Of a stretch of 64,000 nucleotides of DNA, positions 1 through 64,000 are shown piece after piece (the stretch's first letter is position 1; the number at the start of each line of letters is the position of its first letter). The notes beneath the pieces were generated by a model. The model had not been told where the DNA came from. It searched no databases and saw only the letters and a list, made by a program, of their open reading frames with translations. This stretch comes from Draconibacterium sp. (GTDB lineage Bacteria > Bacteroidota > Bacteroidia > Bacteroidales > Prolixibacteraceae), in contig DAOPJR010000002.1 of the NCBI GenBank assembly GCA_035399765.1, positions 14,696-78,695 of the forward strand, in the 5' to 3' direction. Position numbers and translations under genes: made by a program.

Positions 1-52
1 TATCAGCCACTTCCGAAATTTGTTGAAATATTCTGTGTTTCAGTCTCTTCAT
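1..52 (-). CDS. N-terminus (runs off window) of probable CCA tRNA nucleotidyltransferase / HD-domain protein
   Basis: ATG at 52 gives MKRLKHRIFQQISEVAD, resembling the 'IF..IS..AD' start of Bacteroidota CCA-adding enzymes; only 17 codons visible. Confidence 0.45.
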   Translation of the reverse strand, partial: MKRLKHRIFQQISEVAD

Positions 53-258
53 TTTCTTTTTGTTACGGACATCCGATGTTAAGTGAATATGAATTCTGTC
101 GGATAACCGGTCTTCATTCTGTCTCTTTTGTCAGCTAACAGAAGCTGTCATAATCACCCTAAAAACAAGGTGTTTCTGCCATTTCTGAAAAAATTGTGAC
201 AAAATTACAATTATTTGCTTGAATATTAGTGGTATCTTGTTGATTGAATGAATGGTAT

Positions 259-266
259 TATATTTG
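259..266 (+). promoter_or_regulatory. Bacteroidota sigma70 -7 element upstream of trxA
   Basis: TATATTTG matches TAnnTTTG, ~50 nt upstream of ATG. Confidence 0.55.
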
Positions 267-317
267 CATCGACATATGTAAATACATAGATATTTATAAA
301 TAAAATTAGATAAGAAC

Positions 318-689
318 ATGTTAGAACATTTAACTCTGGAAACTTTCAAAGAAAAAGTTTTCAATTTTGAAGCGAACAAAGATTGGAAATACGAAGGAAC
401 CGTACCGTGTATGATTGATTTTTATGCAGACTGGTGTGGGCCGTGTAAAATTGTAGCTCCTGTATTGGAAGAACTGCAGAAAGAATATGGCGATAAGCTT
501 GTCATTTACAAAGTAAATACTGAAGATGAACAACAACTCGCAGGTATGTTTGGAATCCAGAGCATCCCGTCCTTGTTGTTTGTTCCTGTTGACGGACAAC
601 CTCAAATGGCTTTGGGTGCACTTCCTAAACCGACTTTTGAAAAGGCAATTGCTGACGTTTTAAAAGTTGAAAAGCCCCTGGCTAACTAA
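318..689 (+). CDS. trxA: Thioredoxin
   Basis: DFYADWCGPCK active site, IQSIPSL cis-Pro loop; 3' end overlaps murF 3' end by 8 nt. Confidence 0.93.
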   Translation: MLEHLTLETFKEKVFNFEANKDWKYEGTVPCMIDFYADWCGPCKIVAPVLEELQKEYGDKLVIYKVNTEDEQQLAGMFGIQSIPSLLFVPVDGQPQMALGALPKPTFEKAIADVLKVEKPLAN

Positions 690-1977
690 GATATTGAAGC
701 ACTTTTTCAAGCTGTATACCACGGGATCCTTTGATTAAAAGGGTCCCGTTTTTTATTGGATTTGTTTCAAGAAACTGGCACAACTCACCAACGTTCTTAA
801 AAGCTAAAAAATTAAAATTCTGATTGGCATCTGAAAATTCCTTACCAACCAGAAATACGTTTTGAAAGTTTTTCTCTTTTAACAGCTCCAAAATTGACTG
901 ATGCTCTTCTTTCGAATATTCTCCAAGTTCGAGCATGTCACCCAAAATTAAATATGGCGTTACATTTTTTGTCTCACTAAAACTATTAATGGAAGCACGC
1001 ATGCTGGTAGGATTGGCATTGTATGCATCCATTATGATTTTCAGATCGCCCTTTTGAATCAGTTGAGAACGATTATTGCTGGGTGTGTATTCTTTTATGG
1101 CTTCCTGAATTTTAATTGGATCAATTCCAAAATGATTTCCGATACATGCTGCAGCAAGAATATTCTCAAAATTATAGGCTCCAATCAGTTTTGAATTCAA
1201 ATAAAGCACTCCCTTCGGAAATGTTGCTTTTACATGAATATAAGGTGGTGATTGTGCCGGTTCCCCATTAAAATCTGCATCTCGTTTTCCATATGAGATT
1301 CGATGAGGTAAAGATTTGCCAATTTCTTCAAGAATGGGATTATCGTGATTGTAAAAAACAGTTCCTTGCTTATGTTTGAGATATTTATACAGTTCTCCTT
1401 TTGTTTTAATAATACCTTCAAATGAACCAAAGCCTTCGAGGTGCGCTTTGCCAATGTTTGTGATGATGCCAAAGTCTGGATCTGCAATCTTACACAGAGT
1501 CTCAATCTCTCCCGGGTGATTGGCGCCCATTTCTACCACGCCAAACTCAGTATCTTTATTCATGCAAAGAAGGGTGAGTGGAACGCCTATATGATTGTTG
1601 AGATTTCCTTGTGTATAGGTTACCTTATATTTTTTCGAGAGAACAGCGGCAATCAATTCTTTAGTGGTGGTTTTACCGTTTGTTCCGGTAATTCCAAGGA
1701 TAGGGATTCCCAGCTTTCTTCGATGAAACAATGCCAAATCCTGTAAACACTGCAAAACGTTGTCAACTAAAATAGTGCGCGCGGAAGTTTGATATTGTTT
1801 TTCGTCAATGATTGCATAGGATGCTCCTTTCTGAACGGAATCTTCTGCAAACTTGTTCCCATTGAAATTTTCTCCTTTCAGGGCAAAAAAGAGACTTCCT
1901 TTCTCAATTCTTCTGCTATCAGTAGAAATGCTTCCTGAGGCCAGAAACAATTCATATATTTTTTCTATACTGGTCAT
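682..1977 (-). CDS. murF: UDP-N-acetylmuramoyl-tripeptide--D-Ala-D-Ala ligase
   Basis: GITGTNGKTTTKE P-loop, GNLNNHIGVP, EMGANH, DAYNANPTSM, LGDMLELG, KGSRG. Confidence 0.96.
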   Translation of the reverse strand: MTSIEKIYELFLASGSISTDSRRIEKGSLFFALKGENFNGNKFAEDSVQKGASYAIIDEKQYQTSARTILVDNVLQCLQDLALFHRRKLGIPILGITGTNGKTTTKELIAAVLSKKYKVTYTQGNLNNHIGVPLTLLCMNKDTEFGVVEMGANHPGEIETLCKIADPDFGIITNIGKAHLEGFGSFEGIIKTKGELYKYLKHKQGTVFYNHDNPILEEIGKSLPHRISYGKRDADFNGEPAQSPPYIHVKATFPKGVLYLNSKLIGAYNFENILAAACIGNHFGIDPIKIQEAIKEYTPSNNRSQLIQKGDLKIIMDAYNANPTSMRASINSFSETKNVTPYLILGDMLELGEYSKEEHQSILELLKEKNFQNVFLVGKEFSDANQNFNFLAFKNVGELCQFLETNPIKNGTLLIKGSRGIQLEKVLQYLS

Positions 1978-2004
1978 ACTTCAAAAATAACAAGCAAATG
2001 CCAT

Positions 2005-2039
2005 AAAAAAAGCCCCATTTTAAAAAATGAAGCTTTTTT
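2005..2039 (-). terminator. Possible intrinsic terminator after gldJ
   Basis: Imperfect hairpin AAAAAAAGC-cc-CATTTT-aa-AAAATG-aa-GCTTTTTT just past the gldJ stop. Confidence 0.4.
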
Positions 2040-2060
2040 CTATTTCGTTGTATTTTATTT

Positions 2061-3506
2061 TTAAAATCCTTCAGGACTTCCCACTCTGGTCATGGCACAG
2101 CGGAAACCTAAATCGTTCTGGGCTTTGTCTTGTTCCAGGTAACGACGTGTGCCGGGAACTAACCAGTAAGGACGGTCTTTCCATGATCCTCCTTTATATA
2201 CACGAACATCGTCAGTAATTAATGATGAAAGTGCACCGGGTTGATCATCCTGAACATACATTCCTTTTGTCCCTTTATCCTGGGCAGTATTCCAGTTATC
2301 ACCTTCAATGATTTGTGAGTTTTTATCTCCATCATCATAATTACGGTAATCCATTCCTGCAATGGTATCTTTAACCAGCTCTCCGTATTCATTACGCATT
2401 AACTGTCCATTGGCATCCTTTCGATACTCTGTAATTACATTTCCTCTGAAGGGGCTGAATTCATCCATTTCATTGAACGACATTGGACGGTAAACATCGG
2501 CTACCCATTCATTTACATTACCAGCCATACAATACAAACCGTAATCGTTTGGTGAATAAGAGAATACCGGAGCTGAAATATCAGCGTTATCGTTCAAAGC
2601 ACCAGCCATACCCATCATATCGCCTCGTCCGCGAACAAAGTTGGCTTTCATCTGTCCCTTGTCTTTTTTCTTGTCATCGCGCAGATAAGCTCCATTCCAG
2701 GGATACATTTTACGATCGGTGAGTAATTCACCATCAGTATTTCCAATTAAACCATAAGCAGCATATTCCCATTCAGCCTCTGTGGGTAAACGATAAACCG
2801 GAAGTAAAACTCCATCTTCCCAACGTACTCGACGAGTTGTCCCGTCCGGGTTTTCAATCGGCCGATCTCCTGCTGTCCCTTCATATAAACCTCCAAGGTA
2901 AGTCTGTGTAGTATACACATTCTGACCTGATTGCGTAGCATCATGGTTTAGAATTTTCTTTTCAACCAAAATCTGCTCGTTCACGCGGTCGGTTCGCCAG
3001 GCACAATAAGCTTCAGCCTGTTTCCAGGATACTCCAACAACGGGATATTCTGAATACGCCGGATGGCGGAAGTAATTATTTACATATGGCTCGTTGTACC
3101 CCAGCTGGGTTCTCCATACACTAGAATCTGGTGTTATGGATTTAAGTTTGTTTAAATCATTCGGGTAAACCCTTGCGGTCCAGAATGTAAATTCACGGTA
3201 ATCCTGATTCGACACTTCTGTTTCGTCCATATAAAAAGAAGGAACGGTTACCCTGCGCGGATAGTTATCATTCCGGTACATGACGTCCTGTTCTACGCGT
3301 CCCATGGTAAAAGTTCCACCTTGAACGAAAACCAGGCCGGGGCCAGCCTCTTGATTGTATCCCGAAATGTTCGGAATGTTTCCTGTTTCAGGATCATTAT
3401 ATGACCAGCCGGTTGTTCTTGAGGTATCTTTTCCTCCTTTTCCAAACAAGCTACAGCCCGAAACGAGCACGGCCAGACCGAAAATGATCAGTGGTTTTAA
3501 TTTCAT
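2061..3506 (-). CDS. gldJ: Gliding motility / T9SS lipoprotein GldJ (FGE-sulfatase/SUMF1 domain)
   Basis: Lipobox VSGC; SRTTGWSYND, FYMDETEVSN, YPVVGVSW, RLPTEAEWEYAA, MAGNVNEW, GFRCAM; lies between murF and divergent porU as in other Bacteroidota; start moved to ATG 3506 (TATATTTG element at 3550-3543). Confidence 0.85.
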   Translation of the reverse strand: MKLKPLIIFGLAVLVSGCSLFGKGGKDTSRTTGWSYNDPETGNIPNISGYNQEAGPGLVFVQGGTFTMGRVEQDVMYRNDNYPRRVTVPSFYMDETEVSNQDYREFTFWTARVYPNDLNKLKSITPDSSVWRTQLGYNEPYVNNYFRHPAYSEYPVVGVSWKQAEAYCAWRTDRVNEQILVEKKILNHDATQSGQNVYTTQTYLGGLYEGTAGDRPIENPDGTTRRVRWEDGVLLPVYRLPTEAEWEYAAYGLIGNTDGELLTDRKMYPWNGAYLRDDKKKDKGQMKANFVRGRGDMMGMAGALNDNADISAPVFSYSPNDYGLYCMAGNVNEWVADVYRPMSFNEMDEFSPFRGNVITEYRKDANGQLMRNEYGELVKDTIAGMDYRNYDDGDKNSQIIEGDNWNTAQDKGTKGMYVQDDQPGALSSLITDDVRVYKGGSWKDRPYWLVPGTRRYLEQDKAQNDLGFRCAMTRVGSPEGF

Positions 3507-3722
3507 TAAATGCATTTTTTGAATTAAATTTTCCAATCGACACAAATATAACTAATTTGATCAATTCTTATTGTTCACGTAATTCAATTATTCATCCAAG
3601 TTTTCAAGGATGTTGATATCTTTAACGCCCGGTTTGTATAGATTATTGTTTGGGTGTTGGTATTAAATTCAACAATATATCACATTAATAATCGTTGAAT
3701 TGGGTATAACCAAAAGCTGTTT

Positions 3723-6700
3723 ATGAAGAATATTTTACTTCTGTTTTTTGTTACGCTGGTTGCATTTGTTAACAGCGATATCCAGACAGACCGGGTGTTT
3801 CTGGACTGGCCAGCCAGTGATGTCGATTTCGAGGAAGGCGAAAATTATGTGGCCTGGCTCGATAATCCGGGATTCCCCGGAAATGGGTCGAAATTGCCGG
3901 TTTATACCCGATTGTGTAATAACAGATATGAACAGCAAAACGTTAAAATCTTGGTTGATGGCTATACTTTTGAGAAAATCGAAATGGATTTGTCTCCTGA
4001 AATTTTAGCTTCCATACCTGACGAAATTGTGCCGGAGATACAAATTTTAAAATCAGGGAGTTCGGTCAAACATCAAATTAAACTAATTGCAATTAAAAAA
4101 GAAGGAGGAACACTCTATCGTCTCAAATCATTTTCCCTGAAGCAGTTTCCTGTTTCTGATAGTAAAAGTACTTCCCTGTCGCATTCATGGGCGAGTTCCT
4201 CTGTTCTGAGTTCGGGTAAATGGGTTAAAATCAGTGTTCCGAAGAAGGGCATTTATAAGATTCCATATTCACAGCTTACCGGCTGGGGATTTTCGCAGCC
4301 CTCGAATGTGAAGTTATATGGCAGTGGTGCGCTTTCGCTTTCAGAAAACCCTGGAGAAATCGAATACGATGATTTAGTACAAAATGCGGTTTGGCGCAAT
4401 ACAAACAATGGGGAAGAATGTCTGTTTTTTTATGCCCCAGGTGCGACTGCCTGGCAGGCTGATTTGAACGGAATTTTTCATCATAAAAATAACGATTACA
4501 CGAGTACCGGTTATTTCTTCTTAAGCGAAACGGGAAATGAAAAACAGACGGAAGTGTTGTCTTCTGTACCAGAAGCTCCAACACATGAACTAAGCAGTTT
4601 TGATGAATATTCATTTATTGAAAATGAATTGTACAATATATTACCACTTGGCTCAGGGAAGCAATGGTTTGGAGAAAAATTCAGTAACGGGAACGCCCGT
4701 AGTTATAATTTTGAACTCTATGATGCGGAAGCAGGAATCCAAGCCAGTCTATTCATTAACGCTGCTGCCCGAAGTTATGCTGCCTCGTCGTTTCAGGTTT
4801 CAGGAAACAGCAACAACTGGGGAACGCTTTCTTTTTCCTCGGTAAATACCAACGATACTTATGGTTTGTACGCCTATGAAAGCAACAAAAGATTTACTTT
4901 CAACGCTTCTGACGGAGCTTTAAAAGTGGATGTAAAATATTCGGCTTCGAATTCAAATGCAGAGGCATGGATGGATTACCTGGAGCTGACTTACCGGCGT
5001 AAATTAATTGCCGGGTCTGATGCACTGTTTTTTAGAGACTTGACTTCTGTAGGTTTGGGAAATGTGGCAGAGTTTTCGGTTGCAAATGCAGGCTCAACAA
5101 CAAAAGTGTTAAATGTGAGTGATCCGAATAATGTAAAGGAGGTGTCTCGTGAATTAAGTGATAACACTTTAATATTTCGGCAAAAGTCTGATGAATTGCA
5201 TGAGTATGTTGTTTTTAAAACTGATGGCGATTTCCCAAAGCCCACCTTTGTTTCTGATATTAGCAACCAAAATCTGCATGCACTTTCTACACCTGAGTTT
5301 CTTATTATTTCTCATCCAAATTTTATAAGTTCAGCTGAAGAGCTGGCTAATTTTCATCGCGAATATGATGGCATGTCCGTTGAAGTGGTGAATGCCGAAA
5401 AAGTATACAACGAATTTAGTTCGGGAAGTAAAAATGTGACAGGAATACGAAACTTTATCAAAATGTTTTACGATCGCGAAAGCGACTTAAAATACGTTTT
5501 ACTTTTGGGCGATGGTAGCTACGATAATAGAGGGATCAACACTGAAAGCAACAACTTTATTCCAACCTATCAATCTGATAATTCACTCACGCCAACTTCG
5601 TCGTTTGTTACCGATGATTACTTTGTTATGCTGGATGATGGGGAGAGCGTATACAACGGTGCCATTGATTTGGGAATTGGTCGAATTCCTGCTTCAACAG
5701 CTTACGAGGCGCAACTGGTTGTAGATAAGGTAAAACGATATTACCAACCAGCTGCGTTAGGCAGCTGGCGGAACCGGATTACTTTTATTGGCGACGACGA
5801 AGATTCTGGTCTGCATATGAAACAATCGGAAGAATTGGCGGACTCTGTTAATGTAAATAATAACGCATTTTATACCGATAAGATTTATTTTGATTCTTAT
5901 GTTCAGGAAGTTACACCTTCTGGTGAACGATATCCGGATGTAAATAATGCGATAAACGAGCGGGTAAAAGACGGAGTTCTGATTCTGAATTACGTGGGTC
6001 ATGCCAACGAACGTTTCCTTGCACACGAAAGTGTTCTGACCATCAGCGATATTAACTCATGGACAAATGCCAATAAAATGCCGATTTTTGTGACCGCCAC
6101 ATGTGAGTTTAGCCGATTTGACGCAGATGAAACTTCGGCAGGAGAGTACGTTCTTTTAAATCCGAATGGAGGAGGTATCGGACTGTTTTCCACCACTCGT
6201 GTGGTTTATGCAACAGCTAATTTTCAGCTTAGTAAAAGTTTTTATAGCGTTATTTTTGATAACGACGAGAATGGAGAACATTACCGTATGGGTGATGTTA
6301 TGCGGCTTGCCAAGACACGGATTCCCAACTCGATTAACAAACGTAATTTTTCGTTATTGGCCGACCCGGCTTTAAAACTTTCATTTCCGAAATACAATGT
6401 AATAACTGAAAGTATTAATTCACAGGATGCCGGTACGGGAAATCCGACCATTGGTGCTTTACAAAAAGTTAGAGTCAGTGGTTATGTTGCCGATGCTTTC
6501 GGTAATCGGATTGATGATTTTAGCGGGACTCTCATTCCAACGGTATACGATAAGGAAGTTAAAATGCAGACTTTGGGTAACGGTGGCGAAACGCCGGTTA
6601 AATTTAAGGTTCGGGAGAATATTATCTATAAAGGTAAATCGAGTGTGACGAATGGCGATTTTACATTTAGTTTCGTCGTTCCCAAAGATATTTCCTATAG

Positions 6701-7457
6701 TTTGGGTACCGGTAAAATTATGTATTATGCCGATAATGGCGAAGTGGATGCACACGGCGCATTTGAAAATTTTAATATTGGTGGAAATAGTTCGAATATC
6801 ACCGACAACACCGGTCCGGATATTAAACTTTTTCTGGATTCAGAAAATTTCAACTCGGGAGATGTAACCGGTAACAGCCCGGTGTTACTGGCAAACCTGA
6901 GTGATGAAAATGGAATTAACACGGTTGGAACGGGTATCGGACATGATATAACAGCTGTGCTGGATGGCGATTATTCACAGGTATTTGTACTGAATAATTA
7001 TTACCAAGCAAATACCGATGATTATACGAGCGGGAGCATCACGTATCCGTTGAGTGATATTCCGGTCGGGCATCACACCCTGATCCTAAAAGCCTGGGAT
7101 GTGGCCAATAATTCATCTGAAGTTGAAATTGATTTTGAAGTGACCGGAGACCTCATGATCAGGGAAATCAGTAATTACCCTAATCCAGTGAATGATTATA
7201 CTTATTTCGTGCTGGAACATAACCAGAACGATGCCAACCTCGATGTGATTTTTGATATTTACGACCTTTCTGGACGTTCGATTGATCGTTTCCAAACCAG
7301 AGTGGGGTCGAGTGGGGGAGTAACCAGCCCGATTCGATGGGATTTGGCGGAATCAAATATCGCTGCTACTTCTGGTGTTTATATTATTCGCGCCATTATC
7401 CAAAATGGTGACGGGATAATTTCAACCAAATCAGGGAAATTAATAATTACCCGCTAA
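3723..7457 (+). CDS. porU: Type IX secretion system sortase PorU (peptidase C25)
   Basis: Signal peptide; IYNEFSSG-like VYNEFSSG, LLGDGSYD, IGRIP, NYVGH and TATCEFSRFD catalytic His/Cys, DENGIN..GIGHDI, KAWDVANN, C-terminal T9SS CTD (NYPNP...SGVYII...GKLII). Confidence 0.93.
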   Translation: MKNILLLFFVTLVAFVNSDIQTDRVFLDWPASDVDFEEGENYVAWLDNPGFPGNGSKLPVYTRLCNNRYEQQNVKILVDGYTFEKIEMDLSPEILASIPDEIVPEIQILKSGSSVKHQIKLIAIKKEGGTLYRLKSFSLKQFPVSDSKSTSLSHSWASSSVLSSGKWVKISVPKKGIYKIPYSQLTGWGFSQPSNVKLYGSGALSLSENPGEIEYDDLVQNAVWRNTNNGEECLFFYAPGATAWQADLNGIFHHKNNDYTSTGYFFLSETGNEKQTEVLSSVPEAPTHELSSFDEYSFIENELYNILPLGSGKQWFGEKFSNGNARSYNFELYDAEAGIQASLFINAAARSYAASSFQVSGNSNNWGTLSFSSVNTNDTYGLYAYESNKRFTFNASDGALKVDVKYSASNSNAEAWMDYLELTYRRKLIAGSDALFFRDLTSVGLGNVAEFSVANAGSTTKVLNVSDPNNVKEVSRELSDNTLIFRQKSDELHEYVVFKTDGDFPKPTFVSDISNQNLHALSTPEFLIISHPNFISSAEELANFHREYDGMSVEVVNAEKVYNEFSSGSKNVTGIRNFIKMFYDRESDLKYVLLLGDGSYDNRGINTESNNFIPTYQSDNSLTPTSSFVTDDYFVMLDDGESVYNGAIDLGIGRIPASTAYEAQLVVDKVKRYYQPAALGSWRNRITFIGDDEDSGLHMKQSEELADSVNVNNNAFYTDKIYFDSYVQEVTPSGERYPDVNNAINERVKDGVLILNYVGHANERFLAHESVLTISDINSWTNANKMPIFVTATCEFSRFDADETSAGEYVLLNPNGGGIGLFSTTRVVYATANFQLSKSFYSVIFDNDENGEHYRMGDVMRLAKTRIPNSINKRNFSLLADPALKLSFPKYNVITESINSQDAGTGNPTIGALQKVRVSGYVADAFGNRIDDFSGTLIPTVYDKEVKMQTLGNGGETPVKFKVRENIIYKGKSSVTNGDFTFSFVVPKDISYSLGTGKIMYYADNGEVDAHGAFENFNIGGNSSNITDNTGPDIKLFLDSENFNSGDVTGNSPVLLANLSDENGINTVGTGIGHDITAVLDGDYSQVFVLNNYYQANTDDYTSGSITYPLSDIPVGHHTLILKAWDVANNSSEVEIDFEVTGDLMIREISNYPNPVNDYTYFVLEHNQNDANLDVIFDIYDLSGRSIDRFQTRVGSSGGVTSPIRWDLAESNIAATSGVYIIRAIIQNGDGIISTKSGKLIITR

Positions 7458-7533
7458 ATTTTCATTCGAATAAAATTTTTGGAAAAAAAGGCCGTTCATT
7501 AAGGTATATATATAATAACAGAAACAATTGTTT

Positions 7534-7541
7534 TATCTTTG
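7534..7541 (+). promoter_or_regulatory. -7 promoter element upstream of porV
   Basis: TATCTTTG(C) matches TAnnTTTG, 22 nt before ATG 7564. Confidence 0.55.
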
Positions 7542-7563
7542 CACGCTCAATTTTGAAATTATT

Positions 7564-8739
7564 ATGAAGAGATTTTTTCGTTTGATTTTTGCCTTGATTC
7601 TGATAGGATTAGCAACTCAGAACATATTTGCACAGGGAACGCTGTCTGGTGCAAACACCATTACAACTGCAGTTCCTTTTTTGGCGATTACGCCTGATTC
7701 ACGAGCCGGTGGTATGGGTGACGTGGGTGTTGGAACAACTCCTGATGTGAATTCGCAACACTGGAATCCGGCTAAATATGTTTTTATGGAAAGCGATATG
7801 GGAGTTGGACTCTCGTATTCTCCGTGGCTACGAAACCTGGTTTCAGATATTAACCTGGCTTACCTCACCTTCTATAAAAAATTAGACGATGTGCAGGGAA
7901 TAAGTACCTCTCTTCGTTATTTTTCATTGGGTAATATAACATTTACTACTGATCAGGGAGATGTTATGGGACAACAAAGTCCAAACGAATTCGCACTTGA
8001 TTTGGCCTATTCACGTTTACTTTCCGAATCATGGTCGGGTGCAGTAGCCGTTCGTTATATTCGTTCCGACCTTACCAGCGGACAGCTGGTGAACGGTATT
8101 CCGACTTATGCCGGTAATTCGTATGCTGCAGACGTTGCGTTTTATTATCACAAAGAATTCAGAAGAAACAGAAGAGATAATCTTTTTACCGCAGGTATCA
8201 ATGTTCAGAATATTGGAGCAAAAATCTCTTATACTGAAGGGGAAGTAAAAGATTTTATCCCGACCACTTTAAAACTGGGAGCCTCTTACACTGTGGAACT
8301 GGATGAGTACAACAGCTTCTCTTTTTCTGCTGAAGCAAATAAATTACTGGTGCCAACACCTCCCGCTGACTCAACGCAGTATCAGGATGGCGATGTAATT
8401 TGGGCTGGTGGAATCAACTCTGATATTGGAGTTATCGAGGGTATTTTCAAATCGTTTGGTGATGCTCCCGGTGGATTTAAAGAAGAAATGAAAGAAATAA
8501 CCTGGGCAGTAGGTGTTGAATACTGGTATAATAAACAGTTTGCTATTCGTGCCGGTTATTTCTACGAAAACGAATACAAAGGAAATCGTAAATTCCTGAC
8601 TGCAGGTGCCGGGTTAAAAATGAACGTGTTCGCACTTGATTTTTCTTATTTGCTGCCTACTCAGCGTAATCACCCGCTTGAGAACACACTGCGTTTTACT
8701 CTGGCATTCGATATTGATGCTTTTGGACAACAACGCTGA
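7564..8739 (+). CDS. porV: T9SS outer-membrane shuttle beta-barrel PorV
   Basis: ITTAVPFLAITPDSRAGGMGD, WNPAKY, SYSPWL, KGNRKFLTAGAG, NHPLENTLRFTL; directly after porU. Confidence 0.93.
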   Translation: MKRFFRLIFALILIGLATQNIFAQGTLSGANTITTAVPFLAITPDSRAGGMGDVGVGTTPDVNSQHWNPAKYVFMESDMGVGLSYSPWLRNLVSDINLAYLTFYKKLDDVQGISTSLRYFSLGNITFTTDQGDVMGQQSPNEFALDLAYSRLLSESWSGAVAVRYIRSDLTSGQLVNGIPTYAGNSYAADVAFYYHKEFRRNRRDNLFTAGINVQNIGAKISYTEGEVKDFIPTTLKLGASYTVELDEYNSFSFSAEANKLLVPTPPADSTQYQDGDVIWAGGINSDIGVIEGIFKSFGDAPGGFKEEMKEITWAVGVEYWYNKQFAIRAGYFYENEYKGNRKFLTAGAGLKMNVFALDFSYLLPTQRNHPLENTLRFTLAFDIDAFGQQR

Positions 8740-9218
8740 TGAGTTTCAGAGTTGGAATAGGATATGATGTACACCGTCTGGCCGAAGGAGAAAGCTTGTG
8801 GCTGGGCGGTATTTTAATTCCACACTATAAAGGAACGGTGGCTCATTCTGATGGAGATGTGGTCATTCATGCCATTTGCGATGCGCTGCTCGGAGCTTTA
8901 AAATTAAGGGATATTGGTACGCATTTCCCTGATAATGAAGCAGAGTTTAAAAACATTGATAGTAAAATACTTCTGAAACGTTCGTACGAATTGGTTCAGC
9001 AAAAAGGGTACAAACTGGTTAACCTCGATACTTCAATTAGTGCACAGCAACCCAAATTAAAACCATTCATCCCGCAAATGGAAGAAACCATGGCTGAGGT
9101 TTTGGGTGTGGAGGTAGATTGTATTTCGGTGAAAGCCACAACTACCGAGGAACTTGGTTTCGAAGGCCGCGAGGAAGGAATCAGTGTAACTGCTGTTGTA
9201 TTGTTACAGAAATCATGA
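8739..9218 (+). CDS. ispF: 2-C-methyl-D-erythritol 2,4-cyclodiphosphate synthase
   Basis: RVGIGYDVH, AHSDGDV, DIGTHFPD, SVKATTTEELGFEGREEGI. Confidence 0.96.
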   Translation: MSFRVGIGYDVHRLAEGESLWLGGILIPHYKGTVAHSDGDVVIHAICDALLGALKLRDIGTHFPDNEAEFKNIDSKILLKRSYELVQQKGYKLVNLDTSISAQQPKLKPFIPQMEETMAEVLGVEVDCISVKATTTEELGFEGREEGISVTAVVLLQKS

Positions 9219-9577
9219 CAAAAAAGCTTACTCTGGTAATTGGTGCGAGCGAAAATCTTTCGAGGTATTCGAACATGGCTATTCGTTCGCTTCGTACTCA
9301 CGGTCATCCGGTTTTGGCACTCGCCAAACGTGAAGGACAGGTTGGAGACGTTAGAATTCAAACCGAATTTCCTACTGAAGAAATAAATACGGTAACTTTG
9401 TATGTTGGGCCGCAACATCAGCCGGAATATTACGATAAGGTGCGGAAATTAAAACCACGCCGTGTCATCTTTAATCCAGGGACTGAAAATCCTGAGTTTG
9501 AAAATCTCCTGGAAGAAAACGATATTGAAGTGGTGGAAGCATGTACACTGGTCATGTTAAGTGTCGGAAATTATTAG
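9215..9577 (+). CDS. CoA-binding domain protein (YccU-like)
   Basis: TLVIGASEN..RYS, TVTLYVGP, PRRVIFNPGTEN, ACTLVML; ATGA overlap with ispF stop. Confidence 0.85.
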   Translation: MTKKLTLVIGASENLSRYSNMAIRSLRTHGHPVLALAKREGQVGDVRIQTEFPTEEINTVTLYVGPQHQPEYYDKVRKLKPRRVIFNPGTENPEFENLLEENDIEVVEACTLVMLSVGNY

Positions 9578-9585
9578 GAAATAAA

Positions 9586-9915
9586 ATGTATACTGAAATT
9601 AATAGTTTCGAAGAATTTGAGAAGATGAAAAGCGAGCCGGCGTTACTGGCTTATTTTTCAACGGAAGCCTGCAACGTTTGCAAAGTGCTTAAACCCAAAG
9701 TAGTTCAGTTGCTCGAAGAGGAATTCCCGGAAATGAAAATGGCGTATGTGAAATCGGACGTCCTTCCTGATATTGCCGGGCAGAACCGAATTTTTGCAGC
9801 TCCAACTATTCTGGTGTTTTTCGATGGCAGGGAGTACATCCGTAAAAGCCGCAATATTGGGATTAGCGAATTACACGAGGCCATCTCACGGCCGTACGAT
9901 ATGATGTTTGGTTAA
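9586..9915 (+). CDS. Thioredoxin-family protein (CNVC)
   Basis: YFSTEACNVCKVLKPK CxxC and APTILVFFDGRE. Confidence 0.82.
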   Translation: MYTEINSFEEFEKMKSEPALLAYFSTEACNVCKVLKPKVVQLLEEEFPEMKMAYVKSDVLPDIAGQNRIFAAPTILVFFDGREYIRKSRNIGISELHEAISRPYDMMFG

Positions 9916-9948
9916 TCTTTTAATAAAATTAGTTGCCTATAAATCCAG

Positions 9949-11169
9949 CTAGTTTTTTTTCAACTCTTCTATTTTTTTCTGAAAGCCATCTTCGTATCCT
10001 AATTTGAATCTTTTTGACAATTCAATTCCCAAAACGTAAGTGTCAATTGCTTTATCTGTTTGGTTACTTACTTCATACAATTGAGCCAGATTAGTCAAAA
10101 TACCAACGTATTTTGGGTATGCTTCAGAAGCTCTTTTAAAAACTGTTATCGCTCCCGACAGGTTCTCATCATTTTTCAGTTTGAATGCTAAATCGAAATA
10201 GTCTCCCACAGGCCTTCTTGCTTTTTCACCATACTTATTCATTAGTTGTTGTTCTTCTTTTAAAAAAGATTCATTGCTATAATTCTCACTGAATTCTTGC
10301 GTAGGTTTTAAATCAGAAAAAATAAATTTTAAGCCATTATAATTAAGGATGAGCCGGGCATCATCATGTCCTTCATCCCCAACTTCTTCGTGCATCCAAT
10401 GCAGGGGCTTGGGTTCATTATTTTTGATCACCTCGGTGTAACGAATCAACTCCTGTCGCATTCCCCAGCCATCACCTCCTCCAATTCCAAAATATATCGA
10501 TTTGTTCATGTCGGAATGCGATTTAAAAAATGCCGGAGCTTTCTTTGTCATCTCTTCGCTATTCCACCATAAAGCCGGCGACTGAACAATAAGAGCATCA
10601 AATAATTCCGGTTTTTCCATTAAAGTATAAACACTAAATAGTCCACCAAATGAATGCCCTTCTAAAATACGGTAAGGGTGGGTTCTGTAATTAGATTCAA
10701 CATAGGGGATCAATTCTTTGTGTAAAAACTGAAGAAATTTGGATGCTCCACCACTTTGTGGAAGATCAGCGTTACCGCTTCCGCCATATACATTCTTTCC
10801 GGCAGTGGAAGGAGTAAAATCTCTTGTCCTGTCTAAACTTTCAATACCCACAATTATCATTGGTGGAACAATTCCTGATTCTGTGAGTAACTCAACCGTA
10901 CCTACTACATGTTTTATGTTTTGAACCCCATCCAAAAGATAAAGAACAGGATAGCCGGTGTCGCTCTCTTTGTATCCGCTTGGCAAGGAAATAATAAATG
11001 GACGGTTTTCCTTTAATATTTCAGAATATAGATGGTTATATGTGCCTAGCCCCAAAAGCTGATTGTTGTTGCTTACTTCTATTTTTTCGGCTAATTGTGC
11101 TCTGATACTGAATTGACAGCTGATTAGAAAAAGTACTACAAGTGAAATTTTGAGTGTTTTGTAATTCAT
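9949..11169 (-). CDS. Exported IroE/Fes-like alpha/beta hydrolase with C-terminal TPR
   Basis: Signal peptide, YPVLYLLDG, RTRDFTP, GHSFGG nucleophile elbow, EGH; helical TPR-like C-terminus. Confidence 0.8.
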   Translation of the reverse strand: MNYKTLKISLVVLFLISCQFSIRAQLAEKIEVSNNNQLLGLGTYNHLYSEILKENRPFIISLPSGYKESDTGYPVLYLLDGVQNIKHVVGTVELLTESGIVPPMIIVGIESLDRTRDFTPSTAGKNVYGGSGNADLPQSGGASKFLQFLHKELIPYVESNYRTHPYRILEGHSFGGLFSVYTLMEKPELFDALIVQSPALWWNSEEMTKKAPAFFKSHSDMNKSIYFGIGGGDGWGMRQELIRYTEVIKNNEPKPLHWMHEEVGDEGHDDARLILNYNGLKFIFSDLKPTQEFSENYSNESFLKEEQQLMNKYGEKARRPVGDYFDLAFKLKNDENLSGAITVFKRASEAYPKYVGILTNLAQLYEVSNQTDKAIDTYVLGIELSKRFKLGYEDGFQKKIEELKKN

Positions 11170-11417
11170 AAGATTAAATCATTTCTACTGAAGACGATTT
11201 TGTCTTATTTATATTACATATTAATTAAATATTGCACTTGGGTATGTTCAATCTGTTTATATCTATATTCTCAATTTGTATTCTTTTTAGCTATTGCGAA
11301 GCGGGTATTTAATGGATAAACATCTTGTAGTTAACCAAAATTTATTGTTGGGAAAGAGTATAATCGTAAGAGAGAAAAGATAAATTGGGGTAATGGTGGT
11401 ATATGTACTAATAAAAA

Positions 11418-11447
11418 GACCTTCAGGGTTTTGAAACCCTAAAGGTC
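11418..11447. repeat. Palindromic REP-like element / terminator of the PIG-L gene
   Basis: GACCTTCAGGGTTTTGAAACCCTAAAGGTC near-perfect hairpin followed by a T-run on the minus strand. Confidence 0.6.
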
Positions 11448-11459
11448 CGGGTCTTCATT

Positions 11460-12332
11460 TTATTTTCCCAGCATCGGGAATAACATTTTTATGTCTTCAT
11501 CAGAAGGATGTCTTCCAAATTCACAAATTTCAAAAGCTTCGGCAGCGGTAACTTTTTCGGCTCTTTCTTTTCCATACCATTTTTCAAGTGATGCCCTGAT
11601 TGCCGGAGTTGGACTGTTAAAACGCCTTTTCTCCAACCATTCCAAACGGGCCTGTTCACCTTCGGGGACCTCGTCGAGTGCGCCATCTAGCCAGGGAAGC
11701 CACTCAAAAAACTGTGATTCGTGAGCCGATGCCGCATAGATTTTTTTATCATAAACGGCAGAAATATCAACGGCAATATCAGGCTGAAAAGGATTCGGTT
11801 TCTGAAATCCATCCTGCGAGTACAAAAATACCGGATTCACTTTTAAGGCCGGTACATCAGGTGCCACATTCGGAACGGTTACCAGAAAGGCAGCATCTTG
11901 TACAACAATACCGGTATTACGGTGGTCAGGATGATAATCATATGGCCGGGGCGAGATTACCACATCTGCATTCCAGCTACGAATCAAACGAATAACCTGT
12001 TTTCTCAACTCAAGCGTTGGCATGAGTTCTGCATCGTGGTTATCGAGTACTTTGTAAGTTACACCAAAACGTTTCCCAGCTTCCTGTGCTTCTGCTGTTC
12101 TAATTTTCGCCAGCGCTCCGCCACCTTTGGAAAAATGACCGGCATCACCATTAGTGAGTGAAACAAATAAAACGTTGTGTCCCATTTGCGCAAATTGGAT
12201 GGCAGTTCCTCCTGCGTCCAGGTCACAATCGTCGGGGTGTGCCCCAATAACAACAATATTCAGTTTGGAATCCTGTGCCTGGATGGTAAAAGCGATTAGT
12301 ACACTTAAAAAGAATAGAGTGAATGTTTTCAT
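11460..12332 (-). CDS. PIG-L/LmbE family deacetylase, exported
   Basis: GAHPDD and HPDH metal motifs; signal peptide (TIQA-Q). Confidence 0.88.
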   Translation of the reverse strand: MKTFTLFFLSVLIAFTIQAQDSKLNIVVIGAHPDDCDLDAGGTAIQFAQMGHNVLFVSLTNGDAGHFSKGGGALAKIRTAEAQEAGKRFGVTYKVLDNHDAELMPTLELRKQVIRLIRSWNADVVISPRPYDYHPDHRNTGIVVQDAAFLVTVPNVAPDVPALKVNPVFLYSQDGFQKPNPFQPDIAVDISAVYDKKIYAASAHESQFFEWLPWLDGALDEVPEGEQARLEWLEKRRFNSPTPAIRASLEKWYGKERAEKVTAAEAFEICEFGRHPSDEDIKMLFPMLGK

Positions 12333-12420
12333 AAGTCAGTGGTTTAGTTTATCGGAAGTTAAGGTAAATGTTTTTTTGCAAAGTAAAAAAGAGATTTTGC
12401 TTTAAAAGCAGGCTTCTAAT

Positions 12421-14439
12421 CTATGGGCTTTCATTTTCATAGATTAAGCTATTAATCAGATCATCATCCGCTATTTCAGGAAGTGTCACTTTCAGGTTTG
12501 GATTTTCCTTCATCGCCTGTTCAATCGCAAAACGGGCAGGTTTATTTCGTGCCCAGCTTCGCCGCGAGATACCGTTATTTACATCCCAATGAAGCATCAT
12601 TTTCAATCGCTCTTCGGCTTCGGCTGTTCCGTCGATTGTCATTCCAAAACCACCATTAATTACTTCGCCCCAGCCAACACCACCACCGTTGTGCAACGAC
12701 ACCCAGGTAGCGCCACGAAAAGCGTCACCCACAAAGTTTTGTACGGCCATGTCGGCCGTGAAGGAAGAGCCGTCGTAAATATTGGAAGTTTCACGGTAAG
12801 GCGAATCGGTGCCCGAAACATCGTGGTGATCGCGGCCCAAAACAATAGGTGCTGAAATTTTTCCATCACGTATGGCATCATTAAAAGCCTTGGCAATCTG
12901 AGTTCGGCCTTTACAATCGGCATATAAAATGCGTGCCTGCGAACCAACCACCAGTTTGTTTTTACCGGCTTCACGAATCCAGTGGATGTTGTCTTCCATT
13001 TGCCGGGTAATTTCATTTGGTGATTCCTTTGCCAGGCTTTCCAATACTTCAGCAGCAATCCGATCCGAAGTTTCAAGGTCTTTTGGATTGCCAGAAGTAC
13101 ATACCCATCGGAATGGTCCAAAACCATAATCGAAAAACAGCGGCCCCATAATATCCTGAACATACGAAGGATAAATAAAATCACCTTTTTCGTTGGTAAT
13201 ATCAGCTCCGGCACGACTGGCTTCCAACAGGAAGGCATTTCCGTAATCCCAGAAATACATGCCACGTGCAGTCATTTTATTCACCGCTACTACATGTCGC
13301 CGTAGCGACTCATATACTTTCTCACGGAAAAGTTCAGGTTGTTCCGCCATCATTTTATTTGACTCATCAAACGATTGTCCCACAGGATAATAACCTCCTG
13401 CAAACGGATTATGAAGCGAAGTTTGATCTGAACCCAATTCAACTGGAACATTTTCTTCTACGAGTTTTTCCCAGAGGTCAATCACGTTTCCCTGATAAGC
13501 CAGCGAAACAGCCTCTTTTTCCTCCCTGGCTGTTTTTATTCGAAGAAGAAGTTCATTCAAATCAGTAAACACTTCATCTACCCACCCTTGCGAATGACGA
13601 ACTTCAACCGCTTTCGGATTTACTTCTGCTACCACGCAGATCATTCCGGCAATTACTGCAGCTTTGGGTTGTGCTCCCGACATTCCTCCCAGTCCACTTG
13701 TTACGAAAATTTTCCCGGCAACCTCTCCCTGCGAATGGATTCGGGCTGCGTTCATAACTGTTATGGTGGTTCCGTGTACAATTCCCTGCGGACCAATGTA
13801 CATGTACGATCCGGCAGTCATTTGTCCGTATTGCGAAACGCCAAGTGCATTCATTCGTTCGTAATCGTCACGGCCTGAATAATTTGGAATCACCATGCCG
13901 TTGGTAACAACCATACGTGGTGCGTTTTTATGCGATGGAAACAAACCCATCGGATGGCCGGAATACATTACCAATGTCTGTTCATCGGTCATCTCGGACA
14001 GGTATTTCATCGTAAGCAGGTATTGCGCCCAGTTTTGAAATACTGCCCCATTTCCTCCGTAAGTGATCAGTTCATGCGGATGTTGTGCCACTTTTGGATT
14101 GAGATTATTCTGAATCATCAGCATAATGGAAGCCGCCTGTTTCGATCTCGCCGGGTATTCATCAATTGGACGGGCTTGCATTTCATAATCGGGGCGGAAC
14201 CGGTACATGTATATTCGTCCAAACATTTCGAGCTCATTCAAAAATTCGGAAGCCAGAACTTCATGAAATTTTTGCGGGAAATAACGAAGAGCATTTTTCA
14301 GAGCCAGTTTCTTTTCATCACTGGTTAAAATATCTTTTCGTTTTGGGGCGTGATTGATGCTTGAGTCGTATGGTTTTGGAAGTGGCAGTTCAGCCGGAAT
14401 ACCTTCTAAAATTACTTCTCTGAAATGTGCCTTTATCAT
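12421..14439 (-). CDS. hutU: Urocanate hydratase (long form)
   Basis: HPHELITYGGNG, YGQMTAGSYMYIGPQGIVHGT, GLGGMSGAQPKA, SDQTSLHN, GRDHHDVSG, HNGGGVGWG. Confidence 0.96.
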   Translation of the reverse strand: MIKAHFREVILEGIPAELPLPKPYDSSINHAPKRKDILTSDEKKLALKNALRYFPQKFHEVLASEFLNELEMFGRIYMYRFRPDYEMQARPIDEYPARSKQAASIMLMIQNNLNPKVAQHPHELITYGGNGAVFQNWAQYLLTMKYLSEMTDEQTLVMYSGHPMGLFPSHKNAPRMVVTNGMVIPNYSGRDDYERMNALGVSQYGQMTAGSYMYIGPQGIVHGTTITVMNAARIHSQGEVAGKIFVTSGLGGMSGAQPKAAVIAGMICVVAEVNPKAVEVRHSQGWVDEVFTDLNELLLRIKTAREEKEAVSLAYQGNVIDLWEKLVEENVPVELGSDQTSLHNPFAGGYYPVGQSFDESNKMMAEQPELFREKVYESLRRHVVAVNKMTARGMYFWDYGNAFLLEASRAGADITNEKGDFIYPSYVQDIMGPLFFDYGFGPFRWVCTSGNPKDLETSDRIAAEVLESLAKESPNEITRQMEDNIHWIREAGKNKLVVGSQARILYADCKGRTQIAKAFNDAIRDGKISAPIVLGRDHHDVSGTDSPYRETSNIYDGSSFTADMAVQNFVGDAFRGATWVSLHNGGGVGWGEVINGGFGMTIDGTAEAEERLKMMLHWDVNNGISRRSWARNKPARFAIEQAMKENPNLKVTLPEIADDDLINSLIYENESP

Positions 14440-14564
14440 GATAATTTCTCCTTAATCTTATTAATTTCGGGGTACAACGGCAAAATATCGCCTTTCCCCG
14501 ATAATTGCGATGATATTTGGCACTTTTTAAGAATATTTGTTACCATTCAAAATAAATAAAGAAA

Positions 14565-15143
14565 ATGAAACGATTTGGAATTGTACTGATAGCAGTTGTG
14601 AGTGCCTTTTTGTTTTCCAGTTGCGGATACAACAAGATGGTTGAAATGGATGAACAGGTAACCTCGCAATGGGCGCAGGTTGAAAACGTTTACCAGCGCC
14701 GGGCTGATTTGATCCCGAATTTGGTAAATACTGTAAAAGGTTATGCTGCGCACGAACAGGAAACCCTGGAAGGAGTGATTGAAGCACGTTCAAAAGCCTC
14801 TTCCGTAAATATTGATGCCGATAAACTGACTCCGGAAACCATTCAGCAATTTACACAGGCTCAGGATGGACTCTCTTCAGCATTAAGCCGTTTAATGGTG
14901 GTTGTGGAACGTTATCCCGACCTGAAGGCCAACCAGAATTTTCTGGATTTACAGGCACAACTGGAAGGAACAGAAAACAGGATTGCAGTGGAAAGGAAGA
15001 AGTTTAATGAAGTAACGCAGAGCTATAATGCTTATATCCGAAAATTCCCGCAGGTGATTTACTCGGGCTGGTTTGGGTTTGATAAGAAAACATATTTTGA
15101 AGCTCAGCAGGGAGCAGAAAAAGCACCTGAAGTGCAGTTCTAA
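14565..15143 (+). CDS. lemA: LemA family lipoprotein
   Basis: SSCGYN lipobox, YQRRADLIPNLV, ERYPDLKAN, LEGTENRI. Confidence 0.93.
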   Translation: MKRFGIVLIAVVSAFLFSSCGYNKMVEMDEQVTSQWAQVENVYQRRADLIPNLVNTVKGYAAHEQETLEGVIEARSKASSVNIDADKLTPETIQQFTQAQDGLSSALSRLMVVVERYPDLKANQNFLDLQAQLEGTENRIAVERKKFNEVTQSYNAYIRKFPQVIYSGWFGFDKKTYFEAQQGAEKAPEVQF

Positions 15144-15167
15144 AACTGAATAGTTGAACAACAGAAC

Positions 15168-15203
15168 GTCATGCTGGACATCAGTTGATGGATTCAGCAT
15201 GAC
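15168..15203. repeat. Intergenic palindromic hairpin (REP-like)
   Basis: GTCATGCTG...CAGCATGAC outer stem with inner CATC-agtt-GATG stem, no U-tail, inside the lemA operon. Confidence 0.55.
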
Positions 15204-15224
15204 AGATTTTTTAAAATGTAAAAA

Positions 15225-15662
15225 ATGGGAGTACAGAAATATTTTTCGGAAGCAGATAAGCTCCAGATAACAAATGCAATACGGGTAGCTGAGACCAATA
15301 CGTCGGGAGAGATTCGTGTGCATATTGAGAATAAATGTGTGGGAGATGTACTTGACCGTGCAGCTTACATTTTTGAAAAGCTGGAAATGCACAAAACTGC
15401 TCTTCGAAACGGAGTGTTGTTTTACCTGGCCATGGACGACCGGAAGTTTGCCATTTTGGGTGATGCTGGAATTAACAAAGAAGTTGCCGAAGATTTCTGG
15501 GAAAGTACAAAGGAAGTGGTGATCAAAAAACTGAAAGAAGGAAAAATTGCAGAAGGACTTGCCAATGGAATCATCAAAGCCGGAGATCAATTAAAATCGC
15601 ATTTCCCTTATCAGAAAGACGATATCAATGAATTGTCAGACGATATTTCGTTTGGAAAATAG
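15225..15662 (+). CDS. TPM domain protein
   Basis: AETNTSGEIRVHIE, RNGVLFYLA, GDAGIN, DINELSD; typical lemA operon partner. Confidence 0.88.
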   Translation: MGVQKYFSEADKLQITNAIRVAETNTSGEIRVHIENKCVGDVLDRAAYIFEKLEMHKTALRNGVLFYLAMDDRKFAILGDAGINKEVAEDFWESTKEVVIKKLKEGKIAEGLANGIIKAGDQLKSHFPYQKDDINELSDDISFGK

Positions 15663-15669
15663 AAAAATC

Positions 15670-16455
15670 ATGAAAAAATTAATATCAACACTACTGGCAA
15701 TTTTCTCCGTTTCAATTGTATTGAATGCACAGATACCTGATCGTCCTGTACCGCCCCGGCTGGTGAATGATTTTGCAGGTGTGCTTAATAAAAACGAATA
15801 CAGTAAACTTGAAAATACACTGGAAGACTTTGCCCGACAGACTTCCACACAAATAGTAGTAGTAACTGTTGCCGATCTGGATGGATATGACCGGTCTGAT
15901 TATGCCTTTCAACTGGGTGAAAAATGGGGAGTCGGTCAAAAGGGAAAAGACAATGGTATTGTTGTACTTCTGAAACCCAAAAGCGGGAACAGTAGCGGTC
16001 AGGTTTTTATAGCAACTGGCTATGGCCTGGAAGGGGTATTGCCAGATGCGATTGTAAACCGGGAAGTAGTTGATAACGAGATGATTCCCCAGTTTAAGCA
16101 AAACGATTATTATGGTGGACTTGCTGCCGGCTTGAATGTCATTATGGCGATTACAAGAGGAGAATACACTGCCGAGCAATACAAGGAAAAAGTAGATGCA
16201 GGTGGAGCTGCCGGAATTCCTTTTATATTCATTTTATTCATTCTGATGTTTGTTCTGTTAGGGCGTCGTCGAAGAGGACGGTTTTACTCTCCGGGAAGAA
16301 GCCTGCCTTTCTGGTTGGCCATGGGAATGATGTCAGGAAGCAACCGGTCATCAGGTTCTTTTGGTAATTTTTCTTCGGGAGGAGGAAGCTTTGGCGGATT
16401 TGGTGGCTTCGGCGGAGGAAGTTTTGGTGGCGGAGGCGCTGGCGGAAGCTGGTAG
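15670..16455 (+). CDS. TPM domain (YgcG-like) membrane protein with Gly-rich tail
   Basis: VNDFAGVL, WGVGQKGKDNG, TGYGLEGVLPD, TM helix, GGGSFGGGGAGGSW tail. Confidence 0.9.
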   Translation: MKKLISTLLAIFSVSIVLNAQIPDRPVPPRLVNDFAGVLNKNEYSKLENTLEDFARQTSTQIVVVTVADLDGYDRSDYAFQLGEKWGVGQKGKDNGIVVLLKPKSGNSSGQVFIATGYGLEGVLPDAIVNREVVDNEMIPQFKQNDYYGGLAAGLNVIMAITRGEYTAEQYKEKVDAGGAAGIPFIFILFILMFVLLGRRRRGRFYSPGRSLPFWLAMGMMSGSNRSSGSFGNFSSGGGSFGGFGGFGGGSFGGGGAGGSW

Positions 16456-16543
16456 ACTTTAGTCGAAAGTTTAGAGTTTATAGTCATTCACCGGTTGAAT
16501 TTATATCTTTCAGTGAATGAATTACAAAATAATGTTCAAGTAT

Positions 16544-16577
16544 CCGTCTTTCGTGTTTTTCGGAAGGCGGTTTTTTT
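16544..16577 (+). terminator. Intrinsic terminator of the lemA-TPM operon
   Basis: CCGTCTTTCG...CGGAAGGCGG stem followed by T7. Confidence 0.7.
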
Positions 16578-16602
16578 CTGCTTTTTTCAAAAGGGATTAA
16601 AT

Positions 16603-16634
16603 AAAAAAGCCGGTCCCTTCAGGAAACCGGCTTT
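16603..16634 (-). terminator. Intrinsic terminator of the merR-nif3-zinc ribbon operon
   Basis: AAAAAAGCCGGT...ACCGGCTTT stem with A-run (U-tail on minus strand). Confidence 0.7.
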
Positions 16635-16652
16635 ATAGTATTTTAGATTAGC

Positions 16653-17429
16653 TTATTCAGCTACGTCTTCAATCACATTGATGTTTTCATCCACCAAGAT
16701 ACGGCCACAATATTCGCAAACAATAATCTTTTTGCGACTTGCAATATCTAACTGACGCTGTGGTGGAATGTTCGCGAAGCAACCTCCGCAAGCATCACGC
16801 TGGATGGTTACAACTGCCAAACCATTGCGAGCATTTTTACGGATACGTTTGAAAGCTGTCAGCAGACGAGGCTCGATAAATGATTCGATTTTTTCTGATT
16901 TGGCTTTCATTTTTTCCTCTTCAATCTTGGTTTCTTCAGTAATCTCTTCCAGTTCTTTTTTCTTACGCTCCAGGTCTTCTTCGCGTTCTTTCAACTGTGT
17001 TTTTGATTCCGAAATCGCCTCTTTTTTAGAGGTCATATCGGTAGTGAATTCGCGAATACGTTTTTCAGATAATTCGATTTCCAGGGTCTGGAACTCGATT
17101 TCTTTTGAAAGTGAGTCAAATTCACGGTTGTTACGAACGTTGTTCTGTTGTTCCGTATATTTTGCGATCAAAGCCTGAGAATCTTTGATGGCAATTTTTT
17201 TATTGTTAATGGCTGTATCCAGATTCTTGATTTCATCGTCAAGATTCACCAACCTGGTTTTTAACCCGGCAATATCATCTTCCAGGTCCTGTACTTCCAA
17301 CGGAAGTTCTCCCCGTAATGTTTTAATCTTGTCAATTTCTGAAACTACAGTTTGCAATTCATGCAGTGCGCGTAGTTTTTCTTCAATCGAAAGGTCTTTT
17401 TCTTCTTGCCTTGAATAGGATGTATTCAT
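16653..17429 (-). CDS. Coiled-coil + C4 zinc-ribbon protein (CT398/HP0958 family)
   Basis: Long coiled coil, NNREFD.L.KEIE, ACGGC...IPPQ...CEYCGRIL. Confidence 0.9.
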   Translation of the reverse strand: MNTSYSRQEEKDLSIEEKLRALHELQTVVSEIDKIKTLRGELPLEVQDLEDDIAGLKTRLVNLDDEIKNLDTAINNKKIAIKDSQALIAKYTEQQNNVRNNREFDSLSKEIEFQTLEIELSEKRIREFTTDMTSKKEAISESKTQLKEREEDLERKKKELEEITEETKIEEEKMKAKSEKIESFIEPRLLTAFKRIRKNARNGLAVVTIQRDACGGCFANIPPQRQLDIASRKKIIVCEYCGRILVDENINVIEDVAE

Positions 17430-17563
17430 GCCTTCAATATTTTATTTATTTATTCTCTTTGTTTTGCAGGCTTTCCTGCTTTCATTCAATTGTCTCCGGG
17501 CTTATAACGTGCTGGTGGACAAAATGTTTTTATATTTTGCTCCCGCAGGTTTTTAACCAAAAA

Positions 17564-18661
17564 TCAGAAGTAAAAAACCGGGTTGGTATTTACCCCTGAC
17601 AAACGGACTGCAAATGTAGAGAATTTTTTCGTAAGTAACTCATAAAAAAGTTCTTTAGTGAACTGTTCACTTTCAAAATGTCCCACATCTGCAATTACAA
17701 TTTTATTTTCAGCGTCGAAGAACTGATGATATTTAAAATCGCCACTGATAAATATATCGGCACCGGTTGAAATAGCGCGATTCAGAAGAGATGATCCTGC
17801 ACCACCACAGACAGCCACTTTTTTTACATTTTTGCCCAATAACCGTGTATGTTTAATGGCTCCGGTCCCAAGGGTATCTTTTACCTGCTGCAAAAATTCG
17901 GTTTCGCTTTTTTCTGCAGGAAGCTCACCGATCATGCCCATTCCGACCCGTTCAAATTTATTCTCGAGCGGATAAATATCGTATGCTACTTCTTCGTAAG
18001 GATGTGCATTTAATAAGGCAGTAATTACTTTTGACTGGATATAGGAAGGAAAAACAGTCTCGAAGCGAATTTCATTTTCGTAATGATGTTTTCCTTTTTC
18101 ACCCACAAAAGGATGCGTTGAGTCATTTCCACGAAATGTACCTTGCCCGTGAGTGTTGAAACTGCATGAATCGTAATTCCCAATGTGTCCGGCCCCGGCG
18201 GAAAAAACGGCTTCCCGAACTTTCTCAGCATGATCTACAGGAATAAAAGTGACAAGTTTCTTTAATAATCCATCTGCAGTTTCCAATATCCTGCAGTTTT
18301 CGAGGCCAAGTTTTTCACATATCTTCCCATTTACGCCATTCGTAACACTATCCAAATTGGTGTGGGCGGCATAAATAGCAATGTCGTTTTTTATGGCTTT
18401 TAAAACGGTGCGCTCCACATAATTTCTCCCCGTGATTTTTTTCAAACCTGAAAAAATAATAGGGTGGTGTGCTACAACAAGATTGCATTTTTGCTGAATA
18501 GCTTCTTCTATTATTTCTTCGGTTACATCAAGGGTAATCAGTATTCCTTTTACTTCCTCTGTCGTATCGCCAATTATCAATCCGGCATTATCATATGATT
18601 CCTGTAGTCGCAGAGGTGCGATAGTTTCCAGAAAATTGGCTATGTCTTTAATCTTTGTCAT
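17564..18661 (-). CDS. Nif3-like (YbgI/YqfO) dinuclear metal centre protein
   Basis: QESYDNAGL, AHHPIIF, HTNLD, AHPYEEVAYD PII-like insert, GHFESE. Confidence 0.93.
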   Translation of the reverse strand: MTKIKDIANFLETIAPLRLQESYDNAGLIIGDTTEEVKGILITLDVTEEIIEEAIQQKCNLVVAHHPIIFSGLKKITGRNYVERTVLKAIKNDIAIYAAHTNLDSVTNGVNGKICEKLGLENCRILETADGLLKKLVTFIPVDHAEKVREAVFSAGAGHIGNYDSCSFNTHGQGTFRGNDSTHPFVGEKGKHHYENEIRFETVFPSYIQSKVITALLNAHPYEEVAYDIYPLENKFERVGMGMIGELPAEKSETEFLQQVKDTLGTGAIKHTRLLGKNVKKVAVCGGAGSSLLNRAISTGADIFISGDFKYHQFFDAENKIVIADVGHFESEQFTKELFYELLTKKFSTFAVRLSGVNTNPVFYF

Positions 18662-18995
18662 TGAATCCGTTTCTGATTTCAATCAATTCCTGTTTAATAT
18701 CCTGAAGACGTTTTGCGATTTCATAATTGTTGAGGGTATCTTCTCTATTGTCTTTCAGTTTTTGCCGGGCTCCTTTAATAGTCAGGCCCCGCTCCTTCAC
18801 CAGGTAATTGATGAGTCGAATGGTTTCAATGTCTTCCTTGGTAAAGAGCCGGTTTCCCTTTTTGTTTTTAAAAGGTTTCAACGCCTCAAACTGCTGCTCC
18901 CAATAACGGATATGCGAAGGATTGAGCCCGAACATTTCGGATACTTCGCCTACTGAGTAGTAAATTTTTTCTATTTCGGGTTTTTTGTAAGGCAC
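18648..18995 (-). CDS. MerR family HTH regulator
   Basis: YYSVGEVSEMF, IRYWEQQF, KGNRLF, GLTIKGARQKL; GTG start. Confidence 0.88.
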   Translation of the reverse strand: MPYKKPEIEKIYYSVGEVSEMFGLNPSHIRYWEQQFEALKPFKNKKGNRLFTKEDIETIRLINYLVKERGLTIKGARQKLKDNREDTLNNYEIAKRLQDIKQELIEIRNGFNDKD

Positions 18996-19281
18996 CTTTT
19001 TCGTGATTTGACATGCAAGATAGTTAGATTTTAAAATGAGAGCAAAATTAATAACATCGTCATTTGGATCATATGATCAACTAATCAAAATATTTTGCCG
19101 GGGTTTGTGGTTAATTGATTAAATAACTTATAAAACATCTTCAAATCCTTCACTAAGTTGTATGTTATAGATACATGTCTTGCAAAAATATTTTGGAATT
19201 TAGATTTAAAATTATACTTTGCCGGTCCATTAAGTTTTTACAGAAGAAGTTAAACCCATTAAGTTAAGCTGGAGGACGGTC

Positions 19282-19419
19282 ATGAATGAATACATTTTAG
19301 TTACTGTTGTACTTTTATTATTGTTTTTTTACATCCGGTATTTACTAAAATATCCGGAAGATTTTGCGAATTATTATACGCGTATAAGGTTCTATAAGCA
19401 ATCACCTGAAATAGAATAA
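19282..19419 (+). CDS. Putative 45-aa single-TM small protein (not in ORF track)
   Basis: MNEYILVTVVLLLLFFYIRYLLKYPEDFANYYTRIRFYKQSPEIE*; GGAGG at 19271-19275; sits in a 490-nt intergenic gap. Confidence 0.4.
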   Translation: MNEYILVTVVLLLLFFYIRYLLKYPEDFANYYTRIRFYKQSPEIE

Positions 19420-19483
19420 TCGTTCCTAAAACAAGCAAAACTTTCACCAGTTCGTTAGTGGAAGTTATAAATATGCTTTAAAA

Positions 19484-20464
19484 TTAATCTAATGATTGTC
19501 CGATGTTGGATGAAATGGCAATCATCTTGTCATATTCCTGCGGACTTAAATCCTGAAAAACGAAATATGTTGGATTTACCTTCTGTCCATTTTTATGAAC
19601 TTCGTAATGAAGGTGTGGTGCAGTTGATCCTCCTGTATTTCCCACGTAACCAATAATATCGCCACGTTTAATCTTCTGCCCCCGCTTTACATTGAATTCA
19701 TTCAGGTGCCCATAAACGGTTTCATACCCAAAACCATGATCGATTTTGATACTCATTCCCAAACCAACACGACTCCTTTTTGAACCACTTACCTCGGTTA
19801 CTTCACCATCTCCGGTAGCATAAACAGGGGTCCCGATTGGGGCGGTGAAATCTTGTCCCCAGTGCATTTTCCTAACTTTATAAATGGGGTGCATACGATA
19901 ACCCCATCCACTTGATGTTCTCTTCAGGTCCTTATTACTTACGGGCATAATTGATGGGATAGATGCCAGCATCTTTTCCTTGTTTAGCGCGAGCGCCATC
20001 ACTTCATCGTAGGATTTTGACTGGATATAGGCTTTCTTTGAAAGAATATCCAGTTTTTTTGCCGTAGAAATGATCAACTCGGAATTATTTAAATTTTCGA
20101 GATGTGAGTATTTATTAACTCCACCAAAACCAGCTTCTCGTACGGAAGAAGGAATCGGTTCTGCTTCGAAAATTACACGGTAAATATTGTCGTCACGTTG
20201 TTCCAGATCATCCAGTACCTTCCCAACTTTGTCCAGATCTTTCGACATCAATTCATATTGGGAAAGCACCTGTTGGTAATCGCGACGCAGTCGTTTTGTT
20301 TTGGGCGTTTCGTATAAATTCAGAAAAATAACTACAAAAACCAAGGCCAAAGCCAAGCTGCTTGACAGATAAGTAGCTATCTTCATCACCTTTTCTTTCC
20401 AGGTGAGACCAATGCTTTCGTAGTTTAATGTTTCCGGATTAAATTTGTACTTTTTTCTTGCCAT
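19484..20464 (-). CDS. M23 family peptidoglycan metallopeptidase
   Basis: N-terminal TM, coiled coil, HWGQD (HxxxD), STAPHLHYEV (HxH). Confidence 0.92.
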   Translation of the reverse strand: MARKKYKFNPETLNYESIGLTWKEKVMKIATYLSSSLALALVFVVIFLNLYETPKTKRLRRDYQQVLSQYELMSKDLDKVGKVLDDLEQRDDNIYRVIFEAEPIPSSVREAGFGGVNKYSHLENLNNSELIISTAKKLDILSKKAYIQSKSYDEVMALALNKEKMLASIPSIMPVSNKDLKRTSSGWGYRMHPIYKVRKMHWGQDFTAPIGTPVYATGDGEVTEVSGSKRSRVGLGMSIKIDHGFGYETVYGHLNEFNVKRGQKIKRGDIIGYVGNTGGSTAPHLHYEVHKNGQKVNPTYFVFQDLSPQEYDKMIAISSNIGQSLD

Positions 20465-20510
20465 CCAGACTCCTTTTTTTCACGTTTTCAGCAAATTCAA
20501 TTTAAAGGTT

Positions 20511-20560
20511 TAACTTTGCGTGGTTTTAAAAAAACGTGATATTTACACGCCGCAAATGTA
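20511..20560. promoter_or_regulatory. Face-to-face -7 elements for alaS (+) and the M23 gene (-)
   Basis: TAACTTTG at 20511-20518 (+) and TACATTTG at 20560-20553 (-). Confidence 0.5.
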
Positions 20561-20642
20561 AGTAATTAACTCATATATAGGGTTTTTATTTCATTTGTAT
20601 TAATTTTTTTTAACTAAAATATAAATACTGACAGACGGTAAT

Positions 20643-23264
20643 ATGAAGACTTCTAAAGAGATACGTGCAGCTTTTCTTGACTTTTTTAAGGAAAAACAAC
20701 ATCAGATCGTAAACTCGGCACCCATGGTGGTAAAGGGTGATCCAACTTTGATGTTTACCAATGCGGGTATGAATCAGTTTAAGGATTGGTTCCTGGGAAA
20801 CGAACCTGTAAAATGGAACCGTGTGGCAGACACTCAGAAATGCTTACGTGTTTCGGGGAAACATAACGACCTGGAGGAAGTAGGACTGGATACCTATCAC
20901 CATACCATGTTCGAAATGCTTGGAAACTGGTCGTTCGGCGATTATTTCAAAAAGGAAGCAATTGATTGGGCATGGGAGTTTTTAGTAACGAGAATGGGAA
21001 TTGATCAGAGTCGTCTGTATGCCACAGTTTTTGAAGGGAGTACCGATGACAACCAGGAGCGTGATAATGAAGCGGCCGGTTACTGGGAGCAATATCTTCC
21101 ACTTGAGCGGATTTTGAATGGAAACAAAAAAGACAACTTCTGGGAAATGGGAGACACTGGACCGTGTGGTCCGTGTTCAGAGATTCACGTAGATATTCGT
21201 CCTCAGGCTGAAGTTGATAAAATTCCGGGACGGGAATTGGTGAATAAAGATCATCCACAAGTTATTGAAATATGGAATCTGGTATTTATCCAGTTCAACA
21301 GAAAAGCAAACGGAGTTTTGGAAGAACTGCCAGACAAACATGTGGATACCGGAATGGGATTCGAACGCTTGTGCATGGTTTTGCAGGGTAAAACCTCGAA
21401 TTACGACACCGATGTTTTCCAAAGTACTATCAGTGAGATTGGTAAACTGGCTAATAAAAAATACGGAGACAACGAAAAGGCAGACATTGCCATGCGTGTG
21501 ATCGCCGATCACCTTCGCGCCGTGGCTTTTGCCATTGCCGAAGGACAACTTCCTTCAAATAACAAAGCAGGTTATGTAATCCGACGGATTCTGCGACGTG
21601 CAGTTCGCTATGGTTATACTTTCCTCGAATTCAAAGAAGCAACTATCTTCCGTTTAATTGAGGTACTTAAAAATACAATGGGTGAGGCTTTTCCTGAATT
21701 GGTTAGTCAGCAGGTGTTGGTTGAAAAGGTAATTAAGGAAGAAGAAGAATCATTCCTTCGCACACTTTCAACGGGTATTAAACTACTTGACGAGTTGATA
21801 ATCAAAGCCAAAGCTGACGGCTTGAAAGAAATTGCGGGCAAGGATGCATTTGTGTTGTATGATACATATGGATTTCCGCTCGACCTGACCGAGTTAATCA
21901 CTCGTGAAAATGGATTAGGAGTGGATAACAGTGGCTTTGCCGTTGAAATGGAAGCCCAGAAAAACCGTTCACGAAATGCTGCTGCCCAGGAAACCGACGA
22001 TTGGGTGGAACTTCGTAAAATTGAAAAGACCGAATTTATTGGCTACGACCGTTTGGAAGCCGAAATTCGTATAGCACGTTACCGCAAAGTAACTCAGAAG
22101 AAAAAAGTATTTTACCAATTGGTTTTTGACCAGACTCCATTTTATGGTGAGTCAGGTGGTCAGGTTGGAGATACCGGAACCATTGAATTTGATGGTGTGA
22201 AAACACGCATCTTCGATACACAAAAAGAAAACAACCTGATTGTTCATCTTGTTGAGAAACTTCCTGAAAATCCTGGAGAATTCTTTTGGGCTGTTGTTGA
22301 TGGGAAACGCCGTATCAGCATTGCTAACAACCACACTGCGACCCATCTCTTACACGCCGCACTCAGAGAAGTACTTGGCAAACATGTGGAACAAAAAGGT
22401 TCGTTGGTGAATGCCGACCACCTGCGTTTCGATTTTTCCCATTTTCAGAAAATGACTGATGAAGAGATTGAAAAAGTGGAGTTGTTGGTTAATCAGAAAA
22501 TAAGAGAAAACTCAGTGCGGGAAGAAAACCGTGAAACACCGATTTCAGAAGCAAAAGCTGCCGGAGCAATGATGTTGTTCGGTGAAAAATATGGTGAGGC
22601 AGTACGCACCATCAAATTTGGCGAATCACTCGAACTTTGCGGAGGAACACATGTGGACTCTACCGGCCAGATTGGGATATTAAAAATTGTGTCGGAAAGC
22701 GCTATTGCTGCTGGAGTGCGCAGAATAGAAGCCATTACTGCCGACCATGCTGAGAAATACATTAACGAGCAACTCAATATTCTTAAAAACATTCAGGAAG
22801 TTATCAAGGGATCGAAAGATGTTCTGGGTACTGTAACCTCAATTCTTCAGCAAAATTCAGAGCTCTCGAAACAGATCGAGAATTTTCAGCGCGAGAATAT
22901 GAAAATTGCAAAGGCAAACCTGAAAAGTAAAGTTTTGCAAGAGCGTGGAGTAAATATCATCGCGCAAAAAATAGCTCTCGATAATAGTGGATTAATCAAG
23001 GATCTGGCTTTCCAGCTAAAAGGTGAAGTTGACAATCTCTTCCTGGTTTTAGGTGCAGAAATTGGAGGAAAACCAAACCTGACGGTGATGATTTCAGAAA
23101 ATATCGTGGAGGAAAAAGGATTGAACGCCGGACAAATTGTTCGTGAAGCCGGAAAAGAAATACAAGGCGGTGGAGGTGGGCAGGCATTTTATGCCACTGC
23201 CGGTGGAAAAAATGTTGATGGACTCGATGCTGCCATCGAAAAAGCACTTTCGTTTTTACAATAG
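20643..23264 (+). CDS. alaS: Alanine--tRNA ligase
   Basis: [64 protein letters not shown]-Ala domain. Confidence 0.98.
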
Positions 23265-23283
23265 TAAATTGAACACATAATTG

Positions 23284-23319
23284 AAAGAACCGTTTCTGAA
23301 TAGAGGCGGTTCTTTTTTT
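23284..23319 (+). terminator. Intrinsic terminator of alaS
   Basis: AAAGAACCGTTTCT-gaat-AGAGGCGGTTCTTTTTTT. Confidence 0.75.
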
Positions 23320-23494
23320 GTAAAAAATACTTTCTTGTCGCTTTTACCGTTCTTTCTTTGATTTAATCTAAATAAGAGGTATTTTCAGCCACGATTTGAA
23401 TGAACAAAGACCGGGAACATTCCGTTATGGGTTTCAATTCTCCCCTTAATGGGAGAGAGGTGGTCTCCTAAATCAATATAAATTATCTGGTAAG

Positions 23495-26400
23495 ATGAAA
23501 AAAATCTATGCGTTTATAACTTCCCTGCCATTTATGGCTTTTATTTTTTTAGCGCTGGCATTTTCCATGGCAATTGCCACTTTTGTTGAAAGTAGTTATG
23601 GGACGCCAACTGCGAGAGCTTTAATATACAATACACGCTGGTTTGAGCTTTTGTGGGGATTATTTGCGCTTAACCTGATCAATAACCTTTTTCGTTACCG
23701 GTTTTTTACAGCCCGAAGATTTACCCTTGGCATATTTCACATTTCTTTTTTAGTTATGATACTCGGAGCTGCCATTACCCGGTATTTTAGTTTCGAAGGG
23801 ATGATGCACATTCGTGAGAACCAAAGCTCGAATTTCATCTTATCGACTGATGACTATTTTTATGCTTCATTTGGTGATCAGCAAAAAGAAAAGAAAGTTC
23901 GATTCTCGGAACTGACTCCACGACAGTTTTCAGCAGAGTTCGATGTGAACGGAATGAAAGTTAAAGTTAAAACCGTTGGTTTTATCGAGAATGCCGAACG
24001 AAAAGCTGTTCCTTCCGATTCTGGGAAACCGATTATTGATTTTGTATTTGCAGTCCCGGGCGGACAAGGCATGCAATCTTTTACTTTCCAACAGGGAGAT
24101 GTACTCGATCATCCCGGATTTACAGCTGGGTTTGATGTGCCACAGGAGCACATGATTAATTTTTTCCAGCAGAACGGTCAGTTGTATATGATTTCTTTTA
24201 TGCCTTTGGAAGAGACAACCATGGCAACCCAGGAGACTGTAACATTGGCTGCCGGCGACACAATCCCAGTTAAACCTATGTTTTTATATGGATTTGGTGA
24301 TTATCGTTTCCTGATTCGTAATTATTTCCCGAGCGCAAGTTTCAGTGCGGTTAAAAGCCAGAATGAAACCAATGAAGATGTCGTATTTGTTGAAATTTCA
24401 GATGGAATTAACCAGCAAACAGTTTCTGTGTTTGGACATTCGGCAACCATTCCTGACACAGTGAAAGTTCCACTGGGGAATGGCATTTTGAAACTGGCTT
24501 ATGGTTCAATGCCGGTGGCTCTGCCATTTAGTATTTATTTGCGCGATTTTCAGCTCGATCGTTACCCGGGATCGCAATCTCCTTCCTCTTTTGCTTCTGA
24601 AGTAGTATTAACTGACCCGGGAGAAAACCTTACAGAGAATATTCGGATTTTTATGAATAATACACTTACCCATCGTGGCTACAAGTTTTTCCAGTCGTCA
24701 TATGACATGGATGAAAAAGGTACAATCCTCTCTGTGAATCATGATTTTTGGGGAACATGGATTTCTTATCTGGGATATTTCCTGCTCTTAGTCGGTATTG
24801 TTACATCACTCAGTAACAAGCATTCATATTTTCAATTCCTGGCGCAGAAATTAAAAAACAATTCTGTTAAAATATTGCTGCTTTTGGCATTGCTTAGTGG
24901 AAGTGTTTTTGGTGTAAAGGCGCAGGGGAACATGTCTGCTATGATTCCTCCCATCGACCAGAATATTGTGGATGAATTCGGTAAAGTGTGGGTACAGGGA
25001 GTTGATGGCAGAATTGAACCCATTTCAACCCTCACCAGCGAGATTGTTCGAAAATTGACGCACAAATCGACTGTTTACGGTAAGTCTCCGGATGAAGTGG
25101 TCCTGAGTATGATGACTCATCCCGAGATTTGGCGAACCATGCCAATGGTGTTGGTAGGAGAGAAGATGCTGGCTCAGCAATTGGGCGTACAGGGGAAATA
25201 CATTGCCGTAGAATCTTTATTCGATGCACAAGGCAACTATTTGATTCTTGAACAGGTACGTGCGGCTTACGCCAAAGCGCCCGCTTTCAGAAATAAATTA
25301 GAAAAAGAATACATCAATCTGGATGAACGCGTTAATATTTCTTTTATGGTTTTTCAGGGGTCGATGTTTAATGTTTTTCCAAGAGCAAAAACAGAAGACT
25401 CGTGGTATGCTCCGGGAGCTACAGCATTTGAATATACTGGTGGAGACTCCATTTTTGTGAAAAGCGGGTTCCAGCTGTTTTTACAATCAATTCTTGATAA
25501 CAACCCGGCAGATGCCATTCAAATATTACAGGCACTGGAGAACTTCCAGGTGAAATACGGTGGAAATCTGATTCCCGGAGAAACCATGCGAAACATTGAA
25601 ATTCTGTACAATAAGGTGAATCCGTTTAAACGGATTTTCCCATATTACCTGATGTTTGGTTTCTTGTTGCTGGTAGTGTTGCTCATTAATATTTTCAGGC
25701 TGAAACCTTTGCCCAACTTTATAAAATATGGATTTTTAGGTGTCATCGTTATTTTATTTTTAGTTCATACTTTTGGTCTTGTACTGCGCTGGTACATTTC
25801 GGGGCATGCCCCCTGGAGTAACGGATACGAATCAGTTGTTTATGTGGCATGGGCAGCTATGTTAGCCGGTCTCATCTTTGGGCGGAAGTATCCTTTAGTG
25901 GTAGGAACTGCAGCTTTCCTTTCAGGAATTGCGCTATTTGTGGCACATCTGAGTTGGATGAATCCCGAAGTGACGAACCTAGTTCCCGTTTTGAAATCAT
26001 ACTGGTTAACCATTCATGTTGCAATTATTACAGCGAGTTACGGTTTCCTTGGTTTGAGTACCTTCCTTGGTGTTCTTACGATGATACTTTTTGTAATGCG
26101 GAATCAACATAACTCAACCCGGGTAAGCGGTTTTATTGAACAACTTACCACCATCAATGAAATGTCGGCAACTGTTGGCTTATACGCTCTAACTTTTGGA
26201 ACTTTCCTGGGCGGAGTTTGGGCCAACGAAAGCTGGGGCCGTTACTGGGGCTGGGATCCCAAAGAAACCTGGGCACTTATTACGGTTGTAATTTATTCTT
26301 TCATTGTTCACATGCGTTTGATTCCTCCTCTGAAAGGAGTGTTTAATTACAACCTGGCATCTATTCTTGGTTTTGCCTCGGTAATGATGACTTATTTTGG

Positions 26401-26557
26401 AGTGAACTATTATCTGGCAGGTTTGCATTCATACGGGAAAGGTGTGGCTGATGGAGTGAACCCGGCTGTGCCAGGTAGTTTTGCTTTATTGGCAGCATTA
26501 ATTATCTGGGCGTATATCAAAGATTCGAAACACCAAAAGGCAAATCAGAAAGAATAA
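23495..26557 (+). CDS. ccsA: Fused system II cytochrome c synthase (ResB + CcsA, CcsBA)
   Basis: ResB-like N-terminus (FHISF, GYKFFQSS), GHAPWSNGYES, WLTIHV, WWD domain WANESWGRYWGWDPKETW, GLHSY. Confidence 0.92.
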   Translation: MKKIYAFITSLPFMAFIFLALAFSMAIATFVESSYGTPTARALIYNTRWFELLWGLFALNLINNLFRYRFFTARRFTLGIFHISFLVMILGAAITRYFSFEGMMHIRENQSSNFILSTDDYFYASFGDQQKEKKVRFSELTPRQFSAEFDVNGMKVKVKTVGFIENAERKAVPSDSGKPIIDFVFAVPGGQGMQSFTFQQGDVLDHPGFTAGFDVPQEHMINFFQQNGQLYMISFMPLEETTMATQETVTLAAGDTIPVKPMFLYGFGDYRFLIRNYFPSASFSAVKSQNETNEDVVFVEISDGINQQTVSVFGHSATIPDTVKVPLGNGILKLAYGSMPVALPFSIYLRDFQLDRYPGSQSPSSFASEVVLTDPGENLTENIRIFMNNTLTHRGYKFFQSSYDMDEKGTILSVNHDFWGTWISYLGYFLLLVGIVTSLSNKHSYFQFLAQKLKNNSVKILLLLALLSGSVFGVKAQGNMSAMIPPIDQNIVDEFGKVWVQGVDGRIEPISTLTSEIVRKLTHKSTVYGKSPDEVVLSMMTHPEIWRTMPMVLVGEKMLAQQLGVQGKYIAVESLFDAQGNYLILEQVRAAYAKAPAFRNKLEKEYINLDERVNISFMVFQGSMFNVFPRAKTEDSWYAPGATAFEYTGGDSIFVKSGFQLFLQSILDNNPADAIQILQALENFQVKYGGNLIPGETMRNIEILYNKVNPFKRIFPYYLMFGFLLLVVLLINIFRLKPLPNFIKYGFLGVIVILFLVHTFGLVLRWYISGHAPWSNGYESVVYVAWAAMLAGLIFGRKYPLVVGTAAFLSGIALFVAHLSWMNPEVTNLVPVLKSYWLTIHVAIITASYGFLGLSTFLGVLTMILFVMRNQHNSTRVSGFIEQLTTINEMSATVGLYALTFGTFLGGVWANESWGRYWGWDPKETWALITVVIYSFIVHMRLIPPLKGVFNYNLASILGFASVMMTYFGVNYYLAGLHSYGKGVADGVNPAVPGSFALLAALIIWAYIKDSKHQKANQKE

Positions 26558-26802
26558 AATGAATGATCAGGATTGAAAAATGCAGGATAATTTATTTCCT
26601 GACATTTTTACTGAATATTATACTGTTTTTTCTTTTGTTCTTCTTAAATTTATTTCGTTTCAAATACTTATGGACAGTTTATTTGAATCGACTTATTGAA
26701 TATTATTATAGTTGAGTCTCTTACGGTGTTAAATGACTTAATTCAACCATTAAAGAATAAACCCCATGATTACAGATTTTAACTTTATCAAGCTTGGCGA
26801 TC

Positions 26803-27117
26803 ATGGCAATTATTCATTTAATCAACAACCTAAAAAGAGAGTATTTATATAAACAGGTTTTTCGACTTCATACCGAACAACAGAAGGAAACAATTTCAGA
26901 GTCTGTACTTGAAAAATATTACCTGAAGTGGCGGAGAGAGAACAAGGTTCCGTATTGGTGCGATAACCACAGATGTTTATTACATAAAAAAAATCCGAAA
27001 TGGAATGGGAAAAAAATTATACTGGAGATTGACCATATTGATTCAGTAAATAACAACTGGAGACTTAAAAATTTACGCCTACTCTGTCCTAACTGCTGCA
27101 GTCAACTAAAAATATAA
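26803..27117 (+). CDS. Small HNH endonuclease-like protein
   Basis: WCDNHRC Zn knuckle, LEIDHIDSVNNNWRLKNLRLLCPNC motif; AT-rich. Confidence 0.65.
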   Translation: MAIIHLINNLKREYLYKQVFRLHTEQQKETISESVLEKYYLKWRRENKVPYWCDNHRCLLHKKNPKWNGKKIILEIDHIDSVNNNWRLKNLRLLCPNCCSQLKI

Positions 27118-27407
27118 TCTGAAAACAAGCGAATGTATTCAAAACATTATAATCTTTCGAACATCTTTTTTTACAATTCGAATATTCGTTTTTTTTGACT
27201 ACTTATTAAAGTGAAGAGACGAACTGTTTTTAATCATTTTGTAATAAACTGTTTTTCAGTTTGTTTTGCATTGTTTTTTCTAAATTAGAAACAATCCAAT
27301 AATTTAGATTGTATAAAAATAAGATTCGTTGAGTAAACCCATTAATTGTTTGTTAATCAGCACCCAAACAAAACTGTTATCTTACGCCGTTTTTTAATTT
27401 CTTTTAC

Positions 27408-29204
27408 ATGGAACAGACAGTTACCCGGACTTTTGATATTCTCGAACGCGCAATCAATGAGTTTCCAAGAAAAGACGCCCTCGGTGGTAAAAAAGGCGGC
27501 AAGTGGTACACGTATTCTTCTGAAGAATACCATATTAAATCACATCAGTTTGCGATGGGTTTGCTGGCCCTGGGTTTTCAAAAAGGCGACAAGATAGCCA
27601 CAGTGACCACTAACCGGCCGGAATGGAACTTTGCAGACATGGGAATGTCGATGACAGGAGTGGTACATGTTCCTATTTATCCAACCTTGGGTGAAGACGA
27701 GTACCGTTATATTCTGAAGCACGCTGAAGTTAAAATGTTGCTGGTTGGCGATGCCAAACTCTACGAAAGTATGTTGCCACTAGCCAATCTTCTCGAAATA
27801 ATGGTTTACACCTTCGAAGAGGTGAAAGGCGCCAAAAATTACCAGGAAATCCTGGATTTAGGTGAATCAGAAAAGAAAGACTGGGAAAAGAAGCTGGAGG
27901 AATTGAAAGCTACTATTACTCCGGATGATTTGGCAACACTAATCTACACTTCAGGAACGACAGGAGTTCCCAAAGGAGTTATGCTAACCCAGGAAAATCT
28001 GGTGTCGAATTTTGTGGCACACTCAAAAATGCATAATCTCGGGAAAGACCACCATGTGATCAGTTTCTTACCATTGTGTCATGTATACGAACGCAGCGTG
28101 AACTATCATTTCCAATACAAGGGAATGGGAGTTTACTATGTCGGGAACCTGTCGCAGATTGTAAGCGCCATTAAAGACATTAAGCCACACATGTTTAATT
28201 CTGTTCCCCGTTTGCTCGAAAAAGTGTACGATGGTTTTGTTGCAAAAGGAAAGGAGCTTTCAGGAATTAAAAAAGCCTTGTACTTCTGGGCATTGAATCT
28301 GACCCAACATTTTGAATACAATAAAAAATATAGTCCGTTAATGAAAATTAAAATAAAAATTGCGGACAAACTCATTTATTCAAAATGGAGGGAAGCATTG
28401 GGTGGAAATATTGTGTACATTGTTTCGGGAGGAGCTGCGTTACAACCTCGTATTGCGCGTGTGCTTGGAATGGCGGGTATGTTTAATCTGGAGGGTTACG
28501 GGTTGACAGAAACATCGCCGGTAATTGCGGTTAACAGTCCTGCTTCAACCGAAATGATGATTGGAACGGTTGGTCCTGTTTTGGAAGGCGTTGAAGTTAA
28601 AATTGCTTCGGATGGCGAGATTCTTTGTAAAGGTCCGGGTGTAATGAAGGGCTATTACAAAGCTCCGGAATTGACCGATGAGGTGATCGATGAAAACGGA
28701 TGGTTCCATACCGGTGATATCGGAACGCTGGTTGATGACAAATATTTAAAGATTACCGACCGTAAAAAAGAAATCTTCAAACTATCGGGGGGAAAATATA
28801 TTGCGCCGCAAATGATCGAAAACAAACTGAAGATGTCGAACATGATCGAACAGGTAATGGTAATTGGCGCGAACGAAAAATTTGCAAGCGCACTGATTTC
28901 TCCGAATTTCCCGTTTTTACACGACTGGGCTGCAGAACACAAGCTGCACTATGAAGACAATAAGGCACTCATTCAGTTACCCGAGGTAAGCTCACTTATT
29001 CAAAAAGAAGTAGCTCAGATCAATAAAACCCTGGGTAGTCATGAACAGATAAACCGGATTCGCCTGGTGTGTGAAGAATGGAGTCCGGCTTCGGGTGAAC
29101 TTTCCCCAACATTAAAGCTAAGAAGAAACATGGTGGCGGTAAAATACCAACACCTGATCGACGATATTTATTCGGTTAGCAAACAAAACGAAGTGGCTTT
29201 TTAA
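27408..29204 (+). CDS. Long-chain fatty acid--CoA ligase (FadD15-like)
   Basis: LIYTSGTTGVPKGVML, EGYGLTETSP, GWFHTGDIG, ITDRKKEIFKLSGGKYIAPQ, LSPTLKLRR. Confidence 0.92.
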   Translation: MEQTVTRTFDILERAINEFPRKDALGGKKGGKWYTYSSEEYHIKSHQFAMGLLALGFQKGDKIATVTTNRPEWNFADMGMSMTGVVHVPIYPTLGEDEYRYILKHAEVKMLLVGDAKLYESMLPLANLLEIMVYTFEEVKGAKNYQEILDLGESEKKDWEKKLEELKATITPDDLATLIYTSGTTGVPKGVMLTQENLVSNFVAHSKMHNLGKDHHVISFLPLCHVYERSVNYHFQYKGMGVYYVGNLSQIVSAIKDIKPHMFNSVPRLLEKVYDGFVAKGKELSGIKKALYFWALNLTQHFEYNKKYSPLMKIKIKIADKLIYSKWREALGGNIVYIVSGGAALQPRIARVLGMAGMFNLEGYGLTETSPVIAVNSPASTEMMIGTVGPVLEGVEVKIASDGEILCKGPGVMKGYYKAPELTDEVIDENGWFHTGDIGTLVDDKYLKITDRKKEIFKLSGGKYIAPQMIENKLKMSNMIEQVMVIGANEKFASALISPNFPFLHDWAAEHKLHYEDNKALIQLPEVSSLIQKEVAQINKTLGSHEQINRIRLVCEEWSPASGELSPTLKLRRNMVAVKYQHLIDDIYSVSKQNEVAF

Positions 29205-29240
29205 CAAGCGCGCGTTGCGCTATCTGAACCAAACTTAGCC

Positions 29241-29272
29241 AAGGCTGCAGGTTTCACTCCTGCAGCTTTTTT
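29241..29272 (+). terminator. Intrinsic (possibly bidirectional) terminator
   Basis: GCTGCAGG-tttcact-CCTGCAGC followed by T6, between convergent genes. Confidence 0.75.
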
Positions 29273-29274
29273 GT

Positions 29275-29715
29275 TTAAAAGAGTGCCCGGTCCCAGGGAA
29301 TTGCAGCAAGAATGACAATCAGTGAGATGGAATAAAAAATGGCAGCACTGCGATGACGTTTCCATCCAGCCACATCTTTTTTTGTTTTGCTACGTCCGAT
29401 ATGAACCAAAACAAGAGCAATCAGCATCATAAGAATGTGTTCAACTGCATAGAAACGAAGGTCAGCATTTTTCATTGCAGCCCCAAAATCTTTAAATGCA
29501 AGTTTTGTAATCGGGCTTAAGAAAGCATACAAAATCAAACCAATCAGAAATTGCAAGTCCATGAATATCATTAAAAATAAGCCTGCTTTACTGTCTAAAC
29601 TTTTCCATTCTTTCTTTCTAGTCCAACCATAAAATCCCAGAATTATAGCCAGGAGAAGGCTTACTAAAACCAACCAGCGTAATCCGCTGTGTGCATGTAA
29701 TAGTCCGTTATACAT
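29275..29715 (-). CDS. Four-TM membrane protein with conserved His (cytochrome b-like hypothetical family)
   Basis: LHAHSGLRW, DLQFLIGL, FYAVEH, LVHIG, IPW; four hydrophobic segments. Confidence 0.65.
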   Translation of the reverse strand: MYNGLLHAHSGLRWLVLVSLLLAIILGFYGWTRKKEWKSLDSKAGLFLMIFMDLQFLIGLILYAFLSPITKLAFKDFGAAMKNADLRFYAVEHILMMLIALVLVHIGRSKTKKDVAGWKRHRSAAIFYSISLIVILAAIPWDRALF

Positions 29716-30012
29716 ATTATTAATTTTCTAATTTTTAACTCTCAAATGAAACACCTGAAACAGAAATTGGTTGATTTTTTTTGCTTGAAAGTTCAAACTT
29801 TTCGGTTTTGTCGCACAAGTATTTTCCCTGCTTCAGGTTTGTTAACCAGTTAATCACATTTTTTGCGAGCATATTTTTGAGGATTGTATGCATGTTTTAT
29901 TGTATGATTTGACACATGAATTAAAAGTGGCACGGCAATCTTTTTTTTGATTGGCCGTTAAAAAGGCAACTACAACCTGGACAGTATAAAAATCGTTTAA
30001 ATAAAGTCAGTG

Positions 30013-33000
30013 TCACTCAACTTTCTTATTTTTTGGAATTGTAAAATGCATGACTGTACCAGCGGGATGATTTTGTGTTGCCCATAAGGATCCGCCATTA
30101 AGGTGTACAAATTCTCTACAAATTAAGAGCCCAAGCCCAGTTCCAGATTCTCCCAAAGTTCCTGTTTCTCGATTCATTTTGGCAGTAAACAAATTTTCCA
30201 ATTGCGAATCTTTTATGCCAACACCTGAATCCGCAATGCTCACTGTTATTATTTGATCTTTTTCTTTTACCTCAATGAGAACCGAACTTCCTGTATAACT
30301 GAATTTAATCGCATTGCTTAATAGGTTTCGAATTACGGTGTTAATCATGTTCTCATCAGCAACTATATGTACCTTGGTCGGGAAAATACCCTTTATTTCA
30401 ATGTCTTTCTGTCTGGCAGTTTCCTTTAGTAAATCGATGTTTGTGGTTATCAGGTCACTTAAATTTATGTTTTTCGGATTGAGATCAATTTTATCGGCTT
30501 GCGTTCTCGACCATATTAATAGGTTTTCAAGCAAATTATACGTGTTTTCTGCACTTTTGTAGGCCAATGAAATATATTTATCTCTCATTTCCGGTTTAAT
30601 TTTTTCAGGAGTATTCAAGATTTTTAATATCCCCACAACTCCTGAAAAGGGACTTTTTAAATCATGGGAAATGATGGAGAAAAACTTATTTTTGGTTTGA
30701 TTGGCATCTTCGAGCATAGCATTTTTGATTTGCAGTTCCTGAGTGCGTTCTTTAACCATGGTCTCGAGAAGGACCTGATTTTTTCGAATAGCGCGAAATC
30801 TGATCCTAAAAATAATATATATAAGAAGCACAATTATAAAAAACATACTAATGTAGAAAGGAACTGTTTCCCAAAATGGAGGGATCACAGTGATCTGGAT
30901 GGAGGCTTTTGGGTTTGTCCATCTTCCATTCTGATCTGATGATTCAACGACTAATGTATAGTGTCCTTGTTTTAAATTGGTAAAGGTGGCAACATGTTCA
31001 TTTTGCGGATAAATCCAGGTCTTACTAAAGTTTTCCAGCTTGTATCTGAATTTCTGTTGTTCAGAGTTGATAAAATCCAGGGAAGTAAACCGAAACATTA
31101 CCATGCGGTTGTGGTAATTCAAACGTAACATGTATTGTCCGGATGAATCAATCCCGGGCACAAATTTTTCACCGTCGATAGTAATTTCGGTAATTACTGT
31201 TTTGGATGCAGGGATTTCAAGCTTTGAAACTTCGGAGGTATTAAAAAAATCTACTCCTTCATCACCGGCAAAATAAATCAGATTATCTGTAGATGCACAA
31301 GAAGATCGATCAGTATAACTGTTCGAAATCAGTCCGTTGACTGTAAAAAAATAGTTTATATTGAATTTAGGTTTCTCATCGTTCCAGGTATAGGTAATCT
31401 GTATGATTCCGTGTTTGGTACTTACCCAAATCTCACCTGGTTTTACTGATTCAATCGATGATATTGAGTTTGAAGATAGACTTCCTTCCACTTTTATGGG
31501 GTAAAAAGTTTTGGCTTTCGGAAGGTAAACATTCAATCCATCATTGGTGCCGGCCCATATTTTCCCTTCTGCGTCTTTCGTTACGAGTAAAACCGCATTG
31601 GAAGAAAGTGACATTGTATCTTCAGATTGGTTGTAAAAGCTGATGAATTTTTCAGTTATTATGTTCATTCTGCTTAATCCATAGGCGCTGGAAATCCATA
31701 AAATGCTATCTTTTCAAAAGTACTGTTATATACATATGGATTTGAAACACCGTTTTGTGGATGGGTCTCATCGCTCCCAAAAATCCGTGCGATTTTACTT
31801 TCCGGATTATATTTTACAAGCCCGATTCCGTGCATCGAAACCCACAGATTTCCATATTTATCTTCACTGATACCCCTGATATCTGCCTGATCGAGATTGG
31901 GTGTATCTTGTGTTTCCGTTTTTATTTCTGCCAGAGAGAATCCGCTTCCGTCGGCGTTCATTTTCTGTAGACCACTCTGCCAGCCTCCTGCCCATATTCT
32001 GTTTTTACTGTCAGCGAAAATACTCATTATCGTGCCAGTAGAATTACCACTGCTGGAGCTTAGGAAAAACTTTGTTTTCATTATCGGATCATAACTATGT
32101 TTTTCTATTAAGCCAGCTTCGTATCCCATCCATAAGTTATTATTATTATCGAATGTGATAGCAGTTACAAACTTCTCACTTAAATTGTAAGCAAGCGTTT
32201 CGGAAAACATAAAATGGCGGAAAGGAGTGTTTAAACCAAAATTTACTCCTTTTGTTCCGGAGGTACACCAAAGGTTTTTATTCGTATCAATAATGAAAAA
32301 ATCAATAGGTGTACGCACAATGCTAAGTATATCGCCCGGAATAGTCGCATACTGTAAATAGTTGCCATTGAATAGATTAATCCGAAAAAGGCCATTGTTG
32401 GTCCCAAGATAAGCGAGCGAATCACCGATAAAACTGAAATGTTTAAGACCGGAATTATCGATTCCTGTTTCATGCCGTTTTATCTTATCGTTCTGAGGAT
32501 TATAACTTATCATTCCGTTTTTATAACAGAGAATGTATAATTTATTTCCTGTAAAACTTAGTTGACCGATATCGAATTGAGAAATGGCGATTCCTCCCGG
32601 ATTTTCAAATTCAGAGGCTTTATACGATTGTGAATCCATTAAATACAGCCTCTCGGGAGTTAAAGATATCCAGATCTTTCCATCAGGTTGAACACAAAGG
32701 TGTTTAACCTCTGTATCCGGAATATTGCATCGACTGGGATTAATGTTACTTTCTTTGCCCGAGAGCCATGAGTATGTTTTCTCGTTTTTGTCGTAACACC
32801 CAAGGCCTAAGTTCGTTGCCAGCCAGAGTTTTCCGTTTAAACCATCGGCAAATTCGTTGATAACCGTTCCATTCCATTCCACAACCGGTATAAATTCGTC
32901 CTTTCGAAAATCGTAATACGAGACTCCCATGTCAGAGCCAATCCAAAGTCTGCCATCCTTGTCGGAATATATATTATGAATTTTATTCCACGGATGCTTT

Positions 33001-33230
33001 TGTCCCTGATCGTTTTTGTATTCTTTAAATTGATGTCCGTCGAAACGAGTAAGGTTGAATTCACCGGCCAGCCAGATAAATCCAACTGAATCCTGGGCTA
33101 TTTGTTTGATATTGGTTTCATTCAAGCCATTTTCTTGTCCGAAATGGTAAAATGCGATTTCAGAAAATAAATTTAAAGGGGTCAGTGATAAAATGATTAA
33201 TAAAAATAATACTACTAAACTCTTTAGCAT
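30013..33230 (-). pseudogene. Beta-propeller/Y_Y_Y sensor histidine kinase split by a 1-nt deletion at ~31711-31716
   Basis: ORFs 31674..33230 (signal peptide, Reg_prop repeats) and 30013..31668 (repeats, YKLENF Y_Y_Y, TM, SHDLKSPF HisKA, NAIKF/DSGVG/GTGLGL HATPase) join if one base is added: ...TF(D/E)KDSILWISSAYGLSRMNIITEKF; may be a sequencing error. Confidence 0.8.
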
Positions 33231-33503
33231 CTAATGTTATTATTTCACTGATCTAGATTACGAAAATAGAATTATTATCTAAAGTTACAATTGATTCAGG
33301 AAGTTTTGATTTATCTGTCAGTATTTTTGATTGGTTCTGTATTAATCTTAAATGAAAGTTCTGAACTCAAAATCGAAAACAAAAAAGGTATGAACAGATA
33401 GCGGGAAGCGTAAATACTGGCTGGTTTTTGAAATTATTCTGTATGTCTAACCTCAAAATAGAATGGATGTTCTATTTTTATATTGATAATAAAAGATGTT
33501 GGT

Positions 33504-34931
33504 ATGATTTTAAATTTCACAGGTAAAAGAGCGCTTCTAATAATCATAACAATAAAACTCAGTCTGTTTTCTATCCTTCTTTTGTCGGCACAGGAGCTAA
33601 AATGGTCCGGGCCTTCCGTCGATTTTTCACACGGTAAGTTACAGGTTTCAGACAACCACCGCTTTATTGAGTTTGAAGATGGTACTCCGTTTTTTTACCT
33701 GGGCGACACTGCCTGGGAGTTGTTTCACCGGCTTTCGAAAGAAGATGCAATAAAGTATCTGGAAAACCGACGGGAAAAAGGTTTTACAGTGATTCAGGCG
33801 GTCATACTTGCCGAACTGGATGGTCTGAACACACCAAACATGGAAGGGCAAAAACCTTTGATTGACAATGACCCGACTGAACTAAATGAGGCCTATTTTA
33901 AACATGTGGATTGGGTAATTCAAAAAGCCGAAGAAATGGGAATATTTATTGGTTTACTGCCAACCTGGGGTGATAAAATTGACAAACAGTGGGGAGTTGG
34001 CCCTGTTATTTTTAATGCTGAGAATGCAAAAATTTATGGCGAAATCCTTGGAGACCGGTATAAAGATTTCAAAAATATTATATGGATTAACGGCGGTGAC
34101 CGTCAGGGAGGAGGAGATAATTTTGCAGTTTGGAATGCGTTAGCGAAGGGAATAAAATCGAAAGATAAAAACCACCTGATGACTTATCATCCGTGGGGAG
34201 AAAGTAGCTCATCGCAGTGGTTTCAGGATGCAGACTGGCTTGATTTCAATATGATGCAAACCGGACATGGACAGCGTTCGTATGCTATTTATAAACGATT
34301 GTTGACACCTGATTACATTCGCTTTCCAGTGAAACCAGCATTTGATGGGGAGCCTCGTTATGAAGACCATCCGTGTGCTTGGAAACCTGAAATTCTTGGC
34401 TGGTTCGACGATGCAGATGTACGTCAGGCTTGTTATTGGAACCTTTTTACCGGAGGTTTTGGACATACTTATGGTTGTCATGCTATCTGGCAAATGCTGG
34501 CTCCCGGGCGTGAACCGGTTGGATTGGCACGAAATTTTTGGTACGACGATCTTGATCTGCCCGGTGCGTGGGACATGATTCATGCAAGAAAGTTGATTGA
34601 ATCGAGGCCCTTTACAGAACGTATTCCATTTCAGCAAATCATAAAAAATGACTATGTTCCCGAAACCGATTATATCGTGGCTACGCGCGGAAATGATTAT
34701 GTGATGGTATATATTCCTACCGGCTGGGAAGCTTCTCTTGATCTGAAACTTTGTGGCTGGGAACGGTCGAAAGTTTGGTGGTACAACTGCCGGACTGGCG
34801 AAACAATAGATGGAGGAGAAATACAAAATGAGAATTTAAAAACGTTTAAACCTGCAACCGGTGGACGCGGAAACGATTGGGTGCTGGTTCTTGATAATGC
34901 AGATAAAAACTTTGGGATTCCCGGAAAATAA
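33504..34931 (+). CDS. Glycoside hydrolase family 140 (apiosidase-like, DUF4038 + C-terminal domain)
   Basis: DGTPFFYLGDTAWE, KGFTVIQAV, LLPTWG, WINGGDR, MTYHP, WLDFNMMQTGH, DGEPRYEDH, GHTYG, DWVLVL; N-terminal signal. Confidence 0.85.
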   Translation: MILNFTGKRALLIIITIKLSLFSILLLSAQELKWSGPSVDFSHGKLQVSDNHRFIEFEDGTPFFYLGDTAWELFHRLSKEDAIKYLENRREKGFTVIQAVILAELDGLNTPNMEGQKPLIDNDPTELNEAYFKHVDWVIQKAEEMGIFIGLLPTWGDKIDKQWGVGPVIFNAENAKIYGEILGDRYKDFKNIIWINGGDRQGGGDNFAVWNALAKGIKSKDKNHLMTYHPWGESSSSQWFQDADWLDFNMMQTGHGQRSYAIYKRLLTPDYIRFPVKPAFDGEPRYEDHPCAWKPEILGWFDDADVRQACYWNLFTGGFGHTYGCHAIWQMLAPGREPVGLARNFWYDDLDLPGAWDMIHARKLIESRPFTERIPFQQIIKNDYVPETDYIVATRGNDYVMVYIPTGWEASLDLKLCGWERSKVWWYNCRTGETIDGGEIQNENLKTFKPATGGRGNDWVLVLDNADKNFGIPGK

Positions 34932-34940
34932 AAATTTAAA

Positions 34941-35930
34941 ATGAAGAAAATACATTTTTTGCTTGTGTTGCTGGTTATATTTCTGGCAGCTTGTGACTCT
35001 GAAAAAAACGAGAAAATCAAAATCATCATCGATTCGGATGCCAATAACGAGTTGGACGATCAACATGCACTTGCCTATGCTTTTCTGAATCCCGATGTAT
35101 TTGATGTGGTTGGTGTTACGGTGAATAATACCGACAATGGCTATGGAATTCGCGGGCAATACGATGAAGCCGAGCGAATTATTCAATTGTTTAACCTGGA
35201 AGATCAGGTGCCGCTTTTTATGGGAGCAACCAATGATTACGAAGAAATTGCCCCACACATTAACGAAGCCGATTTTGATGGCAAACCGGCAGTAGATTTT
35301 ATTGTTTCGGAAGCCATGAAGCAGGATAAAGGCAAATTGGTTCTGGCACCAATCGGGAAGTTGACCAACATTGCTTTGGCAATTTTGAAAGAGCCAAAAA
35401 TTGTGGACAAGGTAAAAGTAGTGTGGCTGGGAGGAAATTATCCGTCACCGGGTGAGTACAACCTTGTGAATGATATTACGGCCGTTAATCCGGTAATTGA
35501 ATCGGGTGTTGAATTTGAAATGGTAACGGTTCGCTATGGTCAGCCAACAGCAACCGATGCAGTTAGGGTTACACCCGAAGAAGTGGATAAGTACATGGCA
35601 GGGAAAGGTCCGCTTTCAAAAATGACGATCACCGGACGACACGGTGGTGAATTCAATCGTTTTGGAGACTACTCCAAAAACCTTTTTGATCACGCTGAAA
35701 TGAATAGTTATCCGCCTTCACGTCCGTTATTTGATATGGTTGTGATCGCAATTCTGAAAAATCCAAAGTGGGGTACAAAACATGAAATTCCGGCGCCAAA
35801 ACTAATTCAGCAGGCCTGGGAGGACCAACCTGACAACCCACACAAAATTGTGTATTGGGATGGTTTCAACCGCGATGGAATTGTAAATGATTTATTCACC
35901 AAAATGGAAGAAGCGACTCCGAAAAATTAG
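34941..35930 (+). CDS. Nucleoside hydrolase (IU-NH family) lipoprotein
   Basis: LAAC lipobox; IIDSDANNELDDQHA Ca-binding motif, IGKLTNIA, WLGG, EYNL, LFD. Confidence 0.85.
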   Translation: MKKIHFLLVLLVIFLAACDSEKNEKIKIIIDSDANNELDDQHALAYAFLNPDVFDVVGVTVNNTDNGYGIRGQYDEAERIIQLFNLEDQVPLFMGATNDYEEIAPHINEADFDGKPAVDFIVSEAMKQDKGKLVLAPIGKLTNIALAILKEPKIVDKVKVVWLGGNYPSPGEYNLVNDITAVNPVIESGVEFEMVTVRYGQPTATDAVRVTPEEVDKYMAGKGPLSKMTITGRHGGEFNRFGDYSKNLFDHAEMNSYPPSRPLFDMVVIAILKNPKWGTKHEIPAPKLIQQAWEDQPDNPHKIVYWDGFNRDGIVNDLFTKMEEATPKN

Positions 35931-35942
35931 TGATAATGTTGG

Positions 35943-36692
35943 ATGCAGAAAATTAAAAAACAGCTTGAGCTTTTACTAATCAGTTATTTTCGGGACTGTT
36001 ATCCTGCTTTCCCAAAAGGTAGGATGCTGCTTTCTGAATCACCTGATTTTATTGTTCGTGCGAAGCACAGTAAGAAAATTGGGATTGAGTTGGTCCGTTT
36101 ATTTCCTGAAGCCCCATCTCATTCGACTGAAGAAAGTAAATCGGAAAAATTGCGATTTGAGCTTATCGAAATAACTAAGGAATTGTTTGAGCGTTCCTCT
36201 TCGCCGAAATGTTTTGTCAAGATTCTGTTTTCCGAAAAGAAAAAGATAGGTGAAGAACGTATTTTAGCGCTTGCTGCACAGCTTGCCAATTTGCTCAGGG
36301 TAAAACTTTCGAATAAAAACGAGCGAAGTTTTTTTGTTTATCACTTTTCCTCGAAAGAACTTCCTGAAGGGATTGATGAGGTACTGGTAATTCATCACCC
36401 AAAAATAAGCGAATCGTTATGGGAAGAAGTTAACAACTCAGGTATTTCAGAGGATATTGAAGCCGATCTTCATCGCCTGATTCAGAAAAAGGAAGAAAAG
36501 ATGTACCTCTACAGGAAGCAACAACTGGATGAATACTGGTTGCTGATCACCGGTGATTTACTCCGGAATACCCGAAATTCAAATATATCCAACTTTATTC
36601 TCAATGAAAAAGAGTCAGCTTTCCAGCGAATTCTGTTTTTTGATTTAATGAAGTCGAAAGTAATCGAATTAAAAATGCCATCCTCCGGGTAG
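35943..36692 (+). CDS. Hypothetical protein, possible PD-(D/E)XK nuclease fold
   Basis: 249-aa ORF; SESPDFIV...KIGIELVRL motif and KKEEK..Y...DEYWLLI C-terminal pattern. Confidence 0.55.
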   Translation: MQKIKKQLELLLISYFRDCYPAFPKGRMLLSESPDFIVRAKHSKKIGIELVRLFPEAPSHSTEESKSEKLRFELIEITKELFERSSSPKCFVKILFSEKKKIGEERILALAAQLANLLRVKLSNKNERSFFVYHFSSKELPEGIDEVLVIHHPKISESLWEEVNNSGISEDIEADLHRLIQKKEEKMYLYRKQQLDEYWLLITGDLLRNTRNSNISNFILNEKESAFQRILFFDLMKSKVIELKMPSSG

Positions 36693-36724
36693 AAAGATGG
36701 CATATATTTTATTGAAGTGTTTAC

Positions 36725-38002
36725 TTAGTTCACGATAGCGGCAATAGCTGCTCCGAGCAAACTTGAGTTTTCAACTTCTACAATTTCGTAAAAACGTTGA
36801 TTTTCTCCCGACAGGAAGTTTTTCAGGTATTTTTCGAATTGCGATCTAAATCCGTGCAATTTATAGAAAGTAGTTCCCTCAATAGTCATCAGTACGGGTT
36901 TCTCATGTGTTTTTGCCTTACCGCTTTTCAGGATTACGGCAGCCAGGTTGGCAGCAACCAGTTTGGCTGCACGGTCAATCAGTCCATCGATAATTTCGGC
37001 AGCAAGAAGTTTATCCGACTGGTCGGTGAATACACCCGGCAATACACTTTTTGCATCATCAATTCCATACACATATTTGTTTACCTGTTCGGTGCTCAGT
37101 TCTTCCAGATTCTCAAAAATTTCAGGATCAGCGAAAACACCTTCTTTTGCTGCGGTTTTTAATGCAGTTGTACACAACCCCCCGAAGTAACCTCCGGCAA
37201 ACATTTTTTCAAAGGCATAACGTCCCGGGTTTTTTGTAGTGTTGTCAAAAGCAAGATCAATATCAGTACGCGGCATTTTGGCAAAAGCACCTGATTCAAT
37301 ATTGATGATTTGGTTGCCGTCCATATCCAGCCCATCGGTTTTGGTGATCTTTTTATTGGCTTCGATATAAGCGGTGTTGGTTCCTGTGCCTAAAATGTAA
37401 CCAATGTATGTATCGTAGCTTTTTACAGCCCGTGCAGCTTTTCCGGCCAGCAGAGTCGAAACAGTATCGTTCATCAGTACAATTTGTTTCTCAGGCGTTC
37501 CCATGGCAGCCAGTAGTTCGTGACCAACCATTTGTCCGATCACTTCAGGTGCTTTAATTTCTTTACTCCACTCAAGCAGTTTCCCGTCTTTACTCGGGAA
37601 AATCTCGGCAGCGTACGAAAAACAAAATCCGATTTTGTCTGAAACTGATTTATAGTCTTTGAGGTAAGTGGCAAGAGTGTTAAAAAAGGCTTCTTTCGAG
37701 AGTTCTTCTTCCACACCAGGCATTTTCCCTTTTTGAATGTTTTCAGTAATCAGTTTCAGGTTATCATCGAAATATACTTTGGCAGCCCTGAAGTTTGTGC
37801 CCCCGGCATCGACTGCTACTACAGGCTCGTTGGCTTTTACTTCACCGTCCGCTTCAATATACGTAGGCAGCATTAAAAGTGAACTTTCTTCACCTGCCAG
37901 TCCTTTTTCCATTTCGATTAAAAAAGAATTGACCACCTCTTTCATGTTAATACTGTCGGCAGTCATTTTGTGTGCTTTTAAAAAGTCAATTGCTTTGCTC
38001 AT
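36725..38002 (-). CDS. Hexokinase (eukaryote-type hexokinase family)
   Basis: MLPTY, VDAGGTNFR, GFCFSY, WSKE, NDTVSTL, ILGTGTN, INIESG, FEKMFAGGY, LLGAAIAA. Confidence 0.9.
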   Translation of the reverse strand: MSKAIDFLKAHKMTADSINMKEVVNSFLIEMEKGLAGEESSLLMLPTYIEADGEVKANEPVVAVDAGGTNFRAAKVYFDDNLKLITENIQKGKMPGVEEELSKEAFFNTLATYLKDYKSVSDKIGFCFSYAAEIFPSKDGKLLEWSKEIKAPEVIGQMVGHELLAAMGTPEKQIVLMNDTVSTLLAGKAARAVKSYDTYIGYILGTGTNTAYIEANKKITKTDGLDMDGNQIINIESGAFAKMPRTDIDLAFDNTTKNPGRYAFEKMFAGGYFGGLCTTALKTAAKEGVFADPEIFENLEELSTEQVNKYVYGIDDAKSVLPGVFTDQSDKLLAAEIIDGLIDRAAKLVAANLAAVILKSGKAKTHEKPVLMTIEGTTFYKLHGFRSQFEKYLKNFLSGENQRFYEIVEVENSSLLGAAIAAIVN

Positions 38003-38030
38003 TTATTAGGTTTTTTTATGGTTATAATAA

Positions 38031-39188
38031 TTAAGTATTGAATTCTCTGATGGCATCGAGCATGGCTACAAAATTCTCGATGGGTACGTTTGCCGGTATA
38101 TTTCCGGAAGTGTTGAATACAAAACCTCCGTTTCTTGCCAGAATCTCACATCGTTGCAGGAGTTCTTTACGAACGTCCTCCGGTTTTCCTGTCAGCATGG
38201 TACCTTGCGTATTTAGCCCTCCTCCCCAGAAAACCAGGTCGCGGCCATAATTCTTTTTGAGTATGGAAAGATCAGTGCTTTCGCTGCCTTCTGATAAATG
38301 CAGTATATCGAAACCAGCACGTATAATCCTGTCGATTGCATCATTAGCAAAAACTCCTGTATGTTTCATGCTTAGCCAGGAAGTATTATCGTGGATCCAG
38401 TCGTTAAGTTTTTGATAATAAGGAAATAAAATGCCATCCAGTTTCTCGGAATGTGTTGTGCTGTGGGATGCGAAGCTTTTTTTACAAAACAGCACTGCAT
38501 TGACTTTGTTGCCAACAGCAGAATAAATCTTCTGAAGGTTTTCAATGGTGATTTCGGCTTCTGAATTCAATTGTTTTTCCAAATTTTCGCCACTCAGTTT
38601 TACCAGCTCTTCCATGTTTCCCGGAGTAGTAATTCCAAAGTCGGCAACCACTGCTTTTCCTGAATAATAAGCTTTATCTACCTCAATTCGCCAGTGGTCC
38701 AAATCCTGAGATCGTAATGTAATCCTTGGAATTTCGTTGTATGAATGTTCCTGACTTCTTTCAAACGAAAAACCGTTTTTTGACATTTTAGCACAGACGG
38801 GTTGAGTCAGATCGCCCTGTGAGTGCATTAACAAGTCGCCATTTGAATCTTTATTGGTTTGAAACTGATAAGGCACCATAACACGCTGTCCCCAGGGAGT
38901 TTTCCACTCAATAAACGGTGCATGGTTGTTAAATCCAAATACATTGTTCCTGCTCCAGGCTCCAACCACATCTATCCCAATGGAATCAATCATTTCCCAA
39001 CCCACTTCACCCAACATTTGAAAAGGTTCCATAATTCGGATTGGATTTCTCAATAGTCCGTAATGGCGGCGCAGATTTGAAATGGTTTGAACATGGATTC
39101 CGGTGAGTGCTGTGGCTCCAAAGTCCAACACCAAACGTCCCGGGTCACGATGTTCAGTGGATATTAAAAAAGCTTCTCTTGAATTCAT
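38031..39188 (-). CDS. UroD/MtaA-CmuA family protein, degenerate
   Basis: MNSRE...H..P.R...DFG, EPFQMLG, LVFWGGGLNTQ, GGFVFN...N.P.EN..AM; expected HxCG reads HTG. Confidence 0.75.
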   Translation of the reverse strand: MNSREAFLISTEHRDPGRLVLDFGATALTGIHVQTISNLRRHYGLLRNPIRIMEPFQMLGEVGWEMIDSIGIDVVGAWSRNNVFGFNNHAPFIEWKTPWGQRVMVPYQFQTNKDSNGDLLMHSQGDLTQPVCAKMSKNGFSFERSQEHSYNEIPRITLRSQDLDHWRIEVDKAYYSGKAVVADFGITTPGNMEELVKLSGENLEKQLNSEAEITIENLQKIYSAVGNKVNAVLFCKKSFASHSTTHSEKLDGILFPYYQKLNDWIHDNTSWLSMKHTGVFANDAIDRIIRAGFDILHLSEGSESTDLSILKKNYGRDLVFWGGGLNTQGTMLTGKPEDVRKELLQRCEILARNGGFVFNTSGNIPANVPIENFVAMLDAIREFNT

Positions 39189-39308
39189 ATTTACCAGCTT
39201 GTTTTATTTACATGAGTTTGCTCGACTAAGATAAAGACATCTGCTTTATTCTGAAAGAACCTATCTTATTTATGCTTTCAAATATATTATTTTAAGTCAT
39301 TCATATTT

Positions 39309-39368
39309 GGGATAAATCAGCAAATGTTAGGGAAAATAGGGCAACTAACTTCCGGGAAATCTTCAAAC
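39309..39368 (+). promoter_or_regulatory. Direct repeats GGGA(A/T)A, candidate AraC-type operator upstream of the hybrid sensor
   Basis: Copies at 39309, 39330 (21-nt period) and 39354; same motif upstream of the neighbouring esterase. Confidence 0.45.
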
Positions 39369-39409
39369 TTTTACAGACCATTATCGTATTTTTTTAAAAA
39401 CTGCAGACC

Positions 39410-41563
39410 ATGGCTTCAACTTTTATTTTTTTTGATCGACTGGATGCTATTCTTGAACGTATCATTGGCGACCGGCAATTAACTCCTTCCGAAGAAGTGA
39501 CAAAAAAATACATGCTGACACAGGGAGCAGCAGCGATAAGCGGATTGTCAGCGATGTTTATTCTTGGCAGGGTCATTGAAGCCAAAATGTTTGCCGAGTT
39601 TTGTTGGGTCTATATACTTTTCATGATAGGAGCCAATTACCTCTTTCTAAAAGCAAAGAATATAGGTAAATTTTTATTTCTTCTAAAGATTGCCATGATA
39701 GTGATCTCCTCCATTTACGTTATAAGAATGGGAGGTTTGTTGACTAGCGGTGGGCTGTTCCTGCTTTCGGTGCAGGCAGTTACAAGTACCGTAATATTGC
39801 GGAATATGCGCAAAATACTAACTGTCTCGCTTATTTTTGTTGTGGCAATGACGCTTCTTGCTGTATTTGAACCACTTTTCCCCACACGATATGCTCTTAA
39901 TCCGCAACAAAATGTCATTGCTTTTGTCTCAAGTGTTGTGTTAATTACCGGATACATTTTCTTTTTCAGTCTGTATGCTTCGAACCTTTACACAAAAATG
40001 GAACATCTTGAAACGCAGAGGCAGAAGGAATTGAACGATGCAAAAACACGTTTGTATACTAACATTACACACGAGTTCAGAACTCCTTTAACAGTTATTC
40101 TGGGTTTGGCCGATTCTGTCAAAGCCGGACAGCAAAACCACATTGAAGCGAAAATGGATACCATAATAAAGAATGGTAAAAGTCTATTACAACTGGTTGA
40201 TCAAATGCTGGACCTGAGTAAACTTGAGTCGGGCAAAATGACCGTTAGCAAAATACATACAAACATCATCCCATTCTTGAAATATGTTTTCCAGTTGCAG
40301 GAATTTTATGCTGAAGAAAAAAGAATCCATTTTTCATTCTTCTCTGAAAGCCAGTCATACAAGCTGGATTTCGACCCTGAGAAAACCGCTGCTATCATTT
40401 CTAACTTGCTGAATAATTCTATCAAATTCACTTCCGAAGGAGGAAGCATTACCTTGAAGGTATATGCCGTTTCGAATTATTTGCACATCGAAATCAGAGA
40501 CAATGGAATTGGTATCCCGGCAGAAAAAATGGAAAAAATATTTGATCGGTTTTACCAGGAAGATGGAGAAAATACACGAAAAAACGGTGGAGCTGGAGTT
40601 GGACTGGCACTTACCCGCGAATTGGTGAATTTGATGAAGGGCACCATAAGTGTGAAAAGTGTTCCCGGAGTTGAAACCGTGTTTGTGGTACGTTTACCTG
40701 TTACACATCAAATTCAGACAGAGTTAAAAGAAGTTACGAAAGGTTTAAATTTTGACGATGAGAAAATACTCCAGTCAAAATTAGATACTTCAAAAGTGCA
40801 ATCCAGTAATCATCAGCAATTGTTAATTGTGGAAGACAATGCTGATGTGGTTGCTTATTTAAAAGCGTGTTACCAGAATAATTTCAGGATAATAATAGCA
40901 GAAGATGGAATGACGGGTTACCAGATGGCGCTGGAATATATTCCCGACATTATTATTAGTGACGTGATGATGCCGGGAATGGATGGGTTTGAATTGTGCA
41001 AAAAACTAAAAGACGATTTTCGTACCAGCCACATCCCCATCATTTTGCTTACTGCCAAGGCTGATATTCCATCGCGTATCGAGGGGCTCGAGCAAGGTGC
41101 TGACGCTTATGTGGTAAAGCCTTTTAATCAACAGGAATTGCTTGTACGTATGCAGAAATTGCTGGAACTTCGACGCAATCTTTTTAAACGCTACAGTAAT
41201 GGAAATGGATCCGGATTTTCATCCGATCCGGTGATTCTGAAAGAAGATAAATTTTTTGAACGCCTGAATGAGTCGATCAACCGGAATCTTAGCGACGAGA
41301 ATTACGACATTCATCAACTTTGCGAAGACATGGCCATGAGCAAGTCGCAGCTGTACCGAAAATTCAGGGCGCTCACTAACGACTCGGCAGCACGATATAT
41401 CCGCCGTCAGCGCATGAAACGCGCTAAAGAATTACTTCAGACCACCGACATGAATATTACTGAAGTAGGCTACGAGGTTGGTATGAAAAGCCTTTCAACC
41501 TTTAGTCAGCTTTTTAAAGATGAATTTGGTGAAAGCCCACGGGAGTTTCTTAATCAGCGTTAA
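39410..41563 (+). CDS. Hybrid sensor kinase-response regulator (multi-TM sensor, HisKA, HATPase, REC, AraC)
   Basis: About 6 N-terminal TM helices, TNITHEFRTPL, NNSIKFT, GAGVGLAL, IVEDN/DIIISDVMMP REC, MSKSQLYRK..NITEVGYEVG AraC HTH. Confidence 0.92.
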   Translation: MASTFIFFDRLDAILERIIGDRQLTPSEEVTKKYMLTQGAAAISGLSAMFILGRVIEAKMFAEFCWVYILFMIGANYLFLKAKNIGKFLFLLKIAMIVISSIYVIRMGGLLTSGGLFLLSVQAVTSTVILRNMRKILTVSLIFVVAMTLLAVFEPLFPTRYALNPQQNVIAFVSSVVLITGYIFFFSLYASNLYTKMEHLETQRQKELNDAKTRLYTNITHEFRTPLTVILGLADSVKAGQQNHIEAKMDTIIKNGKSLLQLVDQMLDLSKLESGKMTVSKIHTNIIPFLKYVFQLQEFYAEEKRIHFSFFSESQSYKLDFDPEKTAAIISNLLNNSIKFTSEGGSITLKVYAVSNYLHIEIRDNGIGIPAEKMEKIFDRFYQEDGENTRKNGGAGVGLALTRELVNLMKGTISVKSVPGVETVFVVRLPVTHQIQTELKEVTKGLNFDDEKILQSKLDTSKVQSSNHQQLLIVEDNADVVAYLKACYQNNFRIIIAEDGMTGYQMALEYIPDIIISDVMMPGMDGFELCKKLKDDFRTSHIPIILLTAKADIPSRIEGLEQGADAYVVKPFNQQELLVRMQKLLELRRNLFKRYSNGNGSGFSSDPVILKEDKFFERLNESINRNLSDENYDIHQLCEDMAMSKSQLYRKFRALTNDSAARYIRRQRMKRAKELLQTTDMNITEVGYEVGMKSLSTFSQLFKDEFGESPREFLNQR

Positions 41564-41594
41564 GGAGTTCTCTCAATAAAAATTCCCATTTAAT

Positions 41595-41630
41595 GGGAAA
41601 AGTCCACAATTTTCAGGGAAATTTCAAAAA
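41595..41630 (+). promoter_or_regulatory. Direct repeats GGGAAA (21-nt period), candidate operator of the esterase gene
   Basis: GGGAAAAGTCCACAATTTTCA-GGGAAATTTCAAA, copies at 41595 and 41616. Confidence 0.5.
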
Positions 41631-41687
41631 GCCGGACGGATGGCATTGTTCTAATTTCGTTACAGTTAACCAATAAAATTAATTACA

Positions 41688-42878
41688 ATGAAAACCAAAA
41701 TTTTAATAGGAGTACTGGCCGTTTTATTTGCTCTGGTCTCCTGCGAAAAAGACAATTTTGCTGAAAAAGATGATCTTGTTCCCACCGAAAAATCTGTCAT
41801 CATTGGTGAAGGAAAGGTAGTTTCGGAAGTGATTCACAGTCCGGCACTGGAGGACAACTTGCTGGGTTTATCTGCCGATCGAAAAGTAAATGTTTATCTT
41901 CCGAAGAGCTATGAAAATTGCCCTGGAAAGCATTATCCGGTTATTTACTTTTTGCACGGAATGCCAGCCTGGAGCGACATGCTGATGGAAGCCGTTCCTT
42001 TTGGGATATTCCAGCAAATGGCACAGCTTGCAGCAGGTGTTGATTTCCCCGCAGAAGGATTTTTACCATGGCTGAATAACCTAATAGATGATGAAGGAAT
42101 GCGCGAAGTAATAATTGTAATGCCGGACGCAAGTACCTTGTTTGGCCCTTCGATGTATGTGAACAATTCTGTAATTGGAAATTTTGAAGATTACATTGTT
42201 GAAGATGTTGTTGCGTTTGTTGACAGCCACTACCGAACCATTCCGCATTTTAACTGGCGTGCTATTTCAGGCCAGTGTGCCGGAGGATACGGCGCGATGA
42301 GTATTGCCATGAAACATCCCAAAGTTTTTCGATATGTTGGAGCACTCTCACCAGCGCATTTCCCCGAACAAACCTGGATGGTAATAGCCCAGTACATGCT
42401 GGCAGAAGACCAAATTTGGTTTGATAATTGGGGAGTACCCGCCGGACCAACTCTTTATTCTCCTTACAGTCCGTTTAAATTCGCAAATTGTTCGGCATAC
42501 ATGCTTGGACAAAACTGGTTACCCAATCTGGGTAATCCGCCGTATTTCTGCGATTTAACTTTTGTTATGGTAGATGGTGTGCCAGTGATTAATCCTGAAT
42601 TAATGACTAAAGTTGATGCGCAGAATCTTCCTGCATTATCGCAGCAATATGAAAAAGGCCTGCGTCAGCTCAAAACTGTTTATTTCGACTGTGGCGAAAA
42701 CGATGAACTTGGAATGTATCAGCCAAATGTAATGTTGAATGAGCAGCTCAATTCCATGCATATCAAACATCAATTTGAGACCTATTCAAATCCGGGAACA
42801 CATATCAGTAATCTATATGAAAGACTTGGGAAGGTTTGGGTATTGCTTTCAAATAACTTTCCCGAATGCGATGAATAA
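41688..42878 (+). CDS. Esterase-family alpha/beta hydrolase lipoprotein with Cys at the nucleophile elbow
   Basis: LVSC lipobox, VYLPKSY, YPVIYFLHG, IVMPD, RAISGQCAGGYGA, DCGENDE, GTH. Confidence 0.82.
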   Translation: MKTKILIGVLAVLFALVSCEKDNFAEKDDLVPTEKSVIIGEGKVVSEVIHSPALEDNLLGLSADRKVNVYLPKSYENCPGKHYPVIYFLHGMPAWSDMLMEAVPFGIFQQMAQLAAGVDFPAEGFLPWLNNLIDDEGMREVIIVMPDASTLFGPSMYVNNSVIGNFEDYIVEDVVAFVDSHYRTIPHFNWRAISGQCAGGYGAMSIAMKHPKVFRYVGALSPAHFPEQTWMVIAQYMLAEDQIWFDNWGVPAGPTLYSPYSPFKFANCSAYMLGQNWLPNLGNPPYFCDLTFVMVDGVPVINPELMTKVDAQNLPALSQQYEKGLRQLKTVYFDCGENDELGMYQPNVMLNEQLNSMHIKHQFETYSNPGTHISNLYERLGKVWVLLSNNFPECDE

Positions 42879-42905
42879 CGAAGTAATTACCAAAATTTCT
42901 GAAAT

Positions 42906-42943
42906 ATAAGAACGGGAAAGCAGATCTGCTTTCCCGTTCTTAT
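42906..42943. terminator. Perfect 38-bp palindrome, probable terminator
   Basis: ATAAGAACGGGAAAGCAGA|TCTGCTTTCCCGTTCTTAT, 27 nt after the esterase stop. Confidence 0.7.
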
Positions 42944-43075
42944 TTAAATAGCTTTCACTTTAATATGCAAGATTGATGTAAATAAATCCTGAAAATTGAC
43001 ACAAGTTTCAATATTTCGTCGAATGTGCGGACCTTTTTTTGTTGTATCTTTCTTCAGGTATAAATGAGTTAAAAA

Positions 43076-45964
43076 GTGAAAATAATTTCATCTGTTTTAT
43101 TGGTTTTACTATCGTTTCAGTTTGTTCAGGCTCAGGTGATTGAAAAGTCTGAGATAAAAAGCAAAGTGGAGGCGTATAAAAAAGATGCAAAAGGGCCGTA
43201 CCAGCAAATTATGTGGTTTTGCCCCGATGGATCGAAAGTACCTCCCCGTGAGCGTTGCCCAGAGCCGGGAGGTGTGCAGCGAGCTACATACAAATTATGG
43301 GTGGAAAATCTGGCAAAAAGCAATCACATTTTTCTGGGTCAAATTCTGGCGGCTACTGATTATGCTCAATTTCTGGATGCTGAAAACCAATATTCACGGG
43401 CTAAACAATATCAGATTGAAAATTATCTGGAAGGAATTGATAATGGCTGGATTCAGCAAAAGGCAAAATTCTACCGGGGTGCTTTTCAGGATGAGGATGA
43501 AAACGCTTGGGGCGAAAAATTTCTGAAGTGGACATTGGAAGAAGAAAGTCTTGATTTATCCGATTTTTTCCTATTGCGGCAGTGGTTTAAAAATATTCCT
43601 CACAAAGCAGAGACTGCCAACATTCGGAAAGTGCGGGTGCTCTCACTTGAAATAGCTGACAGTATTCCGTCTTTTATGAACATTCGGGTTAAAATCCATG
43701 GCCAGCCAGAAGCTTCGGATATTGATGCAGTAAAAGGGTTCAAACAGAAAAATGCCGGAAAAATTTCATCAGCTAACGCGGCAAAACTGGATGAGTTGAT
43801 TACTGAAATGCAACGCATTTATACTCCTGTCGAATGGACTTCACTAGGAAGCTTTGCCTCGAACAAATCATTAAGACCCGATGAAAGAAATTTGATACAA
43901 GGATGGGTAAGCGAAATTAATGCGTTGCCTGAAGTTGGTCAGAAAATTGAACGGGCAGCTGCAATGCTTCTTGAAACAAGAGAAATAGTTCTGGCGTTTG
44001 GACCGAAAGATAAATATGTATTGCTTGATTTTTCTGTTAAAACGGAAGAAATGATCTTCAGGGAACTTCCGAATTGGAAACCTGTTGACCTTTCCGATAT
44101 CCTTCGAAAAAACTATGTGCTCTCGATGGCTGCCGCCGGTGCAGGTTATATTGAAATGTGGGAATGGGAAACCATTGCACCATTACTAAAACCTTTTTCT
44201 GAAACTCAACTTTCGCTTGGTGAACTTACCGAATGCTTAAATACAGCACGTAGTGTAGTTGAATGGAGTACCGGTATGATTCGGGCCAACTATGGAAAGG
44301 AAATTACGCTTTTCGAAGGGTTCGAACCTTTGACCAGTGGTTTTGCAGATGATTTGATTCGCTCGTCAGTTTTATTACAGTTAGGACAGAGTGTGGGTGA
44401 GCTTGGTGCCTTTTTATCTGCTCGGTCCTCAGGAGCTAATCAGGTTTTCGACCTGGCAAATCAGGGGTATTTTCGTGGCCTTAATTCCGGTTTTGCCAAA
44501 GGGGTACTGGTGGTAACCGATAATCCGGAAGAAATTGAAGTATCCTCCGATAAAATATATGTATTTAATCACCCACCGTCAGATTTAAAACCGGTGGCAG
44601 GAATTGCTACTGTTTCAGAAGGAAATATGGTGTCACATGTTCAGTTACTGGCACGAAATCTTGGGATTCCAAATGCTGTGTTATCGATGCAAAACATGAG
44701 TGACCTTATAAAATATGAAGGCAGGGAAGTTTTTTATGCAGTAACTCCTAACGGAAATGTGACGATGAAACTGGCTGAAAACATGAATGACAGTGAAAAG
44801 AAACTGTTTGAAGTGAAGAAACGGGAAGAGCGAAAAATCCGGGTAGGAACCGAGAAACTTGATTTGGAGCAAACCACTGTCCTCAATCTTCGTGATGTGG
44901 ATGCCAAAAGTTCGGGAAAACTTTGTGGCCCGAAGGCTGCAAACCTGGGGCAACTCAAACGCATGTTTCCTGATTACGTGGTAGAGGGACTCGTGATACC
45001 GTTTGGTATATTCAGACAACACATGGATCAGTCAATGCCCGGGCAAAACGGAACATACTGGGATTTTCTAAATAAAACGTTTGCTGAAGCTGGTGAAATG
45101 GAAAAGGCTGGAGCAGAAAAAGCCGATATGGATGTGTTTGTACTGAAACAATTGGAAACGCTTCGAAATGCCATTCTTGAAATGAAATTTCTGCCGGGTT
45201 TTGAAGCCGACCTGAGATCGGGATTTGTAAATGTGCTTGGTAAGGAGATGGGAGATCTGCCTGTATTTTTGCGGAGTGACACAAACATGGAGGATCTCAA
45301 GGATTTTACGGGTGCTGGTCTGAATCTAACGCTCTTCAACGTAGTGGATGTAGATAAAATATTGAAAGGTATTAAACAGGTGTGGGCTTCGCCGTATTCA
45401 GAGCGTAGTTTTCGCTGGAGGCAGAGTTTTCTGCTAAATCCTGAAAATGTGTATCCATCCATTTTGGTTATTCCAAGCGTGAATGTGGATTATTCGGGAG
45501 TGCTAATTACGAAGGGGGTTAGTAATGGAAATGCAGATGATTTAACCATTGCATTTAGCCGGGGAGCCGGTGGCGCAGTAGACGGGCAGGCAGCTGAATC
45601 GTATCTGCTTGAAGCAAACGGAACCAATCGTTTACTTTCTCCTGCACGCGAACCCTCCTACAATACGCTGCCCTTAACAGGAGGAACAGGAAAAGCATTT
45701 GCTACTTTTGAATCTCCTATTTTGAGAGAAGAAAACCTAGCAAAAGTACGTGAGTTCAGTAAACAACTTCAGCAGAAAATGGAAGAAACTCAAAGTATGG
45801 AAGGTCCTTTTGATGTAGAACTCGGTTTCCTTCAGAATAGACTTTGGCTGTTCCAGGTACGTCCTTTTGTGGAAAATAAAAATGCAGCCGGGGCAGATTA
45901 TCTTAAATCAATTTCGGTTAAACCCGATGAGAAGAAAATGATTTCACTTTCAGAAAAATTGTAA
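43076..45964 (+). CDS. Exported PEP-synthase/PPDK-superfamily dikinase (unknown N-domain, phospho-His domain, C-terminal ATP-grasp)
   Basis: Signal peptide MKIISSVLLVLLSFQFVQA (GTG start); GNMVSHVQLLARNLGIP (His521); GPKAANLG (~618), FLRSDTNMEDLKDFTGAGL (~733), VWAS, SGVLIT, DVELG...LFQVRP. Confidence 0.82.
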   Translation: MKIISSVLLVLLSFQFVQAQVIEKSEIKSKVEAYKKDAKGPYQQIMWFCPDGSKVPPRERCPEPGGVQRATYKLWVENLAKSNHIFLGQILAATDYAQFLDAENQYSRAKQYQIENYLEGIDNGWIQQKAKFYRGAFQDEDENAWGEKFLKWTLEEESLDLSDFFLLRQWFKNIPHKAETANIRKVRVLSLEIADSIPSFMNIRVKIHGQPEASDIDAVKGFKQKNAGKISSANAAKLDELITEMQRIYTPVEWTSLGSFASNKSLRPDERNLIQGWVSEINALPEVGQKIERAAAMLLETREIVLAFGPKDKYVLLDFSVKTEEMIFRELPNWKPVDLSDILRKNYVLSMAAAGAGYIEMWEWETIAPLLKPFSETQLSLGELTECLNTARSVVEWSTGMIRANYGKEITLFEGFEPLTSGFADDLIRSSVLLQLGQSVGELGAFLSARSSGANQVFDLANQGYFRGLNSGFAKGVLVVTDNPEEIEVSSDKIYVFNHPPSDLKPVAGIATVSEGNMVSHVQLLARNLGIPNAVLSMQNMSDLIKYEGREVFYAVTPNGNVTMKLAENMNDSEKKLFEVKKREERKIRVGTEKLDLEQTTVLNLRDVDAKSSGKLCGPKAANLGQLKRMFPDYVVEGLVIPFGIFRQHMDQSMPGQNGTYWDFLNKTFAEAGEMEKAGAEKADMDVFVLKQLETLRNAILEMKFLPGFEADLRSGFVNVLGKEMGDLPVFLRSDTNMEDLKDFTGAGLNLTLFNVVDVDKILKGIKQVWASPYSERSFRWRQSFLLNPENVYPSILVIPSVNVDYSGVLITKGVSNGNADDLTIAFSRGAGGAVDGQAAESYLLEANGTNRLLSPAREPSYNTLPLTGGTGKAFATFESPILREENLAKVREFSKQLQQKMEETQSMEGPFDVELGFLQNRLWLFQVRPFVENKNAAGADYLKSISVKPDEKKMISLSEKL

Positions 45965-45965
45965 T

Positions 45966-47222
45966 ATGAAGACTTCCCTAAAAATAGTACTTGCAGCGAT
46001 TTTACTAATCCTGGCAGACTTTGCTTCAGCTTACCCAATTGATGGGTATGCACTTACGGGAATCCGGCGTTTGTTACGTTTGCAAATGATCCTGAATGGT
46101 GAAATCAAGGACACCAAGCCTATCGAAGGGGCGCAAAAAACGCTGGCTGATATCCATCTACAGTTAATGAATTTAAAAGGAGATAGCCTTGTTACGTTGC
46201 CTAAAACCGATCCGGTTCTTCAGAAAAAACTAGGTTCTCTTTTCCCCAATCTGGATGAAAGTTATTCGGTTACCTTACTCGATATTACTCCAGGAAAACC
46301 AATTCGTTATGCTACTCGTCAGGAGACACGTGGTTTTCAGCCTGGAAGTGTTGGGAAGCTGGCCGTTGTTGCCGCATTGTTTACTGAATTGCAACGTATT
46401 TATCCCAACTCGTTTGAAAAGCGCCAGCAACTGCTCAAAAATAAATCGGTTCGTGCTGGTCGCTGGGCGATGACCGATGAACACACCGTCCCTTTTTTCG
46501 ATCCCGAAACAAAAAAACTGGTGAAACGAACAGTGAAGGAAGATGATGTTTTTACGATCTACGAATGGGTAGATCATATGCTTTCGGTTAGTAACAACGG
46601 TGCGGCAAGTGTGGTGTGGCGGGAAGCCATTCTGATGCGTCACTTTGGTAAAGATTATCCGGCCTTGAATGAAGAACAGGCCATTCAATTTTTTAAAACA
46701 TTTCCAAAAGATTCGTTACGTCGATTGGCCAACCTGGTCGTAAATGAACCTCTGCAGGAATTAGGAATCACCAAAGAAGAATGGCGACTGGGAAGTATGT
46801 TTACTCAGGGAGCCAAGTCTTTTATCCCGGGAGAAGGAGGTAGTATTGGCTGTCCGCAGGGATTGATGAAATACTTGATTGCATTGGAAAGTGGCAAAAT
46901 TGTGGATGTAAAATCGAGCCTCGAAATAAAACGTTTGTTGTATATGACGGACCGGAGAATTCGGTATGCCACTTCACCCCGACTGACAAAAGCTGCAGTT
47001 TACTTCAAGTCGGGGAGTTTGTACAAATGCAAAAAAGAAGAAGGTTTCGAGTGCAAAAAATACATGGGCAACGTGGAAAATTACATGAACTCGGTGGCAA
47101 TTGTCGAGCATCCTGACGGAACGGTTTATTTGGTTGCACTGATGTCGAACGTGTTGAAAAAGAATTCCAACATCGATCACCAAACCCTGGCGACCTATAT
47201 CGATGATGTTATCAGGAAATAA
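45966..47222 (+). CDS. Exported serine hydrolase, class A beta-lactamase/PBP fold
   Basis: Signal peptide (FASA-Y); GSVGK (SxxK), SNN (SxN), FKSGS (KSG); starts 1 nt after the dikinase stop. Confidence 0.8.
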   Translation: MKTSLKIVLAAILLILADFASAYPIDGYALTGIRRLLRLQMILNGEIKDTKPIEGAQKTLADIHLQLMNLKGDSLVTLPKTDPVLQKKLGSLFPNLDESYSVTLLDITPGKPIRYATRQETRGFQPGSVGKLAVVAALFTELQRIYPNSFEKRQQLLKNKSVRAGRWAMTDEHTVPFFDPETKKLVKRTVKEDDVFTIYEWVDHMLSVSNNGAASVVWREAILMRHFGKDYPALNEEQAIQFFKTFPKDSLRRLANLVVNEPLQELGITKEEWRLGSMFTQGAKSFIPGEGGSIGCPQGLMKYLIALESGKIVDVKSSLEIKRLLYMTDRRIRYATSPRLTKAAVYFKSGSLYKCKKEEGFECKKYMGNVENYMNSVAIVEHPDGTVYLVALMSNVLKKNSNIDHQTLATYIDDVIRK

Positions 47223-47224
47223 AT

Positions 47225-50071
47225 TCAGACGGAAGTAATCGCTTCATATGCATGGTTGGCAAAATCCCGGACCTTCTGGTTTGGATTATTCCTGTATCTT
47301 TCAACCAACTGAAGGTAAATTTTGTCTTTCATTTGTATGATCAGGTAGAGTACAGCCAGTTTTATTTTGATGTCATTTCCACCCAACAGTTTCGAATAAC
47401 AGGTAAGTTCATCAGGGACATCGATATTAAGATTTTTAAGAGCCTCTTCAGTGAGCGAATCCAAAAGCGTTGTTTCAAGAATTGGAATGACCACTTTCTT
47501 TAACCTTGTGTCAAGTAGGTTATCTAGAAATTCGATGCTGCTAATACGCGTTTCGTTTTTATTACTTTGATAACTTTTAAATGCCGAACTGATATCTTCG
47601 GGGGGATATTTGAGCTCTAAAAGCTGAAAAATCCGCTCCAACCCTCCATCAAGTCGACGCTCCAATAAATCGATTAGACTTTTTCTGGCATCGCTTAACC
47701 CGGGGTTTTCACCAGCATCTTCAAACCTGGATTCTACATACAATATAGACAAGGTGTCCTGAATTACTCGGGCTTCATCCAGTATCCGGTTGATAATGGC
47801 TTTCTTTTCGAAATGTAGAAACGGGAATTTTACTTTCAAATGACTAAGTGAAATCAGTGCTTTATTTCTTAATACGACATCTTCTGAGTCGAGAAGTCCA
47901 AACAAAAAACTAACTGATCGTTGTGAATCGATGTTCTCAACAATTCCCGGAATCTTTCGATGGATTTCAATTTTCGATGTATCATCCAATAAGTTTTCAA
48001 GGAAAGGAATAATTTCAACGCCGTATTGTGCCAGCGCTAACTGTGTATTTTCAGTATATTCAGGATTTTCAAGCAATAAAAAGAGATGGTCTATAAACTC
48101 GGAAGCCATGGTCAGTCCAGCTGCCCGAATGGCGGTTTTTCTGATTTCGGAATTTTGATTCAACAAACCCTGCTCAACAAATGAAAAGTAGCCGGGCATG
48201 TTTCCTTTCCCGATGGTTTCCAAAATTATTTTGGTTTCATATTCGATCTTTTCGGGATCGTTTTCCAGTTTTAATGCTTCAATTCTTTTTGTAACAAACT
48301 GGCGCAACTCGTATTGTTTTTTTAGTTCGGGATTATCACGTAATTCACCGGCAAGACTTAATAAAGCTGCTCCACTCACCTTGTTGTCAGTGTCAGTCAT
48401 AAATTGCTGCATCAATTCCACCCTATTTTCAACAGGTTGCTGCAGAAGAAATTCAAAGGCAGAAATTCTCACCTCCTGCGAAGGATCCATGATCATTGTT
48501 TGCACTTTATCCATAATATCCTGGTTTCGGTAGAGAGAAAGGTTTTGAAGTGCAGAGGCCCGTACTTCGCCACTTTCATTATTAAGCAAATTCAGAATAA
48601 AAGGGAAAAGCCTGTCGTCAGGTTTTTCACGGGTTTTCAACAAAACCCACATTCTCTGGTTGTTCGTTCCCTGTTCCAGGACATTGATCAGACCATTTAA
48701 AACTGACTCTGTGGCAATATTTATTTCCTTGCTTTCTTTTCCTTGGGAATTTTGTTTCAGTTTATTCTGAAAAGATAGGATGTATTCGCGACGAATCTTC
48801 AAGGCAAAATAAAACCAAATGCCAAGAATAACAATGATCATCAGACTGATAAATGGAGTGGAAAGCTGAAAAGCATTTACAAGCAAAATAAGGATGATTC
48901 CGCCAATTCCCGTTGCCACACTGTCGACAAAAACATCGATAAAGGTTTTTGTTTTGTTTTTTATTGAAAGTGGAATCGGGAGCGCAAGCAGCTCGGTGGC
49001 CGATTTATTAATCGATTGTTTTAGGCTGCCATCTGCCATTTTTATAATGATTGCTGCAAATAGCGAAGGTACAAACAGCACCAGCAGTGCGCCGATTAAA
49101 ATACCGGCAGGTAGAAAGAAAAGCGAGGTGCCAACGCCAAAAACACCAACTACACGGCGGGTCAGAAAAAGCTGGATTAACAAGGAGATGAGATTGAAGT
49201 TGGAAAACCAGAATCCAAAAAAGGCGGTCAGTTCGTCCGGGTCACTGATTTTCATGGAAGCAAGAGCATTAAACTGGTAATCCACCAGTTTAGCAACAAT
49301 TACACTCATGCCAATAATCCCGGCAAGATAGGTCAGATGTTTCGATTTCCTGATTAAACGAAACGGACTTTCCACAATTTCATTCAATTTATTTTTACTT
49401 CTGAATGGATTCTTTTTCCCGCTAAGATTGTCGCGCCAAATCGATTTTGTGATCGGAATGCAAAGCCAGAGTAAAAATGCACTGACGAAAAGCAGATTCT
49501 CAGAACCGATGGACGGTGCTAGAATGGATGTTAAATAACCTCCGAAAATGCCACCTGCAATGGCTCCTGATCCAATGAAGCCAAACAGACGTTTGGCTTC
49601 GCGAATATTAAAAACAAGGTTGGCCAGAATCCAGAATTGTGAAGCAGATAATACGGCAAACAGTGCAACCCAGATATAAAAAAAATAGATAACCCAGCTT
49701 ACAAGAAAATGAAATCCAAGTAAGACACCAAAAACAATTAAAATTCCAACCGAAATGGCAATAGTCCGTCTCATTAGAAGGTAAAATGAAATCCGGGTCA
49801 ATATCCTTGAATAATAATAGGAAAGGATCATGGCTGCCACGGCAACAAGAACAAAAGCCAGAGGCAGGCTTTCTACCCCGAAGCGCGAAAGAAACATGCC
49901 TGTAACAGATGGTTTTACAATCAGAAGTGTTGAAATAATCAGGAAAATATTTAGCTGCATCAGAAAGGCGCGTTTATATTCTCCTTCCCGAAGATCAAAG
50001 AATTTCAACAGTAAAAATTTCACTGGTTTGCCCAACAGGGCCGTGTTCCAACCCAACGGATTCGTTTCCAT
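47225..50071 (-). CDS. TLC/NTT (Npt1/Npt2-like) nucleotide translocase fused to HEAT repeats
   Basis: About 12 TM in the first ~430 aa with SQFWILANLVFNIREAKRLFGFIGSGAIAGG and ELLALPIP...KTKTFIDVFV signatures; HEAT-like repeats (EVRASAL, EVRISAF, EIRKTAI, VLRNKAL). Confidence 0.85.
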   Translation of the reverse strand: METNPLGWNTALLGKPVKFLLLKFFDLREGEYKRAFLMQLNIFLIISTLLIVKPSVTGMFLSRFGVESLPLAFVLVAVAAMILSYYYSRILTRISFYLLMRRTIAISVGILIVFGVLLGFHFLVSWVIYFFYIWVALFAVLSASQFWILANLVFNIREAKRLFGFIGSGAIAGGIFGGYLTSILAPSIGSENLLFVSAFLLWLCIPITKSIWRDNLSGKKNPFRSKNKLNEIVESPFRLIRKSKHLTYLAGIIGMSVIVAKLVDYQFNALASMKISDPDELTAFFGFWFSNFNLISLLIQLFLTRRVVGVFGVGTSLFFLPAGILIGALLVLFVPSLFAAIIIKMADGSLKQSINKSATELLALPIPLSIKNKTKTFIDVFVDSVATGIGGIILILLVNAFQLSTPFISLMIIVILGIWFYFALKIRREYILSFQNKLKQNSQGKESKEINIATESVLNGLINVLEQGTNNQRMWVLLKTREKPDDRLFPFILNLLNNESGEVRASALQNLSLYRNQDIMDKVQTMIMDPSQEVRISAFEFLLQQPVENRVELMQQFMTDTDNKVSGAALLSLAGELRDNPELKKQYELRQFVTKRIEALKLENDPEKIEYETKIILETIGKGNMPGYFSFVEQGLLNQNSEIRKTAIRAAGLTMASEFIDHLFLLLENPEYTENTQLALAQYGVEIIPFLENLLDDTSKIEIHRKIPGIVENIDSQRSVSFLFGLLDSEDVVLRNKALISLSHLKVKFPFLHFEKKAIINRILDEARVIQDTLSILYVESRFEDAGENPGLSDARKSLIDLLERRLDGGLERIFQLLELKYPPEDISSAFKSYQSNKNETRISSIEFLDNLLDTRLKKVVIPILETTLLDSLTEEALKNLNIDVPDELTCYSKLLGGNDIKIKLAVLYLIIQMKDKIYLQLVERYRNNPNQKVRDFANHAYEAITSV

Positions 50072-50107
50072 GAATTATACAAAGGAAGTTGAGTGGAAAA
50101 TTAGGAA

Positions 50108-51040
50108 TTAATTTGGAGCGATTAAAGTATTATCGACCTTTAAAGCCAGATCGCGTAAAATTTTTTCTCCGTCAGAAGCTTCGGTAAGTGCTACAAGAAT
50201 GTATTTACGTTTGGGGCCCCACACCAAAATAGAATCAGCATGATAATCGTGCCATGTTCCGGATTTTCGAAATAGCTTGGCTTTTGGAGCTACTTTTTCA
50301 ATCGAGTTCACAAATTTGTGGTGCAACTCAGGATCCTGCATAATGTCCAGCATTTGGGCTGATCGCTCCGGGCTTACCAATTGTCCATTAACGAGCAAGT
50401 AGTAGAATCGACATACCTGGTTTACCGTGGCGGCGTGACTAATGCCTTTAATTGGTTCAGGATATCTTTTCCCTGTTTTAGCATATCGTTTGCCAACCCA
50501 CAATCCTCCTCCGTGTTCTTCATCGTAAAGCAGGTACTCGGGATCGGTCAATACTTTCTCTATTTTTTCAAAACCCAATAGATCGATGAGTCGGGTTGCA
50601 GCCTCATTATCAGAGCGGGCAATCATTTTTCGCATATCATCGTGTATGGCAGAAGTCTCTTTAATTTCACCCTTGTCAAGGGCATCTTCCATTGCTAATA
50701 AAATTGCAATCTTGGGAAGGCTGGCTGCATACATAATATCGTCGCCATTAACTCGTGCAAATTTGATATTACTGGTATCATTCAATACTACCAATCCAAC
50801 TGCCATTTTCTTTTCTGCCACAAGTGATTTCCATCGTGGTTGTTTGTTTATAATTTGTTCCAGAGCATTCTGTAACTCCTCATTCTTATAGGTATAAAGT
50901 GGTTTTACAGCTTCCTGCTCTATGGTAAAAGGCAAACTCATATCCATATCGTCAGACAGCCCGGAAGATAAGTTGTTCGTACCTGAATTGCAACTTAGCA
51001 AAACTGTAACAATCAGATAAATAAATAAACCCTTCATCAT
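50108..51040 (-). CDS. Lipoprotein serine hydrolase, class A beta-lactamase-like (Beta-lactamase2)
   Basis: LLSC lipobox (start probably 51040; ORF open to 51112); YAASLPK (SxxK), RSDNEAA (SDN), RKSGTW (KSG), HADS. Confidence 0.82.
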   Translation of the reverse strand: MMKGLFIYLIVTVLLSCNSGTNNLSSGLSDDMDMSLPFTIEQEAVKPLYTYKNEELQNALEQIINKQPRWKSLVAEKKMAVGLVVLNDTSNIKFARVNGDDIMYAASLPKIAILLAMEDALDKGEIKETSAIHDDMRKMIARSDNEAATRLIDLLGFEKIEKVLTDPEYLLYDEEHGGGLWVGKRYAKTGKRYPEPIKGISHAATVNQVCRFYYLLVNGQLVSPERSAQMLDIMQDPELHHKFVNSIEKVAPKAKLFRKSGTWHDYHADSILVWGPKRKYILVALTEASDGEKILRDLALKVDNTLIAPN

Positions 51041-51269
51041 TTTAATCATAAAAAAGTAAGCGAAAGTAGCAAAAAGTAAATACCAAAGTTCGTCTTTAGT
51101 TTTCATTAACAAAAAAAACTCGAGTACAAAGAGTGTTCTTTAAATGGCTGATATTAAAAATATTATGTTCCCAATTTGTTGAAGTAATTGGATTTTTATT
51201 TCACCAATTATACTTCTGACAGTCATTATTGAATTCTCTTTGTATTTTTATAAAAACTTGAATGTAGTT

Positions 51270-52316
51270 ATGAAGAACATACATTTTCTCCTGATTTTTG
51301 GTTTTATCATTTTGAACGGTTGTCACTCTGTTAATCAGCCTCTTTCTGCTGTTTTTACAAAATTAGAAAGTGGAACAAATGCAAGCCTGTGGGGCTTGTT
51401 TGTTGTAAACGAAAACGTGATCTGGGCGAGTGGTTCAGCCGGAACCGTTCTTCGTTCAGTTGATGGTGAAGAATCCTGGAAAACAATGCAAATTCCCGGA
51501 GCAGAAAACAATGATTTCAGAAGTCTTCATGCCTGGGACGAAAACAGGGCAATGGTTTTTGGTGTTGCAGGTCCCGATTTCGGGTACAAAACTGAAAACG
51601 GAGGTGAAACTTGGGAAGTAGTTTATCAGGATACTACAACAGGATTGTTTTTTAATTCGTTAAAATTTGCTGATAATTTAAATGGACTAGCTGTAAGCGA
51701 TCCGGTTGATGGTAAATTCTTTGTGATCCGAACTGAAAATGGAGGTCAAAACTGGGAACGGGTTACCAACATGCCTGAAGTGGAAAACGGCGAAGCCAAT
51801 TTTGCCGCTTCAAACACCTGTATCGAGTACCTGCCTTCGGGAAAAGCCTGGATAGCCACCGGAGGAATGACAGCCAGGGTATTTTATTCAGAAGATTTTG
51901 GCAAAAGCTGGGAAGTGGCTAAAACGCCAATGATACGTGGACAGGCTTCATCAGGTATTTTTTCGATAGCTTTTAAAAACGACCGGGAAGGAATTGTAGT
52001 TGGGGGAATTTACGATCAACCTGAAATAAATACCAACGTGGCTGCCTATACAATCGACGGTGGAAAAAATTGGATTTCTTCCACTGAAATGCCTTCGGGA
52101 TACCGCTCATGTGTTCAGTTTATAAGCGATGGAAATCGGGATTTCACCCTGGCAATTGGTAAAGCGGGTTGCGACTATTCCCTGGATGGTGGTATTTCCT
52201 GGAATTTTCTTTCAAATGAAGGATATTATACTTTCAGGGCCGTTCCCGGAAAATCAATAGGTTTTGCAGCTGGTAGTGATGGGAGAATTGCAAAAATTAG
52301 TTTTGTATACAAGTAA
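51270..52316 (+). CDS. BNR/YCF48-type beta-propeller lipoprotein
   Basis: LNGC lipobox; repeated Asp-boxes (TENGGETW, TENGGQNW, SEDFGKSW, TIDGGKNW, SLDGGISW); EANFAAS. Confidence 0.85.
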   Translation: MKNIHFLLIFGFIILNGCHSVNQPLSAVFTKLESGTNASLWGLFVVNENVIWASGSAGTVLRSVDGEESWKTMQIPGAENNDFRSLHAWDENRAMVFGVAGPDFGYKTENGGETWEVVYQDTTTGLFFNSLKFADNLNGLAVSDPVDGKFFVIRTENGGQNWERVTNMPEVENGEANFAASNTCIEYLPSGKAWIATGGMTARVFYSEDFGKSWEVAKTPMIRGQASSGIFSIAFKNDREGIVVGGIYDQPEINTNVAAYTIDGGKNWISSTEMPSGYRSCVQFISDGNRDFTLAIGKAGCDYSLDGGISWNFLSNEGYYTFRAVPGKSIGFAAGSDGRIAKISFVYK

Positions 52317-52322
52317 TTCAGC

Positions 52323-52330
52323 TACCTTTG
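52323..52330 (+). promoter_or_regulatory. -7 promoter element upstream of the RluA-family gene
   Basis: TACCTTTG matches TAnnTTTG. Confidence 0.5.
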
Positions 52331-52355
52331 ATTTAGAATCCACATACCAGAATTC

Positions 52356-53282
52356 ATGCAGAAAAAATCCGGCACCGGGCAATCACATTCACCGGCACAG
52401 AGAAAGGACTTACAACTCGAAGTCAAAGAAAATGCACTTTTAATGGAGTTCCTGATTGCGCAACTTCCAAACAAAAGCCGCGACAATATCAAAGCATTGC
52501 TTCGTAATAAGCAGATATGGGTTGATGATGCTATTGTTTCGCAGTTTAATCATCCATTAAAATCAGGACAGACCGTGAAAGTTTCGGGAAGCCGGAGCAG
52601 AATGGAAAAGAGGTTTACCGAATTCACGATTGTTTTTGAAGATGAACACCTGATTGTGATTGATAAGTCGGCCGGGTTGCTGTCGATTGCTACAAAAAAC
52701 GAAAGAAGAATGACTGCATTCAGCATGCTTAGTGATTTTGTAAAAAGACAGGACCCGGGAAATAAAATCTTTGTGGTTCATCGACTTGATCGCGAGACTT
52801 CAGGTTTGATAGTGTTTGCAAAAAACGAAAAAGTGAAACGTAGCCTCCAGGAGAGTTGGAACGAGCCAGAAGTTGAAAAAACTTATGTGGCTGTTGTGGA
52901 AGGCAAGCCGGAAAAACAATCAGGAACAATCGTTTCGTACCTGTCGGAAGATAAAGTATACCACGTTCATTCTTCACAAAACCCAAAACAGGGACAAAAA
53001 GCGATCACTCATTTTTCAGTTCTACAATCGAATGCCAATTATTCCTTGTTGGAAATTCATTTGGAAACGGGACGAAAGAACCAGATTCGTGTTCACATGC
53101 AGGATTTGGGGCACAGTATTGTGGGTGACAAAAAATACGGAGCCATATCAAGTCCGATTCGAAGACTTGGTCTGCATGCTCAAAAGCTCAGTTTTAAACA
53201 CCCGGTTACCGAAGAAAAATTGGTCTTTGAAACAAAAATCCCACCTGTATTTCTTTCACTTTTAAAAAGAAAATACAAGTAG
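52356..53282 (+). CDS. RluA/RluD family pseudouridine synthase with S4-like N-terminus
   Basis: VHRLDRETSG, LETGRKNQIRVH, IVGDKKYG, LGLHA. Confidence 0.93.
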   Translation: MQKKSGTGQSHSPAQRKDLQLEVKENALLMEFLIAQLPNKSRDNIKALLRNKQIWVDDAIVSQFNHPLKSGQTVKVSGSRSRMEKRFTEFTIVFEDEHLIVIDKSAGLLSIATKNERRMTAFSMLSDFVKRQDPGNKIFVVHRLDRETSGLIVFAKNEKVKRSLQESWNEPEVEKTYVAVVEGKPEKQSGTIVSYLSEDKVYHVHSSQNPKQGQKAITHFSVLQSNANYSLLEIHLETGRKNQIRVHMQDLGHSIVGDKKYGAISSPIRRLGLHAQKLSFKHPVTEEKLVFETKIPPVFLSLLKRKYK

Positions 53283-53343
53283 GACTTTTTATTAAAGAGC
53301 ATTGGGAATTAATCCTTTTGCTTTTTATAAGTAATTCATATGA

Positions 53344-54882
53344 TTATTCCGCCCAAGGAACGAGAGCTGATTTGTAATAATTAATTCCAAGAGCGTCGAA
53401 AACTTTGGCTTGTTTTCCCAAACGAACTTTATACTCATCCCAGCTTCTTTGATCGGGCGCAGTCCAGCCAATCTCGGCATAACCGGGAAGGCGGGGAAAT
53501 ACCATGTATTCTACTTCACTGATATTGGTTACGGTTTCTGACCACAGCGGAGCCTCGATTCCTAAAATTTTATCTTTTCCAATTCCGGGAACCAATGTAG
53601 CAGGATTCCAGTCGTAGCCATGATCTACTTCGATATATCCGGCCCAGTGTAATCCATACTGAGTGGTTGAATCGTATTGCATGTCGAGATACGCGCGTGC
53701 TGCCGGTGACATCAATACTTGTGCACCTTTTTCAACTCCCATAGTTGTGTTTTCAACATCAGCCCAGAATTGTACAGTTGCATTTTCAACCGGGGTGGCA
53801 TTGGCAATCTCATCCCAACCAATTACTTTTTTGCCGTGTTTTAATACAATTTGCTGAACCTTGTCAACAAAGGGTATGTAATCTTCAAGTGGTGTAGAAT
53901 GCGATTCGTCGCCACCAATATGAAAGTAAGGGCCAGGTGTAATTTCCGAGATTTCTCTTACAACGTCGTCGATGAACTGGTAGGTAATTTCTTTGTCGGT
54001 GCAAAGTGTACTGAAACCTACTTTTGTACCTGTGTAAAGTTCAGTTGCTTTTCCATTGCAATTTAACTCGGCATACGAAGCCAGAGCTGCGTTGGTGTGC
54101 CCCGGCATATCAATCTCGGGAACAATGGTAATCTGACGGTCAGCTGCATACTGAACCAGTTCAGAATATTGTTCTTGAGTGTAAAAACCACCGGCACCAC
54201 CACCTACTTCCAAACTGCTGCCAATTTCAGTAAGTTTTGGCCATGATTTTATTTCGATTCTCCAACCCTGGTCATCAGAAAGATGAAGGTGTAGGTAATT
54301 CATTTTGTACATGGCCAGAAAATCGATAACCTGCTTCACTTCTTCTACATTAAAGAAATGCCTGGCTACATCAAGCATCATTCCACGATATCCAAATTCA
54401 GGATGATCCGAGATAACTCCGGTAGGTACAAGCAGAGCTTCCTCTGTTCCCTTTACTGGAATAGTCTGCAATAGTGTCTGCACGCCAAAGAAACATCCGG
54501 CAGCATCGGCACCGGTGATGGTTATCAGTTTTTTATCAATATTCAGTTCGTAACTCTGTTCAGTCATTCCTCCGTCTTCGGAAAGCGAAAGATAAACTCC
54601 TTCTGTAGGTTTTGTACTGACTGTCTCGGTGCTTACTGAAGCACCTGTAACCTGGTCTATTTTTTTCGCCAGAAATTCAGCAGAACTTAGCAAGCCGTCC
54701 ACTCCTTCCTGTACGTAAATAGTGGTTGAGCCGTTTAAATTAAAAGCACTGCCGGTAGCCGTAACGCTCACTGGCTTTGGAATAAATGCTGTTTGCGTCA
54801 GATCAGTTTGAACCGATTCGGTACAAGCGCTCAGTGTAACAATTAACGCCGCTGTTAACACCAGATATTGTTTTAATTTCAT
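53344..54882 (-). CDS. GH20 beta-N-acetylhexosaminidase lipoprotein
   Basis: LSAC lipobox; YRGMMLDVARHF, HLSDDQGWR, PEIDMPGH, HIGGDE, LWSE, FPRL. Confidence 0.93.
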   Translation of the reverse strand: MKLKQYLVLTAALIVTLSACTESVQTDLTQTAFIPKPVSVTATGSAFNLNGSTTIYVQEGVDGLLSSAEFLAKKIDQVTGASVSTETVSTKPTEGVYLSLSEDGGMTEQSYELNIDKKLITITGADAAGCFFGVQTLLQTIPVKGTEEALLVPTGVISDHPEFGYRGMMLDVARHFFNVEEVKQVIDFLAMYKMNYLHLHLSDDQGWRIEIKSWPKLTEIGSSLEVGGGAGGFYTQEQYSELVQYAADRQITIVPEIDMPGHTNAALASYAELNCNGKATELYTGTKVGFSTLCTDKEITYQFIDDVVREISEITPGPYFHIGGDESHSTPLEDYIPFVDKVQQIVLKHGKKVIGWDEIANATPVENATVQFWADVENTTMGVEKGAQVLMSPAARAYLDMQYDSTTQYGLHWAGYIEVDHGYDWNPATLVPGIGKDKILGIEAPLWSETVTNISEVEYMVFPRLPGYAEIGWTAPDQRSWDEYKVRLGKQAKVFDALGINYYKSALVPWAE

Positions 54883-55027
54883 TGAAAGAGTTTTTAAAAA
54901 ATTTAATTAGATCGCAAATTTAAAGAAAAAAATTAAATTACAAATGGCTTTTGTTGAGTTATATATTAACCTTCAGGATGGTGTAACCAGAGTATTCGGG
55001 ACAGTAAATCTATGAAAAAGATGAATT

Positions 55028-55900
55028 TTACTTGTTTCTCCATGTAATGGGTTCGGGATGCACCGTGGAAATAAATCCAAATTCTTTTTTAATCGCACTT
55101 TCAATTTGGGTACAAATATTATGTGCGTCTTGCAGTGTCATCGATGCAGGCAGTTTTATATGGCAACTCATTTCGGTGTGTTTCCCGTAGTCGTGAAGAT
55201 GTATGTGATGCAGGTAAAGAGGAATATCAGAGCTTTTCTGAGCAGTTTCGCGGATGGCTTGTAAAAGTTCTTCACTTGGACTTTCTCCGAGTAGTGAGGT
55301 AATTTCTTTCGAAAGGATTTCATAACTCGCGTAACCGATCATCAAGGCAACAATAATACTTAACACAGCATCTGTCCACCAATAGGAACTTCCCAAAGCA
55401 ATACCGATAAGAACAATTATTGAAGAGAGTGCATCGGTTCTGTGGTGCCATCCATCGGCAATAAGCATGCTCGATTTTATTTTTTTGCCTGCCCAGAACG
55501 AGTATTGAGTCATTACTTCATTCAATACAATTGAGATTATTATGGCAATCCAGGCAAAGGTGCTGTAGTAGGTTTGTGTACGATCGCCAAATTTTTCAAT
55601 ACCATTAATTATAAAATCGAAGGCAACAATCGCAAGGACTACACCAATAATTATCGCAGCAATGTGTTCGGCGCGACCATGACCAAAAGGGTGATCCTCG
55701 TCGGCTGGTTTACGTGAAATTTTTCCTCCTACCAATACAACAGCTGAAGTAACAACATCGGAAATGGAATGCCAGGCATCAGCAACCAATGCCAACGAAC
55801 CGGTTGAAATGCCTGCCCAGTATTTCAATGCTGAAAGCGCAAGATTTCCAATGATGGAAAACCATCCGGCACGAAGGTTGTATTTTTTGCTATCTTCCAT
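55028..55900 (-). CDS. Cation diffusion facilitator (FieF-like) transporter
   Basis: SLALVADAWHSISD, DEDHPFGHGRAE, ADGWHHRTD, C-terminal dimerisation domain VHPEP. Confidence 0.92.
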   Translation of the reverse strand: MEDSKKYNLRAGWFSIIGNLALSALKYWAGISTGSLALVADAWHSISDVVTSAVVLVGGKISRKPADEDHPFGHGRAEHIAAIIIGVVLAIVAFDFIINGIEKFGDRTQTYYSTFAWIAIIISIVLNEVMTQYSFWAGKKIKSSMLIADGWHHRTDALSSIIVLIGIALGSSYWWTDAVLSIIVALMIGYASYEILSKEITSLLGESPSEELLQAIRETAQKSSDIPLYLHHIHLHDYGKHTEMSCHIKLPASMTLQDAHNICTQIESAIKKEFGFISTVHPEPITWRNK

Positions 55901-55928
55901 ATAATGGGAGTTAAAAATAATAAAAGTT

Positions 55929-56639
55929 TTACTGCTTATTATGAAGGAGAGAAGAAAGATCGGCTTTGTAATTTCTGCCAATGGATAGTTTCTTTTTCCT
56001 TATTTCAACGAATCCGGGCCCAACTGATTCAATTTTGTTGATGGAAACAATGTAGCTTCGGTGTATCTGAATAAAACGGTCGGATGGAAGAATTTCTGCT
56101 AAATGACTGATTCGTTCCTTTGATACAATTTTTGATTCGGAAGTATACGTAATTACATAATCTCCCAGGCTTTCAATGTACAATATCTCGTCGAGATTCA
56201 CCTTGTAATGTTTTTTGTCGGCTTTCAGAAAGATGAAATCTCTTTCTTCGTTTGATTGACCTGTTTCTGTAGGCTGGGTTTTTTGTGTCCCATCAATTAA
56301 AAAATGTTGAATGGCTTTTGTGAAACGTTCAAACGAGATGGGTTTAAGCAGGTAATCAACTACATGCAGTTCAAATGCATCGACAGCATAATCACGGTAG
56401 GCAGTGGTAAAAATAACTTTAGGCGGATGAGGAAGTGAACGTACAAAATCTACTCCGGTAAGTTGTGGCATTTGAATATCGCAAAAGAGCAAATCAATTT
56501 TCTCTTTTGACAGAACACTAATTGCTTCCAGTGCATTCCTGCACTCGGCTACCACTTCAAATTCAGTAAAAGAAGCAAGGTGGTTCCTGATTACCCGAAT
56601 GGCAATTGGTTCGTCATCTATAATCACACAACGGTACAT
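55929..56639 (-). CDS. LytTR family response regulator
   Basis: IIDDEP, DIQMP, VDYLLKP, ILYIESLGDY, FIQIHRSYIV. Confidence 0.93.
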   Translation of the reverse strand: MYRCVIIDDEPIAIRVIRNHLASFTEFEVVAECRNALEAISVLSKEKIDLLFCDIQMPQLTGVDFVRSLPHPPKVIFTTAYRDYAVDAFELHVVDYLLKPISFERFTKAIQHFLIDGTQKTQPTETGQSNEERDFIFLKADKKHYKVNLDEILYIESLGDYVITYTSESKIVSKERISHLAEILPSDRFIQIHRSYIVSINKIESVGPGFVEIRKKKLSIGRNYKADLSSLLHNKQ

Positions 56640-56640
56640 G

Positions 56641-57726
56641 TTATTCTTCCAGTTTCAGGTTTAAAGTTACAGAAAAGGTTTCATCCTGTTCTTTTACATC
56701 AAGTATGTATTTGGCAGGATAGAGCAGATCGAGCCTGCGCTGCACGTTTTTCATTCCAATTCCACTTGATCTATCTTCAGTTTTGGCAAGTAATTGATTT
56801 CTGGAGTTCTCAACCTGAAATATAAGGTTGCCAGCAACAATTGAAATTTTTATATGAACAAAGGCAATTCCCGGGAAATGACTTACGCCATGCTTGAAAG
56901 CATTTTCTACATAAGGAAGCAAAATCAGCGGTGCAATTTTGAATTTTTGTTCTACCTCCGGAATTTCGGCAGTCAGTTCAAGTTTATCTGAATAACGGAT
57001 TTTTTCAATTTCGATATAGTTTTTCAGGTTATTTAAATCTTCAGTCAGTGAAACCTTGGGAGCATCGCAGCGATACAAAATGTAATCCAGTATTTCGGAT
57101 AACTGTAATACCAGCTTTGGAGCATCATTCGATTTTTCCAGGGTAAGACCATAAAGATTGTTCAGGGTATTGAATAGGAAATGTGGATGAACCTGTGCTT
57201 TTAAAAGTTTCAATTCGGCCTCTTTTAATTTGAGTTGTGTGGTAAGTTGTGCTTTTTCTAGCTCATTTTTTTCCTGTTGCATGTAAAATGCCCTTTTTAC
57301 CTGTTTGACGGCAATAGCAAAAAACACAATGAAATTTAGCGAAATCACCTGTAATTCCGGATGCAAGACAGCCGGATCAAGTGAGGCCTCCGAGTTTAAA
57401 ATCCGAATCAAAGCATAAAATACAATCAAAAATGAAAGCCAGGTTGAAACCAGTACTGTAAAAACGCTGTAGGAAAAGAATTTGCCGTAGTTCTTGTTGC
57501 TTAAGTGATTAGGAATGAGCACATAATTGAAAAGATAGGTTTCAAGAATAGCGACCGGTAAAAGCCCGATAGTAAAAATCAAAGAAACCTTTGGAAATTC
57601 ACTATTCCAGACAAAAATAAAGTAATAAAAACACCCTACAGTTAACCAGAACAGGAAGTGGAGTAAAATTCTGAGTGTTTTTGTAGAACTGATCTTCCGA
57701 ATGATATGTTGTAATTTATCAGCCAC
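56641..57726 (-). CDS. LytS/YehU-type sensor histidine kinase
   Basis: Four TM helices, LKAQVHPHFLFNTLNN, ENAFKHG, SGIGMKNVQRRL; GTG start. Confidence 0.92.
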   Translation of the reverse strand: MADKLQHIIRKISSTKTLRILLHFLFWLTVGCFYYFIFVWNSEFPKVSLIFTIGLLPVAILETYLFNYVLIPNHLSNKNYGKFFSYSVFTVLVSTWLSFLIVFYALIRILNSEASLDPAVLHPELQVISLNFIVFFAIAVKQVKRAFYMQQEKNELEKAQLTTQLKLKEAELKLLKAQVHPHFLFNTLNNLYGLTLEKSNDAPKLVLQLSEILDYILYRCDAPKVSLTEDLNNLKNYIEIEKIRYSDKLELTAEIPEVEQKFKIAPLILLPYVENAFKHGVSHFPGIAFVHIKISIVAGNLIFQVENSRNQLLAKTEDRSSGIGMKNVQRRLDLLYPAKYILDVKEQDETFSVTLNLKLEE

Positions 57727-57944
57727 TGTATTCTAAAAATAGGAAAATAACGTGGATTTTTATTAATCAGAAATTCAATCGATAAAAGTAGTAAATCAAA
57801 AGCCGAACAACCAAAATCGGGCACCAACAACTTTTTACTTGTCAGAGGTTGTTAAACTGTAATTTTGTGTAATTCAACGATTAAAGTAGATTGAATCGTG
57901 TTTTGTGTATTAGCTTGCAATCAGTAATCAATAAAACAAACAAA

Positions 57945-58349
57945 ATGATCAATTTAGACGAAGCAGAAACCGGTTTTCAATATGTAATGCAGGCTTATAA
58001 AATAGGTGGTGTATTTATGAATCTGATAACAATCTTCGGACTTATTGCTTTGGGGATTACCCTTTGGAAGGTTATTGAAATTGTTAGGAAAAGAAACGTA
58101 AATACTCGCTTACTCGATCTGGTAAAAATGTCAGCATGGTTAGCTATTTCTTTAGGATTTTTATCGCAGGTTGTTGGGATTGTCCGGGCACTCGAGGCGA
58201 TTAAAGCTGCTGCTGATATTTCTGCGGAAATTGTGATGAACGGAGCAATTGTTAGCTTTTATGCTCCCATTTGGGGGCTGATCGTATTTATATTTTCAAT
58301 GATTTTTTATTATGTTTTAAAAGTAGTAGTCAAGGCCAGAATGAGTTAA
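57945..58349 (+). CDS. Small 3-TM protein, MotA/TolQ/ExbB-channel-like
   Basis: GG.FM..I, LGFLSQVVGIVRALEAI..AADIS..IV..G pattern; divergent from the LytS/LytTR pair. Confidence 0.65.
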   Translation: MINLDEAETGFQYVMQAYKIGGVFMNLITIFGLIALGITLWKVIEIVRKRNVNTRLLDLVKMSAWLAISLGFLSQVVGIVRALEAIKAAADISAEIVMNGAIVSFYAPIWGLIVFIFSMIFYYVLKVVVKARMS

Positions 58350-58398
58350 TTCTGATTGTTCCCTGCTTCCTGTTCCAAAACGTAATCTCACGAATGTC

Positions 58399-59922
58399 AT
58401 GAAATACGGTTTAGTATTAATTGCGATTTTCGGGTTTCTTGTTGGTTGTAACCAGCACGTAAATACAGAAATAAATACAGTTGGATATGGCAATGTCAAA
58501 CAGTATGTTTCACTTGACGGACTTTGGCGGGTTACACCCGAAACATCCATAAAATATCCCCACGGAACGCTTGAGCCTATCATTCTGATTTGTGGAAATG
58601 CTCGGGGTAAATTCTCTGCGCGAGGCTGCTTCCTTTGGGAAGGTCATTTTTATGATTACTGGAACTTCAATAAAATGGAGTTCATTGATTCTACCAATCA
58701 ATTGATCATAACATATAACGATGGTAGTATTTATAAGGGAGTAATTGACGATAAGAAAGAATTGATACAGGGTATCGCTTACTGGGATGAGGAAGATACG
58801 ACTGATGCCAATAAACTTGATTTTGTTCGCGACGAAGATATGAATATAGATAGGCTGTTTATTCCTTATCCTCCCGGTCAGGATGGAAGCATTAGATATA
58901 TCTATCGTCAACCTGACAATTGTAATGATCAGCTGCAAACAGCTTCGATATTTGGATTTGTAAAAGATTCAACTGCATTTTACAGTATGATGGAGAAGAT
59001 CATTAAACAGGAATTTGGCCGACTGGAATCTTTTTTACTCATCAAAGATCAGAAACTTATTCTTGAAGAATATTTTTATGGCTATGATCGGACTCAGCTA
59101 CATCCGGTTCACTCCTGTACAAAAAGCATCACTTCTTTGCTTTTGGGAATATCATTGGGGCGTCATAAGAATCTTGATGTCAATGTTCCTGTTTTTAGTT
59201 TTTTCCCGCAATTTGATTCATTAATCACTCCCGAAAAGGAAAAGATTACACTGAAGCACGTTTTAACAATGACTTCCGGGTTACCCGAGGATGATGAATT
59301 TGAGAAAAATGATCCAGACGACCTGGTAAAACAAATGCTCATTCAGCCATTGGAATCTGGTCCCGGGGAAAAATTTAAATACAATGGTAACAACTCAAAT
59401 CTTCTGGGAAGTATAATAAATGCACTTGAAAAAAAACAAGCGGATGACTTTGCCAGAGAAGTGCTGTTTAACAAGTTGGGCATTTCCGAATTTAAATGGG
59501 AAAAAGAAAATGGTGTTTTGCCGTGCCAGAGTGAGCTTCAGATGCTTCCACGCGACATGGCAAAAATCGGATTACTTGTTTTAAATAACGGCTCCCGCAA
59601 CGGTGAACAAATCGTTCCAAAAGAATGGATTATTGAGTCGGGGAAACCACATGTTGCCGAAACGGAATTTTTCGATTATGGATACCAGTGGTGGTACAGG
59701 TCAAAACAAAACACACCATGGTGGAAAAATCCGGTTCATGGGAGTAATGATGAGCATGATATGTTTTTAGCACTCGGTTATGGTGGTCAGTATATAATGA
59801 TTATCAGAGATCTGAATATGGTTTTGGTTATAACATCATCCGATTATAACGAAGAGAATGGTATGTCTCTTCGTAAAATACCATTGGTAATTGAAGAAGT
59901 TGTACCGTTATTTGATGAATAG
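58399..59922 (+). CDS. Lipoprotein serine hydrolase, class C beta-lactamase/NylB-like
   Basis: LVGC lipobox; HSCTKS (SxxK), LTMTSG, PGEKFKY, PRDMAKIG, YGYQWW, ALGYGGQY. Confidence 0.85.
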   Translation: MKYGLVLIAIFGFLVGCNQHVNTEINTVGYGNVKQYVSLDGLWRVTPETSIKYPHGTLEPIILICGNARGKFSARGCFLWEGHFYDYWNFNKMEFIDSTNQLIITYNDGSIYKGVIDDKKELIQGIAYWDEEDTTDANKLDFVRDEDMNIDRLFIPYPPGQDGSIRYIYRQPDNCNDQLQTASIFGFVKDSTAFYSMMEKIIKQEFGRLESFLLIKDQKLILEEYFYGYDRTQLHPVHSCTKSITSLLLGISLGRHKNLDVNVPVFSFFPQFDSLITPEKEKITLKHVLTMTSGLPEDDEFEKNDPDDLVKQMLIQPLESGPGEKFKYNGNNSNLLGSIINALEKKQADDFAREVLFNKLGISEFKWEKENGVLPCQSELQMLPRDMAKIGLLVLNNGSRNGEQIVPKEWIIESGKPHVAETEFFDYGYQWWYRSKQNTPWWKNPVHGSNDEHDMFLALGYGGQYIMIIRDLNMVLVITSSDYNEENGMSLRKIPLVIEEVVPLFDE

Positions 59923-60016
59923 AATAAATAGAGATAACACTCTTAATCTTTTCTGTACAATCCAGGAAAAGAAAAATTAATACGTATTTGATGATTATTT
60001 TTCAGTAAAGTGGTCC

Positions 60017-60703
60017 TTATTTTATTTTGTCCGAAACCTTTCCAATTATTTTATTGATAATTGGTTTTTGATCCAGGTTACTAAAGAGGCTTCTTTTGCC
60101 GTAATGAAGTAAGATATTGCGCGAGTAAACAAAAATTCCAAAACCGTGAGAGGCAAACAGAACCGGATCGAGGCGTGGTATCGAATAGGTGAAAATCATT
60201 ATAGATCCGATAATGCTGATAACCCAAAACCCAAGTGGGAAAACCGAGTCTTTTTCCTTTTCTGAAAAAATCCACTGGTAGAAGAAACGCGAAATAAATA
60301 CGACCTGTGCCACTGTGCCCCATATCAGCCAAAAAGCAGTTATTTCTTCGTTTTTGAAAATAGCGGTAAAATTACCTGAAAATATCAGCCAGAATACGTA
60401 TCCAAGCGGAACAACGACTGCCAGTAAACGGGCCAGCCAGTGCATGCTTTTCCATGCGTTTTTTAACTGAAGGTTTCTGATGTAAATCAAATAAACAAGC
60501 AGTTGACCAAATACAATGGCAAAATCGTGGCGTAAGATTCCGTATGTCAGCATCAGGATTGAAGCCACTAAGCTAATTTGCCAGAAAATGACAGGTGAGA
60601 GCACTTCTCCTTCTTTTTCCGATTTAAACCATTGTGCAATGATTCGTATGAAAAAAAGAATTTGTGCCAGAAATCCAAGTGTTATGATCAGAATATGGTC
60701 CAT
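60017..60703 (-). CDS. LAB_N (lipid A disaccharide synthase N-terminal-like) double-domain membrane protein
   Basis: Two repeats of G..AQ..F..R...QW..SE.....P..FW..S....Y.RN. Confidence 0.85.
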   Translation of the reverse strand: MDHILIITLGFLAQILFFIRIIAQWFKSEKEGEVLSPVIFWQISLVASILMLTYGILRHDFAIVFGQLLVYLIYIRNLQLKNAWKSMHWLARLLAVVVPLGYVFWLIFSGNFTAIFKNEEITAFWLIWGTVAQVVFISRFFYQWIFSEKEKDSVFPLGFWVISIIGSIMIFTYSIPRLDPVLFASHGFGIFVYSRNILLHYGKRSLFSNLDQKPIINKIIGKVSDKIK

Positions 60704-60753
60704 GCTGAAATTTGAAGAAACAAAAATAGAAAAGATTAAATATAAAGGTGCAT

Positions 60754-61488
60754 TTATTCTATTTCACTCAGTTTGTCAAGGGTTTCTTTGGCAGCATTTT
60801 GATGTGCCTCTTTTTTTGAAGTACCGGTTCCGCGGCCAATTACTTTGTTGTCGATTTTAACAATAGCGTTAAATCTGGGTTGTTTCGATGCTTCATCGGT
60901 TTCCTCGGTGGTTTCAAACTCAATTTCGTGTTTGTTTTTCTGGCTCCACTCGATCAGTTGGCTTTTAAAATTGGAATCTTCCTGTTCAATCTCACTTAAG
61001 TTAACAAATTGAGAAAGAATGCGTTTGGTGACAAAATATTTTGCAGCCCGATAATCACGGTCGAGATAAATAGCACCAATTAAAGCTTCCAGTGCATCGC
61101 CGTAAATATGGCTTTTGTCAATTTTTTTTGTGGTGTTCGAATCGATAAACACATACAAACCCATATCGTGGGTAAGTTTTGTAAGAAATGCACGGTTTAC
61201 CAGTTTTGACCTGGTTTTGGTAAGAAAGCCTTCGTCTTCCTGCGGAAAGCGGTTGTATAAAAAGTCGGCAATTATGGCACCTAAAATAGCATCTCCAAGG
61301 TATTCAAGACGCTCATTATTTACCAGGTTTCCCTGCGAATCGACAGTAGAAGCAGACTTATGAATAAAGGCAAGATCATATAGCTTTAGGTTGCGTGGAT
61401 AAAAGCCAAGCAAGTCCTTTAAAAATAAATAAAACTCTTTTCGATCAGACGAAAAGAGTTTTACTCGTTGTACTATTTTTCTTACCAC
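60754..61488 (-). CDS. rnc: Ribonuclease III
   Basis: NNERLEYLGDAIL, GDALEALIGA, dsRBD NFKSQL...SKKEA. Confidence 0.96.
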   Translation of the reverse strand: MVRKIVQRVKLFSSDRKEFYLFLKDLLGFYPRNLKLYDLAFIHKSASTVDSQGNLVNNERLEYLGDAILGAIIADFLYNRFPQEDEGFLTKTRSKLVNRAFLTKLTHDMGLYVFIDSNTTKKIDKSHIYGDALEALIGAIYLDRDYRAAKYFVTKRILSQFVNLSEIEQEDSNFKSQLIEWSQKNKHEIEFETTEETDEASKQPRFNAIVKIDNKVIGRGTGTSKKEAHQNAAKETLDKLSEIE

Positions 61489-61494
61489 AGTTTT

Positions 61495-62736
61495 CTATAT
61501 TTTTTTGAAAGCCAAAGTAGCATTGTGCCCTCCAAAACCGAAAGTATTGCTGATCGCAATATTGATTTCCCGTTGCTTGGCTTTATTGAATGTAAAGTCA
61601 AGACGATGATCGATTTCCGGGTCATCGGTAAAGTGATTAATGGTAGGAGGAACCATGCTATTTTGCATTGCCAGCAAACAAGCAAGCCCTTCGATGGCAC
61701 CGGCAGCACCGAGTAAGTGTCCCGTCATCGATTTGGTTGAACTGATACTCAGTTTGTAGGCATGTTCCCCAAAAGCTTTAAGAATGGCTTTTGGTTCTGC
61801 AATATCGCCAAGAGGAGTTGATGTTCCGTGAACATTGATATAATCAACATCTTCAGGTTTTAGTCCGGCATCATCAAGTGCCCATTTCATTACCAGACTG
61901 GCACCTCTTCCGTCCGGATCAGGTGCGGTCATATGAAAGGCATCGCCCGACATACCACCGCCGGCAAATTCAGCATAAATTTTTGCCCCTCTTTTTATCG
62001 CATGTTCGTATTCTTCCAAAACGAATGCAGCAGAACCTTCACCAATTACAAAACCATCACGGTCTTTATCAAATGGACGGGATGCCGTTTTCGGATCATC
62101 ATTACGTGTTGAAATAGCACGCATCGAGCTAAACCCGGCAACACCAGCCTCATTTACACCTGCTTCCGATCCTCCTGTGATCATAAGATCGGCTTTCCCC
62201 ATACGAATCATGTTGAAAGCATCGATCATGGCATGAGACGCTGAAGCGCAAGCACTAACCGTAGTATAATTAGGACCTCTGAATCCGTACTTGATCGAAA
62301 TTAAACCACCTGCAATATTGGCGATCATTTTTGGGATAAAAAACGGAGAAAAGCGTGGTCGGTCCGGAGTGTAGTCGCGAACTTCGTTGTAGAAAGTTTC
62401 GAGCCCCCCAATTCCGGCTCCCCAGATTACACCAACGCGGTCGCCATCAATTGTGTCCAGATCAAGCTGACTGTCTTCAATTGCCTGGGCCGAACTCGCA
62501 AAGGCATATTGGGTGTATTTGTCGTGTTTACGAACCTCCTTTTTATCAATGTATAAAAGGGGGTCGAAATTTTTAATTTCACACGCAAATCTGGTGGGAA
62601 AATGGGAGGCATCGAAGTGTGTGATTGGAGCTGCTCCACTCACACCATTCTTTAAATTCTCCCAGTACTCCTGTACCGAATTTCCCAATGGATTAACGGT
62701 GCCGACACCGGTTATTACAACCCGTTTTAATTCCAT
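61495..62736 (-). CDS. fabF: 3-oxoacyl-ACP synthase II
   Basis: RVVITG, SACASASHA, SRPFDKDRDGFV, NVHGTST, KSMTGHLLGAAG, NTFGFGGHN. Confidence 0.97.
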   Translation of the reverse strand: MELKRVVITGVGTVNPLGNSVQEYWENLKNGVSGAAPITHFDASHFPTRFACEIKNFDPLLYIDKKEVRKHDKYTQYAFASSAQAIEDSQLDLDTIDGDRVGVIWGAGIGGLETFYNEVRDYTPDRPRFSPFFIPKMIANIAGGLISIKYGFRGPNYTTVSACASASHAMIDAFNMIRMGKADLMITGGSEAGVNEAGVAGFSSMRAISTRNDDPKTASRPFDKDRDGFVIGEGSAAFVLEEYEHAIKRGAKIYAEFAGGGMSGDAFHMTAPDPDGRGASLVMKWALDDAGLKPEDVDYINVHGTSTPLGDIAEPKAILKAFGEHAYKLSISSTKSMTGHLLGAAGAIEGLACLLAMQNSMVPPTINHFTDDPEIDHRLDFTFNKAKQREINIAISNTFGFGGHNATLAFKKI

Positions 62737-62757
62737 GAAATGAAAAATATGAGAAAA

Positions 62758-62994
62758 TTACTTAACTGCTGATTCGATGTGAGCGATTGCTTCACCTACG
62801 GTGGAAATTTTTTCAGCTTCGTCGTCCGGAATAGCAAGATCGAATTCTTTCTCGAATTCCATGATTAATTCTACAGTGTCGAGTGAGTCAGCACCCAAAT
62901 CATTTGTGAAAGATGCTTCTGGAGTTACTTCACTTTCGTCAACACCAAGTTTGTCAACGATGATTGCTTTTACTTTTGCTGCAACGTCAGACAT
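62758..62994 (-). CDS. acpP: Acyl carrier protein
   Basis: [20 protein letters not shown]. Confidence 0.97.
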
Positions 62995-63178
62995 AATTTC
63001 TAATTTTAATTAATACTAATTTTTGTTTTAAATAATTCGCTGCAAAGTAATACATTTACGCTTTATATTTCCAAGAAAAAATAGAAAAAAGATTTAAACA
63101 CAACAGGTATCCTAACTTCTAAATGACTAAAATTGAATACTTTGTTTAAATGTTCAAAAACCATAATGACATTCTAAA

Positions 63179-63748
63179 ATGAAACAAAAAAGAATAGCCA
63201 TTTTTGCTTCCGGTTCGGGTACAAATGCTCAGAATATAATTGAATATTTTGCTGATAATAAAGATGTTGTTGTTGATTCGCTATGGGCCAACAAACCCGA
63301 TGCATATGCTCTGGTCAGAGCCCGGAATTCAGGTATAGAAACATTCATATTTAACCGGGAACAGTTTTATAATAACAGCCAAATCAACTCAATGTTAACT
63401 GAACGTAAAGTCGACCTGATTGTACTGGCTGGTTTCCTCTGGTTGATCCCTGATTCCCTGATCCGCAATTTCACGATAATAAATATTCATCCTGCATTAC
63501 TTCCCAAGTACGGGGGGAAGGGGATGTACGGAATGAATGTTCACAAGGCAGTGGTTGATAATTGTGAAACTGAATCGGGAATTTCCGTTCATTATGTGAA
63601 CGAAAACTACGATGAAGGAACCATTATTTTTCAGGCAACCTGTCCGGTGCTAAAAGGCGATACTCCTGAGCAGGTAGCGGAAAAAGTTCATGAACTGGAA
63701 TACAAGCATTTCCCTGCTATTGTCGAAGAAGTTCTCCGTAAATTATAG
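63179..63748 (+). CDS. purN: Phosphoribosylglycinamide formyltransferase
   Basis: IFASGSGTN, VLAGF, INIHPALLPKYGG, SVHYV..YDEG. Confidence 0.95.
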   Translation: MKQKRIAIFASGSGTNAQNIIEYFADNKDVVVDSLWANKPDAYALVRARNSGIETFIFNREQFYNNSQINSMLTERKVDLIVLAGFLWLIPDSLIRNFTIINIHPALLPKYGGKGMYGMNVHKAVVDNCETESGISVHYVNENYDEGTIIFQATCPVLKGDTPEQVAEKVHELEYKHFPAIVEEVLRKL

Positions 63749-63874
63749 TTTGATACTAATACCGGAATATTATAATTACAGAGTTCAGGTTAATAAACTT
63801 TACATTTTTAATGTTCTTGTTAAATAATGTTAAGCTTGGTTAACAGGCGATTTCTTTCAAATTATCTTTGAGGC

Positions 63875-64000
63875 ATGAGTCGAAAGATGTTGATAACACT
63901 GATTGTTGTGATGGCTGTTGTTTTGTCAGGCCTGATCCTGGTGCAATGGTCCATGATCAAATCTGCTTCTGATATCAGGGAAGAACAGTTCAATCAGTTA
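63875..64000 (+). CDS. N-terminus (runs off window) of probable membrane sensor histidine kinase (RprX-like)
   Basis: MSRKMLITLIVVMAVVLSGLILVQWSMIKSASDIREEQFNQL; TATCTTTG element at 63863-63870. Confidence 0.55.
   Translation, partial: MSRKMLITLIVVMAVVLSGLILVQWSMIKSASDIREEQFNQL

Follow-up and report, generated by a model that had tools for sequence, protein, structure and literature searches.

Among the closest described counterparts of the enzyme at the centre of this study are the alpha-glucan, water dikinases and phosphoglucan, water dikinases (GWD/PWD) of plants and algae. They consist of a substrate-binding N-terminal part, a phosphohistidine domain and a C-terminal PPDK_N ATP-grasp domain, and they act in the plastid stroma, which is equivalent to the cytoplasm and into which a plastid nucleotide transporter (NTT) feeds ATP. 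Rifampin phosphotransferase (RPH) and the PEP synthase/PPDK group share the ATP-grasp nucleotide-binding motifs and the swivel histidine, but carry the ATP-grasp domain at their front end. Characterised NTTs are mainly nucleotide importers or exchangers. Among penicillin-binding-type enzymes, PBP-A (Thermosynechococcus Tll2115) lacks the ExxLN general base of class A beta-lactamases. The periplasm is usually thought to hold no ATP.

Earlier work has questioned this view. A hypothesis paper from 2014 cites the phosphorylation of arginine-ornithine binding protein and the adenylation of streptomycin as processes that rely on periplasmic ATP, and reasons that ATP or ADP has to cross the inner membrane in some prokaryotes; its passages cited here name no transporter gene or dedicated module (PMC4289276). 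In addition, fusions of a TLC/NTT domain followed by HEAT repeats have been described as a monophyletic group that is common among free-living bacteria and whose function is unknown, and the parts of that report cited here mention no tie to exported dikinase or PBP-like genes (Major, Embley and Williams 2017; PMC5381601).

Here, we analysed a locus within a 64,000-nt stretch of DNA from Draconibacterium sp. (the window), in which a candidate carrier of this type is tied, physically and in its phyletic distribution, to an exported ATP-grasp enzyme. No published description of this module was found in the literature. We put the probability at about one half that the four genes form a single envelope module in which the carrier supplies nucleotide to the exported dikinase. 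The preliminary description had proposed a periplasmic ATP-fuelled system; the co-localisation of the genes and the conserved signal peptide now speak for it, while export of ATP by the carrier is advanced slightly more tentatively than the module itself.

Organization and distribution of the locus

The open reading frames matched exactly, at coordinates fixed beforehand, the layout that had been claimed: two convergent gene pairs, the dikinase with BL1 and BL2 with the carrier (Table 1). The dikinase and BL1 are separated by 1 nt, the BL2 stop and the carrier start by 36 nt, and the convergent stops of BL1 and the carrier by 2 nt. The ATG of BL2 at 51040 yields MMKGLF...LLSC, a lipobox, and the frame can be extended to a TTG at 51112. 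Upstream of the dikinase, 33 nt past an esterase gene, a palindrome with a T-rich tail likely represents a terminator; it was read by eye and was not listed by a consensus scan of the sequence. If real, it would make dikinase and BL1 a separate transcription unit. Each of the four genes is covered in part by contigs of a wastewater RNA library with identities of 95% or higher (99% or higher for 8 of 9); these may stem from contaminating DNA and are weak support for expression.

Table 1. Positions of genes, domains and sequence elements in the window.
Feature	Position	Strand	Remarks
Perfect 28-nt palindrome, then T-rich tail	42911..42938	+	read directly from sequence
Dikinase (P0001)	43076..45964	+	962 aa, GTG start; ORF, PPDK_N
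Sec signal peptide, dikinase residues 1-21	43076..43138	+	predicted cleavage between VQA and Q
N-domain, dikinase residues 22-480	43139..44515	+	mostly helical (AF2 model)
His521 codon, predicted phospho-carrier histidine	44636..44638	+	motif EGN-x-VSH-VQLLARNLGIPN
ATP-grasp nucleotide-binding domain, dikinase residues ~600-941	44873..45898	+	PPDK_N 616-941
BL1 (P0002)	45966..47222	+	418 aa; ORF, Beta-lactamase2
NTT-HEAT carrier (P0003)	47225..50071	-	948 aa; ORF, HEAT_2 + TLC
HEAT-repeat domain, carrier residues 446-948	47228-48736	-	cytoplasmic by topology
NTT/TLC-type membrane domain, carrier residues 1-445	48737-50071	-	12 helices
BL2 (P0004, numbered from internal ATG)	50108..51040	-	lipoprotein; ORF, Beta-lactamase2
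BL2 lipobox Cys codon	50990-50992	-	LLSC

Co-localisation of homologues had been set beforehand as a test of the proposed system. Gene order and orientation were identical in all 64 related Bacteroidota loci holding the four genes, and no flanking gene beyond these four was conserved at related loci; the arrangement is therefore far beyond chance. In a sample of 200 Bacteroidota genomes, each with a completeness of at least 90%, the occurrence of the dikinase coincided fully with that of BL1, BL2 and the carrier orthologue: all were found in the same 3 genomes and none in the remaining 197, the only three positives coming from three families. Linkage was also retained in distant relatives with 25-32% identity and a GC content of 38-65%, and the module thus appears old enough to span these lineages. 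In four of these loci (L083, L095, L097 and L098), dikinase, BL1, BL2 and a TLC carrier lie within a few kb in shuffled order and orientation. The carriers of the distant modules lack the HEAT repeats present in the fusions described previously (PMC5381601), and the stand-alone ones match TLC directly. Reduced versions also occur: in L086, L090 and L096 the dikinase is kept beside one BL protein, which in L090 is BL2. Counting against the proposed module, L090 has no TLC gene within 8 kb, L011 and L071 have no carrier within 10 kb, and L088 has a stand-alone divergent paralogue. A mobile-element context was not seen in the flanks of the module.

The dikinase is predicted to be exported

The dikinase consists of a signal peptide, a helical N-domain, a phosphohistidine swivel and a C-terminal ATP-grasp domain. 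The search yielded 2241 homologues at E<=1e-3, the best 120 of which were full length. Export signals had been proposed for the dikinase and both SxxK proteins, and hydrophobic, signal-peptide-like N-termini were found in 78/81 dikinase, 75/75 BL1 and 61/61 BL2 homologues. In all 79 dikinases, the hydrophobic region is followed by a small residue and Q, and the predicted cleavage leaves Gln22 at the mature N-terminus, in agreement with the Bacteroidetes Q-rule (PMC5837995). As the conserved residues Lys35, Gly40 and Pro41 precede the next Met, the signal belongs to the dikinase protein. A near-invariant cysteine pair (Cys49 and Cys61, each in 77/80 divergent representatives) further supports export. 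An alternative would be that the four genes are chance neighbours, or that gene calling has wrongly given an export signal to an ordinary cytoplasmic dikinase. Nothing was found in its favour except the textbook assumption of an ATP-free periplasm; it is contradicted by the uniform layout of the 64 loci, by linkage that survives shuffling of gene order in distant lineages, and by the conserved residues and Q-rule sites just described, and it can hardly be credited.

The N-domain is presumed to be the substrate-binding part. Its AF2 model (pLDDT 88.8) found no match in a PDB fold search, nor did a Pfam search of this domain return any family. The model superposed on that of a plant GWD-like cluster carrying PPDK_N and GWD1_pHisD (TM 0.57 over 341 residues). 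The domain order is likewise that of GWD/PWD, and in both cases an NTT-family carrier stands alongside the enzyme. Unlike GWD/PWD, however, the module dikinase shows neither a starch-binding module of the CBM45 or CBM20 type nor a match to PF22973, is predicted to be exported to the periplasm, and is paired with two PBP-like enzymes.

His521 is shared by all of the close homologues compared (18/18) and by 74/80 of the divergent representatives; the PEP-utilizers match spanning it (residues 504-544) was weak, with 17-20 bits compared to the Pfam cut-off of 23.1. The Pfam match to PPDK_N was clear (E 9.5e-24), and Lys620, Arg733, Glu915, Gln927 and Arg929 are present and kept in 75-77 of 80 divergent representatives. 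By sequence, the closest solved ATP-binding domain is that of 5hv6/5hv1, deposited as phosphoenolpyruvate synthase and which we take to be the Listeria RPH; the two align with matching RS..ED and E...Q.RP motifs. The NCBIfam rifamycin-phosphotransferase model was hit with E 1.2e-13, but the dikinase scores far under every equivalog cut-off of the RPH, PEP synthase/PPDK kind. It also differs from these enzymes in its signal peptide and reversed domain order, and a domain search did not find a PEP/pyruvate TIM-barrel domain. With a complete ATP-grasp site and no such domain, the enzyme would still need a nucleoside triphosphate outside the cytoplasm.

BL1 and BL2 resemble PBP-A

Both partner proteins matched Beta-lactamase2 (BL1, E 2.2e-7; BL2, E 1.2e-21) and contain the SxxK, SxN and KSG motifs of PBP-A and class A beta-lactamases. 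In BL1 these are S128-x-x-K131, S209-x-N211 and K348-S-G350, at least 97% conserved among 72 sequences; in BL2, S131-x-x-K134, S167-D-N169 and K283-S-G285 (P0004 numbering), at least 97% conserved among 65 sequences. Given this conservation, BL1 and BL2 are probably active enzymes and not mere binders. The mature N-terminus of BL1 opens with a conserved YP-x-DG motif, and its Cys355/Cys363 pair is invariant, again in favour of export. Compared by Foldseek, its AF2 model (pLDDT 90.4) shares its fold with PBP-A and the class A beta-lactamases (E values of 7e-11 to 2.6e-10; TM by target 0.73), although identity is only 12-17% and BL1 is longer by about 140 residues. BL2 is predicted to be an exported lipoprotein of the class-A-beta-lactamase/PBP-A-type fold; the nearest solved sequence was PBP-A Tll2115, a weak match (E 0.086). 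Some BL2 homologues bear a lipobox and the others a Q-rule SPI site, and one distant BL2 has a twin-arginine-like signal. The ExxLN motif was absent from both proteins (in BL1, looked for between SxN and KSG), and they reached 25 bits with the class A beta-lactamase model compared to a cut-off of 200, which places them closer to PBP-A than to beta-lactamase.

These likenesses raise the possibility of periplasmic drug inactivation, in which an antibiotic kinase similar to RPH would act together with two beta-lactamase-like hydrolases against envelope-targeting compounds. The affinity of the ATP-grasp domain to 5hv6/5hv1 and to the rifamycin-phosphotransferase model, the superposition of BL1 on class A beta-lactamases and the patchy occurrence in 3/200 genomes of three families fit this idea. 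It is nevertheless very unlikely, as the dikinase domain order is not that of RPH, BL1 and BL2 are nearer to PBP-A, the flanks lack a mobile-element context, and the module appears old. This possibility bears solely on what the substrate is, and would not conflict with a supply of ATP through the carrier.

The carrier and the supply of nucleotide

The carrier has the same architecture as the NTT-HEAT fusions introduced above, but is co-inherited with the dikinase and PBP-like genes. Its HEAT_2 match is clear (E 2.3e-14), while the TLC score of 21.2 bits is at the cut-off of 21, MFS_1 is almost level with TLC (E 1.5e-4 versus 3.5e-4), and the NCBIfam NTP/NDP exchanger model gave 30 bits compared to a cut-off of 387. 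These scores would suit a divergent MFS-type permease that resembles TLC and moves a non-nucleotide solute such as a cell-wall or glycan fragment, the link to ATP being coincidental. We regard this as quite unlikely. The best solved match of the carrier is the plastid NTT1 (9j3j, E 4.5e-8), it has the FW..AN...EAKR and K.K..IDV motifs in common with the NTT family, the stand-alone carriers of distant modules match TLC directly, and NTT-HEAT fusions were placed within the NTT family in the cited part of the earlier phylogenetic work (PMC5381601). The carrier, the sole TLC match in its genome, is thus an NTT/TLC relative and a candidate carrier of adenine nucleotides. The hydropathy profile shows helices in a 6+6 pattern, with a central loop rich in K/R and a run of basic residues past helix 12; the HEAT domain, being cytoplasmic, cannot serve as a docking site for the exported proteins.

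In a tree of membrane domains, which has long branches and no canonical NTT outgroup, the carriers of distant-lineage modules grouped with those of the Bacteroidota modules (support 90/92), separate from NTT-HEAT-cNMP paralogues; two non-module paralogues (G103) were nested within the module group. That the four genes stay together across distant bacteria suggests, without proving it, that ATP is delivered to the periplasm in these organisms. Alternatively, the module may be real but its carrier directed inward, taking up the enzyme product, AMP/ADP or a nucleotide-like compound, with the phosphate donor of the dikinase coming from elsewhere; AmpG, which imports muropeptides, would be a parallel. 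The known preference of NTTs for import or exchange agrees with such a role, the linkage data provide a functional tie without direction, and NTT-HEAT paralogues beside unrelated exported enzymes (G103, G145 and G101) fit several periplasmic pathways. However, the dikinase would still require an external nucleoside triphosphate, and the flanks hold no other conserved candidate supplier. An inward carrier is therefore unlikely, if still credible.

If nucleotide supply by the carrier is assumed, the dikinase would leave the cytoplasm via Sec, be cut ahead of Gln22 and use a nucleoside triphosphate in the periplasm, most likely ATP as in water dikinases. The C-terminal ATP-grasp domain would bind ATP and transfer the beta-phosphate to His521 on the swivel domain, from which it may pass to a candidate substrate held by the helical N-domain, with release of AMP and phosphate. 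The 12-helix carrier would bring the nucleotide across the inner membrane, probably in exchange for spent nucleotide, gated or regulated by its cytoplasmic HEAT domain; we know of no NTT reported to carry AMP, the expected product. A point against this route is that ATP delivered to the periplasm could be lost across the outer membrane. BL1 and BL2, as PBP-A-like acyl-serine enzymes, may act on the substrate of the dikinase or in its pathway, candidates being a peptide of the cell wall, one linked to a glycan, or a compound resembling a beta-lactam.

Among the NTT-HEAT paralogues, those in G103 adjoin an exported Metallophos lipoprotein and an Omp85-like protein, and those in G145 and G101 adjoin an exported GlcNAc-2-epimerase-like barrel.

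Conserved arrangement of the four genes

The four reading frames of the module, encoding a dikinase, two exported class-A-beta-lactamase/PBP-A-fold serine enzymes (BL1 and BL2) and an NTT-HEAT carrier, were recovered at the positions and with the spacing reported in the preliminary description, with the stops of the two converging gene pairs lying 2 nt apart. To determine how far this arrangement is shared, loci were scanned in one genome per species. This yielded 571 dikinase relatives, from which the 80 best loci were retained. All 64 four-gene loci among these displayed the order and orientation of the window, and chance adjacency of the four genes was therefore rejected. Loci without a module member mostly end within or just past the module, and L011 and L071 are true exceptions. 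None of the flanking genes of the window recurred in the kept loci, and no fifth gene was common to them. The tail-to-tail junction of BL1 and the carrier is conserved as well: 31 of the 64 loci have stops that overlap, by 4-23 nt, and in 46 the stops are at most 15 nt apart. A terminator would not fit into this space, so that the BL1 and carrier transcripts may overlap as antisense.

Positions of the module genes and of further features in the window and in related loci (L-numbers)
Feature	Location	Strand	Remarks
Hexokinase-domain protein	window 36725-38002		425 aa
Esterase-family (PF00756) protein	window 41688-42878		directly upstream of the module
Perfect 28-nt palindrome with T-rich tail	window 42911-42938		3' of the esterase gene
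Dikinase (P0001)	window 43076-45964	+	962 aa
BL1 (P0002)	window 45966-47222	+	begins 1 base past the dikinase stop
BL1/carrier junction	window 47222-47225		tail-to-tail
NTT-HEAT carrier (P0003)	window 47225-50071	-	
BL2 (P0004)	window 50108-51040	-	lipoprotein; stop 36 nt before the carrier start
Distant TLC carrier	L098:6272-7915		547 aa; C-terminal He_PIG (Ig-like) domain
Distant BL2	L098:12236-13150		twin-arginine-like signal TRRSFL
Dikinase paralogue (P0165)	L088:8001-10865		954 aa
NTT-HEAT paralogue, genome G103	L093:6940-13830 (including neighbouring genes)		
NTT-HEAT paralogue, genome G103	L094:938-10933 (including neighbouring genes)		
Shorter NTT-HEAT paralogue, genome G145	L100:3788-9641 (including neighbouring genes)		about 765 aa
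Shorter NTT-HEAT paralogue, genome G101	L102:744-6662 (including neighbouring genes)		about 765 aa

Presence and absence were determined in a sample of 200 Bacteroidota genomes with a completeness of 90% or more. All four members (dikinase, BL1, BL2 and orthologous carrier) occurred in the same three genomes, which belong to three families. The genes are adjacent in two of these and split between two contigs in the third. No module member was found in the other 197 genomes of the sample; weaker NTT-HEAT paralogues occurred in eight further genomes.

The partnership is also kept, in other arrangements, among relatives at 25-32% identity on contigs with a GC content of 38 to 65%. Locus L095 harbors dikinase, BL1, BL2 and a 427-aa TLC carrier, whereas in L098 the TLC gene is divergent from a dikinase-BL1 pair and BL2 is convergent. 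In L097, a TLC-BL2 pair is located 7 kb from dikinase-BL1, and in L083 the dikinase faces BL2-TLC, with a gene for an MFS/cNMP-binding protein upstream. L086 and L096 have dikinase-BL1, and L090 has the dikinase and a long BL2 with no TLC gene within 8 kb. The carriers of the distant modules lack HEAT repeats, indicating that the conserved partner is the NTT core. Linkage that survives rearrangement between such distant lineages is a classical sign of shared function. Thus, the predicted co-localisation holds both in the 64 Bacteroidota loci and in rearranged distant relatives, and the four genes are co-inherited. The module is present in cultured members of Maribacter, Arenibacter, Flagellimonas, Sunxiuqinia and Aquimarina, and by protein in Labilibaculum species, which makes experiments feasible. 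The carrier and BL2 of L098 each have a feature of their own, as listed in the table.

Source genome and transcription

The source genome is a 3.58-Mb draft of 84% completeness, and the closest relatives of the dikinase, among the matches listed, belong to Prolixibacteraceae and Marinilabiliales-type Bacteroidota. The palindrome with its T-rich tail following the esterase gene makes dikinase-BL1 look like a separate transcription unit; the esterase gene itself is not conserved beside the module. A scan whose model is not built for Bacteroidota promoters returned 23 promoter-like sites compared to 18.8 expected from shuffled sequence, and 14 terminator-like sites (9.0 expected); both counts are near expectation and were not used as evidence. 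In one wastewater RNA library, contigs at least 95% identical (eight of nine at least 99%) covered parts of all four genes, which hints only weakly at transcription. Contigs of that run (X8) are missing from the esterase flank and from some stretches of every gene, and these gaps are uninformative. RNA run X24 gave no contigs, and a DNA run from the same wastewater study spans the whole stretch. Metagenomes from activated sludge, wastewater and a hot-spring setting contain near-identical DNA; the top one is possibly the source sample, and no habitat is claimed. Further upstream, the window encodes a protein with the domains Hexokinase_1 (E 2.8e-24) and Hexokinase_2 (E 4.3e-43), both of a eukaryote type that is uncommon among bacteria.

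Export signals of the dikinase and the serine enzymes

The dikinase starts with a short hydrophobic segment followed by VQA|Q. A comparable segment is present in 78 of 81 Bacteroidota homologues and in 72 of 80 divergent representatives, and four of the eight exceptions among the latter are truncated gene calls. All 79 Bacteroidota homologues having such a segment continue with a small residue and Gln, as in the Bacteroidetes Q-rule for signal-peptidase-I substrates (PMC5837995). A mis-called start codon was rejected as an explanation, since the conserved residues Lys35, Gly40 and Pro41 are located upstream of the next methionine. In addition, two cysteines twelve residues apart, each kept in 77 of the 80 representatives, would fit a disulfide in an oxidising compartment. 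A signal peptide was found in 75 of 75 BL1 homologues, and a lipobox (LLSC in the window) or a Q-rule site in 61 of 61 BL2 homologues. The export signals ascribed earlier to the dikinase and both SxxK proteins are thus present and conserved, and we are highly confident that the module and its export are real.

Domain structure of the dikinase

The C-terminal region of the dikinase (residues 616-941) matches the ATP-grasp family PPDK_N (PF01326; E 9.5e-24, 84.7 bits, cut-off 27). A PEP-utilizers match (PF00391) at residues 504-544 around His521 scores 17.2-20.2 bits and is below the cut-off of 23.1; however, His521 occupies the expected motif position and is invariant in 18 of 18 close homologues. 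In an alignment of 80 full-length cluster representatives, reaching down to 25% identity with the N-domain of the query, His521 is kept in 74 and Lys620, Arg733, Glu915, Gln927 and Arg929 in 75-77 each, suggesting a catalytically intact family rather than a decayed domain. A few representatives lack His521 or ATP-site residues.

The Pfam placements point to the order substrate part, phosphohistidine domain and ATP-grasp. In PEP synthase, PPDK and rifampin phosphotransferase (RPH) the order is reversed, with an N-terminal ATP-grasp, and the C-terminal PEP/pyruvate-binding TIM barrel of PEP synthase and PPDK has no Pfam match in the dikinase. The equivalog models for these two enzymes reach only 71-83 bits compared to cut-offs of 598-883. 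The nearest architecture is that of the plant (phospho)glucan, water dikinases GWD and PWD, in which the substrate part is likewise followed by the pHis domain and a C-terminal ATP-grasp. However, the CBM45/CBM20 starch-binding modules and GWD1_pHisD (PF22973) of these enzymes had no match in the dikinase. By sequence, the ATP-grasp is nearest to PEP synthases and the RPH-type ATP-binding domain. In an alignment with the ATP-binding domain solved as 5hv6/5hv1, the motifs RS..ED and E...Q.RP of the two coincide; this structure was deposited as phosphoenolpyruvate synthase and is presumably the Listeria RPH. With regard to the substrate, a main alternative is that the genes form a periplasmic drug-inactivation module, which would fit the RPH-type relationship of the ATP-grasp but not the domain order.

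Residues 22-480 of the dikinase matched no Pfam family, and residues 430-620 matched PEP-utilizers only, even at E up to 10. The predicted model of the N-domain is mostly helical (pLDDT 88.8). Foldseek returned nothing from the PDB at E<=0.001, and among 48,161 chains compared by VIA-align the highest Z, 8.9, fell on generic helical bundles covering 80-100 residues. The N-domain has no convincing solved counterpart, which does not make the fold new. Its best predicted-structure match outside the family is a plant-rich cluster carrying PPDK_N and the GWD1 phosphohistidine domain (TM 0.57 by query, 341 residues, rmsd 4.6). As a comparison of two predicted models, this is suggestive but not conclusive of kinship with GWD. 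Proteins with this N-domain (456 clusters, E<=1e-3) are nearly all about 960-1000 aa long. Complex prediction of the N-domain with mature BL1 scored 0.16 compared to a mark of 0.32, which speaks neither for nor against binding.

Locus L088 encodes a divergent stand-alone dikinase paralogue, P0165, for which no match to PPDK_N is recorded. Its neighbours include neither BL nor TLC genes; it is surrounded by genes for type IX secretion-tail (Por_Secre_tail) proteins.

BL1 and BL2 resemble PBP-A

The SxxK, SxN and KSG motifs are kept at 97% or more in both BL1 (72 sequences) and BL2 (65 sequences), and the pair Cys355/Cys363 is invariant in BL1. The predicted BL1 model (pLDDT 90.4) superposes on class A beta-lactamases and the Thermosynechococcus PBP-A with E of about 1e-10 and a TM by target of about 0.73, at 12-17% sequence identity. 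However, both proteins lack ExxLN, the general-base motif, in the stretch from SxN to KSG, and the curated bla_class_A model gave 25.3 bits for BL2, far below its cut-off of 200, and no hit for BL1, so that an identity as class A beta-lactamases was rejected. Sequence similarity to the PBP-A Tll2115 is marginal (E 0.086), while the fold and the three motifs fit this type. BL1 and BL2 are therefore best described as putative PBP-A-like acyl-serine enzymes. The predicted mature N-terminus of BL1 (residues 23-36) displays YP-x-DG followed by G-I-x-R-L (32-36) in nearly all of the 72 sequences, among them relatives of 33-42% identity, suggesting that a free N-terminus may be functionally important.

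Carrier and possible ATP supply to the periplasm

Hydropathy predicts 6+6 helices for the carrier; the central loop is rich in K/R, and helix 12 is followed by a basic stretch. This pattern places the N-terminus and the 500-residue HEAT domain in the cytoplasm, where the HEAT repeats could not serve the exported proteins as a docking site. Matches to HEAT_2 (PF13646, E 2.3e-14) and HEAT (PF02985, E 9.2e-11) are located C-terminal of the membrane domain, making the protein an NTT-HEAT fusion by definition. Major et al. (2017; PMC5381601) catalogued such fusions as a monophyletic group of unknown function that is widespread among free-living bacteria.

The TLC family (PF03219, TC 2.A.12) is only just reached, with 21.2 bits at a cut-off of 21 and 22.9 bits in the genome search, which found no second TLC gene in the 84% complete source genome. 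A main alternative to nucleotide transport is that the carrier moves a non-nucleotide solute. The exchanger model TIGR00769 scored 30 bits compared to a cut-off of 387; among solved structures, the chloroplast ADP,ATP carrier NTT1 matches best (9j3j, E 4.5e-8), and the blocks FW..AN...EAKR and K.K..IDV are common to the carrier and a second solved NTT. In a membrane-domain tree with long branches and no outgroup, distant module carriers group with those of Bacteroidota (90/92), apart from NTT-HEAT-cNMP paralogues, and two non-module paralogues fall inside the module group.

Three products thus carry conserved predicted export signals, the dikinase retains its ATP site and histidine and the serine enzymes their motifs, and the remaining product is a carrier of the NTT family whose accessory domain is predicted to lie inside the cell. 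On these grounds the dikinase would work in the periplasm and would need a nucleoside triphosphate there, which the carrier would provide. Water-dikinase chemistry would convert ATP, substrate and water to AMP, phospho-substrate and phosphate, and the PBP-like enzymes would act on the dikinase's substrate. The preliminary description had likewise proposed that the carrier exports ATP to power an extracytoplasmic dikinase; this interpretation is partly supported, as both of its genomic predictions hold. Supply of ATP, or another NTP, by the carrier falls just short of an even chance, and any particular substrate of the dikinase is improbable. The other main alternative is that the carrier works inward, retrieving product or spent nucleotide. 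To our knowledge, the NTTs characterised so far act mainly by import or exchange, and none is reported to carry AMP, which argues against ATP export, as do the few dikinase loci without a carrier nearby and the ATP that could be lost through the outer membrane.

We assign a probability of about 40% to the reading that some free-living double-membraned bacteria export ATP to the periplasm by a dedicated, regulated NTT-family carrier, thereby powering the phosphorylation of an envelope substrate by an exported GWD-like dikinase that has two PBP-like enzymes as partners. As a further step, this bacterial pairing of dikinase and NTT could be evolutionarily related to the plastid pairing of GWD and NTT. 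Textbooks hold that the periplasm lacks ATP, and this assumption shapes views of envelope biogenesis, cell-wall synthesis and periplasmic quality control. With an exported ATP-grasp enzyme paired with a carrier of the ATP/ADP-translocase family, the question of periplasmic ATP becomes testable via named genes. If true, the rule of an ATP-free periplasm would have a genetically encoded exception, and the widespread uncharacterised NTT-HEAT and free-living NTT carriers would have a first function. The module would represent a new kind of system and points to unknown envelope phosphorylation chemistry tied to penicillin-binding-type enzymes. Literature searches on exported dikinases, periplasmic ATP export and NTT-HEAT function turned up neither a description of the module nor a paper linking its parts. 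The nearest published account is a hypothesis paper of 2014 (PMC4289276), which takes up two reports of periplasmic reactions that depend on ATP and makes the case that ATP or ADP must be transported in some prokaryotes; its accessible part names no transporter gene.

Other NTT-HEAT paralogues

Genome G103 encodes two NTT-HEAT paralogues without a dikinase, 30% identical to the carrier of the window. The paralogue in L093 heads a same-strand run encoding an Omp85-like protein, a 568-aa lipoprotein and a Metallophos phosphoesterase lipoprotein. In L094, the paralogue is followed by a gene for a Metallophos lipoprotein, and the opposite strand encodes a related lipoprotein of 565 aa at a distance of about 5.6 kb. 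This looks like a further envelope context for the carrier family. A general rule that NTT-HEAT genes lie beside those for exported phospho-enzymes was rejected, as these two paralogues fit and others have unrelated or cytoplasmic neighbours. The shorter paralogue is flanked in genomes G145 and G101 by genes for an exported GlcNAc-2-epimerase/GH127-like barrel protein and a 535-aa protein of no family.

Follow-up and report, generated by a model that had tools for sequence, protein, structure and literature searches.

A predicted exported dikinase with GWD/PWD-like domain order is co-inherited with a nucleotide carrier-family protein and two SxxK proteins in Bacteroidota and beyond

Within the window, i.e. 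the entire 64,000 nucleotide stretch of Draconibacterium sp. DNA that was analysed, a four-gene cassette occupies positions 43076-51040. It comprises the open reading frame (ORF) of a predicted dikinase, the gene of a 418-aa protein which starts 2 nt past the dikinase stop codon, and, on the opposite strand, the genes of a carrier of the NTT/TLC type and of an SxxK lipoprotein. The features of the cassette are as follows:

43076-45964, plus strand: dikinase ORF, GTG start, 962 aa
43076-43132, plus strand: predicted dikinase signal peptide (Sec/SPase I), residues 1-19, cleaved between ..VQA and Q
43133-44455, plus strand: N-domain of the dikinase, residues 20-460, all-alpha model of approximately 19 helices, N-terminal hairpin with C49/C61
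44468-44755, plus strand: phospho-histidine swivel domain, sub-threshold PF00391, aligned to the His domains of PEP synthase (PEPS), rifampin phosphotransferase (RPH) and PPDK
44630-44668, plus strand: phospho-His motif VSHVQLLARNLGI, His521 codon at 44636-44638
44873-45910, plus strand: ATP-grasp nucleotide-binding domain (PPDK_N), PF01326 E 9.5e-24
45966-47222, plus strand: 418-aa exported protein with class-A-beta-lactamase/PBP-A fold; SVGK, SxSxN, KSG, C-x7-C
47225-48751, minus strand: C-terminal HEAT-repeat domain of the carrier, HEAT_2 E 2.3e-14
48752-50071, minus strand: NTT/TLC membrane domain of the 948-aa NTT-HEAT protein (the carrier), Pfam TLC, TIGR00769
50108-51040, minus strand: class-A-fold SxxK lipoprotein, approximately 310-334 aa; lipobox LLSC; SLPK, SDN, KSG

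The original prediction, which was made from the DNA letters and concerned the dikinase, did not raise the four-gene context with a nucleotide carrier.

The dikinase has more than 550 relatives of approximately 965 aa and is therefore regarded as a genuine conserved gene. The proposal that the protein is secreted was strengthened by the presence of an N-terminal hydrophobic signal segment ahead of the conserved domain in all 161 scorable family members. Additionally, Q20, which directly follows the cleavage-site Ala, is at least 90% conserved in the dikinase alignment, and the predicted export signal thus obeys the Bacteroidetes Q-rule, according to which signal peptide cleavage is followed by Gln (PMC5837995, PMC10653852). 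Relatives are named 'phosphoenolpyruvate synthase' or 'PEP/pyruvate-binding domain-containing protein' in the databases, in keeping with the automatic mis-annotation that had been suspected. The cassette is present in the cultured bacteria Formosa algae, Maribacter arcticus, Winogradskyella thalassocola and Leeuwenhoekiella palythoae, so that experiments are feasible.

The catalytic motifs of the protein are intact. Pfam places PPDK_N (PF01326) at residues 616-941 (E 9.5e-24, 84.7 bits versus a cut-off of 27), and the ATP-grasp motifs that had been described as running to the C-terminus, namely K620 (GPKAANL), RSDTNMEDL..FTGAGLN, D913/E915 and Q927/R929/P930, show no variation among 25 relatives, and neither does His521. 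Using phmmer, VSHVQLLARNLGI was aligned with the His loops of 8a8e (PEP synthase) and 5hv1 (RPH), consistent with the earlier assignment of His521, while residues 680-944 align with the ATP-grasp of the same two proteins; furthermore, the family profile retrieved PEPS 8a8e at 6e-36 and RPH 5hv6 at 1.7e-26 among PDB sequences. The His domain itself is divergent, since PEP-utilizers (PF00391; residues 504-544, E 0.004) reached 17.2 bits and thus remained below its cut-off of 23.1, and since GWD1_pHisD (PF22973) was found in the dikinase neither by hmmscan (E<=1) nor in a genome-wide PF22973 search. Accordingly, the domain content anticipated for an HMM scan was borne out for PPDK_N, which is present, and for the PEP-utilizers_C (PF02896) barrel, which a Pfam scan of the ORF did not detect, though not for PEP-utilizers at its cut-off. 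In PEP synthase and PPDK the ATP-grasp is followed by the His domain and then the barrel, while plant GWD and PWD present a substrate domain first, then the His domain and lastly the ATP-grasp. By Pfam and PDB alignments, the dikinase displays a helical domain, a phospho-His domain and a C-terminal ATP-grasp, as do GWD1 (EC 2.7.9.4) and PWD (EC 2.7.9.5), which agrees with the GWD/PWD-like order originally put forward.

The N-terminal region, previously described as a helical domain of about 450 aa with a Cys pair, was modelled by AF2 (pLDDT 92.9) as a 440-aa domain that is all-alpha save for one small beta hairpin bearing C49 and C61, and this pair is retained in 165 of the 169 scored family members. 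Among relatives the domain is always N-terminal and always fused to the dikinase module, and it is rich in invariant polar and Trp residues (Arg, Glu, His, Trp), by which it resembles an active site more than a docking surface. No Pfam domain was detected by hmmscan in residues 1-470, no PDB fold beyond four-helix bundles was matched by the N-domain in fold searches (library to April 2026), and a family profile search of PDB sequences returned no match to it. The StGWD1 structures 9HA9/9QVI were not among the matches of the fold searches or of the PDB-sequence profile search.

The likeness to GWD may, on the basis of the models, go beyond domain order. The central domain of StGWD1 consists of 20 helices without a PDB equivalent other than a four-helix bundle, and E901-x-x-R904 lies 88 residues before His992 (PMC13553574). 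Similarly, the dikinase is predicted to possess a domain of about 20 helices for which fold searching yields four-helix bundles only, and its conserved D426-x-x-R429 is situated 92 residues upstream of His521, placing an acidic-x-x-Arg element roughly 90 residues before the catalytic His in both proteins; the His motif hydrophobic-hydrophobic-S-H-V is also common to the two. In the ESM Atlas, the N-domain resembles a plant GWD1_pHisD cluster structure with a TM of 0.57 over 318 residues, and for the whole protein the nearest foreign families by language-model features are plant PPDK_N+GWD1_pHisD(+CBM20) clusters (0.89 and 0.88). The N-domain is presumed to be the acceptor-binding domain and the counterpart of the GWD1 central domain, a link which draws on structure predictions together with residue numbers given in the StGWD1 paper. 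Conversely, the CBM45/CBM20 starch-binding modules of GWD/PWD are absent from the dikinase (Pfam; all-alpha model), GWD1_pHisD finds no match in it, and GWD is plastidial whereas the dikinase is predicted to be exported. Amylases, for which starch is primed by its phosphorylation, are not among the partners of the dikinase, these being SxxK enzymes and a nucleotide carrier. RPH (Listeria 5HV1/5FBS) shares a homologous ATP-grasp (profile E ~1e-26), the His swivel and a three-domain water-dikinase logic with the dikinase, but it is cytoplasmic, its order is ATP-grasp, substrate domain and His domain, and its substrate domain is unrelated; the NCBIfam RPH model NF041857 scored the dikinase at 50.3 bits versus a cut-off of 999, in the ATP-grasp part only.

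Unbiased ORF clustering at 171 related loci yielded just four recurrent families (present at 168, 146, 110 and 102 loci). The dikinase and 418-aa protein genes are 2 nt apart or overlapping, and in two locus sets the latter follows the former at 76/80 and 64/80 loci, the carrier lies within the cassette at 62/80 and 38/80, and the SxxK lipoprotein at 55/80 and 48/80. A survey of 401 Bacteroidota genomes placed the dikinase in 12 and the 418-aa protein in precisely those 12 as well, all of which are included in the 35 that harbour the carrier family; the remaining 23 of the 35 possess a carrier without the dikinase. Carrier orthologues of at least 45% identity were found in dikinase-positive genomes only (9/9), the NTT-HEAT paralogues of dikinase-negative genomes have no cassette-type neighbours, and a carrier missing from the neighbourhood is encoded elsewhere in the genome (5/5). 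The synteny holds across Bacteroidota and KSB1. Gene context of distant relatives, taken from a metagenome scan, additionally revealed a clade (30-34% identical, and taking in relatives named Desulfovibrionales) which keeps the cassette with its genes reordered and its TLC carrier standing alone (PF03219 E 1e-17); as this carrier lacks the HEAT domain, the latter is not essential to the association. Thus, the dikinase, the two exported SxxK proteins and the carrier constitute a co-inherited module from which the carrier is missing at part of the loci. The upstream esterase, hybrid kinase/AraC regulator and hexokinase genes were rejected as members, not being conserved beside the dikinase.

The carrier of the window was matched by PF03219 (21.2 bits versus a cut-off of 21) and TIGR00769, and aligned with AtNTT1 9j3j at E 4.5e-8, in keeping with a 12-TM domain of the TLC/AAA family. 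It resembles plastid AtNTT1 and Chlamydia Npt1 in its TLC/TIGR00769 match and the NTT-HEAT fusions in its architecture, differing in that its host is free-living and its gene is linked to that of an exported ATP-using enzyme. Its HEAT tail is presumably cytoplasmic according to a crude assessment by hydropathy and the positive-inside rule; the NTT-HEAT architecture is widespread, with an uncharacterised function (PMC5381601). Export is likewise predicted for both SxxK partners, the 418-aa protein having a signal peptide and the lipoprotein a lipobox, and both possess the SxxK, SxN and KSG motifs of PBP-A (Thermosynechococcus Tll2115) and class A beta-lactamases, without variation among 38-39 relatives of each. 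By superposition, the 418-aa protein matches class A beta-lactamases and PBP-A (Foldseek E 1.8e-10, TM by target ~0.75), from which it differs in its 11-17% identity and approximately 120 extra residues, while the lipoprotein matches Beta-lactamase2 (Pfam, E 1.2e-21). Both partners fall under the class A family cut-off: with NCBIfam bla_class_A the lipoprotein scored 25.3 bits versus a cut-off of 200, and the 418-aa protein gave no match. A complex prediction of the N-domain with the 418-aa protein scored 0.00 and is counted neither way.

Taken from sequence, the evidence supports an exported His-swivel dikinase with the GWD/PWD domain order, i.e. a predicted activity with a candidate acceptor only, and not a PEP synthase. 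The presence of an ATP/ADP-carrier-type partner in the cassette suggests that ATP is fed into the periplasm, and the linkage of this carrier to an exported ATP-using enzyme implies ATP export, not import. We lean slightly towards a mechanism whereby the carrier supplies periplasmic ATP and the N-domain holds an acceptor to which His521 hands the beta-phosphate; what the carrier transports and in which direction, the chemistry of the dikinase and the acceptor are what we infer here. The NTT-family carrier would export cytoplasmic ATP, probably against AMP or ADP, and the C-terminal ATP-grasp would bind this ATP, with His521 taking the beta-phosphate and the gamma-phosphate passing to water to yield AMP and Pi. 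The His domain would then swing to the helical N-domain, where D426/R429 and the invariant Arg, Glu, His and Trp residues may aid phosphate transfer to a hydroxyl of the acceptor, and the two exported SxxK (PBP-A/class-A-fold) enzymes might act upon the same envelope substrate. An endogenous envelope glycan, peptidoglycan first, is suggested as the acceptor with low confidence, and starch is unlikely. Doubtful as a whole is the broader picture of an ATP-fed periplasm in some free-living diderms, in which the dikinase would use NTT-exported ATP to phosphorylate a wall glycan and so prime it for the two PBP-type enzymes.

The periplasm is commonly regarded as devoid of ATP, and known periplasmic phosphoryl transfers use lipid donors; to our knowledge, the NTT carriers studied so far import or exchange nucleotides, and ATP export by one of them is not known in any free-living bacterium. 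Both the view of an ATP-free periplasm and the known roles of NTT carriers count against the proposed ATP supply, and the wider distribution of the carrier family relative to the dikinase, together with its absence from part of the loci, counts against the mechanism. Furthermore, a search of long proteins with the module of a paralogue identified related His/ATP-grasp modules in giant bacterial surface proteins, which are likely located outside the outer membrane and hence beyond a periplasmic ATP supply, a further point against it. The breadth of the carrier family, the surface-exposed appearance of these giant proteins without an obvious ATP supply, and the transport of NAD, other NTPs and other solutes by NTT relatives (PMC5381601) would also fit a carrier that salvages the nucleotide product or moves another solute, with ATP arriving by leak, lysis or from the environment, or with the enzyme operating in reverse. 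This we consider improbable, as one particular carrier subfamily was confined to dikinase-positive genomes, the linkage persists where the genes are rearranged and the HEAT domain is lost, and a water dikinase is unlikely on energetic grounds to run backwards (PEP synthase-type thermodynamics).

An equally improbable reading is periplasmic inactivation of xenobiotics or antibiotics, whereby the dikinase would phosphorylate a hydroxyl of a small molecule and the class-A-fold pair would hydrolyse or bind beta-lactam-like compounds. The solved structures most closely related to the ATP-grasp do include RPH, and both partners exhibit the class A beta-lactamase fold and motifs; however, neither reaches the NCBIfam class A model (25 bits versus 200), PBP-A, which is DD-peptidase-like, ranks among the nearest folds, the N-domain does not resemble the rifampin-binding domain of RPH in fold searches, and the cassette lies on the chromosome, with vertical conservation across phyla and no link to mobile elements or efflux genes. 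Phosphotransfer to a protein is less probable still: the N-domain would dock a protein, and His521 would phosphorylate an SxxK partner or another periplasmic protein in a regulatory or phosphorelay role. The strict co-occurrence of the dikinase with the 418-aa protein and the proximity of their genes would suit such an arrangement, as would the N-domain being helical like a docking domain, HPr being docked in PTS enzyme I by a helical subdomain. Nonetheless, the known dikinases of X-His-ATP-grasp and ATP-grasp-X-His order act on small molecules or glycans, and the active site-like invariant residues of the N-domain speak against docking. That the annotation is correct and the protein a cytoplasmic enzyme of the PEP synthase/PPDK type, its hydrophobic N-terminus being a gene-start artefact, is scarcely credible. 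The database names point to it, as do the best NCBIfam matches, which are PEP synthase models (~80 bits versus cut-offs of 600-880), and PPDK_N and a PEP-utilizers-type His loop are shared with PEPS/PPDK, PEPS 8a8e being the best solved sequence relative. Yet the TIM barrel (PEP-utilizers_C), and with it any PEP/pyruvate domain, is missing, the domain order is reversed, and the signal segment is universal among the scorable relatives, so that this identity is contradicted by the sequence. Moreover, contig C3 of the same genome encodes a canonical PPDK in which PEP-utilizers_C comes after PPDK_N, and the earlier rejection of a PEP synthase thus stands.

With its intact ATP-grasp and phospho-His on a predicted exported enzyme that is co-inherited with an ATP/ADP-translocase-family carrier, the cassette offers a concrete case for extracytoplasmic ATP supply, and its four-gene context bears on how an ATP-dependent enzyme could act outside the cytoplasm. 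A first candidate function would be gained for the NTT-HEAT proteins, which are widespread in free-living bacteria and uncharacterised, and the GWD-type architecture would be extended from plastids to bacteria.

No paper on the dikinase or the four-gene module was found in the literature, and PADLOC matched neither the dikinase nor the SxxK proteins to a defence system. A promoter/terminator scan, the coverage of which does not extend to Bacteroidota promoters, gave nothing useful above shuffles. One RNA-library run contained no contigs on any of these genes, and a second run had none over the upstream esterase; neither is counted as absence. In the latter run, eight contigs of at least 95% identity, seven of them at 99% or above, lie within all four cassette genes and, DNA carry-over being possible, give a weak hint of cassette expression.

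The dikinase encoded in the window is predicted from its sequence to represent a new branch of the His-swivel dikinase superfamily, one that is exported and has a GWD-type architecture. Its gene specifies 962 residues from a GTG start codon and is arranged with its neighbours as follows:

39410-41563: hybrid kinase/response regulator/AraC gene, upstream of the dikinase
41688-42878: esterase-family gene, upstream of the dikinase
43076-45964 (+): dikinase
44630-44668 (+): His521 motif VSHVQLLARNLGI, within the dikinase frame
start 2 nt past the dikinase stop, downstream: 418-aa protein with a signal peptide
downstream of the 418-aa gene, convergent to it and to the dikinase: 948-aa carrier (TLC+HEAT)
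preceding the carrier gene, convergent to the dikinase and 418-aa genes: 334-aa protein (Beta-lactamase2) with the lipobox LLSC

Pfam analysis of the dikinase identified PPDK_N at residues 616-941 (E 9.5e-24); PEP-utilizers aligns below its threshold to residues 504-544 (E 0.004), PEP-utilizers_C has no match in the 962 residues, and the first 470 residues contain no Pfam domain. NCBIfam PEP synthase models match partially (approximately 80 bits versus cut-offs of 600-880) and the rifampin phosphotransferase model reaches 50 bits versus a cut-off of 999, every such match being confined to the ATP-grasp part. When compared with PDB sequences by phmmer, residues 680-944 align with the ATP-grasp of PEP synthase (8a8e) and Listeria RPH (5hv1, 5fbs), and the His521 loop with the catalytic His loops of these three entries. 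In an alignment of 25 relatives (52-82% identity), His521, K620, RSDTNMEDL..FTGAGLN, D913/E915 and Q927/R929/P930 are invariant, and the catalytic machinery thus looks intact. Pfam, phmmer and this alignment bear out in every point the domain description in the original prediction (a His521 motif, a C-terminal ATP-grasp and no barrel). The accompanying claim that the protein is not a PEP synthase is likewise upheld by the absence of PEP-utilizers_C and by a separate canonical PPDK on contig C3 of the same genome, where PPDK_N is followed by PEP-utilizers_C within one 904-aa frame; the gene in the window is therefore not the housekeeping enzyme.

Residues 22-470, used as a query among 1.84 billion representative proteins, retrieved 445 clusters, in nearly all of which this N-domain begins at approximately residue 30 of a 960-1040-aa protein or lies in a shorter, possibly fragmentary sequence. 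Based on this placement, no context of the N-domain is detectable other than its fusion with the dikinase module. In the ESM Atlas, the structure of the same residues aligns over 318 positions (TM 0.57 by query) with a plant-dominated PPDK_N + GWD1_pHisD cluster, and the language-model features of the whole dikinase place two plant PPDK_N+GWD1_pHisD clusters, one with CBM20, as its nearest foreign families (scores of 0.89 and 0.88; 180 and 175 shared features), rather than PEPS, PPDK or RPH. The central domain of potato GWD1 immediately precedes the His domain, is composed of 20 helices in three clusters and finds no counterpart in the PDB other than a four-helix bundle, while its conserved E900/E901/R904 face the catalytic His992 (PMC13553574). 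The dikinase displays a conserved D425/D426-x-x-R429, of which D426 and R429 are kept both in the Bacteroidota-centred family and in a divergent clade; by published residue numbers rather than by alignment, the acidic-x-x-Arg motif lies 92 residues before the catalytic His, versus 88 in GWD1. The Pfam GWD1_pHisD model does not match the dikinase gene. We read the dikinase as working like GWD, possibly with a common core ancestry, although it falls outside the GWD family in its current definition.

The N-terminus of each of the 25 aligned relatives consists of a short run of basic residues followed by a hydrophobic segment and Ala-Gln, and at least 90% of them conserve Q20. An Ala-Gln cleavage site of this kind is what the Q-rule describes for Bacteroidetes substrates of signal peptidase I (PMC5837995, PMC10653852). 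Across 171 loci of the two deeply diverged clades, a hydrophobic segment lies directly N-terminal to the conserved domain in 161/161 scorable dikinases, and the W-F-C...C pair is present in 165/169. The signal segment terminates in AxA-like sites in the non-Bacteroidota clade. These signals, together with the Q-rule at Q20, argue for export. The earlier interpretation of the predicted function, an exported dikinase of GWD-type order and not a PEP synthase, is supported.

Two further PPDK_N genes were located on other contigs of the genome:

contig C10, L002:352-2844: second exported dikinase, 830 aa, signal peptide terminating ..SVAQ
contig C141, L210:976-3951 (-): 991-aa protein with an internal PPDK_N, lacking a signal peptide and cytoplasmic-looking

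The second dikinase comprises a weak CarboxypepD_reg-like beta-sandwich, a middle part, the His loop LSHINILSHNRGTPN and a C-terminal PPDK_N (E 2.4e-27), and is 29% identical to the dikinase in the window over His+ATP-grasp (E 1e-19); an M20 peptidase gene lies downstream. Its His/ATP-grasp module recurs in at least 348 proteins of 1,454-4,150 aa (34-37% identity, E 1e-65 to 1e-140). Since FN3, cadherin, Calx-beta, LRR, purple-acid-phosphatase, T9SS sorting and SLH domains are also found in these giant proteins, they are apparently located at the surface or extracellularly. The second dikinase belongs to a very large family with this module in giant surface proteins. The 991-aa protein, the product of a fourth PPDK_N gene of the genome, has no relation to the cassette.

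When every ORF of the 171 loci was clustered in an unbiased way, only four families proved to be widely shared (168, 146, 110 and 102 loci), these being the dikinase, the 418-aa protein, the carrier and the 334-aa protein; the next family, an ABC-F ATPase, occurs in 32/171, and neither SusC/SusD nor other uptake genes are linked to the cassette. The frequency of each partner, as determined by tblastn, is as follows:

11 loci, sampled genomes: 418-aa protein 10/11, carrier 6/11, 334-aa protein 8/11
80 species-genome loci: 76/80, 62/80 and 55/80, respectively
80 metagenome loci, divergent clade (30-34% identical): 64/80, 38/80 and 48/80, respectively

The species-genome loci derive mostly from marine Flavobacteriaceae, Saprospiraceae, Cyclobacteriaceae and Marinilabiliales, plus one KSB1, and many of their missing partners fall at contig ends. 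Relatives of the divergent clade carry the name Desulfovibrionales; loci of this clade have the genes in another order, and their carrier consists of TLC alone (approximately 430 aa; Pfam E 1e-17), with no HEAT repeats. The upstream esterase and hybrid histidine kinase/AraC genes were rejected as members of the system because they are not conserved beside the dikinase in other genomes. In approximately 18/171 loci, from both clades (L033, L039, L075, L097, L109, L112, L113, L116 and others), the gene immediately upstream of the dikinase, on the same strand, encodes an ABC-F-type ATPase (510-610 aa; ABC_tran + ABC_tran_Xtn), which may represent chance synteny or an occasional fifth member.

Among 401 Bacteroidota genomes, the dikinase N-domain was detected in 12, and the 418-aa protein (E<=1e-10) in the same 12 and no others. 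The carrier (E<=1e-15) is present in 35, including all 12, and its orthologues at >=45% identity in nine, all dikinase-positive. Since the genomes are related to one another and so do not count as independent samples, these counts overstate the statistical weight. Five genomes have the carrier away from the dikinase, and in each it was found at another place in the genome (5/5); neither a dikinase nor an SxxK gene lies beside the NTT-HEAT paralogues of dikinase-negative genomes. Retention of the cassette through rearrangement and domain loss across phyla nevertheless constitutes strong evidence for one function. In several Bacteroidota genomes, mostly dikinase-negative (G364, G360, G308, G368, G320; L199, L201, L203, L204), an NTT-HEAT gene adjoins a stand-alone NTT gene, and genome G104 contains three NTT genes in a 22-kb stretch.

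The 418-aa protein has invariant S-x-x-K, S-x-S-x-N and K-S-G motifs and a C-x7-C pair, and in Foldseek its model (pLDDT 92.1) aligns with both class A beta-lactamases and PBP-A, a DD-peptidase-like protein (E ~1e-10, TM by target ~0.75), although it is longer than these by approximately 120 residues. SLPK, S-x-N and KSG are invariant in the 334-aa protein. The carrier matches TLC, TIGR00769 and the solved plastid AtNTT1 (9j3j, E 4.5e-8), and a crude hydropathy and positive-inside analysis suggests that its HEAT tail is cytoplasmic; NTT-HEAT fusions have been described as uncharacterised proteins with a wide distribution among free-living bacteria (PMC5381601).

The reading with the best support is that a water-dikinase cycle operates in the periplasm and is supplied with ATP by the carrier. 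ATP would be exported from the cytoplasm via the carrier, its beta-phosphate would be taken by His521 at the ATP-grasp, and the His domain would then swing to the N-domain and pass the phosphate to an acceptor hydroxyl; AMP and Pi would be released and may be taken back. It may alternatively be proposed that the carrier does something other than export ATP; its membership of a conserved module of four genes suggests, in so far as this can be predicted from sequence, that ATP is deliberately used in the periplasm.

With regard to the acceptor, an endogenous envelope glycan, peptidoglycan first, is a tentative and rather doubtful candidate. It is favoured because the cassette is self-contained and without a link to uptake genes, because it occurs in Bacteroidota as well as in the divergent clade, and because the dikinase combines a GWD-like, Trp/Arg/Glu-rich domain with two PBP-type partners. 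Rival explanations are that the dikinase passes its phosphate to protein, or that the cassette inactivates drugs in the periplasm; the NCBIfam cut-off for class A beta-lactamases is reached by neither the 418-aa nor the 334-aa protein.

A full-text literature search on periplasmic, secreted or exported dikinases, periplasmic ATP and NTT-HEAT function returned no description of the four-gene system. Near-identical DNA is present in activated-sludge, wastewater and hot-spring metagenome runs. Small contigs of one wastewater metatranscriptomic library (spanning 44190-44576, 45970-46295, 48559-50101 and 50235-51030) fall inside all four cassette genes at >=95% identity, 7/8 at >=99%, and give only a hint of expression since DNA carry-over is possible. 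Separately, window positions 36725-38002 of this Bacteroidota genome encode a eukaryote-type hexokinase (Hexokinase_1 + Hexokinase_2, E 4e-43).
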